Positions 1-64,000 of a stretch of 64,000 nucleotides of DNA are shown in pieces; the first letter of the stretch is position 1; each line of letters opens with the position of its first letter. Both the position numbers and the translations under genes were made by a program. Below the pieces are notes generated by a model that was not told where the DNA came from, ran no database searches, and saw only the letters and a program-made list of their open reading frames with translations. The stretch lies in assembly GCA_043228905.1 (NCBI GenBank), contig JBHGNT010000006.1, forward strand, positions 21,452,001 to 21,516,000, in the 5' to 3' direction. This DNA comes from Azolla caroliniana (lineage: Eukaryota; Plantae; Polypodiophyta).

Positions 1-139
1 GGGCAGACCATGGCTTCGAATAGCAAATATCAAGAAGAGCTGGCAACACGAGTGTATCAGTTTCTGGCATGGACGCACCAAGGTTCACATACCGACGGAA
101 GGCAGCACGCCTCAACCTAAGGGTATAACACCGTTATAC

Positions 140-3100
140 GTGGAGGACATAAATATGTTGGCCGGGGTAGAGGATGCAGAATTGGAGGCATACCTCGACG
201 AACACCCTCGGATTATTCCGCTGTTCGAAATAGATGTCATCGCAACCGCGACAGAATATGCCACGACCACTATTCCCAACGACGAGCCTTACGAACCAAA
301 CCCAGAGTCCATATTGGAACTCAGCAGAGCATGGGCGGCGTTCGAAAGGGAAATGGAGATTTCACGACGAGTCACCGCTTCTGCCCTCGAAGAAGTAAAT
401 GTGGGTAAGGAATCAGAGCCCCGGTTCCTCTCCATCGCAAAGGAATTAAGGCCGGACCAGAGAGTCACGATGATCGCACTACTCACGGAATATAAAGATG
501 TGTTCTCTTGGGCTCACGAGGACATGAAGGGGTTAGATCCCAAGTTCTATCAGCATAAGATCAATTTAGCAACTGACGCGAAACCCGTCCAGCAACGCCG
601 CTACCGCATGAACCCCAATTACGCGACCCGCGTGAAAGAAGAAATTGACAAGCTCCTGAAGGCGGGGTTCATACGACCAGTTAAACAAGCAACATGGCTA
701 AGCCCGATAGTGGTTGTCCCAAAGAAAAACGGCAAAATACGGGTATGCATAGATTACCGAAAATAAAACGTCATAACCATTACGAACGCATTTCCCTTAC
801 CCTTCACCGATAGTGTGCTGGACGCCGTCGTAGGCCATGAGATGTACAGTTTCTTAGATGGCTTTAGTGGCTAGAACCAGGTACGCATGCATCCCGAATA
901 CCAGGAGAAGACGGCGTTTGTCACAGACTGGGGAGTATATGTGGCAGTCGTCATGATGTTCGGGCTAAAGACAGCGCCGGCAACATTTCAACGAACAATT
1001 ACGGAGATCTTTGGGGAATACATTCCGGTGTTCATGCATGTTTTTCTAGACGACTTTGTGGTATATGGGAAAACAATAGACCATTTTATGCACTTACGAT
1101 TGTGCCTTGAACGTTGCCGCACTGCACGCTTAAGCCTAAATCCCGCGAAATGTGCCTTCGGCGTGATCAGCGGAACTCTCTTGGGCCACATAGTCAGCAA
1201 GGAGGGAATAGCAGTCGACCCAAACAAGATCTCTGCGATTACGCAAGCCAAAACTCCGACAAACGCCAAATCTCTTAGCCGGTTTTTAGGACAAATACGG
1301 TGGCACAGTCGGATGATACGGTATTTGGCGGACTTCCCCACGCCGTTACACGTTGCCATACATTGGACTCCGTTCCAATGGACTGCAATGGAGGATAAGG
1401 CCTATGAGGCACTTAAGATAATGCTCACACAGGCTCCCGTCGTACAACCACCAGTTTGGGCGAAGCCATTCCACGTGTTCGTCGACGCCTCGGATATAGC
1501 AATAGGAAGCGCACTAATGCAGCTCACCGAACCAAATTGGTACAGGCCAGTATACTACGCGAGTCGTAAATTGTCAGTAGCAGAGCGTAACTATTCCACA
1601 ATAGAGCGGGAGGCGCTAGGGATGATCTATAGCATCAATAAATTCCGACACTATTTATTAGGAAGGAAATTCACGTTCCACGTGGATCATTCGGCACTAC
1701 TGTATTTGGTGGAGAAACAAGCTCTGACAAGGAAATTGGCGCGGTGGATGCTGCTGCTCCAGGAATTCGATTTCGTAATTTAGCACTGACTAGGGACGCA
1801 ACATGCAGTGGCGGATGTTTTGAGCAAACTCGAGAATGGAGAAACAGTACAGAAAGACGACGACGATTTTCCGAACGCCGACATCCTACGAGTAGCGACA
1901 CTTGCAGAAAAAACGGAATCGACCTTTCCGGACCGGTGGCTTATGGAAATGATGTACTTTTTAACTACAGGACTGCCTCCACCACAATTACGCACGGACG
2001 AGAAGAAATGACTAGCCGTCCAAAGCCGTCACTTTTGCCTCGTCGAAGGCGTTTTATATCACAAAGGAAGTGACGGCATTTGGCGACATGGGGTCCGTCA
2101 GGATGAGAAGGAAGCAGTTTTACGGGAGGCACACTGCGGCACGGCAGGAGGCCATTACGTAGGCGAAGTGACAGCCCGGAAAGTATGGCAAGAGGGTTTA
2201 TGGTGGCCAACAACGCAGAAGGATGCATCCGAGTATTGTAGAAAGTGTGATTTGTGTCAACGGATGGGTCTGCTCGCGGAGGACGCAAGGATGCCACACC
2301 AGCCCATATTAACGCTAGACCCCTTCCAAAAGTGGGGATTGGATTTTGTAGGGCCCTTTACACCAGCGGTGGGCCGTACGGGCAATAAATACATATTGGT
2401 AGCCACGGATTACTGCACCAAATGGGTAGAAGCAAAGGCCCTACATGAAAATACGGCGGCCGTCACAGCCAGATTCCTTTACGAGCACCTCTGGTGCCGG
2501 TTCGGCTGTCCGATGGAACTCCTCAGTGACCAGGGGAGTCACTTTCTCAATACGGTGGTTCGGGAACTAACACATCATTACGCCGTAGTCCATAAGAAGA
2601 GCACGCCATATTATCCGCAGGCGAATGGATTAGCAGAATCCACCAACAAGACATTATAGACCATTTTGAAGAAAACCGTCAATGAAAATAGAACGGACTG
2701 GGATAACAAACTACAGAGTGCGTTATGGGCGTACAGAACTAGCTACAAAACAAGCATACAACCAACACCGTTCCGACTAGCGTTTGGACTGGAGGCTGTG
2801 ATGCCGGTCCAATTTCAGGTACCTAGTTTGCGCATTCAGGTACAAAACCAATTATCAGAAACCAAGTCAAAGGAGGTACGGCTCTACCAGCTCCTCGAAC
2901 TAGGGGAAAAACGCGTCCACAACATGGTTGTGTTGGAACAGGAACAGCAACGGCGTAAAGCGTTTGTGGATCAACATTGGAACGCAAGGGAAAAGTAGTT
3001 CACCGTGGGCCGAGCGGTGCTAGTTTTTTAAACGCGCATGGGCCATATGCCGGGGAAGTTACGTTTCCGCTGGACCGGCCCATACTGGATAATTGGAGCG

Positions 3101-3247
3101 GAACAAGGCACGTTCCAACTAGGAACGCTGGCTGGAGAAGTAGTACGGCAAAAGGTGAATGGGTTTCGGCTCAAACCTTACCTGGGCCCTATGCTACCTA
3201 ACCCATTCCCCGCCGAACAGGACAGAGCCAGAGAACCCGCAGCGTAA
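140..3247 (+). pseudogene. Gypsy pol (RT, RNase H, integrase), disrupted by stops and frameshifts
   Basis: WLSPIVVVPKKNGKIRVCIDYRK, MMFGLKTAPATFQR, FLDD, VDASD, integrase HHCC and WGLDFVGP, SDQG, PQANGLAE; in-frame stops at 764, 872, 1781, 2009, 2657 and 2996. Confidence 0.92.
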
Positions 3248-4032
3248 AATGGACAGCCCCACTTGTACTATAATGTAAAAACAGGTTGTAAATAACCGTT
3301 ACGAAAAAAAAGAAAAAGAAAAAGAAAAAGGAGAAGATAGCAACTATTAAAACAACTAAAGGCATGCACAAACTCCTAGTTCAAGAACACGCAGCACCAC
3401 GATGGCTCACCGCCCAACGAACCCTAAGCCACAAAAATAAGGAAACAGAAGATTTTCTTTACAAAGCAGAAACCCATCTTCTAGCTATCAACGCTCCCAT
3501 CGCTCCTCCCCCTCACCTTCTCCCCCATCCTATCTCAGAGCTCCAACTTACCACAATCACCCGTCTCCTCCCCACGAACATACGCTGGCGATGCCGATCT
3601 TCATCTCTACTGCCCTACGCCGATGGCTCGTGGAGAAATGCCTGGATGGTTACATCCGGGTCGCAGAAGCACCTCCACACCCGGATGCCATGGACATCGC
3701 CAGGAAGCTTAACATCGACACGGTCACCAACTCTTCCATCCGGAAGAAGTTGGACCTATCCTCACTAGGCGAAAGACATTTCGAAATACCTCCTACAGAG
3801 GCGCTGCAGTGGTATTTTGGGCCATATTCCTCCTCCGCCAAGGCCTATAGAACAAAACAGATTCCGGATCCCTTCTTCCATGAAGTTGCCAAGTTCCTGC
3901 TAGAAGTGAGCTGCGTACATGTTAACGCATATTGCATGCCTAAGCAGAAGGCGGGCATCATTATCGATACCTTTGAAGTGCGTGTCGTCGACTGGGGGGG
4001 TCATCATAGGGCTAGCGTTAAGGGAAGGCTTG

Positions 4033-4406
4033 TGTTGAGCGGCAAGCTCAACCGGAGCCGGTAAGCGAGACGGATCGGGTGAAACGGATCGGTATGACGG
4101 TGAGCAACCGAACCGGCAAGCAGTGGAGGCCGGGTGCAATCCGTAACCGACAGTCCAATCGGAAGCCTAGAATAGGATAGACTACTAGGTATCTACAGTC
4201 TCATAGTAAGTGTCAGATGCTCGTGTGAGCATTGAAGTACATGGTACTTCTGTCAGTCCCAAGAGGACTTGTATAAATAGTGCTGCTTAGCACAGTGTGT
4301 AGGTACAGAGCCTTGATATAATTTTGGAAATTACGTTTTGCTCTCTCTCTCTCTCTCTCTCTGTGTTGTTCTCTGTTTTACGCTTCCGTAAACACTCACG
4401 TTTACA
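4033..4406 (+). repeat. 5' LTR of Copia-1
   Basis: TGTTGAGC…TTTACA, near-identical to 7524-7927; TATAAATA and (CT)n inside. Confidence 0.95.
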
Positions 4407-4418
4407 TGGTATCAGAGC
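4407..4418 (+). other. Primer binding site (tRNA-iMet)
   Basis: TGGTATCAGAGC directly after the LTR. Confidence 0.95.
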
Positions 4419-4500
4419 GCGAGGGTTGAGAACCTCTGTTGCAGACATTTACTCTTGAGAAGAAAACCCTAACAGGTTGAAAACAGACAGAGTAGAAGAC

Positions 4501-7500
4501 ATGGATAGAGGCATGGCTACGTCGCTCCCGGTGGAAAAGCTCGACAGGAGCAACTACGCATCCTGGTCTTACAAGATGCACCAGTACCTGCTTGGACACG
4601 GGTACTGGAGTTATGTAGAAGGAGCGAATGATGCGGCGCTAGACTCGGCACACAAGGACTTCCTGGTATGGGAACAAGCGGCAAGCAGGGTGATGTACTA
4701 CTTCGCATCCAGTGTCAGCGATCAGCTCCTCAGCCACATCCGTGACGCCAAGACACTGAAGGATGCTTGGGGGAACTTGAAAAAGGTTTTCGCCGCAAGC
4801 ACCATTGCCCAGAAGCTACAACTCAGACAGGAGTTGAGCAATGTTCGACAGAAGAACATGTCCGTGGCAGACTACACGGGCCGGATAAAGGAGATTTGCG
4901 ACTCACTCGCCTCTATCAATGTTACCGTAGAGGAAGACGAGATGGTGCAGGTATGTCTCTGAGGTCTGGCATCCAAGTTTGGAGCGTTCCGGACTGCGGT
5001 GTGTACAAGGGAGAATACCCCCTCATTCTTCGACTTACAGTCGATGCTCCTTGTAGAGGAGAACCACGCCGGTGCATCTACCAGTGCATCCCCGGACAAC
5101 CGAATGCTGTACACGGGAACGGATCGGCACTGTGGGCGTGGTGGAAGAGGTGGGTCGGCACGCAATGGAGGCGGCCGGCAAGAGTAGGAACGGAGGCACT
5201 ATGAGTCTGTCGACAGCAGTTCCGGGACTTCCACAAGCAGGGGGAGTCAAGGCGGTGCCGGAGGCCGGCAAGACAAATCCGCTACGGAATGCTGGTACTG
5301 TGGCAAAAAAGGCCACAAGGAAAGCGAGTGCTGGAGAAAGCGTGCCGATTCGGACAAATCCGGATCCGGCAAGACCGGTAAGGATGGCCGGCAAAACTCG
5401 CACTACGCAAACGGATCAGGAGGATCTGGAACCGGAAAGGCCGGTAAGGGGCCAGCCTTGGTGATGAATCACAAGGCAAACTCAATGAAGAAGACCACTT
5501 CCAAAATGGAGGAAGTGTGGTATGTTGATTCCGGCGCGTCGAAACACATGACGAGCCACAAAGAGTGGTTCTCCTTTCTGGAGAGACCGGATCAACCAGG
5601 AGTAGTCGAAACCGGAGACGACACTCCTCACCCAATCGTGCACGTCGGAGAAGTCCCTCTAAGCCACATCGGACAGAAAGGGAAGCTGATGAACGTGTTA
5701 CACGTTCCGACGATCACGAAGAACCTAGTGTCTGTCGGTCAAATTGTTGACCAAGGGATGCAGGTGCGGTTTACGCACCTCGGGTGCTTCATTGAGGATG
5801 AGGGCGAAGTCATTGCGCAAGGGCGCAGAGACGGGAGGATGTTTATCCTCGACACCAATGACTTTGGCACCGCTCAGTTCGCGAAACGATAGAAGGTTGA
5901 GTCGGACATAGACCTGTGGCACAAGCAGATAAGCCACGTCAAGATCTGCAAACGAAACAAGTCGTTTTCGGTTTGCCGAAGTTCAGCGGCTGGAGAGCCG
6001 AAATTTGTGAAGCCTGCAAACTTGGGAAGCAACACCGGCTTCCATTCCCCACCGAACGGAACCGGAGCCGTATCAAGCTCGATCTCATCCATTCGGATGT
6101 GTGGGGACCGACACAAAGTGTAAGCCTTGGCGGGAGCCGATACTTCATCTCCTTCATCGACGACTATACTCGGCATACTTGGATCTACCTCATTGAGCGG
6201 AAGAGCGAAGTCTTCGACTGTTTCCGGAGCCTCCAGAAGATGGTGGAACGGTATGTCAGCGGCACTAAGGACCGGGGACTGCTATACCGGCGAGGTATAC
6301 CCAAAGAGCTTGTCAGTTACACCGATGCTGATTGGGTCGGCGATGCGTCTGATCGCCGCTCCACTTCCGGATACATGTTCTCCATAGGTAGCGCGGCCGT
6401 TGCGTGGAGCAGCAAGAAGCAGCCCACAGTGGCTTTGTCAAGCACTAAGGTTGAGTACCGGGCCGCTACCGTTGCCACTTGTGAAGCCATCTGGCTTCGG
6501 CGACTGCTGCGAGACTTGCGGATCGAGGTGCTGACCCCGATCCTGATTTACTGCGATAACATGAGCAGCCTGCAGCTCGCCAGGAACCCTGTGTTCCATG
6601 CTTGCACAAAGCACATCGAGGTGCACTACCACTTCGTGCGTGAGCGGGTCCTGAGCGGTGAAGTTGACCTATGGTATGTTCATACGGATCGGCAAGTTGC
6701 CGACATCTTCACCAAGCCGCTCGGATCGGACAAGTTGCAGCACTTTACCGACATGCTTGGTATTCAGCATCTCGACGTGCCGCACTTGAGGGGGAGAAGC
6801 AAGGGAAAAGTCCCTATCGAAACGGGCAAAGGCAAAAAAACTGTTGAACCCGTCGGTAAGAGGAGAGCCGGAAGAAGAGGAGACAAGAAGATGAAGGAAG
6901 CCGAGTCGACGAAGTAAGTCGACACATCCGAACAGGTCGGAGCAAGCGGTTGTGAAGAAGAGTTGTGCACTCAGGAAGAGAAGTGCATGTTGTGCGGAGG
7001 TCATCACGACGGTACTGACCATGATGCGGAGTCGAATGGAGAATTCGATTTCGGTTCACCGGCTGAAGAAGCCGAGGGAAGCATGGAGAAGGCCAAGACT
7101 CAGAATTGGTCCGATGTGGTGAGAGGCCTGAAGCCGGAAGTCGAATCGGAGTGTACCGATTCGGACAAGAGCTGGAACGAGTCGGAGACAACTGACTCGG
7201 ATCAACAGATGGACCTGGATGAGTCGGATCGACTGAAGGCCAAGGGGACACGGACACAGCGGAAGTCGATGCCATCGTGGGAAAACCAACGGATCGGCAA
7301 GCGCCGGAGTCACAGCAACGTGACTGCTGAGATGGGCCTATTGAGCAGACATGCCGACTGAGAGGGTCGAGGCGCGCAGAACCAAAGGGGTCGCAGCAAA
7401 CGGGACCGGACCGGACGAGGAGCGCGAGCAAGGAGGAGTGACGCCAGGAGAAGTCGGTTGAAAGAACCGACTGCCACAGAGGTCGACACTACGACCCCAC

Positions 7501-7529
7501 CTCAGGTTGAGCTTGAGGGGGAGTGTTGA
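4501..7529 (+). pseudogene. Copia-1 gag-pol with integrase-to-RT deletion and a C-terminal extension
   Basis: gag VEKLDRSNYASW, knuckle CWYCGKKGHKESEC, PR WYVDSGAS, INT LIHSDVWGP/FIDDY joined at about 6250 to YVSGT…YTDADW…KHIEV (RNase H); several stops. Confidence 0.9.
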
Positions 7530-7840
7530 GCGGCAAGCTCAATCGGAGCCGGATCGGCTGAATAAGCCGGAGCCGGTAAGCGAGACGGATCGGTATGACG
7601 GTGAGCAACCGAACCGGCAAGCAGTGGAGGCCGGGTGCAATCCGTAACCGGCAGTCCAATCGGAAGCCTAGAATAGGATAGACTACTAGGTATCTATAGT
7701 CTCGTAGTAAGTGTCAGATGCTCGTGTGAGCATTGAAGTACATGGTACTTCTGTCAGTCCCAAGAGGACTTGTATAAATAGTGCTACTTAGCACAGTGTG
7801 TAGGTACAGAGTCTTGATATAATTTTGGAAATTACGTTCT

Positions 7841-7887
<47 letters not shown>

Positions 7888-7927
7888 TGTTCTCTGTTTT
7901 ACGCTTCCGCAAACACTCACGTTTACA
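7524..7927 (+). repeat. 3' LTR of Copia-1
   Basis: Preceded by PPT GAGGGGGAG; matches the 5' LTR with small indels and a longer CT tract. Confidence 0.95.
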
Positions 7928-10301
7928 GCTTGCATGCGTACCAAGCAGGCAAAAACCTCAGGCTGATCATCCAACAATACCTTACGATACTATTTCCACC
8001 CTGAGGCCTGCCAACACCGCAGCCCAGCCAACCCACGGCCCCGCCCCGATCCGCGAAACGCTTTTTGCGGAATTATCGGCCCCAGAGTGGGAAGAGGAAC
8101 CCCAACTGGCCCAGCCAGACCCAAGGACAGCACCTCCTACCGACCAGCCGGACACACGGACAACGTAGGAGGTACAGCCGAGACGTTCCATGGAAGTAGC
8201 CCCAGAACCAGACACTGAAACACGGCGGGAAAGCCCCAGACCAAAACGGCGCAGATTGGACAGGAAAGATGGGCCGGGTTGGTAAAAAACACCCCCACGA
8301 CAACAGAGACACCGACCGAAGGCGAAGGCTCCGCAGTAGTAGAACCCAATACCACCTTCGAAAACATCTGGGAGCCACGACTGATTATTACGACCCAGTC
8401 CCAACGAGGGAAAGCCGTATTGACGGCGGAAAGCGAGGTTTTGGCATAACCGGATATCCCGGATATGGCCCACGAGTTCAGCGCCCTCTTGCAGTTCGGT
8501 ACTTCTTTTGAGCTCATGGAGTTCTTGGCAACGCAATAGGTCAAAGCCGCCCAACGAATGGCCGATGAGCATGCGGAACGCCAGATGATCGAGCGCGCCC
8601 TAACACAAACAACGGAGAGCAACGATGAGGACCGGCTAGCCAGGGTCGGCAGACAGAGGAACGCCGGGGTACGCCAAGTGGGGATGGAGATACCCCCCTT
8701 TAACACGGCCCTAGTCGAAGTCCATCGGGAACGGGCAAAGGTCAGCATGGGCACCAAGGAGATGGCCATAAAAAATAAGAATGTCTGGAAGAAGGTTAAA
8801 CTGACCCAAGCCGAACTGCAAAAAGCCAACGCACGCATCGCGGAGTTGGAAACTCACACAACTACGGCACAACACGCAACCCCGCCACCGAACCACGTCA
8901 TCGACGCTCTAAAAGAACAAATCAAGGCTAAGACCGCCATCACCTCAAAAGCAAAAGGGGCCGTGCAACTTGCGGAATCAAAAATTGACCGCCTTCGAGC
9001 AGAACTACGCCAATCCTCAGACAGAGAAAAGGAGATACGGGTTAACGGACGGAAGGCAGTAAAAACCCTTGAAGAGAAACTCGCTACGGAGGTAGCTCAA
9101 CATCCGAACAAAAGACGACAACGCACAATTACGAGAGGACGCGAAGAAATCGGAGGCGGCAATAGCAGGACTTCGGGCCTTATTAGAAAAAAAGAAGGTA
9201 TGGTTCGATGAGCAGTTGGTGATCGAACAAGACAGAAGGCATCAGCTCGAAATCCGCCTAAACAATGAAATGGGGAAATTAGAGGAACAACATGCAAAGG
9301 AATCCCAGCTGTGGGTGGGCCTGAAGGCCACGTATGAGGAAGCGGCAGCGGTTAAACAACAGGAAATCGCAAATCTCCAGAAGTCAATGGAAGACGTACG
9401 CAACCGTTGCTAGGCCATCATAGATAACATGCGGATCCTTCTCCAAACAAATCGGGAGAGGTTCACAACACAATTGAAAACGGCGTTGGACAAAGGATGG
9501 ATGGCATGGGCAACCCAAGCAGCGGAAATGCACGCGTATCGTGCGGACTGGGAGAACCGGCGAAAAGACGGTCGAGGTTTCTAATAAACTAAATGAGGAG
9601 AGCATTGCGGCCGTACGGGAGGACCTAGCGCAAGACTATCGTGCGCTAGCAGACCAACACTCCGAAGAGCTCGCACAACTCTTAGATGATTTTGGTGAAA
9701 GTCAGGAGGAGCTATTTCACTATATCACACAAGCTGGTAACACGCGCACAAACAAGGAATCCAGCGCGACGCCAATTCCGGGCACAGCCGAAGAAGAGGA
9801 ACCTCAGGCCCAATCACTAGAGATGACAACGATGGAGAATAGCAGGGACCGACGAGCGGAGTTCCCCACAGGACCAGACAGCGAAACCACTACACAACAA
9901 GAAGTCCAGTTGCACGAGCCCACACTATCATCAGACCACGCAGAGAACGGTGTGGACCAGGCGGAATCTCTGCCCCACTCCTCGGAACATACAAAAACGG
10001 CCGACAACACAGAGGATGTAACAATGGAGGTAGAGCCGCAGCCGCCTACAAGCACGACAACAGCGGAGCCCAACCCACTAACTCAAGAAGAGCCCATCGT
10101 ACCCGGACCACCCACACACGGCGACGGCGACTCTGGGAGAAACCAGCCCAACCAAACAGAGCCACACCACGATGCACCTACGGGCCCGGCATCACCTCCG
10201 GACGAGGACACCACAGCAGAGCCGAACATCCGAGCCATTTTGGAAGAGGATTAACAGGATGGCTCCGACGTGCCAGGGCACTGTCCCACAGGCGTGCCAA
10301 G

Positions 10302-10741
10302 TGTTGTCCACCGGAATAGTAACCGACGGACAAAAGCGTAGGAATAAGAAATTATATACGAGCATAACGCATGTAACGGTTCACGCAGGAAGCGTGAATG
10401 GCTAAATAGACCCTGCATATATAAAGGGCAGAAAACCTCTGATGGAGGTGCGTGTAATTTTGGGAATGTAAAGAAACGCCTGATAATAGAATTCTATCTT
10501 CTCTGATTTTCTGTGTATAGCTACGGCTAATTTAGTGTGTGTGTCTTGAATACCTAAGCGTTTGAGTACGTAAGTGTAACCCCTGATAGGGATTCGGTTG
10601 TAGCCGTCTCCCCTTATACGTTGATAGGTTACAGGGGTTCTTCCCTTACGCATTACGCTTAAACACCTGTTCGTTGTTCCACACCCACTTTGAGGTGTAG
10701 GTCGAAGGACTGACTGCGGACCGTCTTCCTAAACGGCAACA
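10302..10741 (+). repeat. Putative 3' LTR of the Gypsy element (left boundary uncertain)
   Basis: TGTTGTCC…GGCAACA imperfect terminal inverted repeat, TATATAAAG near 10418; no clean PPT next to 10302; partner LTR is outside the window. Confidence 0.55.
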
Positions 10742-10864
10742 CTAATATGACTTTTCGGCTATTTACAAATATAGCCCCGATGGACTCTCCGAAAACATAT
10801 TTATGAATATGCCCCTTCATCCGGTGAGCACTTCACACCGGGCCTTCACCATCCAGCTCTTGGT

Positions 10865-11082
10865 GGGTACTCGTCATCCGGTTCTCACCGGGTCTTCCGT
10901 AGCCGGGTACTCGTCATCCGGTTCTCACCGGGTCTTCCGTAGCCGGGTACTCGTCATCCGGTTCTCACCGGGTCTTCCGTAGCCGGGTACTTGTCATCCG
11001 GTTCTCACCGGGTCTTCCGTTGTTGGGTACTTGTCATCCGGTTCTCACCGGCTCTTCCGTAACCGGGTACTCCTCATCCGGT
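10865..11082. repeat. 40-bp tandem array in Copia-2 LTR U3 (5 full copies plus a partial copy; same array at 15684-15900)
   Basis: Unit GGGTACTCGTCATCCGGTTCTCACCGGGTCTTCCGTAGCC, period 40. Confidence 0.95.
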
Positions 11083-11132
11083 TTCTTCTCACTTCCCGTC
11101 CGGAGGGACCTGTTTCCTAACAAACTCCCCAT

Positions 11133-14100
11133 TCACTCCGGCATGGGATGTCTTACTAGTCCGACCCGCTTCCGACATGCATCCAGCTTTTCAAGTGTCA
11201 GTACTTTGGTCAGCATATCTGACCCGTTCTCGGCCGTGTGGATCTTCGTTAGCGCAAACGCCTGGTCATCTACTCCCGGATCTAGTGATACCTTCGCTGG
11301 ATATGCTTCGTCCGAGAATGGTAAGCCGCATTCTTAGCAAGGTCGATGGCACTTTGACTGTCGCAATAGAGCCGGTATTCATCTTGCCGGATACCGAGCT
11401 CTCCGATGAAGTCCTTCATTCATAATATTTCCTTGCCGGCTTCCACAACCGCCATGTACTCCGCCTCCGTGGTTGACAACGCAACCGTCTTCTGCATCCT
11501 CGACTGCCACGAAACAGCCCCCCCCCGCATATGTCATTACATACTCGTATGTAGACCGGCTGGTATCCACATCAGCTGACATGTCCGAATCGGTAAAACC
11601 GTCAAGTTGAGGTTTTCCGGAGCCGAATCGGAGACACATATTTGAAGTGCCCTTCAAGTACCGGAGTATCCATTTTACCGCGTTCTAGTGGTCCTTGCCG
11701 AGATTGCTCATAAACCGGCTCACCACTTTGACTGCGTATCCTATATCCGGTCGGGTACACACCATTGTGTACATCAAGCTCCCGACGACAGAGGCATATG
11801 GAACCTTCATCATATCAGCCTTCTCTGCTTTCGTCTTTGGCCTTTGCTTACCAGATAATCTGCAATTTGCCGGGAGTGTCGATCCGACCGGTTTCGCTTC
11901 TAACATGTTGAACCGCTGAAGCACCTTTGTCACATATTTCTCCTGTGACAACCACAATTGCTTCGTTGGCCGGTTTCGGATGATATGCATCCCCAACATC
12001 TGTCTTGCCGGACCCAAGTCTTTCATTGCGAAAGTTCGGTTGAGAGCCTTCTTCAGCATCCGTATTCTGGCTTGGTCTCGTCCGACGATCAACATGTCAT
12101 CCACGTACAGAAGGAGTATCAGGAAGTCGCCTCCTTCGAACTTCTTCACAAACACGCAGTGATCGGCCTGCGTCTTGTGGTACCCTTGATCGGTCATGAA
12201 GGAGTCGAACTTCCCATACCATTGTCGAGGAGCCTGCTTCAGTCCATACAGGCTCTTCTTCAACCGGCAAACCAGGTGCTCCTTCCCTTTCTCCACGAAT
12301 CCTTCCGGTTGCTACATGTAGATCTCCTCTTCGAGGTCACTGTGAAGGAATGTTGTCTTCAGGTCCAGCTGTTCTACCTCGAGGTCCATGCTTGCCGCTA
12401 TACTCAGCACCGTCTGGATGGAGGTCATCTTTACTACCGGGGCAAATATATCGTCGAAGTCCATGCCCTTCTTCTGCTAGAACCCCTTCACCACGATCCT
12501 AGCTTTGTATCTCGGGGGGTTGCCAGCATCTCCCGGTTTCAACTTGTACACCCACTTGTTTCGGAGTGCCCGCTTTCCTTTCCGCAACTCCACCAATTCG
12601 TGCGTACGGTTCTCGTGCAGGGAATCCATCTCATCCTGCATGGCACTTAACCATTTGCGGTTGTGCGTGTCATCCTTCGCTTCTTCGAAGCTTTCAGGCT
12701 CCCCCTCATCGGTTAGCAACACATGCTCTGCATCCGGAAATCTCCGGGGGGCCCTTCTCTCTCTGAGAGGATATCTCCGTCTATGGGATTCAATAACCGG
12801 CTCCTCCATTTGCTCTTCATTCGAATCCGATTCCGGGTCTTGACCGTTTCCGGTTTCAACTTCCTCTACTTCTTCTTCTACCGGTTCGATATCCTCACCG
12901 TAACCGGCTGGTTCCTCGAGTGCTAACCGGTCTCTTGCTGGTTGGGTCTGCTCATCGTAGAATCGATCCTTACCGGTCGACTCAGAGTTCATTATCTTCT
13001 TCTCCGACTCCCAGTCGGGGAGTGTCTTGTCCTCCATGAAGATAATATCTCGACTCCGGAATACCTTAATGTCGACCAGGTCCCACACTCGGTAGCCGAA
13101 CTCATCGTCGTCGTAACCGAGGAATATTCATGGTCGGGTCTTCGGATCTAGTTTTCTTCTCCGGTCCTTAGCTACATGCACATACGCAAGACACCCGAAT
13201 ACCTTCAGATGCCGGTAGGACACTTCCTTACCGGTCCAGACTCTCTGTGGCGTGTCTCCATCCAAGGGTACTGAGGGTGATCTATTTATCACATATGTCG
13301 TCGTCGACAGTGCCTCAGCCCAAAACTTCTTGGGTAGTTTTGCATGCGCTTGCATACTCCGGACCCTCTCCATTATGGTCCGGTTCATCCTCTTGGCCAA
13401 CCTGTTTAGTTCTAACGTCTTCAGCACGGTAAATTCGAGCCGGATTCCCTTCAAGCGACAATACTTCTCGAACTGCCCCCGGTATTCACCTCCGTTATCT
13501 GCTTGAACCGCCTTCAACTTCCGGCCAGTTTCTCTTTCCACTCTCGCGTGGAGCTCTTTGAAGACGGATAACACCTGATCCTTCATCTTCAACGGTGTGG
13601 CCCACAGCTTCCGGTTGTGGTCATCTATGAACGTCATGAAGTACTGTGATCCGGAATGTGACTTCGTGTCCACTTGACATACATCAATATGCACCAACTC
13701 CAGTGGTGCATTACGTCTCATCGGTGGCCTCGATCGGAAGGAGGTCCGGTTTTGTTTACCGGCCAGACAATCAGTGCACTTCTCCAAGTGCACGTTCTTC
13801 ACTGGAATGACGTTGTCGTCTGCAAGCCTCTTCATCCCCTTCTCACTCATGTGACATAGCCTCTTGTGCCACAGTTCACTGACAGTGTCGGATGCCACGT
13901 TCACTTCTTCCAAGCATAACCGGGCATTCATCAGGTACAACGTGTTGACCTTCCGGGCCCGAGCCACAATCAGGCTCCCTTTGCCGAACTTCATAACACC
14001 GTTCAGGATGCTACCCGTGTAGCCTTCATCATCTAGTCGACCGACTGATATCAGGTTCAGATGAACCTCCGGAACGTGTCGGACATCCTTCAGCAACAGC

Positions 14101-15146
14101 TTGCATCCGGTTGGCGTCTTCAACCACACGTCTCCTATGCCAACAATTCGGCATGTACCTTCATTCCCCATCCGGACACAGCCGTGATCACCGGCTGAGT
14201 AGGATGAGAAGTATTTCCGGTCCGGGGTAAGGTGGAACGACGCTCCGGAGTCGACCACCCAGGTCATCTCGTCGCCGGCAAGGTTTACCTCACTCTCCAC
14301 GGTGATGAGCATCAACTCTTCTTCACTTGCCGCGATTGCCGTCGTTCCCTTCTGGTCCGGTGTCCGCTTTGAATCGGTACTGTCGGTTTCCTTGTCTTTT
14401 CGGAAGTGCCGACCGTTCTTCTGGAAGTGTCCCGGCTTGCCGTAATAGAAGCAAGTAGGCCTCCCCCTTGACTTTGACCGTGTCCCCGACTTCTCCCGGT
14501 TCTAGGGACTACGGTTCCTTTGTCTTCCGCGTTCCGATTCGGTAAGCAGCGCTTTGGAGTCGGAGCTCATATCCTTATCTTTCCGACGCGCCTCCTCATC
14601 TAGCAAGCTTGACTTAACTCTTGCCAAGGATAACCGTTTCCCTTCCGGCCCGGCGTTGCCCAAAGTGACAACCAACATCTCCCAGGTATCTGGGAGGGAA
14701 CCAAGCAGGAGTAGCGTTAGTACCTCATCGGCAAGAGGTATTTCCAATGATGTTGCCTGGTGGATCAGCCCTTGAAAGGCATTCATGTGCTCCGTCATGC
14801 TGCAGCCATCTTGGTACTGGAGTCTCACTAGCTTCCGAAATACCGAAACTTGATTAACAACATTTTTGTTTTGAAACATATTGCCAATCTTCTCCTAGAG
14901 CTCATGAGCCTTGCTCTCTTCATTGAAGTTGTTGTATAGACTCATGTCGATGAAGCACCGTATGTACGCCGTTGTCTTCATGTGCATCACCTCCCATATC
15001 GTGGCGTCAATTTTGTCCGGTCTCTTGTCCCCAAACTGAACCGGCAACCAAAGATCTTTAACCACGAGCATGTCCCTCATCTTCGACTTCCACACCGAAT
15101 AGTTGGAGCCGGTGAGCTTGAACATGCCTCCCAACGATTCGTCCAT
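11133..15146 (-). pseudogene. Copia-2 gag-pol, disrupted
   Basis: FKLTGSNYSVWK, WVVDSGASFH, LWHKRLCH, DNGGEY, RYKARIVVKGF, LYGLKQAPRQW, YVDD, GFTDSD; stops and frameshifts. Confidence 0.92.
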
Positions 15147-15176
15147 TTTTTGTGTCGTTTTGCTCTGATTCCACTT

Positions 15177-15974
15177 TGTCAAGAACTACACGCTCTCGAT
15201 GAACAAACGCTCAGCCACAACCAAGCTTAGAATCAAAACATAGAAAAACGGGAAATGAATGCACGACACAATGGAGAGAAGAGTACATAGGATGTTTACA
15301 TGGAAAAACCCAAACATGGGAAAAACCACGGCAGTCCACTGACTGCTAACTATCACTATGTAACAATATACAATAGATCAACACAGAGGCAACGACCTCT
15401 TGTTCACTATCTTCGCCATAGGCTGCGGTTACAACAGAGGCAACGACCCCTTCGTCTCTTTCTCTCTCTCTCTCTCTCTCTATACACATTTACGCGCTCT
15501 AATCTTGCACCAACAAGAAATGACAACATATCTCTAAGTTTTCCCTAAGTCATATTTATACTAATATGATTTTTCGACTATTTACAAATATAGCCCCGAT
15601 GGACTCTCAGAAAACATATTTACGAATATGCCCCTTCATCCGGTGAGCGCTTCACACCGGGCCTTCACCATCTAGCTCTTGTTGGGTACTCGTCATCCGG
15701 TTCTCACCGGGTCTTCCGTAGCCGGGTACTTGTCGTTCGGTTCTCACCGGGTCTTCCGTTGTTGGGTACTCGTCATCCGGTTCTCACCGGGTCTTCCGTA
15801 GCCAAGTACTTGTCGTCCGGTTCTCACCGGCTCTTCCGTTGCTGGGTACTTGTCATCTGGTTCTCACCAGGTCTTCCGTAATCGGGTACTCCTCATCCGG
15901 TTTCGGCCTCGGCCGAGTTTACTCATCAACACTGTTCTTCTCACTTCCCATCCGGAGGGACCTGTTTCCTAACA
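15177..15974 (-). repeat. 5' LTR of Copia-2 (798 bp)
   Basis: On the - strand TGTTAGG…TTGACA followed by the PBS; 15561-15974 matches 10742-11122. Confidence 0.93.
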
Positions 15975-16870
15975 GACTTCTACCCCAAATGTTAATAGCC
16001 TCTCCGCAATTCCAAAAATAATGAGGAATTAATTCCAAAGGGTGTCCAGATATCTTGCAACCAGCCTCACCACCACGACACCTGAGCCATTCCCCCACTG
16101 GTACCACTTTATGACTAAGAAGCCACAACCAAAGCTTTATTTTTTCTGGCATATCGAACTCCCATAGTCTCCTCCAAAACGACTTCAATAGGTCATCATA
16201 AATGACTTTATCCTTCCAACTATTGTGAGTTAGAGCAGCACCCATAAATTTGGAGCCAATGATTTGTCTTCCTAACTTAGTAGTGTACTCGAAAAACCGT
16301 TCCACTTTGTTTGTTCCCTGTTTCTACCACCAGACCTCTAGTGGGTCCCAATCCAACTCACATACGGGCTTGTTGTCAACTATCCAAAGTTTACAATCAG
16401 ATTCCAGCTTCCCTGGGTCTGGGTTTACTTGCCACTTCTTACCTTCCAACACTGCCAACCACTGGCCATTGTCTGCCAAAGCACTTAGGTTGCCCCACAA
16501 ACGATACTCATTAGATGGGCACATGCCCCGGATAATTTGTGCATCGCCCTCACCTACAAACCTCCCAAACCAGACCCCCTCTTCTTCATTCAGCCTAGCT
16601 AGACTATCAACAACCTTATCTATCAAACGGGTCACCTTTTCTAACCTGCTAGTAAACCTAGTACTACCAACCAAACCTGCCCTTCTTTTCCTTTTGAAAA
16701 CCTCCCAATCTCTTACTGAACTAACACTGTACCCTACCATTTTTCCACATGGCAAGTATTTTTTTCTGGCCAAGCATCATACCGTCATCCCTTCTAATCC
16801 TAGGGTTCCAAAACAGTGGTTGACGGAGTTGTTCCTCCATCGTTTTTGGCTGCATTAAGACCAAGCTCAG
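15975..16870 (-). mobile_element. L1-type LINE ORF2 3' portion (zf-RVT region)
   Basis: FWRRLW…PEKIKLWLWLLSH…C…E…H.FWNC…W zinc-binding motif; LRQPLFWNP upstream; cut at 15974 by Copia-2. Confidence 0.85.
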
Positions 16871-16879
16871 ATGACGAGA

Positions 16880-17325
16880 AGAGTTTTGTATCTCTGAGTG
16901 AGAACGAAGTAATAAGAAGATTTCCATTAAAGCTTGATCTACTATCTACGTCTTCTTTCACTCTAATTTTTGTGTGTTGTTTTCCAAGCATAAGAGAACA
17001 AGTCCTCAAACCTTTCCGCATACGTATACACATACATATATCTCACAACTGGTATCAGAGCGATCTTGTTACATGGCGGCAACAGAGAGGAAAAGGCCAG
17101 GTTAGAAATCTTACTTTCATAAAAGGAATATGGCTTCAACATCCGGAACAAGAGTTGAAATTAGAAAGTTCGACAGCAAAAATTTTTCCCTATGGAAGGA
17201 GATGATGCAGGATGTGCTGATCATCCGAAGACAGGTTGAAGTCATTCGGCACAATGAAAATCCTACTTCGATGACAACAGAAGAATGGAGATCAGTGGAG
17301 GAAATCGCACGCTCCACCATCCGAA
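16880..17325 (+). mobile_element. Copia fragment: LTR 3' end, PBS and gag N-terminus
   Basis: …TCTCACA (17047), PBS TGGTATCAGAGC 17050-17061, ORF from 17130 VEIRKFDSKNFSLWKEMMQDVL…ARSTIR. Confidence 0.85.
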
Positions 17326-20155
17326 TTCGCTATCGACCATTGACTAATGCGCAATGACAACATTGACGAGCCAACAATTTATGTCTCTATTGTGGCAGCC
17401 CTGACCATTTGATCCGCTCTTGCCCAAAAAAGGGACCCCGTAAAACACCACATTGTGTGGATGGGGTTGACATTTTCGGCCAACAAGAAAACTCCAATGT
17501 CCAGTTGCAGTAGGGGCTGTGCATCTGGACCACAAGAGTCGACAATTATGTCAAGGGCCCAATCAACCGACTTCCTCGACAACAAGTTTCACGATTCCGA
17601 TCACTCTTCAGTTTGGCTCTACCACTCTGAAGACAAAAGCTTTGTTGGATTCTGGGGCGATGTCGTTCCAAGCAACAACATTCCAAGCAACAAATTAACC
17701 GTCCCGATTCAAGTTGAAGTGATCGACGGCCGAACGCTCTCTTCTGGTGCCATAACAAATACAACAATTCCCTTGGGTCTCCACATAGGAGCCCACCAAG
17801 AAGAAATCACTTTTAACCTCATCACATCACCTTGACATCCTATCATCTTGGGGTTATCATGGCTCGAAACTCACAATCCAATCGTGGATTGGCGATCTCG
17901 CTCCATCAATTTCACCTCGAATTTTCACTCACAAGGTATTACGTCCACCCGTCTTCGAGCCAATGCTTCACCATTTGTTTGGCCACCTACTCTGGTGAGG
18001 ACCGTCTCAACAGTTTCTCCCACTCATGTTTCAGGGGCAACTCCCATTTCTGCTCTGATGAGGACCACGTTATCGATCATGTCAGTGGTTGCTCCAATAG
18101 AAACAACATCGATAGTTAGTCCCATGTCGGCCTCGGAAACAGTTCCAACTCTTGCTCGGGTAAGCTATACAATGTTGATTGCATTCATTTCTAATTCTAA
18201 GGACATGGCGGTCATGTCCACTCCAGATATTACCCTATGTACTAACTCTTTTCCATCAAAATATAATTATTTATTTGATGTATTTGAGAAGAAAAATGTT
18301 GATCGCCTACCCGAACATCTCCCATACGATTGTACAATTGACTTGAAAGATCGTGCTTGTCCTCCATTTGGCCCTATCTATGGGTTATTTGAACCTGAAC
18401 TCAAGACCCTCAAAATATACATTGAAGAGAATCTCACAAAGGGATTCATTTGCCACTCAAAATCTCCAGCTGGCTCTCCTATTCTATTTGTCAAAAAGAA
18501 AGATGGAACGTTGCGCCTATGTATCGACTATCACGAGCTCAATCGAGTCACGGTTCGAAACCGTTATCCACTACCTCTAATCCCCGAACTCCTCGACCGA
18601 GTTCGGACTAGGCGTATATTCTCCAAAATCGATCTTAGAGGCGCCTACAACTTGGTGCGTATCAAGCCTGGAGATGAGTGGAAAACGACATTTCGAACCA
18701 GGTATGGGCATTTTGAATACATGGTAATGCCATTTGGTCTAACAAATGCTCCTACCGTTTTCCAGCATATGATGAATGACATCTTCCGAGAATATCTAGA
18801 CCAATTTGTTGTCATTTATCTCGACGACATACTTAACTTCTCACAGGACTACATAGAGCACACCAAGCACGTTTGACTTATCTTGACCAAACTTCGGGAA
18901 CATGGACTTTATGCGAAACCCGAAAAGTGTGAGTTTGATCAAACCTCAGTTGAATTCCTTGGGTATGTCATTTCATCTGATGGTATAACTATGGACGAGA
19001 AGAAAGTCAAAACGGTTCAACGGTGGGAAGTCCCCACCAGGGTCAAGGATGTGCAATCATTTTTGGGTTTTGCCAACTTCTATCGTCGATTCATTCAAGG
19101 ATTCTCTACATTGGTGCAACCACTTATAGCACTCACTCAAAAGGATTCCCCTTTTTGCTGAACTCCCACAACCCAACTAGCATGCGAGACACTAAAAAAA
19201 GCTTTTACCTCGGCTCTGGTACTTCTACACCCAGATCTGACCAAACCATTTACGATTGAAACTGATGCCTCTGACTTCGCCATCGGTGCCATTCTCTCTC
19301 AATCAGATAACAATGGGATTCTTCATCCTGTTGCCTTTTATTCTCGAAAGTTCACACCTCCTGAGATCAACTACCCAGTTTATGACAAAGAACTCTCTGC
19401 CATTATTGCAGCCCTTGAAGAGTGGCATCCTTACTTAGCAGGCGCCCAACACCGTGTCCAAGTGTTGACCGATCACAAGAACCTCGTCTACTTCACCACT
19501 ACTCGCATTTTGAACCGGAGGCAAGCACGATGGTTGACCTTCCTGGCTGACTATGACTTTCAAATTGTTTTTCGTCCCGGTGCCCAACATGGTAAAGCCG
19601 ATGCCCTATCTCGGCATTCGAAATTCGAAATTCGACCAAGAGATGAGACCTACAATCAACAATCATGTTGTCTCCTACAGCCACATCAAATTCAGCTCTT
19701 TGCAGCTTATATGGGTGTAGATGAATCATTACACAATACAATAGCCACAGATACTGCCACCGACAAATTTGCAAAAGAAATTAAGGATAATCGAGTCAAC
19801 AAATCAACCATAAAGGAGGTACAGAATAGTCAAGAAAAATTTATGTTTCGAGATGGTTTTCTTTTTCGGAACAACTTAATGTATGTCCCAGATGGTCCTT
19901 GTCGTATCCGTATCATGAAGGAATGCCATGATGATGCCCTAGCTAGACATTTTGGTGTTGCAAAAACTTTGGAGTTAATCTCTAGAAGTTATTGGTGGCC
20001 ACAACCTTGGAAACTTGTTAAACAATTTGTGAAAACATGTGATACATGTGCCCGCGCCAAATCAATACATCATCGTCCCTACGGTCTACTTCAACCTTTG
20101 CCAATTCCAAGTAGGCCATGGGCCTTCATCTCGACAGATTTTATCACCGACCTAC
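17326..20155 (+). mobile_element. Ty3/Gypsy chromovirus fragment (Tcn1/Tf2-like): gag knuckle, PR, RT, RNase H, N-half of integrase
   Basis: [86 protein letters not shown] then abrupt end. Confidence 0.88.
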
Positions 20156-21914
20156 GAGCCCATGCCCAACCTCACGCCTTGGTCCTCTCCCATCCTAAAA
20201 CAACATTTTGCCTTGTAGCTTCTTCCATTTCCTCCTCATGGAAGTGTAACACCTCATCAAGGGAGTCTACTATCTCCTCTAGGCATAGTAGAAGCTGCTT
20301 TTTAATGCAAGAATTATCGAAACACCCACATATCATTCTAGCATTCATCAACATCAACATCCAATTATCTCCATTCCATGTGATAGGCAGGCTGTTAAAG
20401 TATTTGTGCACCTTGACTTCTATAGAGTTGGAGATCCATGGCATGTTACTGGTTGTAACCTCTAGGTCTGTTAGATCAAAAGAGAAGCCTATAGCCGGTA
20501 GCTTGTTTCGTTCAGCAACAACTACATAAACCCTGAGCCCTAGGGCTTCCCCATGAGACAAATCAGTCAGTCTTGTGAGAGCCTACTGACTAAACCTATA
20601 TCCCTTGTCCAGCATGTCCCCTTCCAATATTTTTGACCTAACAAATTTGATTGGAACTCTAACATTTGCCTCCTTACTTCCTTGTCCCAACGGTTACAAC
20701 TTCTGAGTTTCGGGAGTGATGGATGAGCTTTCTTGACACCTCCCATTACATAACCAGTCTTTCATTTCTCTCAATCCCATACTTCCACTTTTTCCAATGG
20801 AGGAAGGGGAGTTCATGGTAGATTCCTGTCTAAGTGTTGCACTTTTTAACAGGATCTCGGGTGTACATGCTACCACCTCTTCAACAATAGTTTTCCTTGG
20901 ATCTTGTGCTAGGTTCTCCTCTTCTTGCAACACTTCAAAATGATTTCTCAAATCTACCTGAGACGTATCCGTGTTTACTTCTCGTTGTAAGCCAGTTTTG
21001 CGTCCCAAAACACGAGTCTAGCCATTGGCACTAATGTTCGCCTTCTCAGCCCGATTGAGGGTATTCGATCTTGTCTCCCTTATCGTCTCTTGCTTAGCTA
21101 GCGGCCCCGTAACCTTCTCCCCCCTTACATTACTATTAATGTTCCTTGGACATTCCATAGCAATGTGGCCCTTATTTTTACAATAGAAACATTGACCAGG
21201 TAGACCCTCATATTGCACTTCCACATCTATCAATCTTGCCTCCACATCATGCACCCTAATTAGAGAGGGAAGTGTGGATAAACTTTGCACAAGCACCCTA
21301 ATCTTAGGGGAGTCTCTGATTTTATCTACCATGGTTGCCTTTGAAGGAAAAATTGTGCCAATCTTCTCCCCAATATTTTGCATCAAAGGATATAAGTGTC
21401 GTGGCAGATTAGGGAATACCATAGATATCACCATGGGATTACCAATTTTCTTAGCCTCATCCATAACATTGAAATTAGCATGCCGCTCCAACAAAAGAGC
21501 TCTTCCATATTTCAGCTCTACACATTTCATATTGATAATTTGCGATACATCACTCCCTTCGATCACTTCAATGTGGAAGAAATTTCATCCCATATTATCC
21601 ACATTCTTTATCTGTGGAACCTTATCCATTAAAGCTACCTAGAGCATGTCACAGATCATATCTCTACTGGGCCTACCACCAAGTAGCTTACAAATGAACA
21701 AACACTTCTTTAATCTTTTGATCTCGGCATTTAGGATTGTACTTTCTTCCTCAGACAGAAAAACATCCAATACCTCAGAAGGCTCCATCATTTTTAGATC
21801 CTTATCAAGATTTCCTCTTAGGTATGCATTATTAGCATGAGTAGCTAGGAAAAGTTTATGAATAGAGCCAAATAAGACAACAAAGAGTCTATAAATTTTG
21901 AACTTACTCATCAC
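20156..21914 (-). mobile_element. L1-type LINE 5' portion (ORF1 with DUF4283-like region and zinc knuckle, plus downstream coding remnant)
   Basis: CLFICKLLGGRPSRD, FPNLP…IGEKIG, VQYEGLPGQCFYCKNKGHIAMEC; same strand as the zf-RVT piece at 15975-16870. Confidence 0.8.
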
Positions 21915-23465
21915 ATATAGAGTATAAATAATTTTTTGTCGTTGAGATTATTCATCATATTAAAGTCTGATTTTTCTGTTTCCCCCTTAATGATCAAAGG
22001 CTCTAGAATTTATGAGCTTATTCATAATATGAAAGTATGATTTTTTTGTTTCCCCCTTAATGAAGAAAGGCTCATACACTTGCCAACATGTTAGCATTCC
22101 CATGTAGATGAAGATGCATGAAAAAACCTATGAGCATCAATATAAGTATGTCACGATCCATGACAATTGTCCATAGATGAATACAGTGACGATGAAAACA
22201 TCAATCGTCAACAATGAAAGTTATTGCAATCTATAAAGAGTAGTTTCCCCCATGTCAAAGTATAGTACTTGTGTGTGATAAAGTCTTGTAGACTATAAGA
22301 GTAGTAATGACGTCATGTGATTTAATTAACGTGAGTTGCATAGGGCAATTCTAGTATATCTTGGATCGTGCCAACACTTCATTTGTGTTTTCCTCCCTCT
22401 ATGGAATTGTAGGGCTACTATTGCCTAAAGAAAAGAAGAAATAAAGAGATCCAAGAATGCTTGTTTTAACCTGGATTAGAGATTGTAAATACCATGGACT
22501 ACTAGCAATATCAACATCTTATGTTTTTCTTTATCTAAGCAATAGAATATGATACATCATAATTACAAAGTAAGTAAGAATACATCCTATTTGATACTTG
22601 TTAAATGTACTTTAATTGGAAGCTCAAACTTGGATAAACATAAAAATACCCCTAGTACCTTTATGGATATTTAACAAAATAGCTAAGATGTTTCTGAACA
22701 CATATCATTTCAAATATGTAATACATAAAAACTATGTATTTTGGAAATGGTAACCCTATAATATTGATGACTTCAAGGCTTAAGAGAGTACATGATACAT
22801 TAGTGTCCTAACTATGACCACGTCTAAAAATACTAGAAATGATATTGAAAACCTCCCTTCTTTATATGAAGATATGATTTGTAAATGCTCAAACTTTACT
22901 TGAGACTATTGTAGTAGCGACATTTCAGAAACAATTAACAAAGTATAATTTTTGTAGTATTGAATTGAATTGGCAATCATTGGAATTTTGCTTGTAGACC
23001 TAATTCGTTAAGAGGTCTTGTGGTCACAAAGATTAAAAACATAGCCCCTATATTATCTAAGCCAATTAGGCTAAAGCTAATGTTTTCTAGGCGACAAACA
23101 TGATCATGGGATATTTCATTTTTATCGTGAAATGAATGTGTTTTGAAACCAGCTCCTTTCTTTATTCTGAGCATAGGCTTGAAGTGCACAAGAGCGAGTG
23201 TGCATGTCAACATGTTGGCATACTTACGCAAAATCAATAATCAATTGTAGACTTGGACTAGTATTGGGGTAGGTTGGGGTCAACAAGTACTCTCCAGCTT
23301 GCATTGATGTATTCTCCAAGTGGATGTCCATATTTTTGCAATAACACCAAACATCTTTCCCAATCTACACTGGAGAGAAAGTGCAAATACGCCAAAACTT
23401 TCATCGTCATCGATGCAGTCATGATAAATATACTAAGCCTCACTTCCAAGCTATAACCCCCTAGG

Positions 23466-23505
<40 letters not shown>

Positions 23506-24119
23506 TAGAGAGAGAGCGTAGTTACTATGGATTTCAACGTGGATTGTGATGGTAGAGGCATTGCATGTGGCCATGTTGGGCTTGGGACAAATCTTTTCTT
23601 CTTTCTTGGTCTTTGGAAATAGATGATCACTTTGGGGAGGATGACCTGGTGGGGCCTCTATGTCTCTGTCTCTTTCTTGTTTGTGCATTAGCATTCAAAC
23701 TCTTTTCCTTGGAACATACTATAAAAACACATATGTTGGAATTAACCCCACACCAAGTAGTAGAAACAATAGTAGGAGTAGGATTCACCACCCTCCCTCA
23801 CACATATGCACCCTGGCCCCTAGAGGTGCGGGTTGGAAAAAAGACTTCTATATTATTCTCTCCTTCTAGTAGCATATTATATGCATAGGAATGGATTTAT
23901 ATAAGAACTTACTATTCACTAAATAATAGACATCTACAAATCTAGGATCTTAGGGGGCTCAACTATTGTATACATACATATTATTATGTATGTATATATA
24001 TGTATGGAGAGGGAGGGAAGACACAACATTGTGTGATCAGTAGAAGTGACAGTTACATGAGATTAGAAATGAGCATGTTAATCTCATGAATTGATTATAT
24101 TTTAGAGTAGCAATCCTAA

Positions 24120-24845
24120 AGATGTATGTCAATTCTACGATGTATGTTGTATTTGTTCTAATTGTTTTAGCTAATATAAATAGACTATTGTGTGTTAATT
24201 GTTTTAGCTAATACAAATAGACTATTGTGTGCTAATTGTTTTAGCTAATACAAATAGACTATTGTGGATTGAATAGACTATTGTTTTGATGTGTTTAATT
24301 GTTATAGCTAATACAAATAGCTTAAAAAAAATCCTTAGCTATGTGGATTCAATAGACTATTGTTGTATGTGTTTTAATTGTTATAGCTAATACAAAAAGC
24401 TCAAAAAAAATCCATAGCTACGTCGATTGAATAGACTATTGTTGTATGTGTTATAATTGTTATAGCTAGTACAAATAGCTCAAAAAAAAATCGATAGCTA
24501 TGTGGATTGAATAGACTATTGATGTATGTGTTCTAATTGTTATAGCTAATACAAATAGGTAGAAAAAAAATCCATAGCTATGTGGATTGAATAAACTATT
24601 GCTGTATGTGTTCTAATTTGTTTTAGCTAATATAAATAGCTCTCAAAAGAATCCATAGCTATGTGGATTGAATAGACTGTTGTTGTATGTGTTTAATTGT
24701 TTGTATAGCTAATACAAATACCTGGAAAAAAACAATCCATAGCAATGTGGATTGTATAGACTATTGTTACATGTGTTTTAATTGTTATAGCTAATACAGA
24801 AAGCTCTGAAAAAAAAATCCATAGCTATGTGGATTGAATAAACTT
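24120..24845. repeat. Tandem array of about 78-bp units
   Basis: Repeated AATTGTTATAGCTAATACAAATAGCT-An-TCCATAGCTATGTGGATTGAATAGACTATTG. Confidence 0.9.
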
Positions 24846-24919
24846 GGGACAGGTTGAATTGAATCATCAGAAGTATTTTTTTTCAGTATATTTTTTTTTT
24901 TGCCTGGGTTTCTGATGAT

Positions 24920-24933
24920 TTATATATATAAAT
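24920..24933 (+). promoter_or_regulatory. Putative TATA box of the pri-miR529
   Basis: TATATATATAAAT about 55 nt upstream of the miRNA 5' arm. Confidence 0.5.
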
Positions 24934-24987
24934 CTCTGAATTTTAAATGAAAATCCATCCCATCCAATTATGTGGTGTGTGAGGTGC

Positions 24988-25008
24988 AGAAGAGAGAGAG
25001 CACAGCCC
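24988..25008 (+). ncRNA. miR529: Mature miR529-5p
   Basis: 21-nt sequence matching the miR529 family consensus as recalled (AGAAGAGAGAGAG[C/U]ACAGCCC). Confidence 0.88.
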
Positions 25009-25449
25009 AGTCCTTATAGACAGAGATCTAATCTATCTAGATTCTATAATGTATGTAATATGTATATATAAATCCCTCTGCTACTACCACTTTCTAGTAG
25101 TATGTAGTCAGTCAATACCTGTTACTTCATCACTAACAATACTCCATAATAATAATTATAATAATACTTATATAAATTCTTTTTATTTCTCTTCTGGCTG
25201 CCAAATTAGTAGTAGTCTTCTGGCTGCTAAATTAGTAGTAGTCAATGTATGTACCTGCTGCTAGCTAGTTTTTTTTTTCCCCCTTTCTTCTGCTGCATAA
25301 TTAGTCGCACAATACCTGTTAGCTCATTAAAGTAAATTTTTCTAATTACAAATTACTATATAGTATTGAATTCCATGTTTGTGAGGTTTATTTTCTGCTG
25401 CTGCATTAGTTTAATCATAATCATAATAATAATAATAATAATCATAATT

Positions 25450-25832
25450 TGTTTCTTATTATCTGCTTTTTGTACAAATCACCTAGGTCACAAATTGTTT
25501 CTGATTATCTGCTTTTTTGTACAAATCATCTAGGTCACAAATTGTTTCTGCTGTTACATTTATTAGGCTAATAATAATAGTAATTAAGAATAATAAAGTA
25601 TTGGTTTCTTATTAATCTGCCTTTTTTATACAAATCATCCAGGCCACACTTTTTTTTTCTGCTGTTACATCTATTAGATTAATAATAATAAGAGTAATAA
25701 GAATTGGTTTCTTATTAATCTGCTTTTTTTGTACAAGTCATCCAGGCCACAAATTATACTGCTAATTAGCTTAGATCAGTAAGTATAATAATTATTGGTT
25801 TCTTAGTAATCTGCATTTTGTACAAATCATAC
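25450..25832. repeat. Diverged tandem repeats inside the miRNA loop
   Basis: About 5 copies of GTTTCTTATTAATCTGCTTTTTGTACAAATCATC(C/T)AGG(C/T)CACA with variable spacers. Confidence 0.8.
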
Positions 25833-26150
25833 AGCTAATTTGTCTTAGGAATCCTTAGCTTACTTACTGCTTGGCACAGATTTTCCGATTCCGCCTAATG
25901 GGATGGATGGATGGATGAATCTCTGTGCTCAAGGATTTCGGCATAATCCACATAAATAAATAAAAATCAGTTTTTAACGATTTGCTTAAAATTTCGGAAC
26001 AATTTTAAGCAAATGGGCTCCTGAGATCATATAATTTTATGTTAGATATAATGATTTTGCGGGCTGTGCTCTTCTCTCTTCCGCCCCTCTCACCCCACAC
26101 ACACACACTCAACAGTCATACACTGCATCTCTCTCTCTCTCTGTTATTGT

Positions 26151-26374
26151 TGTCTGTCTGATTTTTAAAAATTCAAACTACTAAATTCCCTCAAAAGTCT
26201 GTCTGATTTTTAAAAATTCAAACTACTACATTCCCTCAAAAGTCTGTCTGATTTTTAAAAATTCAAACTAATAAATTCCCTCAAAGTCTGTCTGATTATT
26301 AAAAAATTTTAACTGATAAATTCCCTCAAAAGTCTGTCTGATTTTTTAAATTTCAAACTAATAAATTCCCTCAA
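26151..26374. repeat. About 45-bp tandem repeat, 5 copies
   Basis: GTCTGTCTGATTTTTAAAAATTCAAACTA(C/A)TAAATTCCCTCAAAA. Confidence 0.9.
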
Positions 26375-26417
26375 TATATATCACCATGTTATGCCTTGCT
26401 TCTTGTTGGGAATCTGA

Positions 26418-26675
26418 GTCAGAATCAGAATCAGAATCAGGCCGAAGAAGAATCCGTTGAATCAGACAAAGAATCCATTGAATCAGAAGAAGAATCCGTT
26501 GAATCTAATAAGAATCCGAAGAAGCATCCGTTGAATCAGAATCCATTGAATCCGAAGAAGAATCCGTTGAATCAGAAGAAGAATCCGAATCCATTGAATC
26601 CGAAAAGAAGAATCCGTTGAATCAGAAGAAGAATCCGAATCCATTGAATCAGAAGAAGAATCCGTTGAATCAGAT
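26418..26675. repeat. 21-bp-based minisatellite
   Basis: GAAGAAGAATCC(G/A)TTGAATCA units and GAATCA hexamers. Confidence 0.85.
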
Positions 26676-27067
26676 GAGAGAGGGGAATCATTGGGACGCT
26701 GATTTTGGAAATTGTACTGCCATGTGTCGTTTTAATTGAATTGAGTATGCTATATATTTATTCTTTGTCTGTATATACACATATATAAACAAACATTTGC
26801 TGCAGAAAACAGAGCCATGATATACGGATACGGATACGGATACGGTGCAAAAAACAGAGCCCTGATATACGGATACGGTGCTGCAGGATAAATACGGATA
26901 TGGATGCTCCTACGTACCATGTCTCCGTACGTTTTACGTCGCGTCCGTACAATTAAAAAAAAATCGAAACAAGCTAAATTGTACGTATTATTAGCTGATG
27001 TTGTGATTTACTATCATTACGTTGCATACTTATATAGTTGAAAATCAAGCAAGTAAATTTGTACGTA

Positions 27068-27585
27068 TTAATTATTGTGATTATTATTATTAGACCAAGT
27101 TCATTAATATGATTACGATTATTGTTACTAATTATTGTGGTGATTATTATTAGTAGATTACGATTGTTACTAATTATTGTGGTGATTATTATTAGTAGAT
27201 TACGATTGTTACTAATTATTGTGGTGATTATTATTAGTAGATTACGATTGTTACTAATTATTGTGGTGATTATTATTAGTAGATTATGATTGTTACTAAT
27301 TATTGTGGTGATTATTATTAGTAGACCAAATTTATTAATATGATTACAATTATTGTTACTAATTATTGTGGTGATTATTATTAGTAGACCAAATTTATTA
27401 ATATGATTACAATTATTGTTACTAATTATTGTGGTGATTATTATTAGTAGACCAAATTTATTCCCATGATTATGATTATTACTATTAATTACTGTGGTGA
27501 TTATTATTGTTAGACCTAATTTTTTACGATGATTACGATTCTTATTATTAATTATTGTTGTGATTATGATTATGATTATGATTAT
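27068..27585. repeat. AT-rich minisatellite with 42-bp and about 63-bp units
   Basis: AATTATTGTGGTGATTATTATTAGTAGATTACGATTGTTACT repeated. Confidence 0.9.
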
Positions 27586-28477
27586 TACAATACCTGTTAT
27601 ATTGCGCTGTTCACCCTAATTCTACAGTTAATATAGCATCAATTTAGCTCTTCTGCTACCCAAATTACTCTGTTTAAATTTAAAATTAGTTTAGCTGCCC
27701 TGCTGCGTTATTTGATCGATTCCGCGTTTCTGACCACGTAAATGAATTTTGTCTTTCTGTCTCCCAATTTAATTTTTCCACAGACTGTATATGTATCTAT
27801 AAAGTAGACAAAGCACCATTATTGATTATTTTTGGGTTTTCATTGCAGGAATATATTGCTGCTCTAATTATATTCGGAACCTTCGATTTCTTGATAATTA
27901 AACCACCACTAATTATTAAACTTATTTACATATTGCTGTAACTATTTAGATCTAGGAATTAAATATGCGTTACTTAATTAATTAATGTAGCTTAAGGAGT
28001 TGCAATATAATCCTCAAATTTATGGATGACACTCTATTGATCGTTAACTTAATTTTAAGTAATTAAGGTAACTCACGATTTAAATTATAATCTTCAAAAT
28101 CAAAGGATTGACACTTCATTATTTTTTGGTACTCTCAGTATCTAATTATCTTCCTGTCATCGAGATCTGCTTCGATTTTCCTTGATAATTATCCAATCGG
28201 CATATTTATAATTGAAGCATTGCATTCTTTGATTAGAGAAGTTTAATAACGTAGTAACATAATATGCATATTATTTGGTTGTGCCATCAAATAATTCATT
28301 GCAAAACCTTCTAATAAATTGTTTGATGATCAGAGTTATATTGTTAACATATATTTATTATCTTTTTGTGCCTTTTTTTTTATTTTTTTGTATTCAGTTT
28401 ACATGAAAGCAGTTACAAGAAAACATAACACGATTTTTAAGTTCGAAATAGTTTCATTTTTGTAAATTGGATCATTA

Positions 28478-28640
28478 AAACAGAGATCCAACGATAAATT
28501 ACGATTGGAATTATTCCACTTTAACAGAGATCCAACGATAAATTACTATTGGAATTATTCCACTTTAAAAGAGATCCAACGATAATTTACTATTGGAATT
28601 ATTCAACTTTAACAGAGATCCAATGATAAAATATTATTGG
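28478..28640. repeat. 44-bp tandem repeat, about 3.6 copies
   Basis: AACAGAGATCCAACGATAAATTACTATTGGAATTATTCCACTTT. Confidence 0.85.
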
Positions 28641-31600
28641 ATATATAAAGGTACACAAATTCTTTTTAGTTTTAATCTCTTGTACAACTGGATCATACTA
28701 GATTCCATTGAAATACTTTCATGGTTTGAAAACTTGTTACATTTTGTGAGTAAAAAAAGCCTCAGGGAAGATGCAGTATTTGCAGATAATTGTATCATAA
28801 AAGATTTGACAAAATTCCTCCAATATATATATGCTCAATAATTATTATTTTGTGTTAAGTACTACAATCTCTTCGCTCACATTCATTATAAAAGTACCTT
28901 TTTTCTTCTGTTATATAAACTGAATCAGAATCATAAGAAGAAAAACCTTCATATTCAATGCAATACAATACATGTTGGCTACTCATCAAATGTTATATAA
29001 TCTACAATTGTTTTTGCAACATGACCAAAGAGGTACAATGTAATATGAATGTGGACGTGTAATATTTTACAATAATAAGTTTGTTCGCCGTGACCAAGTA
29101 AGTTGTTTGTTCCATCATGACGTAATTTCCTTGGGGCATTATTGTTACAATGTGTTGTGGTCGAGATCTTCACCATTCCTTGATTGTACGAAAGGCTTCA
29201 TTGTATTTACTCCATTGTATTTGAACAGATGATGGGTAGGATCGTGTAAAAAGTGCATTTGCTCTTAACACACAATTCATGGGAGGATCGATGCCTTTGT
29301 TGATGGATGGCCATTGTTGTATCACCCCTACACCACACTAATTCTTCATCCCCATTTTGTTTTCATGGCAACTGGTTTTGGGCTTAAAAAGACTCCTCTC
29401 GACAATATTGATAAAGATGTCATGAACTGGTTTCTACTTTGCACCGACTAAGTTCACAAAACTTGCACCAGAGCTTCACAGGGAAAAGAATCTCCATGAT
29501 CCTATCTTTAATATGATCAATCCATATTCCTCGTTAATTTGGTTATGTTTCCCAAATTGAGGGATTTTTTTTCTCGCAATTGAAGTATTGTTTCTTTTTG
29601 GACTTTACTTTTCATGACAAGGGGGATGTTTGTAAGTATTTGAACTTTGATTTTGTGTAATGATGCTCATCGATGATGTGGTCTCATTCATTCTCAGAAA
29701 AGTTTGTGAGGGATCTTTTTCTCGTCTAGTTTTAATCGAGGTCACCATGGCGTTTTAATTGTGGATCTAGGGCTATAGCTAGAACAAGTTATTATCATGT
29801 GTGCTTGTAGTCTAAATCGTTCAATATCAACTCATATAGTCGTTGGTAGTGGTCTCTAGACTTTGAACACAAGCTTTTGGCATCCAAGTTATATATGATA
29901 CACAATATATGACTTCTCTTAAAGCTACATGCCACGTAGAAGTTGACATCATCAACAATGGTTAACTATATCAACAAAGGATTGTGGGCCCAAATTTATA
30001 TTTCCACCAAGTTAAGCATTTGCTTCAATGGTAACTCGATTATGTATTGGCTTTACGGTATACCCCAACAATAGCACTTGAATAATCATCCATTCTCTTC
30101 TACCTCTTATTGTCGTTATTGCAAGCATTCATGTGTCCTCTAGGGATAGTTTATCCTTCATTGCTCATCAGAGTTGGTTCTCCAAACCCTTAAGATATTA
30201 GGCACAACAATTTTCCATGAACTTGCTTCTAACCTATCCAAGCTATATGGCAACCTCATATTAGACATAAATTCTCTGTTTACACATTAATTGAGAGGAT
30301 GCGTTTTAATAGCATCAAGAAATCACCAAAAACTCAAATGTAGGATTCAAAATTTATGCACAATGTTTCATATACTAAATTCAATGATCAAAGTTTATTC
30401 CCACAATGAAAGTCTTAGGTAGTTAGACTCGAATATTAAACACTTGGAATCCTATCATTCTTTGGCAATATCTATTTTCCCCACATATGGTTATATATTT
30501 GGGTACTTCTACACCCCCCCTACACCCCCCCCCCCCCCTTCCCCCCCCACATGAGCCACATGTACTTGTACATAATTAACCATTTTCGTAGATATTCACC
30601 TTGATGCCTCATACGTTATATAAATTCTGACCTTATTAGAAAATCTATTGGAACGGAACATTCAGTGCTTGTACAACGTATTTAATGAACACCAAATGTA
30701 GGTCATCTCCTTGAACAAGATGTGTGTATAATAAATATAGATACAAAGATTTTGGCCAATTTATTACTAGTTTCATTCAAGTTACACTTGAACATGTATC
30801 AAATCGTTGGTTTTTTAGTTTAATAAGGGAAATCAATACCTTTGGGTGTCATAGATTTCTTGCATGTATGTGGAAATCCACCATGTTAACTTGCACATAG
30901 TCAATACCAAACATACTTTCAAGTGATTAAATGGGGTTCATATACTACTATATTGACTATCATCGTGCAAGCTAACGAATCATTTCACAACGATCAAACA
31001 TCAGATCCAAAGTGAACATAATTGAATGATGTGCTCCACAATATTGAAAAATAGAATATAGCCATGCAAGTGTTTACATTTAAATGGAGTTTCCATGTCG
31101 TGGGTAAGTTGTTAAAAGTTGCGTAGAATAACAAGGTCTGTTTTAAAAGGTTCTCTCAACATAAATAGGCTCAAGATATCAACTACCTACATATATGCTA
31201 CCCATTGAAAATCCAATCAGACAAAACTTCTAGAGTAGTGGAGCGATAAGAACATTGTGTAAGAGGGAAAAAATAAACAAGATGTATGGATCAGAAAACT
31301 CCAAGCACTACATGTTACTAATTATATTGCTTAGTTTTGTCTAGTTGTTGCTAAGGTTGTTTAGTGAAAATCCTAAAGAAATGCATTTTCTTCCTAACAA
31401 TCCATACTGGCATCTGGCAAATACAAGAATTTTATATGGGGTGCAAATCAAGATTTGTCTTTGTTTCCTTGAAATAGGTTACTACTCATCTAAGTGGATT
31501 GTAGGAAAAATGGTGGTAAATGTATTATGAGAAAAACCAAGATTTATAATTTACTATTTGAGGGTTTGAAATATTGTTTAGGAGAAAATATATATGGTAA

Positions 31601-34600
31601 AAAAGCAAAGATAATGTGATAAGATAGGCTTTGAACCCATCACCTTTTGTCGAGAACATACGTAGCTTACGTTTAGATGAGTTCCAATGTGAAATAATTA
31701 AAAACATTTATCTCAAAGACCAAATATGACTAATATATGAAAGTGCATAATTGATTTTGATGTTCTAGAAATAAAACGATGAATGTTGCACTTAACAATG
31801 CATATTGGGATGGTAAAGCAAACTCAAAAGTGTCTTTGTTCAAATGTTGTGTGAAGCAAACTTGAATTCAAATCAAGGTGGAACTTTGTAATAGATTGTG
31901 ATACTCTTGATTCACAATCTTAGTCATATTAAAACCTATGATGATGAATGTAGCTTCTTATCGTTGGTGCCACAACCCCTTGTCTCATATTGAACAAAAA
32001 GTGAGCTACGTTGAATGGAATTGATATTGTGGGTAGGTGCTAGAGCGTATGTGTTACTAGATGTTGAAAGAAGAATGTAGTTTTATAAGGTGGTGCAACA
32101 TATGCAATAGATTGTGTGATGCATAAACATCCACATCTTTCCCAAGCTGTCATACATTAGCATTACAGAAATGTCTCAATCACAAAGCCATCATAATTAA
32201 GCAAATGTATTGCATCCCCAATGTATTTTAGCATCTATGAATATGTAATATTTAGATTTTGTGTCTTTTCAACTTTTTTCCTTGGTTCAATGCAATTCTT
32301 GAAAGTTGATGTTAGAGTTCTCTCTTTAGTGTGTACTCCACAACTCATAATAATGCCATTTATTTCGATGGAAATAATCTGGCCTCAAGAAGTAGGATCA
32401 TGTATAGTATGTGTATCTTGACTTGAAGAACCTTTAGTTGTAACATATACGTACACATGCACTATATTGGTAATCAAGATTATAGCCTTAGGGTTTAGGG
32501 TAGGAGAGGATGAATAAGGAGCATTAAAATTCAGATTTTGATAGCCTACAACACAAAATCTTCAACAAGTGCAACCCTAATGTAGGTTGTGTAAGTTCTC
32601 TAATGTTGGTGGTATGGGTAGTAAATAAATATGTAAGAGTACTATTGAACTTTGGAAATGGTAGCTAAATGCTTTTTAACAAAGGTTGGGAATGCATGAA
32701 ACACTATAGAGGGCTAACATATACATATAGGTGACGTGACCCCAAGTGAAAGGGCACCTCTAATTGCCTCTTTATAGCCCTTCGCAATGAGCAAGTTAAA
32801 AAGACAACAAAAATGTTACGCCACAGAGAAATATGAGAAGGTTCATTTAGAGGGATCTCAATATTTTGAGTTATAAATACGTAAACTTTTCTTTAATGCT
32901 TATTCTAATCAATAAAATTATATTTTATTTTATTGATGTTATTATATTAGAATCGATTGGTGTTTAAGGAATTTTGTGATGAATGAAAACATGAGTGTTG
33001 TTAGCGTACAATACAATGGCATTGCTATGGTGATGTGTGGAGTCATATGTATTTAACTTTTAAGTAAACAATATCACTTAGGTGCATGACTATAGATTGG
33101 AAATCTAATATTCTAGTGTGAGTGACATCTTGTGGGTGAAGACATGTATCAATGGAGCCATTTTGTAATGCTTGCATTTAAATCAAATAAGAAATGTATT
33201 ATCCTTTCACATTTATCTACTAGAAGTTGTCGGTCATCTCTTGAGTGCTAGAAAAACTTTAAGCCAATTATAGACCGGAGGTCAAGGAAAAAACTTAAAG
33301 GCTATAAAAGCATGAAATATTGTATAGACTGGAATATTGTAAGCATGCTTTTACATGTGTGCATTTACTATAGATGAATGTTGACGGCATTCAACATGTT
33401 AGATCTTGTATTTACAAAATCCTATTTGAACACCATATTGACCATGTATGTCACTTGATTTGATATGCAAAACAAGAATAATGTTACATGGATAGGTGTG
33501 TCGGGTCGAAAATTATGGACTTGTGTCTACCAATGCATGTTTAGGGATAAGCTTGTAATGACTCACCATATACAACATTGGTTGAGTGCATTTATTGTAG
33601 AGCATGATGTTGACGATGTTTAAGATTTCACATCCAGTGTATATGGAAACTCATAATAATTCCAAATTGTATGTGTAGATAACTTAATGATATGTTTCCC
33701 TTGCATACAAAGGACAATGTTGGACTAGATAGATTTACAATTTTATACTGAAAATAGGTAACCTCTACTCAAATGCATGCATGTATGTGTGCTAGCATCA
33801 TATACGTGCATGTATGAGTAGATGTATGATGGATGTGATACATCTGACAGAAAAAGTAGAAATGGAATGAAAAAGGCTAAGGTAGTGTGAAACATCATAC
33901 AGTGTTGCATCTATCCTCATGTATATGTTAAGCTAGACACCCAAATGATTTGACATAGCATTTCATGGGTATCATATCAATATTTGATGTGTTTTTCTTT
34001 CTCTGTAATGACACTAAAGGTGTGTTCTAATAGTACATTAATTGATATATCTTTGATACCTCATAAACTGATCTATCACACATTAATAAGTAGGCTTTCA
34101 TCTAAAGGAGTGTTTGAATAATGCATGCAAACATCATATTTAGTTGTGAAAGGTTTCTCATACTTTTTATCTAAATTGAGACCATGATAGAACACCTCAT
34201 ATGAGACTAAGGATCAACACCCAACTTGATTGTTCGAGGTATGATACGTTTTGTGCACATATAAACAACTATAATGTGTTATTGAATTAGTCTCTCATTT
34301 TTTATTTTAATATTCCATCTATTCTATCATTCGTAAATGAGGTAAGGGATGTAAAGAAACAAATGCCTCAATATGAAGATGCAAATCATAGAGGGCAAAG
34401 CTTATTCACCAAATGATTTAAAGAGACTCATTCTTACATATGAAATCTCTCAATGGACACGAGTTCATGAAGCTAATTTCTAGTCTTCGTCTATATCATT
34501 GAACTCATATATATTGACTGAATACATATGTCATGTAAAATCTTTACGACGTAAATGTTGGAGGTATTACCCTGGAGAAATGGTATATATATTTTTGTTG

Positions 34601-36302
34601 ACCCCACTGTAAAATCCTATTCTCATGGAACCTTGATTTCAAATCTAGCTTGGATGGGAATATGACACCAGATTCCAAGAATTTGGTAATATTTGAAACA
34701 ATCTCAATCTGATTCCAAGTCATTGAAATGTCCAAGTTTAATTGTGACTTAGTAGTGATATCTTGGGAAACACTGTTACATCAAATTAAGCTAGAAATGC
34801 ATGCCTTTGTTCAATGAAAGCTAGAATCTTCCATGAAAGCATGTAGATTAATTTCTAAAACACAATTGGTGGTCCATATTTATGTTTGGAAATTTGTAAT
34901 CCAATGAAAAGTTCCATGAAAAACCTTAGCAAATTAGACTTCAAATTTATGGATGGAGATTACATCATGGCAAGCCACAAAAGGTCATGTCAAACTTTAG
35001 GCATCCTTATAACTCGGTTTTGTTGATCATTAAGAGCGACTTTCAATATGGCCATGTTTTCATTAAGATGTAGTAACAATTCAAAAGTATCCAGGCACCT
35101 ATTTTATACGTTTAAATAAATTTTGGGGCGTCAAATGAATTTATCTTACACAACTATTGGCCCATGTCAAATAGTGTCTCATTAAGAAACTTGTAGGTAT
35201 CAAATTGAATGATGATTTTAACATTTTAAATTTAGCTTTAGATGGGATAGAATGTTCGATACCCTTTTTCACAATGCATTGAGTCACATGGAAATATTGG
35301 CGTTTGTGCTTACAATATTAAAAAAGGACACTTGCAACAAGCAAGAAGTTTAGTGGAGATATTGAATGTCTTCCTGAAGTGCTAGATAAATCCATTGTTT
35401 TGAGATATTATAATCTAAAAGACTTTATGATTATGCATCTTCAGATACTAATGCATGTTCTGAAATATTTGGATTTATACACTTTATAATAAGACAATCT
35501 TAAAAAGAAAAGAAGCATGGGGATTAAATTGCTTGACCCATTTTTCTTTGGATAGAGATCAAATGTATTGAGCACCCTACGAAAGGCTTTTACATATTGC
35601 ATGTCCCACTAATCAATGTGAACCAATTCTAAGAGGATGAGACATTCTAAGACATTTTGTGTAGCTACAAAAGTAGGAATGATTGAGCACCAAATAAGAT
35701 TCTTTTGTATAAGGAACCACAGACTGCATTGCAAACACCATTGGGGTCTTCGAAGATTGGCCATAACAAAAACGTCTCAAACTGCACTAAAGCTTGGTAC
35801 TCTTGCCCATCGCCCCATTAGTTTGTTTGTTTTCCACTATCTTAATTTATATAACAATATGGCAAATTATGGCAATATAGCTTATGATAAATTCAACAAT
35901 TAATGACCATCATCAATGAACTTCGAAAATCGGCGCGCAAACGTTGTGATTTTTGTATCAGGTATATTAAGACTTTTGAGCATTTAATTTGACCTCCTAC
36001 CCAAAGCATAGCAAACTAGCAAATTTAATGCATATAATAGAGATAGACACATTAAGCATATGTATTTGATTTGACACACAGCAGCAAATTTAGATTTGGA
36101 TGCTTTAGGTAGGAGTTGAAAGTTCTGAAATTTGAGAATACAAGAATAGAAATAAAGATCGAAAGACAAAATACGTGAAACCTCCCAAGTTCCATGTATT
36201 TTGTCATCCTGAATCCATTGCCATTTCGCTCACGTATTCCAACCCATTTTTGTACCATCTGAGGAGATGGAAAAATTAACTAATGGAAAAAGGGAAATTT
36301 GA

Positions 36303-39300
36303 TCACATTGGTAACAATTCATGTATGTTGTCATCTTGAATCCGTTGCCGTTTCGCGCACGTCTTCAAAACCATGGACTTTTGAGCCATCTGAGGAGGTG
36401 GAGATCTCTCAAACCTTGCCAAATCAAGAGAAGGGGAACCGAAGAGACCTTTCGACTGCAGTTGCAATTTGCTTAACACCACCTTTTCAGCAAACTTGGG
36501 TTGACAAAGAGAGCCGTCAGTACCTTCTTTCTCCAGCTTTCTCAACCGAGCTTCATAAACTTGGGCCTCATCTTTCTTTCCAAGACTTGAACAAGTGTTT
36601 ACCAAATACCTTAAGCATTCCATGTTGTTTGGATGGAGGCAGAGGATTTCTTTATGCTTGGCTATTGCCTCACAATAAGCCCCAATTTTCCGGTAACATG
36701 ATGCAGCCATTAATTGCCATTTTACCTGCTAGAAACAAACAAGAATGTCCAATAACTGATAGACTTAACACCCATTTCAGAAATTTTCTCATTTATGGAT
36801 GCAGATTACAATGATGCATGCAGATTATATAAATAATAAAGGAAAGACACTTCAATGATCACATATATGCATATATGATGAGTATTTGTGTGTATGTGTA
36901 TCCATATGTATGTATGCATATGTGTAACATACATATGCACATTCGTATATGTAGATATACAAATACATATACACATGAATAAATATATAAGGATGAAAAT
37001 ATGACTCCAAGTAGAAGATACTTTAATGAACTCCAGCTAATTGTATGATTCAATACCTCATTTGGTTGAATCTTTGAAGCCAAATTAAATATGGGTATGG
37101 CTTTTTCATAAAGCTCTTGTTGCACATAGAATGCACCTAGGAAGGTGATGATATCCATGTTTACTGGATGCACACGATGTGACTCGTTATAGTAATAAAG
37201 AGCTTTCGCCTCATCATTGCATTTGGTAAACAAAGCTCCTAACAATGCCAAAATACCAGCATCATGCATCGTGCTTGCTATGACTATCTCAAGAAACTGA
37301 ATTGCTTGTTGAGTGTTTCCAGTCAATTCACTGAGATGTCCAACCTGTCAATATACGGCACAAGATATTATTGAAGATAAGGTATTTTGCATCTATAAAT
37401 ATTAACATAAACAAAACATTTTAAACACAAACTATGAAGACAAGCCTCAGAAATCTTGTCCTGGTGGAAGGAACCGAATAGCTTAATATGTATCAAGTGA
37501 TATCAGGCAAATGGAAAGGTCAAATGTTTCGCATGTCCCTAGAGTAGATGCCATCATATTGTAGGAAAGAACAAACAAAATATCAAAAAGCAAATCATTG
37601 AACAAACATGCCAAAAGATTTAGTAGACATTGCAGAAAAGTAAAGGACAAACAAACATGCTTCAAAATTTTGTAGACATTGCAGCAAAGTAAAGGCAAAT
37701 AGCTAAATGACCCACTAATTCACGACAATAGCTAGAACTATACCTGATATAGAATTTCAACATTGTTTGGAAGCTTCTTGGCCAAGTCTTTGAATGTTCT
37801 GAGGGCTTCAGGAAGTAAACCGAGCTTCTTCTGGACTAAACCAACATTATAGAAAGCCTCCATGATATTTCCGTTGAGTTCAACCGCTTTTCTGTACAAT
37901 ACCATAGCACCTTCTGCATTATCCTGTTTTCGCAAAATTTCAAATCGTTGCATGACATTAAGCATAGGAACTAATAGAAGTTTAATCTACTCCTTGTAGA
38001 TTCAGAGCAACATTATTACCTGAGAAAATAAACAATTCCCAAGGTTAACTAGCGCATATGGATTCTCATGATTGTTACTTAATGCAAGTTTCGCATACTT
38101 TTCTGCATTTTCAATGTCACCCTCTAGGAGGTACAAGAATGAAAGGTTTGTAGATGCACAAGTCTTTAAATCCTTCTCTTTTCGCTCGAATGTCTTTAGC
38201 AAAGAGATGGCCTATAATACAAATACGCAAATCTATCTTAAACTACAGGGTAATTTTAGGACAAATTAAAAGCAAGTAAAAAATTAATGTGTAAACTCTA
38301 TTTTCCAAATGGGCTCCATAGAAGAACACTCATTTTCAGAAAGAATTGTCAAAAATAATACCTCAGAAAATTTCCTTTTGTGTAAGTATTGAATGGCTTT
38401 ATGCATCTCAACTTCATATGCAAGAGTCATGTATTGCTGATCTTTCAAGATACTGATAACCCAATCATATCCTTCCACAAAAATTGTGCTTATTACTGGA
38501 GCAATAATCCTAGCTGCTCTAAATATGTACTTCTGGGCTTGCATTTGTCTTGACTGAAGCTCAATAGATAAGTCATCACTCTGAAATGGAAAAAAGAACT
38601 GAATTCTATAAATGGAAGTAAATTATTTAGATCTTTATAAAACAGTTTCTTTAATTCAGAGTAGAAAAGGCACATTTTTGGGTCAAATTTATGTGATTAA
38701 TGTCGTAACACCTATTCAAAAGACGTTTTCTGGTTAAACCTGTGGATTAATGAACCAACTTGTATACATAAAAGATGAAATCCAATTTGAAAAATGCAAT
38801 GTGATATGGTAAGTTCGTGGACTGAAATGTCCCAACTTAGTTACACAGTAAGTAAAATTCAGCTGTTTTACCTTTTGGAAACATGTTGAGTCTTCCTCAA
38901 TGTCATCATCAACTTCTGGATCATAATGTCTAACCAAAAGCATTTTGGTAAAGCAGCTCTTCATTTTCTCTGTATTCCCCACTATATAATAGCAAACTAT
39001 CAGATTGTATCCTGACTGATGGTCATACTTGATTTCCATAACTGCCTCAAAAGATTGCATTGCATCCTATTAACGCATGGTGTAAACTCATTTGATTAAG
39101 TAAGAGCTGCATTCAAATAGCATCTTGTTAATTTAGATTATGGTGCAAATGTAATAGTTCTACAATGTGACTGACACTCCTACATAATCTTGTGCTTCCA
39201 TATTTCACTATCGGATACATTGTCCTTTCAGTCCTTACCCTCTTCCAAGTTATGGACTTTACAACAAGAAAAACTAGTAGAATAGCTAGTGTTCAAAACA

Positions 39301-42300
39301 CTCATATATCCTTAGCAAATATATCCATTAAAATAAATCCATATAGGTTCCTTTTGAATATGATTCAGATATGCAATTCATCAATAAATTAATATTAGCG
39401 CTGTTAGTTATGGAAGGTTATGGACGGGCTTTGGACCACTTGACAAAAACAATTAAACTGAATCAGTAGAATGCACACATGAATACATATATTCTGTTTT
39501 TTCCTCTAAAAGAATGCTTTTAATATACATTAAAAATAGCTGGCTTTCCATAAAGGAAGTTAACCAAAGATTCTAGCAACTTTTATTCATCAGACATTAA
39601 AAAACTGAAGACAAAGGACAGTCAAGAAACAAACTTGGTATTGTCCCATATGCATAAGCGCATTCCCAATGTTCCGCATTATTCTATAACGGGTTTCTTT
39701 ATGTGAATTCGGAATCTGATCCAATGCCATCCTGTACATCTTTATGGCGAGCAAATAATTCTCTTGTTTGTAATAAATGTTGCCCATGTTGATTCGCAAT
39801 CTACCTGCTTGTGTGAACTGCAAAATGTTATCTTTTTATAAGTTTTGCTTCATGTTAAAGTTCATATTTTATAAGCTTCTTGGAGTTATTTAATCTAGCT
39901 AAATAAGGTGATTCATACTTGACAGACATCAATATGGTCGTGGAGACAATTAATCACCTGTTTATTCTTTACTATCTGTGAATATGTGCTCAATGCTTCT
40001 GAGAGAAGGCCACTCTTCTCATATTGGTACGCAAGATTAAAACACACCGAAAAGGTCAGCTCAATATTCATCTGATCTACCTGTGAAAATACTAAAATTA
40101 GCCACCAAGACTGAGGAGCAAAACTCAAAATGTCACTGATTAGAATGCCCTTAACTTTCCAAGCATCACCAGAATACCCCCTCCAAGGTACAAAATTTAT
40201 TCAGGTAAGATTTTCATACCTATGGGTACTCCCATACAATAAGTTAGGGGTATTTTTGGGTATTGCTGCAATTCATATTATAGGGATTGTCTTTAGCATC
40301 ATAAACTTACTCGAGAAGCTTGTTCACGTTGTCGGCATACTAATCTCTCTTTCCTGCCGGCCTCCTTAGCTCTTTCTAATGCAGTTGTATGATCTCCCTA
40401 TAAAAACAGAATCATATTCATACTTGAAATCAACATGATCACCCTAGCTCTAGTTTATTTCCATCTCCATGGACTTTTCTTTGCTTATGGATGAGATAAT
40501 AGTTTATATTCGTCCTGATGAACTTTTCTTTTGTATATGGATGAAATATGATATATGCCATTACATGATGAATCTTGATCGTAACATTTTCAGTTGGATG
40601 GCTACTTTGACTTTCGAGAAAGGTTAACATATCTTTCTTTTTTTCTAGTCTCTGACACGAAAGCGACCCGAATCAGGTTTGTATTGAAGAAGGTACATTT
40701 AGAACTCACATTAAAACTTGCGGCTGCGCTTTCTTCTAAAAGTGTGTGCACCAACTGCTCAAGTTCTCTTATTTGCATTTCTGGATCGCCTTCATCTCTT
40801 CTTTGTGATAAGGGAGTCAAAGAACGTGAACCTTGGTTGATTGGATCAAATTTATTACCCTGTAAAATTATTGGAAATTTTGTTTCTATTACAGAAAATT
40901 AATCATTACTTACACGTATTCTCAGGATCAAGAAAAACAAAATTTCGAACCTTAGACAAATAAAATATACATGCCCCAAGGAGAACAGAAGTATGGGTCA
41001 TTGATGATCCTAAGTCCAAAAACTGCGTTAACATAACCTGGAGGCTTGTATTATCATGATCTAAACGTTACTGCCATCACATCCCAGAAGTATATAAATG
41101 CAGATGTACATGTAGAGAGACATTTTGCAGAGAATCTACACAAAAACTGTATATATTGCTAAGAACATCTCTGTGCACGCTCGAAGGAGAAGATTGCGAA
41201 TATAGATGAAATATTTTAACATTTCAAAATAAGTGTACGAGGTAAGATACCACACCTTTGATGAATACCCTGCGGCCCTGACAGCCGTCATGGATCGTGA
41301 TGTGTCACCAGAAGTTCCAGACCGTGCTGTCAGACAATTAGATCTTCCAGAACTGGATGGCCTCCATAGAGACAGAGTTTGTGGTGTGGGCGTTCGACTC
41401 CTTGCTTTTGTAGATGGACATCTTGATGTGTCTGAAATCGTTTCAACCTGTAAAGATCTCACGTGAATTAATATACATAGGAAAGGACTATAGGGATAAT
41501 ATATCAGTGTAGGAATATCTGGCATTATGTTTAAGGCAGTCAAAGAAGTGGCATAATTACATAGATAACATTTAGTCTAAGAGTGCATATAAATGATGAT
41601 GTCAAATGCATTCTGGATAAGACACCTAAGATACTTATTCCCAAATGATGTGTCGAATGTGGAACTAAGCAATTCATATCAAATCTACGATGAATCATTC
41701 ATATGGACTGGTTTTGTAATCGAACGGAAGAATTGGTTAACTGAGAAGCTAGTGCAGACATATGACAATTTAAAAACCGAATATGTCCTTCTCAATCCTA
41801 TTGTATGTCTTCAAAATCCTGAAATGGCCTAATATGAGGCCTCTCCAAAGATGTAAATGGATACTGGTATCCATTCCCTTAGCATTACCATGGTTTCTGG
41901 TTAGCAATCATACAAAACTTTCATGAGCATCTATATTTAAACACTACTAGTACATCAAGTCCCTTAGCAATATACAAATATTTTCTATTTAGTTCTTGCA
42001 CAAATTATCGGAGTACCTATATTAACAAGGTATAAAAGATGAATGTTAAGTAAAACCTGCGATCCCGATCCAGAAGGGGGCCTGCTAGGCCCAATGATGT
42101 GGTCATAAACAGTAAAATCTCCTCTTCTAAATGGTTCACTGGTCTTCCGGTACTGCCAACAAAAGATATGGGATAAATTAAAAAAAACATGTAAAAAAAC
42201 AAAAGAATTATGCATCAAATGATCGAATGATAAACATATATCAAACGGGAATTATAAAAACAAGATGGAAAGAATAAAGGAATTCTGCATTGACCAAAAT

Positions 42301-42917
42301 AGAAACAGGGGAGAAAGCACCGACGAATCGTCAACTGTTTCAATATTTATTAGAATACCCCCAATTTCCCATAAATTTCCAGATTACCCTTCTGTATTAG
42401 AGAGCTTAATTGATGTGAGCATTTTTTTTTGCTCTACAAATATATAAAAAAAAATGCATCAATGAAAATATATAAAATCTAAACACGTCAAAAAGGGAAT
42501 GCAGGGAAAGAAACACATAAAACAAAATACATTACAACAACTAAACCAAGAAAAAATCAGGAAAGAAAAGGAATGAACTGAAAGAAACAATAGAGTAACA
42601 AAATTAAAGACTTAAAGAAAAATAGCAAAACAGGAACGAATTTCATGAAGAGAGAAACAACAGAAACAAAAACATAAAAAAACCAAGGAATCGAAAAAAC
42701 GAATAAATTAGCAAATAATACTGGATTAAACCTGAAACTTGTGATCCGATGAACAGTGAGCAGACGTAGGATTCCTTTCTTCTGGGTCTTCTTCTTCTTC
42801 TTCTGCTTCTTCATTATAAACGTCGTAGAGATCGTTATAACGGATACTCCGAAAGAAATCATTAGAATCGGGTATAGTTGAAGAGGCTCCAAAGAGATTC
42901 TTCAGCATTCTAGCCAT
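36303..42917 (-). CDS. IFT88: Intraflagellar transport protein 88 (TPR protein), 13 exons, about 837 aa
   Basis: Exons (- strand): 42917-42732, 42152-42057, 41447-41256, 40859-40710, 40397-40311, 40080-39958, 39817-39635, 39066-38872, 38580-38362, 38211-38020, 37923-37744, 37344-37057, 36725-36303; all GT-AG; 2514 nt open. Motifs NDLYDVYN, RSMTAVRAAGYSS, LLEES, AKEAGRKER, AGRLRINMGNIY, AIKMYRMALDQIP, STNLSFLY, IQPNEVKWQLMAASC, C-terminal ELLP. Start codon and exon 2 are less certain. Confidence 0.95.
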
Positions 42918-43110
42918 GGCTATGGCTTCTTCATGCTTCAAATTACCTGCAGGCACGTCTTAACTACCACCCCCCCCTTCCCCTGTTTTTTGCGTTTAGG
43001 GTAATTCCCAAACATACCCTTCAACACACTTCATCTCCTCATCTCTCAGCTTCTACAAATCCCCCAAAATACCCCTCCTATCATCCTTCTTCACACTTCT
43101 CTCTCTCTCT

Positions 43111-44366
43111 CTCTTTCAAGTGGTAGCACTCTTTCAAGTGGTAGCTTTTATTCATCGGATACATAGTCAACCACAAGATAGGATATCCCGTCGAGCCTTT
43201 GAGGCATCCCGATCCTTACATGTGTCTGGAGACACCAACTCTTGGTATAGCATTGTGGTGAGTTGGTTATTTGCAAATGGCATAGACATTAATAACCTAC
43301 CTCCCCTTAAGTACAACCATGGGACTGATCAAACTTTAATCTCTCGTGAAGATCGTAATAAAGTGATACGCCAAGAAATATGGCAAATCTACACTCGATA
43401 CAAATGGATCACCCCACGAGAGCCACTCCCATCTAAAATGGTGTACTATAAGGAACACTTCTTGCACTTCTCTAAGTTAGGGTTTATTACACGACCAAGA
43501 TACCTAGATACTTTCTTATCAAATGCACTAAGGGTGGCCATTGGACAACTTAGGATATCATCTCACCAACTTGAGATTGAGAATGGTCGAGCTAATAGAG
43601 TCCCTAGAGAGGAAAGGCTATGTAGGTTATGCCACATAGAGATAGAGGATGAGTATCACTTCACATGCAAGTGCCCAACTTATGCCGAGATACGGGCGGA
43701 ATACCAAGACATACTAGGACCCTCTCCCACCCTCTCCAAACTATTAGATACCCCGAGTGTAAAGAGACTAGGTAGGTATATCTTAGAGCTAAAACAACAT
43801 AGGGAGGATAAACTACAAAGTGTTAATCATAACCCTTTTACTACTCATCAACATGTACCTAGTGTAATTTTTCAGGAACATGGGGAGACGATGAATGTGG
43901 ATACACTTATGCCGCTCGGCCTCTCCCTTGAGGAAGCAGAAATACAAAGAGCAACCAAACGTCCTCGGATGTTGGGCTTCAACACAAGTCAACGTGGAGT
44001 AGAAAAGATTAAGAAGATAAGGGAACGTGAGCTACGTCGACTCGAAGCTATGGTTGGGGTACCTCTTACATGGGGACCACGGGCCACATCCACATCATGG
44101 CAACCCTTTGACCCCCCGCTTCTCTTCGAGAGACTTGGATGGAAATGAAATTAGGCCTAGTATAGAATCATTCTCATTGTAGAACATGTTTTTTATATAG
44201 AACATGTTTGTTGTTTTCTTAGAACTATTTAGCTTAAACTCTATTTTATCTTATTTTTATTTTTACTTTTGATGAATGGGTAAATATCCCATTTTTGTTG
44301 TACACCTTTTGTCTCATGGGCCAATTTTGGCCTTAGAAGACGTTAATATTTCTTTCTTTCTTTCTT

Positions 44367-44372
<6 letters not shown>
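43111..44372 (+). mobile_element. 5'-truncated non-LTR retrotransposon (RTE-X/L2-like ORF2 C-terminus, 3' UTR and (TTTC)n tail)
   Basis: ORF 43120-44148 with LRISSHQLEIENGR…REERLCRLC…IEDEYHFTCKCPTY; flanked by (CT)n on both sides. Confidence 0.85.
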
Positions 44373-44413
<41 letters not shown>

Positions 44414-44576
44414 ATCATAAGTTGTTTACACTACTAGTACTACATCGTTGGGTTCGAAACCCAATTTTCTCACCTCTCTATTACTTCATGGATATCTCTT
44501 ATTTCAATAGATGCCACTGTGGAATGTAGGGGTTGAACCCATGACCACCTGGTCTCCATTGGGCTACATCCATCTC

Positions 44577-44626
<50 letters not shown>

Positions 44627-47600
44627 GATGAGAAACTAGTTCATAGTGTGCATGATTGCATGTGTGTGTTTCTACACATGTGTGCATCTTTCCACGCATT
44701 CGCGCGCGCGCGTGTGTGATAGAGAGATAGAGAGATAGAGAGATAGAGAGAGAGGGAGGGAGAGATAAGTGTGTAGTGTGGGATTGAGCTCGTAGTATAT
44801 GGACCCCCACAAGAGCCTAGAGGTTGTTGCATTGTTGCAGTAAGTTAGTCATAGTGGTGTTTTATTTCGTAATCAAAGGTATTAGAAAGAGGGAGGTAGA
44901 GAGAGAGAGAGAGAGGTTTTAATCTCATGTTCAAAGGCCAAAAGTTGAGCTATAAGACCAACAATATACTGGTCTCACGTAGCACATGTGAAAGTGAGTA
45001 CAAACTCTCAATGCGCATGCAATGTCTCAATCAAGAGAAACAAAGATAGAGAGACAGAGATAGAAAGAGTAGAGAGAGAATTCATAAGTTGAAGTGAAGG
45101 TGCAATATGTTGGAAGGTAAAAAATGATGGCTTTCAAGGAAACTATAACATGAAGAGAAACACTTGTGCAGAGTGAGAGGTCAACATGTGCGTCATGTTA
45201 AAATTGATTTGTAGTTGGGAAGTGAATGCTTAGAGTTTGGATCCCAAACATAACCAAAGTTTGTTGTAAGTTAGTTTTGGGGATTCATTGGATCAAAAGT
45301 CCATTGTAACCTAGCCATGGTAGGGAGGGGGGGGGGGAAGACAGAGTTACGTCATCTAGTTTTGCAACACTTGATAGGGTTTCCCTTGCATTATCACTAT
45401 TTATGAAGTAGTGAAGATAGCAAGGGTTGTATTATCATCTCGTTCTAATAGCAAATGTTGATTTATGAAAAAAAAAGACAGAGAGAGATAAGACTATCTT
45501 GAGGTTTTTCATCAAACCATCATGGGATCATGCTCAGAGCATGTTATCTTTGGGATACTACTATTCACATGAAGGTGACATTGAATTTTATCTTGGCCAT
45601 CAGTTTTTCTTTTTGAATTTCCTTGAGCATAACATTAGGCAAACTCTAATTAATTAATTCCCAATAATCTTGTGGTCCTTTTAGGATCATGCTAGAAAAA
45701 TGGTAGTTCTATTGATCATGTGCTAAAATTGCCAAGACTTCATGAATTCAATCAATCTTAGGGCTCACTATAGGAACCTAGAGGTATCGTCATTATGCAT
45801 TAGTGTGAACACAATATTATAATAAATAACAAATAAAGCAAATAAAAGGAACAACAAATTTCTAGGGCTACAACATGTCATATTATAATAAGGCTTGATC
45901 CAAAAAGTTGAAATCTCGTCTACTTTGTCATGGATCTTCCATTAACTATGATGTCATGGACGTTAGGATAGACGATGGGATAATGTGCGATCAATGGATG
46001 AAAGTACATTCGATTATGAGAATGGGTGGATTGAATGAAGACGCAAGGAGCCTAGTTCCAACCCACAAATTCAAACATGGGGTTGAGAACAAGGAACCAT
46101 ACTTCAATGGCTCTTTTGTACATTTTGGATATACAATGCTTGAATTATGGCATATCCTATAATGCATGAACTATTCTTGCGGTTGCAACCATTCACATCT
46201 CTCATAAGAGGCTTTACAATACAATGTTATACTACATTAGAATCTTGCACTCCTCGTCTTAGTGATTATTGCATAAGAACCAGAGTGACTTTATCAACAA
46301 GAATATTATTTCATATGGAGTACCAAGTTACAAATACAAATCATTGTATAGAATATAATTATAAGCTTCAATACATTGGTTAAGTATACATGACAGGTCA
46401 TTGGACAATAAAAGTGTATAGTCCAAGTAGCATATTTCATCAATACATGTTATAATTCAAATAATCTGATACAATACATTTCAAATCAACCATCAATAAT
46501 TAGCCTTGGTTTTTTATAAACACTATATGACCTTACGCGATAAATAAATTTTGTTTTACATCTTAAAGTTATATAAATTCTAATGTTAACATGTGATACA
46601 ATGTTTAAAGTTCATTGTCTACCGTTGATATCATGCTAATAAACCATATAGCTCAAGTACAATTGCTTGTTGACTAACACAAATTGTATGGTTAATGTAA
46701 ACATGGACTATTTTTTACTATTTTTTAACACTTTCTACTTCAATCTATTTGACATGTGTGATATTCCATATTAAGCATGACCTATTTTATGGGTTATCCT
46801 TGATATACTATAACATTTTGTTCTTAAGTTGTCAAAATTGGGCACAATTAGCATCCAATCTTGGAATTTCTTCTACAAAAAATGATTGATCATCAAAGGT
46901 ATTAAATATAACATAGTTGGGAATGATGAGGCAAAGCAACGTTGGATTTCATGTCAAGGATCACATCAAGCTTTGTATGCAGGTATTTATATGGTATCAT
47001 CCTATACTTTGACTGTGTATAAACATCCTTGTCTACTTATCTACTCAAGGAAAATAGTTAATCAATGTTACAAAATAATCTTCTTATGATAGATGCTTTT
47101 TTGAAACGGTAACATTAACCTTCTTCAAAGGACCATTAGAAGTTGTCATAGCTATGATCTTTGTACTAATTATGTTGTGTAAAACTTTAAATACTTCAAT
47201 ACTAGTGGAATGAATGGAGACATCAATTGGATACATTTTAGGATCACAACCCCAATGTACTAATGTGATCTTTATGTCTGAGAAGAAACCATATTACGTA
47301 TTACTCGAGAATTCCAAGGTCACAAATTACTGTTTCTTGCATGTCAAAATCAATGAAATACATCCTTATGTTAGATAATGGAGAAATACTATTTTTGTTG
47401 CAACAATGAACCTATGTTTGATAATACTATGAAAAAATGGTTGTAGATAAGGTCTCAATAGTATTCAAGATCCATGAGAAGAAACCCTAATACATGATCG
47501 TCGGTAATTACAACCTAACACATGTCTCTTTGCATGTAGTACTATGTAGAAAAATCATTGGAGTTTGTCCACTACATTGGGCAATGCAGGAATATTGTTT

Positions 47601-50600
47601 TTGTTGTATCAGCCACCCTCTATTTTGACAAAAATGACAACAAGTAAATCATTTCCTTTTTAATGGATCCATCAATCTCAATATTCTTAGAGATCAATAA
47701 TTGTGAAGTACTTAAATTACCTTCTCAAAAATGCTCTCCGTCACTTATGATATGACGTTAAAAGTATATTTTATTGTAGATTCACAAGCTTAGACGTAAA
47801 CTTAAACAAATTGAAGTGACATCAAAGAAATGTTGTACATTGGAATCATAATTTCATTAATATTCAAATCTGAATCTGAAGTTCTGAATTTCATATTCTA
47901 CATCATTCTAGTAACTTTTGAAGCTTTGAAGTTTGATCAAATAATGAATACAAATGTGGATTATATAAACTTTAATCAAAAGAGCAAGAATCAATTGATG
48001 AGAAATCAATTTTTTTTTTAGTTTTATGTGTCTTGAATGGGGAAGTCGAAATTTGGTAAAGACGTATACAAGATGGGAAAGAGTGAATGAAATTTGAAAT
48101 GCTAGACGAAATGATGCTCGTTTTGTAGTTAGACTAGTTATTAATGCACTCAATTCTAGATGATTAAGTCTCTATCCATTGAATATTATATAGCCACAAA
48201 GTATTGAATGAAATATATGAATATGTTGTTGTGCTCAAGGACATAGTTTGTTTGTTACATTAAATACTTGACTAATACAAAGTCAACATCATTAGGCACC
48301 TTGATTGCATGATGATTGATCTTAATAGTAGATATTGTTACAATCACAACATTTAAGATGAAAAAATCATGTAGTTTACTATAGTTAAAGGACTAGGAAA
48401 GAAAACATGAGTGTTCCTTCAAATATGCTATGCTTAATATGGTTTGTGAAAGAAAATAGTGTCTAAAGTGTTTGAAAACTAGACAAGAATCATATAACCA
48501 CTTCCACATTATATATCCATTGGTGTGGGATCTGTAAACATTTATGACCACTAGAAGGGTATCAAATGTTTCCAATGGAAACATGACATCTTTGAGTTCA
48601 ATTATAATCGAGAACTCTTTATTCATGTTTAATGTGTGATCATATTTCCTATCAATGTATTCATAGGGATGTGGTAGAAAGCATTTGTTGAACAACAATA
48701 TTGATTTAGCATACATACATAACAAATTGTGTCATGTTGGTGGCTTGATACTAATAGGCTTGTTCATTTGTAGAACATCCCTAAAGTAACCGATTCACTA
48801 CATCACGTACATCTTAGAAATTGCTACATATGATTTGGTTGAAGTTGTTTTACTCATACATATGGAATTTAGAGGATGGCTTATGAGACATCTTCAAATA
48901 TTGCATTCAAATGTTAAAATATGCTCAAAACAAATGTTGTAAACACTCATTCACTTTTAATTTGCATGAACTAACTTCTGAGAGCAAAACTTCTCCTGGC
49001 GACATGATCATTTATAAACAAGTGATATTTTCTTAACAGCTCAAATAATTACATTTCTCGACAAATGTAGTATATATTGCACCCACATTGAATTATTTTC
49101 CAATGGTTTGTGTCCAATTCTAACCAAGATTGTGATATTTATATATTTTATGTGTGTCATTCCTATTTTAAGGCTACACGTGAACATTGATCATGGTGCA
49201 ATTAATTATAATATCAAGTACATATAATATTTCCCTTCACGACACATGAATCTATTATGTGAATGGCGTGTCAGATTGCACATGAGTGTCCACATTTATC
49301 CTTACAGTGTGTGCAATTATTTTAACATGAATGCCTATCACATTAATTGTATGGCCATTCGAGAATATTTTCAATTGAGCTCCAAAACAAGTTCTCTAGA
49401 TATGCCTTACACGCCTGCAGGAAACGTGTCAACTTGTAAAAGGGATAGAGACAAGAGCATAAATCTAACATGTCCACAAATATCATTTTATACATAAATC
49501 CATCCAAATGTCCAAAGTTCTTGGGTATTGTTAATTGTTGTGAGACATGCGCATGCTAGATGTGCCGTATATGTGTTGGATCGTCTCAAGGTAGCACTTG
49601 TCATTTCACATTTGTGCGACATACAAACATAATCGATTGGAGACCATTAGAACATAGAATAGTAGTAAATAGTGTTTGATTAAAATATAGGAAACGGCAG
49701 AAAGTAGTACCCTCTTTGCGGTACTCACATGCGTGTGATTTTGAAAGTCATGTGTGTTTGTCTAGTAAGGTAAAATGCCGCACCTTTGTAGATCATTAGG
49801 CACATAGCCGATTGGCTACACTAGTTAGAGTGCCTTATGTCAAACTCGACGAAGTACTGTATGTGTTTGGTAGTCATGCATGCATATGGGGCCCGATGTC
49901 GGTTGATTAAAACCTAAGATTATCTCATATAATCTCAACTAGTTCTATGTGTTATTAGCATAGCAATGTGTTATACTTGTTTGGATGCATCAGTTCTCAA
50001 CTTGAGGTTAGGTCATAGTTTATAGGTTCGGATAGGTGTGTTCCCTTCATAAGCGAGAGTTTGTCATAACATTGGAACATTTGCTGGAAATTTCCCTCCA
50101 AGAATGCGTCAATGTGCTTTCAAATCATGGTTACATTGTGATAAAGTTGGCACATTCGCGGCCTACAAAGCTAATGGATTGTTAATGATTGCGCCGAGTA
50201 TCCACCATATGGGAAGTTTTTAACATTAAAAAAAAGACAATGAGCATGTGGGGTTTCACGTAAAAGGTTGTTTTTAAAGTTGTCAGAGCAACACGGATGT
50301 TGGATTTTTAAATGGTATTTTCGAGTCCAAGTACCGGCCTACGGCTACGATTAAATTATTGTACTAAAGATTAATGAGTTGAGTAGGGGGATTCAGAGGT
50401 GTCAAGTATGGTTTCTGGATGGATTGAAATAAAGTTGGCTTTCTCAAGGAGTGAAACCATCTCCAAAGGACTAAAACTTTCAACAAAAGAGTACACCCCC
50501 ATTGCACATTATAATGATATTGTATTCATGCAATGGTTAATGTGTAGGGTGGTGGGGACTTTAGATTAAAAGAAAGAAATTTGAGAGGAAGTACTAATTG

Positions 50601-50964
50601 GAGCCCTAAAAGGGCATCAAACTATAGATAGCTAATTAGATCAACTCCAATGCTTATAGATACTCTAAATGTAATAGATAAATTACAACACATCAAAAGT
50701 GAATTAAGGTGAGATAAGGTAAAGGGAAGGAAAGGAGGGTATATCATTATAAGTGAATAGTCCCTAGCATTTAAGATATTAATTTGAGAAATTTGATCAT
50801 GAGACATTAAGGTTCAATTCATATACACTTATAAGTTATACCCATATATTATATGTAATTAGCTGGTAGTGTAGGTTCAAATGATCATTAGCAACTTGGG
50901 TTAGGGTTTGAAGATTCATTCTATTGACTAGTAGGCATTTAGAAAATACAAGATCATCACCACT

Positions 50965-50994
<30 letters not shown>

Positions 50995-50996
<2 letters not shown>

Positions 50997-53900
50997 GAGG
51001 AAGACACTCTGGTCACCTGCAGAGGACGAGATGTTGAAGAGATGTGTAGAAAGATATGGAACTCGCAACTGGAAAGAAATCGCTAATCGAACCGGTGAAT
51101 AATTATTCTCTCGGCTTATAGATACCGCAGTTTTATTATAGGAATCGACACATTTTCATGTATTATTGAGATATAAACCTTGGAAATTATATATTGAGTG
51201 CTTAAACCCAACTTATATAAAGCTTCATGATTCATATAGAAATGGAACGAGATTGTTGTTATAGGATAAGCTCATTAAAATCCATTTAAATGAACTAATA
51301 ATATTGGGATTGTTGCTCTATCACCTTTTGATCCAGTCATTAAGCTAAACCTTCGTCATTAGTAATGTAATTAATATTGATAATCTGACCCAGCCCATTA
51401 CCTTGCTTTTAATAACATTTTATAATTCATGTAATTTGTAACCCAGCAGTATATCAACCTTCATGTGAGGGCCTTAATCATGGTGCTGCTCAAACCCTAA
51501 TCCAGAAGCCTTAGATCTTTGATATAATTGCCCATGTTAAAACCTTGCTTACTTACTTTAATTAATATTTGATTATATTCCTAATTGTGAAGGCACATGC
51601 CCATAAATATTATTGATAAATATTTATATGAAACTATAAGAAAAAACAAATCTTATAACGTAAATCATATTGAAATTTAAATATATGTATATGTATCATT
51701 AATCACATTAAAACAGATGAAGGATTAAAACATTTGATGCATGAATGATGTTTTTTAGTTTTTTTTTATCTCATTATTAAATAATTATTCATAAACTATT
51801 TGAATATTTAAAAACATTTCTTTCATGTAATAATTAGTCAATTGATTGTGAGGAACCATGAATGATTTTTCAATGCATTTAGGAGTAGGATTTGTATGTA
51901 ATTAGTGTGGTATGGTAGGGATTGGGTTAAAATGGTTAATGTGGGCGATTACAATATGTAACAAATTTACTGTAGGGCTGGGGCGCTGTCCAAAGAGCTG
52001 CAGGCTCCGGTGGTTCAATTACCTGAGGCCAGACCTGAAGAGATGCCCTTTCTCGCCACTCGAAGCTGCCCTGCTCCTCCACCTCCATGCCTGCTATGGC
52101 AACAGGCAATTAATTCACTCCTTCATTTCTCTAATCTACTCTTCATGCTCCCTTAATTACCCTCATCACCTTCCTTAATCACCTCACTTCCTACAGTTAC
52201 TGTTCACCCACTAATCACTTCAAAAATAACTTTGGTCACTAATTACTAACTAACCTTACTTATAAGTTCCTTATTACGCTTAGTCACTAATATGTTGCTA
52301 ATACACTCACTTACCATGTCACTTCCTTAGTAATCTTCCTAACTACCCTCGATCATGAAGTCCTCTACTCATCTTCCTTAAATCACGATGTCCGTCACTA
52401 ACCTTCCATAATCAAGATGTCGTTACTAGCCTTAATCATGATATCGTTACTAGCCTTAATCACGATCTCGTTACTAGCCTTAATCACGATGTCGTTACTA
52501 GCCTTAATCACGATCTCATTACTAGCCTTAATCACGATGTCGTTACTAGCCTTAATAACAAAGTCGCTTACTAACCTTCCCTCATTATGAGGTTATTTAT
52601 AGAACCCTTAATCGCGAAATCACTTACGAACCTTCCTTAATAAGGAATGAGGTTATGTAACCCTCAATCACTAACCACTTATGTTGCCACCCTTAATCAT
52701 TGGCTTCAATCATTTAACCTCTACCTAATCTTAATCATTAGGGCTTAATTAATTGTGATAACCAACTTAGTAAAGGACTTTGCATTAGTGTTTTCCCTTA
52801 ATTGAGCCAACCCAATCATCATCTCCCATAACAACTAATTAATCATATTCACAACAATAACAAACTTATAGTCCCATTGTCATGTCAATGTTCTTTTTTA
52901 GTGGAAGTAACAAATTACCTAGTATTTGTAGGTGCTTGACAAAACAATATTTATCCTATATAAATAAGGTGGTAGGCTTGATTTCCATGACATTGGAAAG
53001 GGTTTAATTAATTCATTAAAAATGATTATAAATTTCAAATTCCAACCTTATCAATTGTTTGGGTAAAAACTTCTTGTCACTAATGTCAAGGGTGGTCTAC
53101 TATATTTCTTGTCTCTCTCATCATAGCCTTCCAAATGTTCAAATATGTCTCTAATTTCGTTGCTCATTCTTAGAGATTTTTCACGACCTTAATGTTATAA
53201 TAAGTTGACACGCAGTATTTATAGTCTCGCACGATAATTCCGAATGTTGTCACGCACGCGATGAGCATTATGAGATTTCAGTCAAGGGCAGGCCCCGCAT
53301 TCCTAGGCACTTTGAAAGTTTCAATTTGAACGAACATAAGTAGTTTTAATTGATTCCTAGTCAATGTCAAGGGTTCTATGTTTCCCTTGCATCTTATCCA
53401 TTATATTCATGTCAGAGTCAAGAGTTTTATGTTTTGTCACCATCAAGACTTCCATGCTTTCTTACTTGTCTACCCATATTTGGCTTTTATCACTAACTTG
53501 TCATTCAACTCAATGACAACTTTCTTAATTTATGGTCACTCATTCCTAGTAGAGTCCAACCCTATCTTACATGTGATGTGAGTCATTACATGACCTAATT
53601 CATGTGTCACTTAACCAAAGTTTGGGAAATGTTTTAGCACTAAACCTTGACCTCCTAGAAATTTAAGCTCACTTAACATAATTTCAACCACCCATATTCA
53701 AATGTTTAACATTCCAAATTTTTGTAGGGTAGGGTGGTCACCCTCTACATGGTACGAAACATTAGGTACGCCAATCATTATAGAGTTTTGTGGTTTTTAG
53801 TGCTTAGAATAATGAACTCTTGAATGGGTTTCTTCCATACAATTAGCTAGGGTGTGGACTTTTGTAGTTCTCCCATGCAATTAGCATGGGTTTCTTCCAT

Positions 53901-55869
53901 GCAAAAGAAAAAAGGTATCCATATAACAGTGTCCAATATGAGCTTTTGTAAACCATGGTTACAATATGAGCTTTTGTAAACCATGCTAAGCCAAGTGCAC
54001 TAACAGTGAAGCTGAGACATAGTATCATGTCTTGCCCACAAAAAGATGGTCATAATGTTATGAGGATAACTTAATAGTCTTTGAGCACATTAGCAAAACT
54101 CTAGGACATAATTTTGTAAAACACCTAAATATTGTAGGAGGATGTCTTTTGATTCTCTTTTATTGTCCCACACCCCTATCCATGCATATTCTACACCAAT
54201 TAGCTCACTATGCTCTATCTCACATGATCATAATGTTAGGAGCCTCACCTTGACAACATAATAATTGTAGCGAACAATCCTAGTTACAAAAGATGAAAGA
54301 ATTCTTGTGCAATTCATTCATATTGGGTACATCTCGGAATCTCAGTATTGCACAATACATTTATTAACACTGAATTGATGAGGTTGCGCTTGGGATATTC
54401 TCAAACTATAGAAGGAAAAAACACACTCCCATCTTTAATCATGATGGCATAATGGCAAATTCTTCGCATTCCTTAAAGTTTTGTCCTGATCTTATTGTGC
54501 ATTGCAATAATATAATTGTGATCGTATATTGTCATTACAAATAATATAATTGTCATTGTATATTGTCATTGTAATGATGTAATTGTGATTGTATATTGTC
54601 ATTACAATAATATAATTGTGATCGTATATTGTCATTGTAATGATGTAATTGTGATTGTATATTGTCATTACAATAATATAATTGTGATCGTATATTGTCA
54701 TTACAATAATATAATGGTGATCCTCATTAACTTTGTGATGGTGTTTAAAACTAGTGTAAAATTGCATATACTATTGTCACACTTGTAGGTGGTCGAAGAT
54801 TGCGTCGCACCTCCCGGGCCGCAGTGACAACGACGTGAAGAACTTCTGGCACACGTTCTCGCGACGGAGCTGGCGTGCCCAGTATGCCTCCACTACTACT
54901 ACCTCAATAAGTACTCAATATGACACCTTAAATATAAATGGACCCACCAATAATAACTACATAACCAACAACAACATTGCCTATAGTACTACTACTCACC
55001 AAGAGGCCAACACTACTTATCATGGTACTTCTAATAGTGTGATAAGCTCACCTACATATCATTATCATCATCATCATAATCATAATCATAATCATAATCA
55101 TCGTCATAATAATCATCATCATCATAGGAATAACTTTATTATGAGCAAGACAATGATATCCTCCTCCACCTCATCATCATCATCATCAAATAACAACCAA
55201 GTAGGATCATTGTATACTGCAAATGATCATGAAGAAGATATGAAATTAATGATGATGCTCAAACCACCATTAATGGATGGGCTCATAAGGATCAACAATA
55301 ATTACCAATTAGGAGAGGAAGAAGAAGAAGAAGAAGAAGATGATGATGATGATGATGATGATTATGATTATGATGAAGAAGAAAGAGAAGGAGAAGATGA
55401 CTATGATGAAGAAGAGGAAGAGGAAGAGGAAGAAGAAGAAGAAGATTATGATGATGAAGAAGAAGATGAGGATGGATATAATGGTTTCCATAGATTGGAA
55501 GGAATAGATGGTCAAGATTATGATGAGGTGATTTATAAGTGCGATTATGAACATGGTGGTGTGATTATGAATGATATGGAGCCAGTGATAATAAGCAGCT
55601 GCAGGTCACCAATTCTGGTGCAGATCGATAATGGAGATGCTGCAAGCAGCAATCCAGCATGGCCAGAATCCCATAATCATACTAATAATCATAGTAGTAG
55701 TACTAGTAGTAGTGCAGGAATTAATGGTAATCATCAGGCCATGGATTCATCTAGGAAATCAGGGAGTGGTAATGATAGTAGTTATAAGCCCCCTGAAGGA
55801 TTAGATCTCATCGGATGGAAACTGCAGAACCCTAATTTACCCATCCCTTCCACTTGGAGAGAACAGTAA
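50995..55869 (+). CDS. R2R3-MYB transcription factor, 3 exons, 436 aa
   Basis: Exons 50995-51094, 51976-52105 (canonical 130 bp), 54789-55869; WSPAEDEML…YGTRNW…[13 protein letters not shown]…[23 protein letters not shown]; intron 2 has a GC donor; poly-H/N, poly-S and poly-D/E C-terminus. Confidence 0.93.
52400..52560. repeat. About 24-bp tandem repeat in MYB intron 2
   Basis: CGTTACTAGCCTTAATCACGAT(G/C)T, about 6 copies. Confidence 0.85.
54505..54715. repeat. 33-bp tandem repeat near the 3' end of MYB intron 2
   Basis: AATTGTGAT(C/T)GTATATTGTCATT(AC/GT)AAT… about 6 copies with alternating variants. Confidence 0.85.
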
Positions 55870-58800
55870 TCCTCTCTCTCTGTCTCTGTCTCTGTCTCTG
55901 TCTCCCCCAACAAAAGAAGAGGAAAAAAACCAATACACTTCATGAAACCCGAAACCCTAAAACCCTAAATCCATCTCCAAAAAAAAGAAAGATTTCCTTA
56001 TTCTCTTCTTTCATGTTTTCCTTTCTTTCTTTTCTTTTTCTGGTATTTAGCTCATAAATTATTATTTGTTGTTATCATCTTCTTCTTTGATCTGTCTGTA
56101 CCAGTAATGATATATTACTATTTCTCATGTCTTATCGATTCTCTGCTTTATTTTGCATAAATTCCGTTCCTCATGAGAATTGGAGATATTACACATAGAA
56201 TTGCTTCTTTCTTCTTCTCCTGAAAATCATAGAATTGGAGATATACATTGAATTATAATTATAGTTATATATAATTATAATCATATATATATATATATAT
56301 ATATATATGTAATTATAATTGCTGTTGCTGCCTCAATCTGTTTAATAAATAAATAAAAATCACTCTGATTATCATCATCCCAACAGTTAGCATTGATTGA
56401 TAGAGTAGAAAAGAAGAAGAAGAAGTAATTATTTCCCTAGTTTTACCGTTCATGACAGAAATCTATTTTATTTGACGTAAATCAATCAGCTCTTTCAAAA
56501 GAAAGAGAAATAAAAGAAAAACCAGAAAACAAATATATATATATATATACGGATATCTGAGTAGTAGAGGGCCAATTACGTAAATCATGGCACAGATCGG
56601 AGATAAACATAGAATTATAATTAATATATATGTGAATATTCAGAATGACTTGAAATTATATATATATATAATTCAGAAAAAGAGAAGGATGGTCAAGAGA
56701 TCGAGTCCACCTAAGTACACACTCTGATTTATGTTCTCTCTGTCTTTCTAATCCTCCCAAACAACACAAAACAGAGTACACATATCATCCCTTGATTTGT
56801 GTACAAAACAGATCAGCTACGCTTTTTGGTATAATATTAAGTCAATTAAATTAATTAATTTTACCCCCCCCCCCCAGCATAATCCAATCGTCTCAGTACA
56901 GACAGTCTAATTTGTCTTTCCTCGAATTCAGTGTGATTTGCTATATACATAATACATAATACATATATTTATATTTATACTGTCGATTTCTGGATGTATA
57001 GATACATAATCTTATGCCACGCATATATGTACAATATGCAGTATATACGTAGTCTATACAATCCATTATTATACATACGATCACAGTATAATGGGGTCCC
57101 CTTAATACCACGCAATTATACCATACATACATACATACATACATACATACGTATTCCTCATACTATCCGTATATAATGTGCGTACATACTCTCTACTGCA
57201 ATCCTTTATTATACCATCATTCGTATATCATATGTATGCGTACATACTTGTCTTATTCAATCCATCCATAAATACATTTCTCTACGTACCTGCTCATCCA
57301 CCCAACCATCCATACATATATACATGCTTTCAATATACTCTGATTTTGTAAGTTAACCAATTTCGCTAGGTATACGGCCTTAGTAATGTTTACTGTATTT
57401 GTTTGTTTTCTGCAAATTTCGTTAATTAATCCTAAATATCTTCGCTAGCTAAATGGAGTTACTAAGCTTTCTAGACTGAAACTTTCTTCGATTCATTCAA
57501 TCCTACATATCCGAATTGATCTATAGCCTCTATTTCAATTTCAATAATAATAATAATAATAATAATAGTAATAATAGTAATAGTAATAGTAATAGTAATA
57601 GTAATAGTAATGATAATAACCAAATTATAGCCTTAGTCCCTCCTCCATGACCCCTCATAAGTTCTAATTCACAACATTGTATGCATAAAGCCCTTAAAGT
57701 TCTAAATACTTACTACCTCAAATGTGTGAATCTTGTAAATCGACACTTAAATCTTTAAAATCAATGTATATGTATATGTATACCTATACGTATATGTATC
57801 TATATAGGTACATGTATACGTGTATATATATATATGTATATGTATATGTATATGTACAATGAAATGTATCTTGTGACATAATCCTCACACATATATATAT
57901 GTATAACTAATTCAAATGTGTGTATTCTTCATTTTATGCGCACTACTACAAGGACAAGTCAAGGTTCGATCCTGAATATATCGATAGCTTTTTACCATAG
58001 TCCAACAACTAGTTCATATCATAATTAGACTCAAGAACACCTAGGCTTTTAATACTTTGAAACTAGATTTTACTTGAGTATAGATATATATATTTAGATG
58101 ACATTTAGGATGCATCCCTTAATGTACCCTAATATAACTCATGTCCATGCTCAAACGGCTTGTACTAGATTCGTGAATAATATTATGCACTAGGAAGCCC
58201 TTATACCTCCTTATACATATGTGTGTGTGTCATTGACAACTTTACTTTAATTTCGATTCGTGATCACCAAGATTTTGAAGTCCCTTATTCAAATTTAAAA
58301 CTTATTCAGCTCTAGGTTCTTTAACCAAAGCACTAGTCTATAATTGTCCAACAATTACCAACCATTATTTCTAACCTAGGCCTAAGTGTACATGCAATTC
58401 TCAACATAACTAGCTACACACAAAGTGAATGATGGAGCTATCACTTCCCTGATTGTAGTGAAACTTGTTTTCAATTATATCAACTTGGATAACTCGCAAA
58501 CTCTCACAAGTATTTGAGGTTATTTTTCTAACTATATTCCACCAATAACTAACATGGCATGGGGAAATTTGCCCATGATCTTTATGAACACAAATTATGC
58601 CCATCTCTAGGATGAATCCAATGGGGCAAGGAATGTGCAATCCAAATGTAAAATCTTAGCAAAAGATTTACCATTGGTCGGTTTAAAGAAAATCATTGAC
58701 TTATATATTTTGATAGTACATAATTAATCAATATATACAAACCATACAATCAAGGAATGCTAAAATATAGGTGTATGGAAAAGGAATTCACATGAAGGTA

Positions 58801-59959
58801 TATGACCTTAGTTGATCATGATTCAGGACATGCAATGATGCTCACAAAACAAGACTTTTCTATTTTGAGATCAAAATCCCATCATGGAATTTTCCCATGA
58901 TAGAGCTTCTAAGTGAGTAAACATAGTTGCATGGCACTAATTCAAAGCTAAATAGGATAAGCCAAATGCGGAAAGCTAAGCCCAATGTTCAAATATTATA
59001 TCAATATTGTTTGGCATTCATAAGGGAAGGGTATTGACGAGTGATGATTATTGCAAATAAGAGGTCATGGTACTCGAAACTGTTGTATTATTTATAATCT
59101 TGGTCGGGTCTATAGTCAAATTATCACTACGATTGTTTTTTGCTTCATTTGAGACTATCCCACTACACAAATTTCACACACTTATGAGTTGTACTTATTG
59201 TGAACTTGTTTCAAGTCTAGCCTCACATATTAAAAAATTCTACATTAAGTATATTTGGATTACATCATATTCATATGAAATATAGTTAACTAGGTACAAA
59301 TAGAATAGCATCCATTCTTTTGAAATGGGTGTCATTTATGGGGGTTTGAAAGATATATTAAGTCATCTCTAAACCATGCTTAGTGCAACTGAGGTAAAAG
59401 GTACGGGAAACTCTACATGGCTACACCTATGGAGTGGTGACATAAATAGAAATATCCTGATGGAAAGATTGCACCCCTGATATGTACTAACAATATGTTT
59501 TTGCAATTATGTCCATTCTATTCAAAAGTATTCATGTGTTTGATATTCACATTGGGTTGTGCGAATTGGACTCACCCTAGAACCTTTCGCTATTGTGCAA
59601 TCCTCTTAACGTTATAAAAATCTATAATCTATCAAATATTCATGAACATAGAGTTACTACTTCATGATCCTCAAATGATAACTATGAATTAGAGTTGCAT
59701 CAAATCAATTCAGCATGGTCACTCTCAATTTCAATTCCTTTGACTCTTCATTGAAAGAATTTTTAGTAATTTCTTTTATCAGGATAGTCTTAAATTCTAA
59801 TATATTTGGTTATTCTATTTACCTTACTTGTCAATGTAGCAATACATACTAGCCCCAATACTTGAAATGACTATAATTGCCAATGTGCAAAATGTCATCA
59901 GTCAAGGTTGTCCATGGTCACCATCTTATAAAGGCACAACTGCATAGGATTAAAAAACA

Positions 59960-61020
59960 AAGAAATTAAATCTTGAGTAGGTGTTGTGCATCAATAGGAA
60001 TGGCCTATCAAGTGAAACATTACCCAATACTATATTACGCTTTTTGATACTATTTTTGTTTGTTCTCATGACATTTATCATATTGCTTAATGTATACTCT
60101 ACCCATGTTGATGCTAGATATTTTGGTTACATCATTCAGAGATGAGGATTCATTCATATTTTTTTGAGCTTGTTCCAGTGCACTTGTTAGGTTTGCTCAC
60201 ATCTTGTGCTCATCGTGCCATCTGATCATTATCACCTAAGACTTCTTCGAACACTCCTAGGTTATTTAGCCCACACTCCTTGTATATAGTATTAATAAAA
60301 TAATAAAGTACATCTACATAGAATTCAAAATAGAAGAAATTAAACTTGAATAGGTGTTGTGCATCAATTGGAATGGTGTGTCAAGTGAAACATGACCTCA
60401 AACTAGATTATTCTTTCTAATGTTGTGATTTTCTTAGTTGCTCTAATGATATTTAGAATATTGTTTATTGTGTATCTTATTCAATGGTGGGGTTTTGTTT
60501 TAAGAGCCTCCTTGAACCTATTTGCATGCACTTATAAGGTTTGTCCACATTGTGTTCATTCTACCCTTTCATTACGGTCGCCTAAGACTTCTCCCAATAT
60601 TGCTAGGTTATAAGGCACTCATCCTTGTAGATAATATTAAGTGATTTTCTTAGTTGCTCTAATGATATTTAGAATATTGTTTATTGTGTACTTATTCAAT
60701 GGTGGGTTTTTTTTTTAAGAGCCTCCTTGAACTTATTTGGATGCACTTATAAGGTTTGTCCACATTGTGTTCATTCTACCCTTTCATTAAGGTTGCCTAA
60801 GATTTCTTCAAATATTGCTAGGTTATAAGGCACACATCCTTGTAGATAATATTAAATGCTCAACTGGACTACAATGAAAACACTCAATCCTTTGGGGTTT
60901 AGAGTACATGGAGATTTTCTATCATATGACCTATATGGGGTTTAGAATACATGGAGATTTTCTATCAAATTACGTATATGGGGTTTAGAATACATGGAGA
61001 TTTTCTATCAAATTACGTAT
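59960..61020. repeat. Layered local duplications
   Basis: Recent 216-bp tandem duplication (60425-60640 / 60641-60855), older duplication of about 375 bp (59960 / 60335), and three copies of an about 43-bp unit at 60893-61020. Confidence 0.85.
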
Positions 61021-61885
61021 ACGTCTATCAACTGTATATGATTTTTGTGCAATAATACTTCATCGATAAAGATTGCAAGAATTGCAGAATGTAGTTAGTA
61101 CATATAAAGAAATTTCCTAATGACGAACATGATCTTGCTATTAATTTAAACTGATCCAATCTTCATTGAAAGTTTTAGTTCTAATGAGGTTTGACAAAGT
61201 TGTTAAGGTGTTGCAGTTTAGCTCCCAACTAGCAAATGATTGTACATCCTAGTAGGGAGATCACCTTATCTACCATATTTTAAAAGCAATATTAGAATAT
61301 TCGACACAATTCCCTAATAACATTAAAAAAGAAAGACATGACATTACACCTGCCTTTGTCCAAGTCCAATTGTGAGTGTTATGTACAAATGCATTTGTAA
61401 TTACTACACAATGAATGTTGAAATTAATGGTTTCCAAAACATATTATAACCAGGAAGACCTAAAGCACAAAATGGAAAATGTCTTCAAATTGTAAGATTT
61501 TCTTTCAACATCTTTTGGAAGATTTCTACATTATTGTTTGGTCACTTCTTTGCATCTTTGCATCGAAGTGGCTTCTGCATGAACTCAAATTTTTATATTG
61601 TTGGACATTGTCAGTTGGGTCCTTAACAAATACAATTCAATAACAATGTGATTCGATATAAAATAAGAGAGTATACTCCCTCTTCAATCCATGATAATGC
61701 ATGCACCCGAAAATGAATGATTCTTATACCTTGAGTAATTTCCAATTTCTAACATAAATTAAACCATAGCTTAAGCTCGTATCTAGATATATTAAGGTAG
61801 ACATGTATATAAATAGGTCCATATATATAGTTCTTATAAAGAAAATTTGTGCATAAAATTATCTCTCTCTCTCTCTCTCTCTAAT

Positions 61886-61920
<35 letters not shown>

Positions 61921-62050
61921 GTATATTAGCATGTATTCTATGTTGATATTTTGGCCCAATTTCTCCTCTCAAATCTCTCACATATCAAGCTGATCATACA
62001 CTTTCTAGTGTGATTTCCCTCACACGACAATAGAGTGGGAGTATCTAACA

Positions 62051-62610
62051 TGTTTAGTGATAATTGCAAGAGTTTGGAAATAAGAAACACCTGATTAAGA
62101 CTAGTAAATAAAATTTATGGCCCAAAATCACTCGATTAGACGAAGTGAATCCTTAAAAATACGAGTTGGTCAAATAGTTACCACAAAAAACAATAGCTTT
62201 TACAAGATCAATAGGATTAACAAGAAATGAAATGAAAGGGGAAAAGCGGTTGTTTCCGGTGAAGGTTCGGCTTTAGTGGTGTCACACTAAGATCTTGTCG
62301 ATGTAGAGTTCTCTGGCCATTTAATGCTCCCTTCAACGACCGGTTTGCAACAACCTAAACCGTTCCCTTCAAAGCCGTCGATCTACAATTCTCTTCGTGG
62401 TGGACAAGACGACCGAAACCCCCCCAAAGTAGAAGAGGTAGAGAAAACGAAGTGAAAAATAACAAAACTATACATGCACACCCAAATCTTCCAAAAGTTG
62501 AACTCCAAAATGCGAAAATGAAAAATGACTAAATGTGGCATCCTCCCCCTCTCTTTTTATAGAGAGCGGCACCTCCTTGTTAAGGTTGTCTTCAACCATA
62601 GGTTTAAAAC
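62051..62610 (-). mobile_element. Possible LTR remnant
   Basis: GC/CpG-richer block starting TGTTTAG with reverse TATA (CTCTATAAAAAG) near 62555; no partner or coding sequence. Confidence 0.3.
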
Positions 62611-63154
62611 AAATGATTGACTAAAGCGTACAAAACTATATTTGAAAATAAACATAAAATATACTTTAGGAAGTTCTTCTTAAATTTGATTAATAGACCT
62701 ATTATACAAAAAAATTTGATCATACCACTAAGATATACAAAATCCTTATCATAATTAAGATATACTAAATCGTTAAAATAACATAACATATAAATTATAC
62801 AAGTAAATGTACTACAGAAGTTTATGTGTCATGCCATGTGTAATGCATGCATTGAACAAGCAATAGTATATAATGACCTCACATAAAAAAAGGTGAATAT
62901 CATCACGTGAGAGGTAAGCTAGAGAGTTGACAATTAATATGAAGCACATTGTATCTATTCGACGTTAAGATCATCTTCTATAATATCTTTCTCTATATAA
63001 GTTATAACCTTTCTATTCAAATATAACTAACACAAACTTTGTTATTTTGCTTTATATCTATGTTGCAACAACATAAAAAATTTGTAGCCAAAAATCTATG
63101 AGTAAAAGGGAACATGCTACCAACATGACTAGCGTTGTCATGGAATTGACACGT

Positions 63155-64000
63155 TGTCGCGGAAATACGCGCTTACGTGTCTAAATAGGGTCTCGGGCCA
63201 AGGAGCTGGTGAGAGCAAGAAGGTTGTCCAAATTGGTTAGCGATCACGAGTCCAGTCAGGACCGACTCACGGATGCCGGTTGGCAACGATGAACTCTTGG
63301 CGCCACTCAATTAGAAACACAACATGACAAGAATAGACCAAAAACAAGAACACGGGAAATCCGAAACACCCGGAGAGACTCAGCGAACTAACGATTAATA
63401 GAGGAAACACGAAAGATTACAAGCGGCCACGGCTGACGGAAGAGCTTCGAGCTCACTATATATACTCACACACACTAGCGAGCCTCCGATCGGGAGCACA
63501 CATGCTACCAACGCGAAGCGGAGGCCTCGCAACACGAGGACAAGGAAAATCGGAAAACAGGGAATAGGAAAGAAGCTCGGAGAGGTCGGTCCGGCAGCAC
63601 TTTGTGCACTTCGTCCTCCCAAAATGTGGATACCTAAAACAGGCTCAAGCCTCCCCTTTTATAGCACAAGGGGAGACCGTTACATCGTGATCAGGGCTAG
63701 AGATGCCCCCTCGATTTCTTCACATCAAATCCCCGTATTCTGTCTATGCGTATGGGACTTTAAAGTACCCATTAAGTCCCATTACCTAATACTTACTAGT
63801 CCTATGCTATTTACATATGTTTGTACATAATACTTGATTTGTGTACATCGGTGCACACACCCATTCGCGCGCACTCGGCTCTGTTTCTCTCTATGGCCAG
63901 AATCCTTCACGACAACGTGCATGTGAAACGTGAGCGAGACCACATCGGACTTGGACTAGAGAAAACGGGAATGTTAGGTCATCAAGAATAGAGTACTTGA
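63155..64000 (-). mobile_element. Probable LTR of a retrotransposon extending beyond the window
   Basis: Sharp switch to CpG-rich sequence starting TGTCGCGG; reverse TATA box (CTATAAAAGGGG) near 63660. Confidence 0.5.

Follow-up and report, generated by a model that had tools for sequence, protein, structure and literature searches.

A MIR529 locus with widely separated arms

Can a conserved plant miRNA be cut from a hairpin whose two arms lie more than a kilobase apart, or does splicing have to bring such arms together? This question is raised by a miR529-type sequence in the window (the whole 64-kb stretch of DNA that was analysed), for which a first-pass annotation had offered two mechanisms: an intron-split hairpin, or a giant loop processed from its base by DCL1. 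The 21-mer at 24988-25008 on the plus strand is identical, with no mismatch, to Ppt-miR529d, Scu-miR529b-d and Cri-miR529a in the parts of the published supplements that were compared (PMC8541648), so its description as an exact miR529-type sequence holds. The same 21-mer has also been cloned or sequenced as a small RNA in the fern Pleopeltis (PMC5426797).

With its own reverse strand excluded, the best partner of this sequence in the 64-kb window is 26061-26082 (-38.7 kcal/mol; runner-up, -26.9 kcal/mol), the site that had been proposed as its only good complement. The resulting duplex contains 20 pairs, all Watson-Crick, with an end mismatch (24988/26082) and, as had been noted, one bulge: a single U at 26072/26073 on the star side, located between miRNA nucleotides 9 and 10 or 10 and 11. 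Allowing 2-nt overhangs, the predicted miR529* is the 22-nt sequence 26063-26084, in agreement with the star arm originally placed there, and it is locus-specific. Below the duplex and in register with it, the claimed basal pairing of about 17 nt is present: 14 of 17 positions of 24971-24987 pair with 26083-26099 without a bulge, a strength that only 0.22% of 25-nt windows match for this 17-mer. The complete 38-nt 5' arm pairs at -61.3 kcal/mol, compared to -35.7 kcal/mol at its second-best site in the 64 kb. The pairing of the arms beats anything else in the window by 25 kcal/mol, and the arms are real.

The distance between the 5p and 3p arms, verified as 1,052 nt, is about fivefold the longest MIR529 loop measured in the material available to us. 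When the unspliced 1,151-nt form was folded, the duplex had a probability of ~1.0, and 20/20 duplex pairs were retained in all eight of eight loop shuffles. The MFEI of this form is -0.72. Its foldback of 1,129 nt exceeds the 300-nt limit for MIRNA annotation (Axtell and Meyers), such that a 300-nt folding window would indeed miss the locus; the foldback reaches 300 nt only if 25051-25879 is taken out.

In other respects the locus has the features of the family: the 5' arm holds the miRNA and the 3' arm its star, mismatches are few, the duplex is free of a secondary stem, and the ~17-nt paired basal stem corresponds to the base-to-loop determinant. The 21-mer is preceded by GC and lacks the UGAC start of miR156, as in the fern MIR529 loci seen in the sources compared, and this 5' flank rules out a miR156 identity. 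A search of Rfam at its gathering and E-value thresholds returned zero miRNA family matches at the locus, as expected because the arms are split. Judged by its sequence, duplex and basal stem, the locus is a MIR529 locus.

Structure of the upper stem and loop

Above the duplex, the first-pass annotation had placed an upper stem between 25013-25033 and 26041-26053. This pairing did not stand, as its energy of -8.6 kcal/mol is equalled by 57% of windows, which is chance level, and it uses 26041-26045, which lies inside the intron ending at 26045 that the same annotation proposed. We found a stronger upper stem between 25009-25047 and 25898-25937 (-33.1 kcal/mol, the top score in 64 kb), which beats 100 of 100 loop shuffles (shuffle mean, -18.4 kcal/mol). 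It comprises at most 31 bp in four helices, the first three of which have probabilities of ~0.6-0.7 in the full fold. Zero differences are listed in its 3' strand in three related genotypes, a count that is uninformative at 2% divergence. Between this strand and the star is a side branch of 123 nt (25938-26060) that contains a 14-bp hairpin at ~25980-26014.

The upper stem closes an AT-rich apical loop of 850 nt (25048-25897; GC ~29%). Old local tandem duplications, all within 25145-25834, account for 491 of the 1,052 spacer nucleotides, and their copies differ by 6-24% (drift of ~15%). When compared with the rest of the 64-kb window, the loop gave zero matches beyond these local duplications. 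A transposon insertion was rejected as the source of the loop, since within the window it consists of local duplications with no match elsewhere.

On the plus strand of the 64 kb, the motif TATATATAAATC occurs only at 24923 and 25063 (0.07 occurrences expected), so one TATA box precedes the hairpin, where it had been annotated (24923-24934), and a second lies inside the loop. The region 24917-24934 is a perfect palindrome, which makes the upstream motif readable on both strands. From the spacing to this TATA box, transcription would start at ~24957-24962. Coordinates of all features are collected in Table 1.

Table 1. Features of the MIR529 locus, with positions in the window
Feature	Position	Strand	Evidence or remark
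TATA-box motif	24923..24934	+	12-mer found twice on the plus strand in 64 kb
Basal stem, 5' strand, 17 nt	24971..24987	+	14 of 17 positions pair with 26083-26099
miR529-5p	24988..25008	+	identical to Ppt-miR529d and Scu-miR529b-d
Upper stem, 5' strand	25009..25047	+	-33.1 kcal/mol with 25898-25937
AT-rich apical loop, 850 nt	25048..25897	+	RNA-like contigs cover 25279-25535 and 25703 onward
Candidate intron, 829 nt	25051..25879	+	3' end crossed unspliced in three runs
Second TATA motif, possible internal promoter	25063..25074	+	motif copy inside the loop
Upper stem, 3' strand	25898..25937	+	pairing with 25009-25047
Side branch, 123 nt	25938..26060	+	fold; retained in all three runs
Predicted miR529*, 22 nt	26063..26084	+	bulged U at 26072/26073 beside miRNA nucleotide 10
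Basal stem, 3' strand	26083..26099	+	26097 is C instead of A in three related genotypes
Downstream exon lacking a long ORF; 45-nt tandem repeat, other repeats rich in GAA/GAATC	26100..26713	+	
GT-AG intron, 92 nt, U-rich, GC 29%	26714..26805	+	spliced in three runs
Downstream exon, to end of contig match	26806..26981	+	contigs

Comparison with fern MIR529 loci and neighbouring sequences

In the parts of Table S4 of Xie et al. 2021 (PMC8541648) that were compared, Scu-miR529b-d of Salvinia cucullata have the same 5p sequence as the present locus. Aligned by eye, Scu-miR529d and 26061-26085 agree in 24 of 25 nt; the bulged base is the one difference, and the position of the bulge is shared. Counted by eye, its spacer is ~86 nt as opposed to 1,052 nt here, and the AT-rich loop of Scu-miR529a, the longest in those parts of the table, is ~210 nt. 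Relative to the Salvinia MIR529 loci, with which it was compared by sequence, the present locus has tandem duplications and a side branch. In a metagenome contig (L008, positions 140-420) we found a paralogous MIR529, ending in U, ~0.6 kb upstream of DExH-helicase-like gene exons; its loop is 203 nt with 24% GC. Among the entries compared, other fern MIR529 loops are also long and AT-rich (~210 nt in Scu-miR529a, 203 nt in L008). Our literature search, mostly of non-subscription papers, found no described MIR529 with a spacer such as the one reported here.

The neighbouring gene on the minus strand (~36300-42920) is the intron-rich intraflagellar transport gene IFT88, the presence of which fits a plant with flagellated sperm. 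Compared individually, six of its exons share 75-78% identity with the Adiantum and Ceratopteris proteins, 70% with that of Marsilea and 57-60% with those of bryophytes and a lycophyte, a comparison that places the host among the ferns. Site patterns in these exons do not group it with Marsilea, which 1 site favours, compared with 6 for Pteridaceae and 4 for a place outside both. Using IFT88 as an anchor, we found no MIR529 within 10 kb at the Adiantum locus; the metagenome contigs with IFT88 are <2 kb long. L008 was rejected as an ortholog, as the metagenome pattern scan had yielded a paralog instead. The sample from which L008 comes also holds an IFT88 sequence near that of the window (46 mismatches in 939 columns), so the L008 plant is probably a related fern.

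Tandem arrays at 24150-24844 (a 37-nt unit x3 and an 80-nt unit x7) stop ~80 nt short of the MIR529 TATA box, and more occur at 26152-26374 (45 nt), 27121-27572 (42/63 nt) and 28479-28641 (44 nt). A tendency to duplicate locally characterises the entire locus. Exonic repeats at 26386-26703 on the plus strand encode pieces of an E/S-rich acidic peptide in three frames, broken by indels, and related genotypes differ by several indels in the same interval. This stretch may represent a small acidic ORF that is decayed or polymorphic; alternatively, a second start here would account for the higher RNA depth. A protein-coding role of the downstream exons was rejected, as they contain only short, frame-broken acidic repeats. 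Farther away, retrotransposon ORFs in a decayed state are clustered at positions 1-21600 (gypsy- and copia-like reverse transcriptase, RNase H and integrase; GC ~43-56%), and a LINE-like ORF lies at 43120-44148. A 344-aa low-complexity ORF at 54835-55869 on the plus strand, with His-, Ser-, Asn- and Glu/Asp-rich tracts, may be the initial exon of a regulatory protein.

RNA across the loop and star arm

RNA data consisted of four sequencing runs in the form of assembled contigs without a library record, three of which, from three studies, hold the locus; repeats at 25140-25177, 25403-25454 and 26406-26448 were skipped in the comparison. The three locus-bearing runs share the same ~2% differences from the window, so they derive from a close relative or another genotype. 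They are RNA-like, with 29-57 Mb of short contigs, and all three runs skip 26714-26805. As this interval is a spliced GT-AG intron with a good acceptor, the transcript strand is plus; it is spliced in 3/3 runs, and zero contigs retain it.

We observed collinear unspliced contigs at 25732-26211 (run X1), 25853-26192 (X2) and 25703-26229 (X3). Candidate acceptors 25879 and 26045 are thus crossed unspliced in every one of the three runs, and candidate donor 25779 in two of them. No splice joint, fork or loose end was seen within 25009-26060 in the three runs, whose low-depth contigs drop rare forms. Contigs within the loop have depths of 5.7 (25467-25535) and 4.7 (25279-25501), and the star contigs have depths of 7.3 and 4.8. 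The contigs of X1 overlap to form a continuous path between 25732 and the spliced 3' part; such contigs are strandless on their own, and tiling does not prove a single molecule. Zero contigs from the three low-depth runs cover 24860-25278, which includes the 5p arm. The 3' part of the transcript has 1.5-2 times the depth of the rest, which may reflect 3' bias or a second start. As the RNA runs across the star uncut, the RNA observed is unprocessed.

In the interval proposed for a junction check (24960-26120), these contigs revealed no joint in the parts of 25279-26120 that they cover. Between the two mechanisms first put forward, the RNA favours retention of the loop; contigs that cross 25879 and 26045 unspliced weaken the intron-split version and do not refute it. 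At the 3' end, contigs of two runs depart from the window at 26981 and share one loose end (81 and 146 nt). The window has a GT at 26981-26982, so another intron may follow, or the 3' end may have diverged; no partner for the loose end was found by eye among the stronger acceptors up to 36.2 kb.

Proposed base-to-loop processing with the loop retained

We propose, with a probability of roughly 0.45, that pri-MIR529 is cut base-to-loop from a hairpin that retains its kilobase loop, probably inefficiently. Pol II would initiate ~30 nt downstream of the 24923 TATA box, and the 38-nt 5' arm is predicted in silico to pair with its 3' counterpart, which lies 1,052 nt farther on. DCL1 would then read the junction of single- and double-stranded RNA below the 17-bp basal stem and make its first cut 17 bp up. 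By the rules of base-to-loop processing and the conservation of the MIR529 base, a second cut 21 nt further on would release miR529/miR529*. The product would target SPL mRNAs, the known targets of the miR529 family. A single transcript over both arms, its dicing and the targeting of SPL are steps that we infer.

Published work on both the family and the enzyme is consistent with this order of cuts. MIR529 is conserved for ~17 nt below the 5p arm, and base-to-loop processing has been proposed for it (PMC8541648). In base-to-loop processing, DCL1 measures 15-17 bp from a single-strand junction and cuts again ~21 nt on (PMC6237749), a rule that the 17-bp basal stem fits. Arabidopsis MIR157c (Moro et al. 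2018, PMC6237749) resembles the present locus in having a stem of 15-17 bp below the duplex and a branched region above it; the distal region of this type is ~125 nt, as opposed to 1 kb here. As a branch starts in our locus at the very end of the duplex on its 3' side, a ruler for loop-to-base cutting is absent. We suggest that the kilobase loop is tolerated because the position of the cut is set from the base.

Sequence divergence adds to this argument. The loop would have expanded by local tandem duplication within a small original loop that the upper stem closed. Despite 6-24% divergence among the loop repeats, the miRNA still has the family sequence and 20/20 of its pairs are Watson-Crick; by a rough estimate, the neutral chance of zero change in 43 nt is 0.01-0.11. 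Intact arms alongside drifted loop repeats suggest that the arms have been under selection while the loop grew. Branched terminal loops are reported to reduce efficiency or to give abortive cuts (PMC6237749), and the branched junction directly above the duplex may likewise lower processing efficiency, leaving uncut loop RNA to accumulate. In its boldest form, which we hold at somewhat less than even confidence, this reading has an ancient conserved miRNA cut accurately from an unspliced hairpin with arms >1 kb apart, a distance more than three times the 300-nt limit, and loop length acting as a brake on output. Several observations weigh against retention of the loop. Zero contigs span both arms, the position of donor 25051, only 4 nt past the upper stem, would be a coincidence, the MFEI of the unspliced form is only -0.72, and an unspliceable form of miRtop14 with a 700-nt distance between its arms yielded almost no miRNA (PMC11706861).

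Possible splicing of the loop in a minority of transcripts

As a less probable but substantial alternative, a minority of transcripts may lose most of the loop by splicing, against a background of heavy retention; 25051-25879 is the most plausible intron, and 25051-26045 is another candidate. The compact hairpin would be diced at once, leaving mainly retained poly(A) RNA, and output would depend on splicing as in miR444 and miRtop14. All four splice motifs named in the first-pass annotation are present. GT and AG are common, with 52 GT and 46 AG in the loop, and two of the four score poorly on a rough matrix built from 12-13 sites of the window's own introns: 25779 (-0.5) and 25879 (-1.6). Donor 25051 (6.5) and acceptor 26045 (6.1) score like real sites, and 25051 ties for second-best of the 52 GT in the loop, which favours splicing. 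The score of acceptor 25879 speaks against it, falling below 12 of 13 true sites in leave-one-out scoring, although the matrix is small. Introns from 25779 were rejected, as this donor is weak, is crossed unspliced in two runs and would leave 880-1,050 nt.

The structural case for removing 25051-25879 is that the donor lies 4 nt past the upper stem and the acceptor 18 nt before its partner strand. Its removal keeps the strong upper stem with ~21 nt between the stem ends, giving a 300-nt hairpin. Folding of the spliced and unspliced forms, which the first-pass annotation had called for, gave an MFEI of -0.92 with this interval removed in place of -0.72, and the unspliced form already pairs its duplex fully; removal of 25051-26045 gave a 134-nt hairpin with an MFEI of -0.95. 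The fit to the stem ends was noticed post hoc. In composition, 25051-25879 (U 41%, GC 29%) is intron-like, equal to the proven intron 26714-26805, and it contains all of the tandem duplications, but U-richness cannot tell an intron from a non-coding loop.

Precedent also favours splicing, as both published cases that we found with arms more than ~450 nt apart are intron-split. Like the present locus, miRtop14 of Solanales (Medina-Calzada et al. 2025, PMC11706861) has arms several hundred nucleotides apart and a retained poly(A) form; it makes both spliced and retained poly(A) RNA. Three runs show no spliced form of the present locus, whereas a spliced form of miRtop14 has been cloned and splicing is required (PMC11706861). 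It is lineage-specific, whereas miR529 is land-plant-wide. Grass miR444, as described in the source consulted, likewise has a long spacer between its arms, and its splicing is documented, whereas no junction was seen here in three runs (PMC11706861). The two also differ in their surroundings, in that no coding gene overlaps the present locus. The miR444 loci are antisense to their MADS targets.

The RNA itself also tells against splicing. In the three runs it crosses 25879 and 26045 with neither a joint nor a fork or loose end, the loop has about the depth of the star exon, and the neighbouring intron has no retained contig. As the defining junction was sought at low power and not found, the locus is not filed as intron-split.

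Less likely: a non-productive locus or a chance complement

A locus that no longer yields miR529, either because growth of the loop largely stopped processing or because RNA starts at the 25063 TATA motif without the 5p arm, is unlikely. The internal copy of the same 12-nt motif downstream of the 5p arm would allow such a start, the 5p arm is uncovered in 3/3 runs, and uncut RNA across the star accumulates. In the same direction, multiple MIR529 paralogs exist in ferns (six in Salvinia, ten in Ceratopteris), and base 26097 of the basal stem differs in relatives. Absent 5' coverage is, on the other hand, expected from 3' bias at a depth of ~5 together with the filters of the contig search, and neither the 5p arm nor the star or basal stem has decayed amid 6-24% loop drift. 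A star-only RNA would leave the 5p arm without selection. Such an RNA would carry a miR529-complementary site with its bulge at the cleavage position, between miRNA nucleotides 9 and 10 or 10 and 11, and might serve as a weak decoy for a paralogous miR529. The bulge is at the same site in the compact Salvinia hairpin in the table parts compared. Known mimics of the IPS1 type carry a 3-nt bulge opposite miRNA nucleotides 10-11 (PMC2908682), whereas the bulge here is 1 nt.

A chance complement or an assembly artefact, with arms from different loci or mis-assembled apart, is very improbable: the 5' arm-loop junction (25009-25278) has no independent coverage, but arm pairing is 25 kcal/mol stronger than at any other site in the 64 kb, the best partner of the bases that follow the 5p arm is 25898-25937, a segment adjoining the star in independent genotypes, and hallmarks of fern MIR529 are found on both flanks.

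Significance for plant miRNA biogenesis

Retention of the loop and its splicing in a minority of transcripts both break a working rule, and it is probable that one or the other applies. If the loop is retained and the hairpin diced, the 300-nt ceiling for plant miRNA hairpins would not be biochemical, and the locus would provide a natural test of whether base-to-loop cutting by DCL1 ignores the loop. If splicing occurs in a minority of transcripts, the locus would join miR444 and miRtop14, the only intron-split cases that our search found, as the first of its kind from a fern or from a family shared across land plants. On either reading, catalogues of fern miRNAs built with windows of 300-500 nt would miss this locus; the Azolla miRNA study used a 500-nt window. 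If the retained kilobase loop is confirmed as the source of miR529, then fern genomes would hold conserved MIRNA loci that are excluded by pipeline design.
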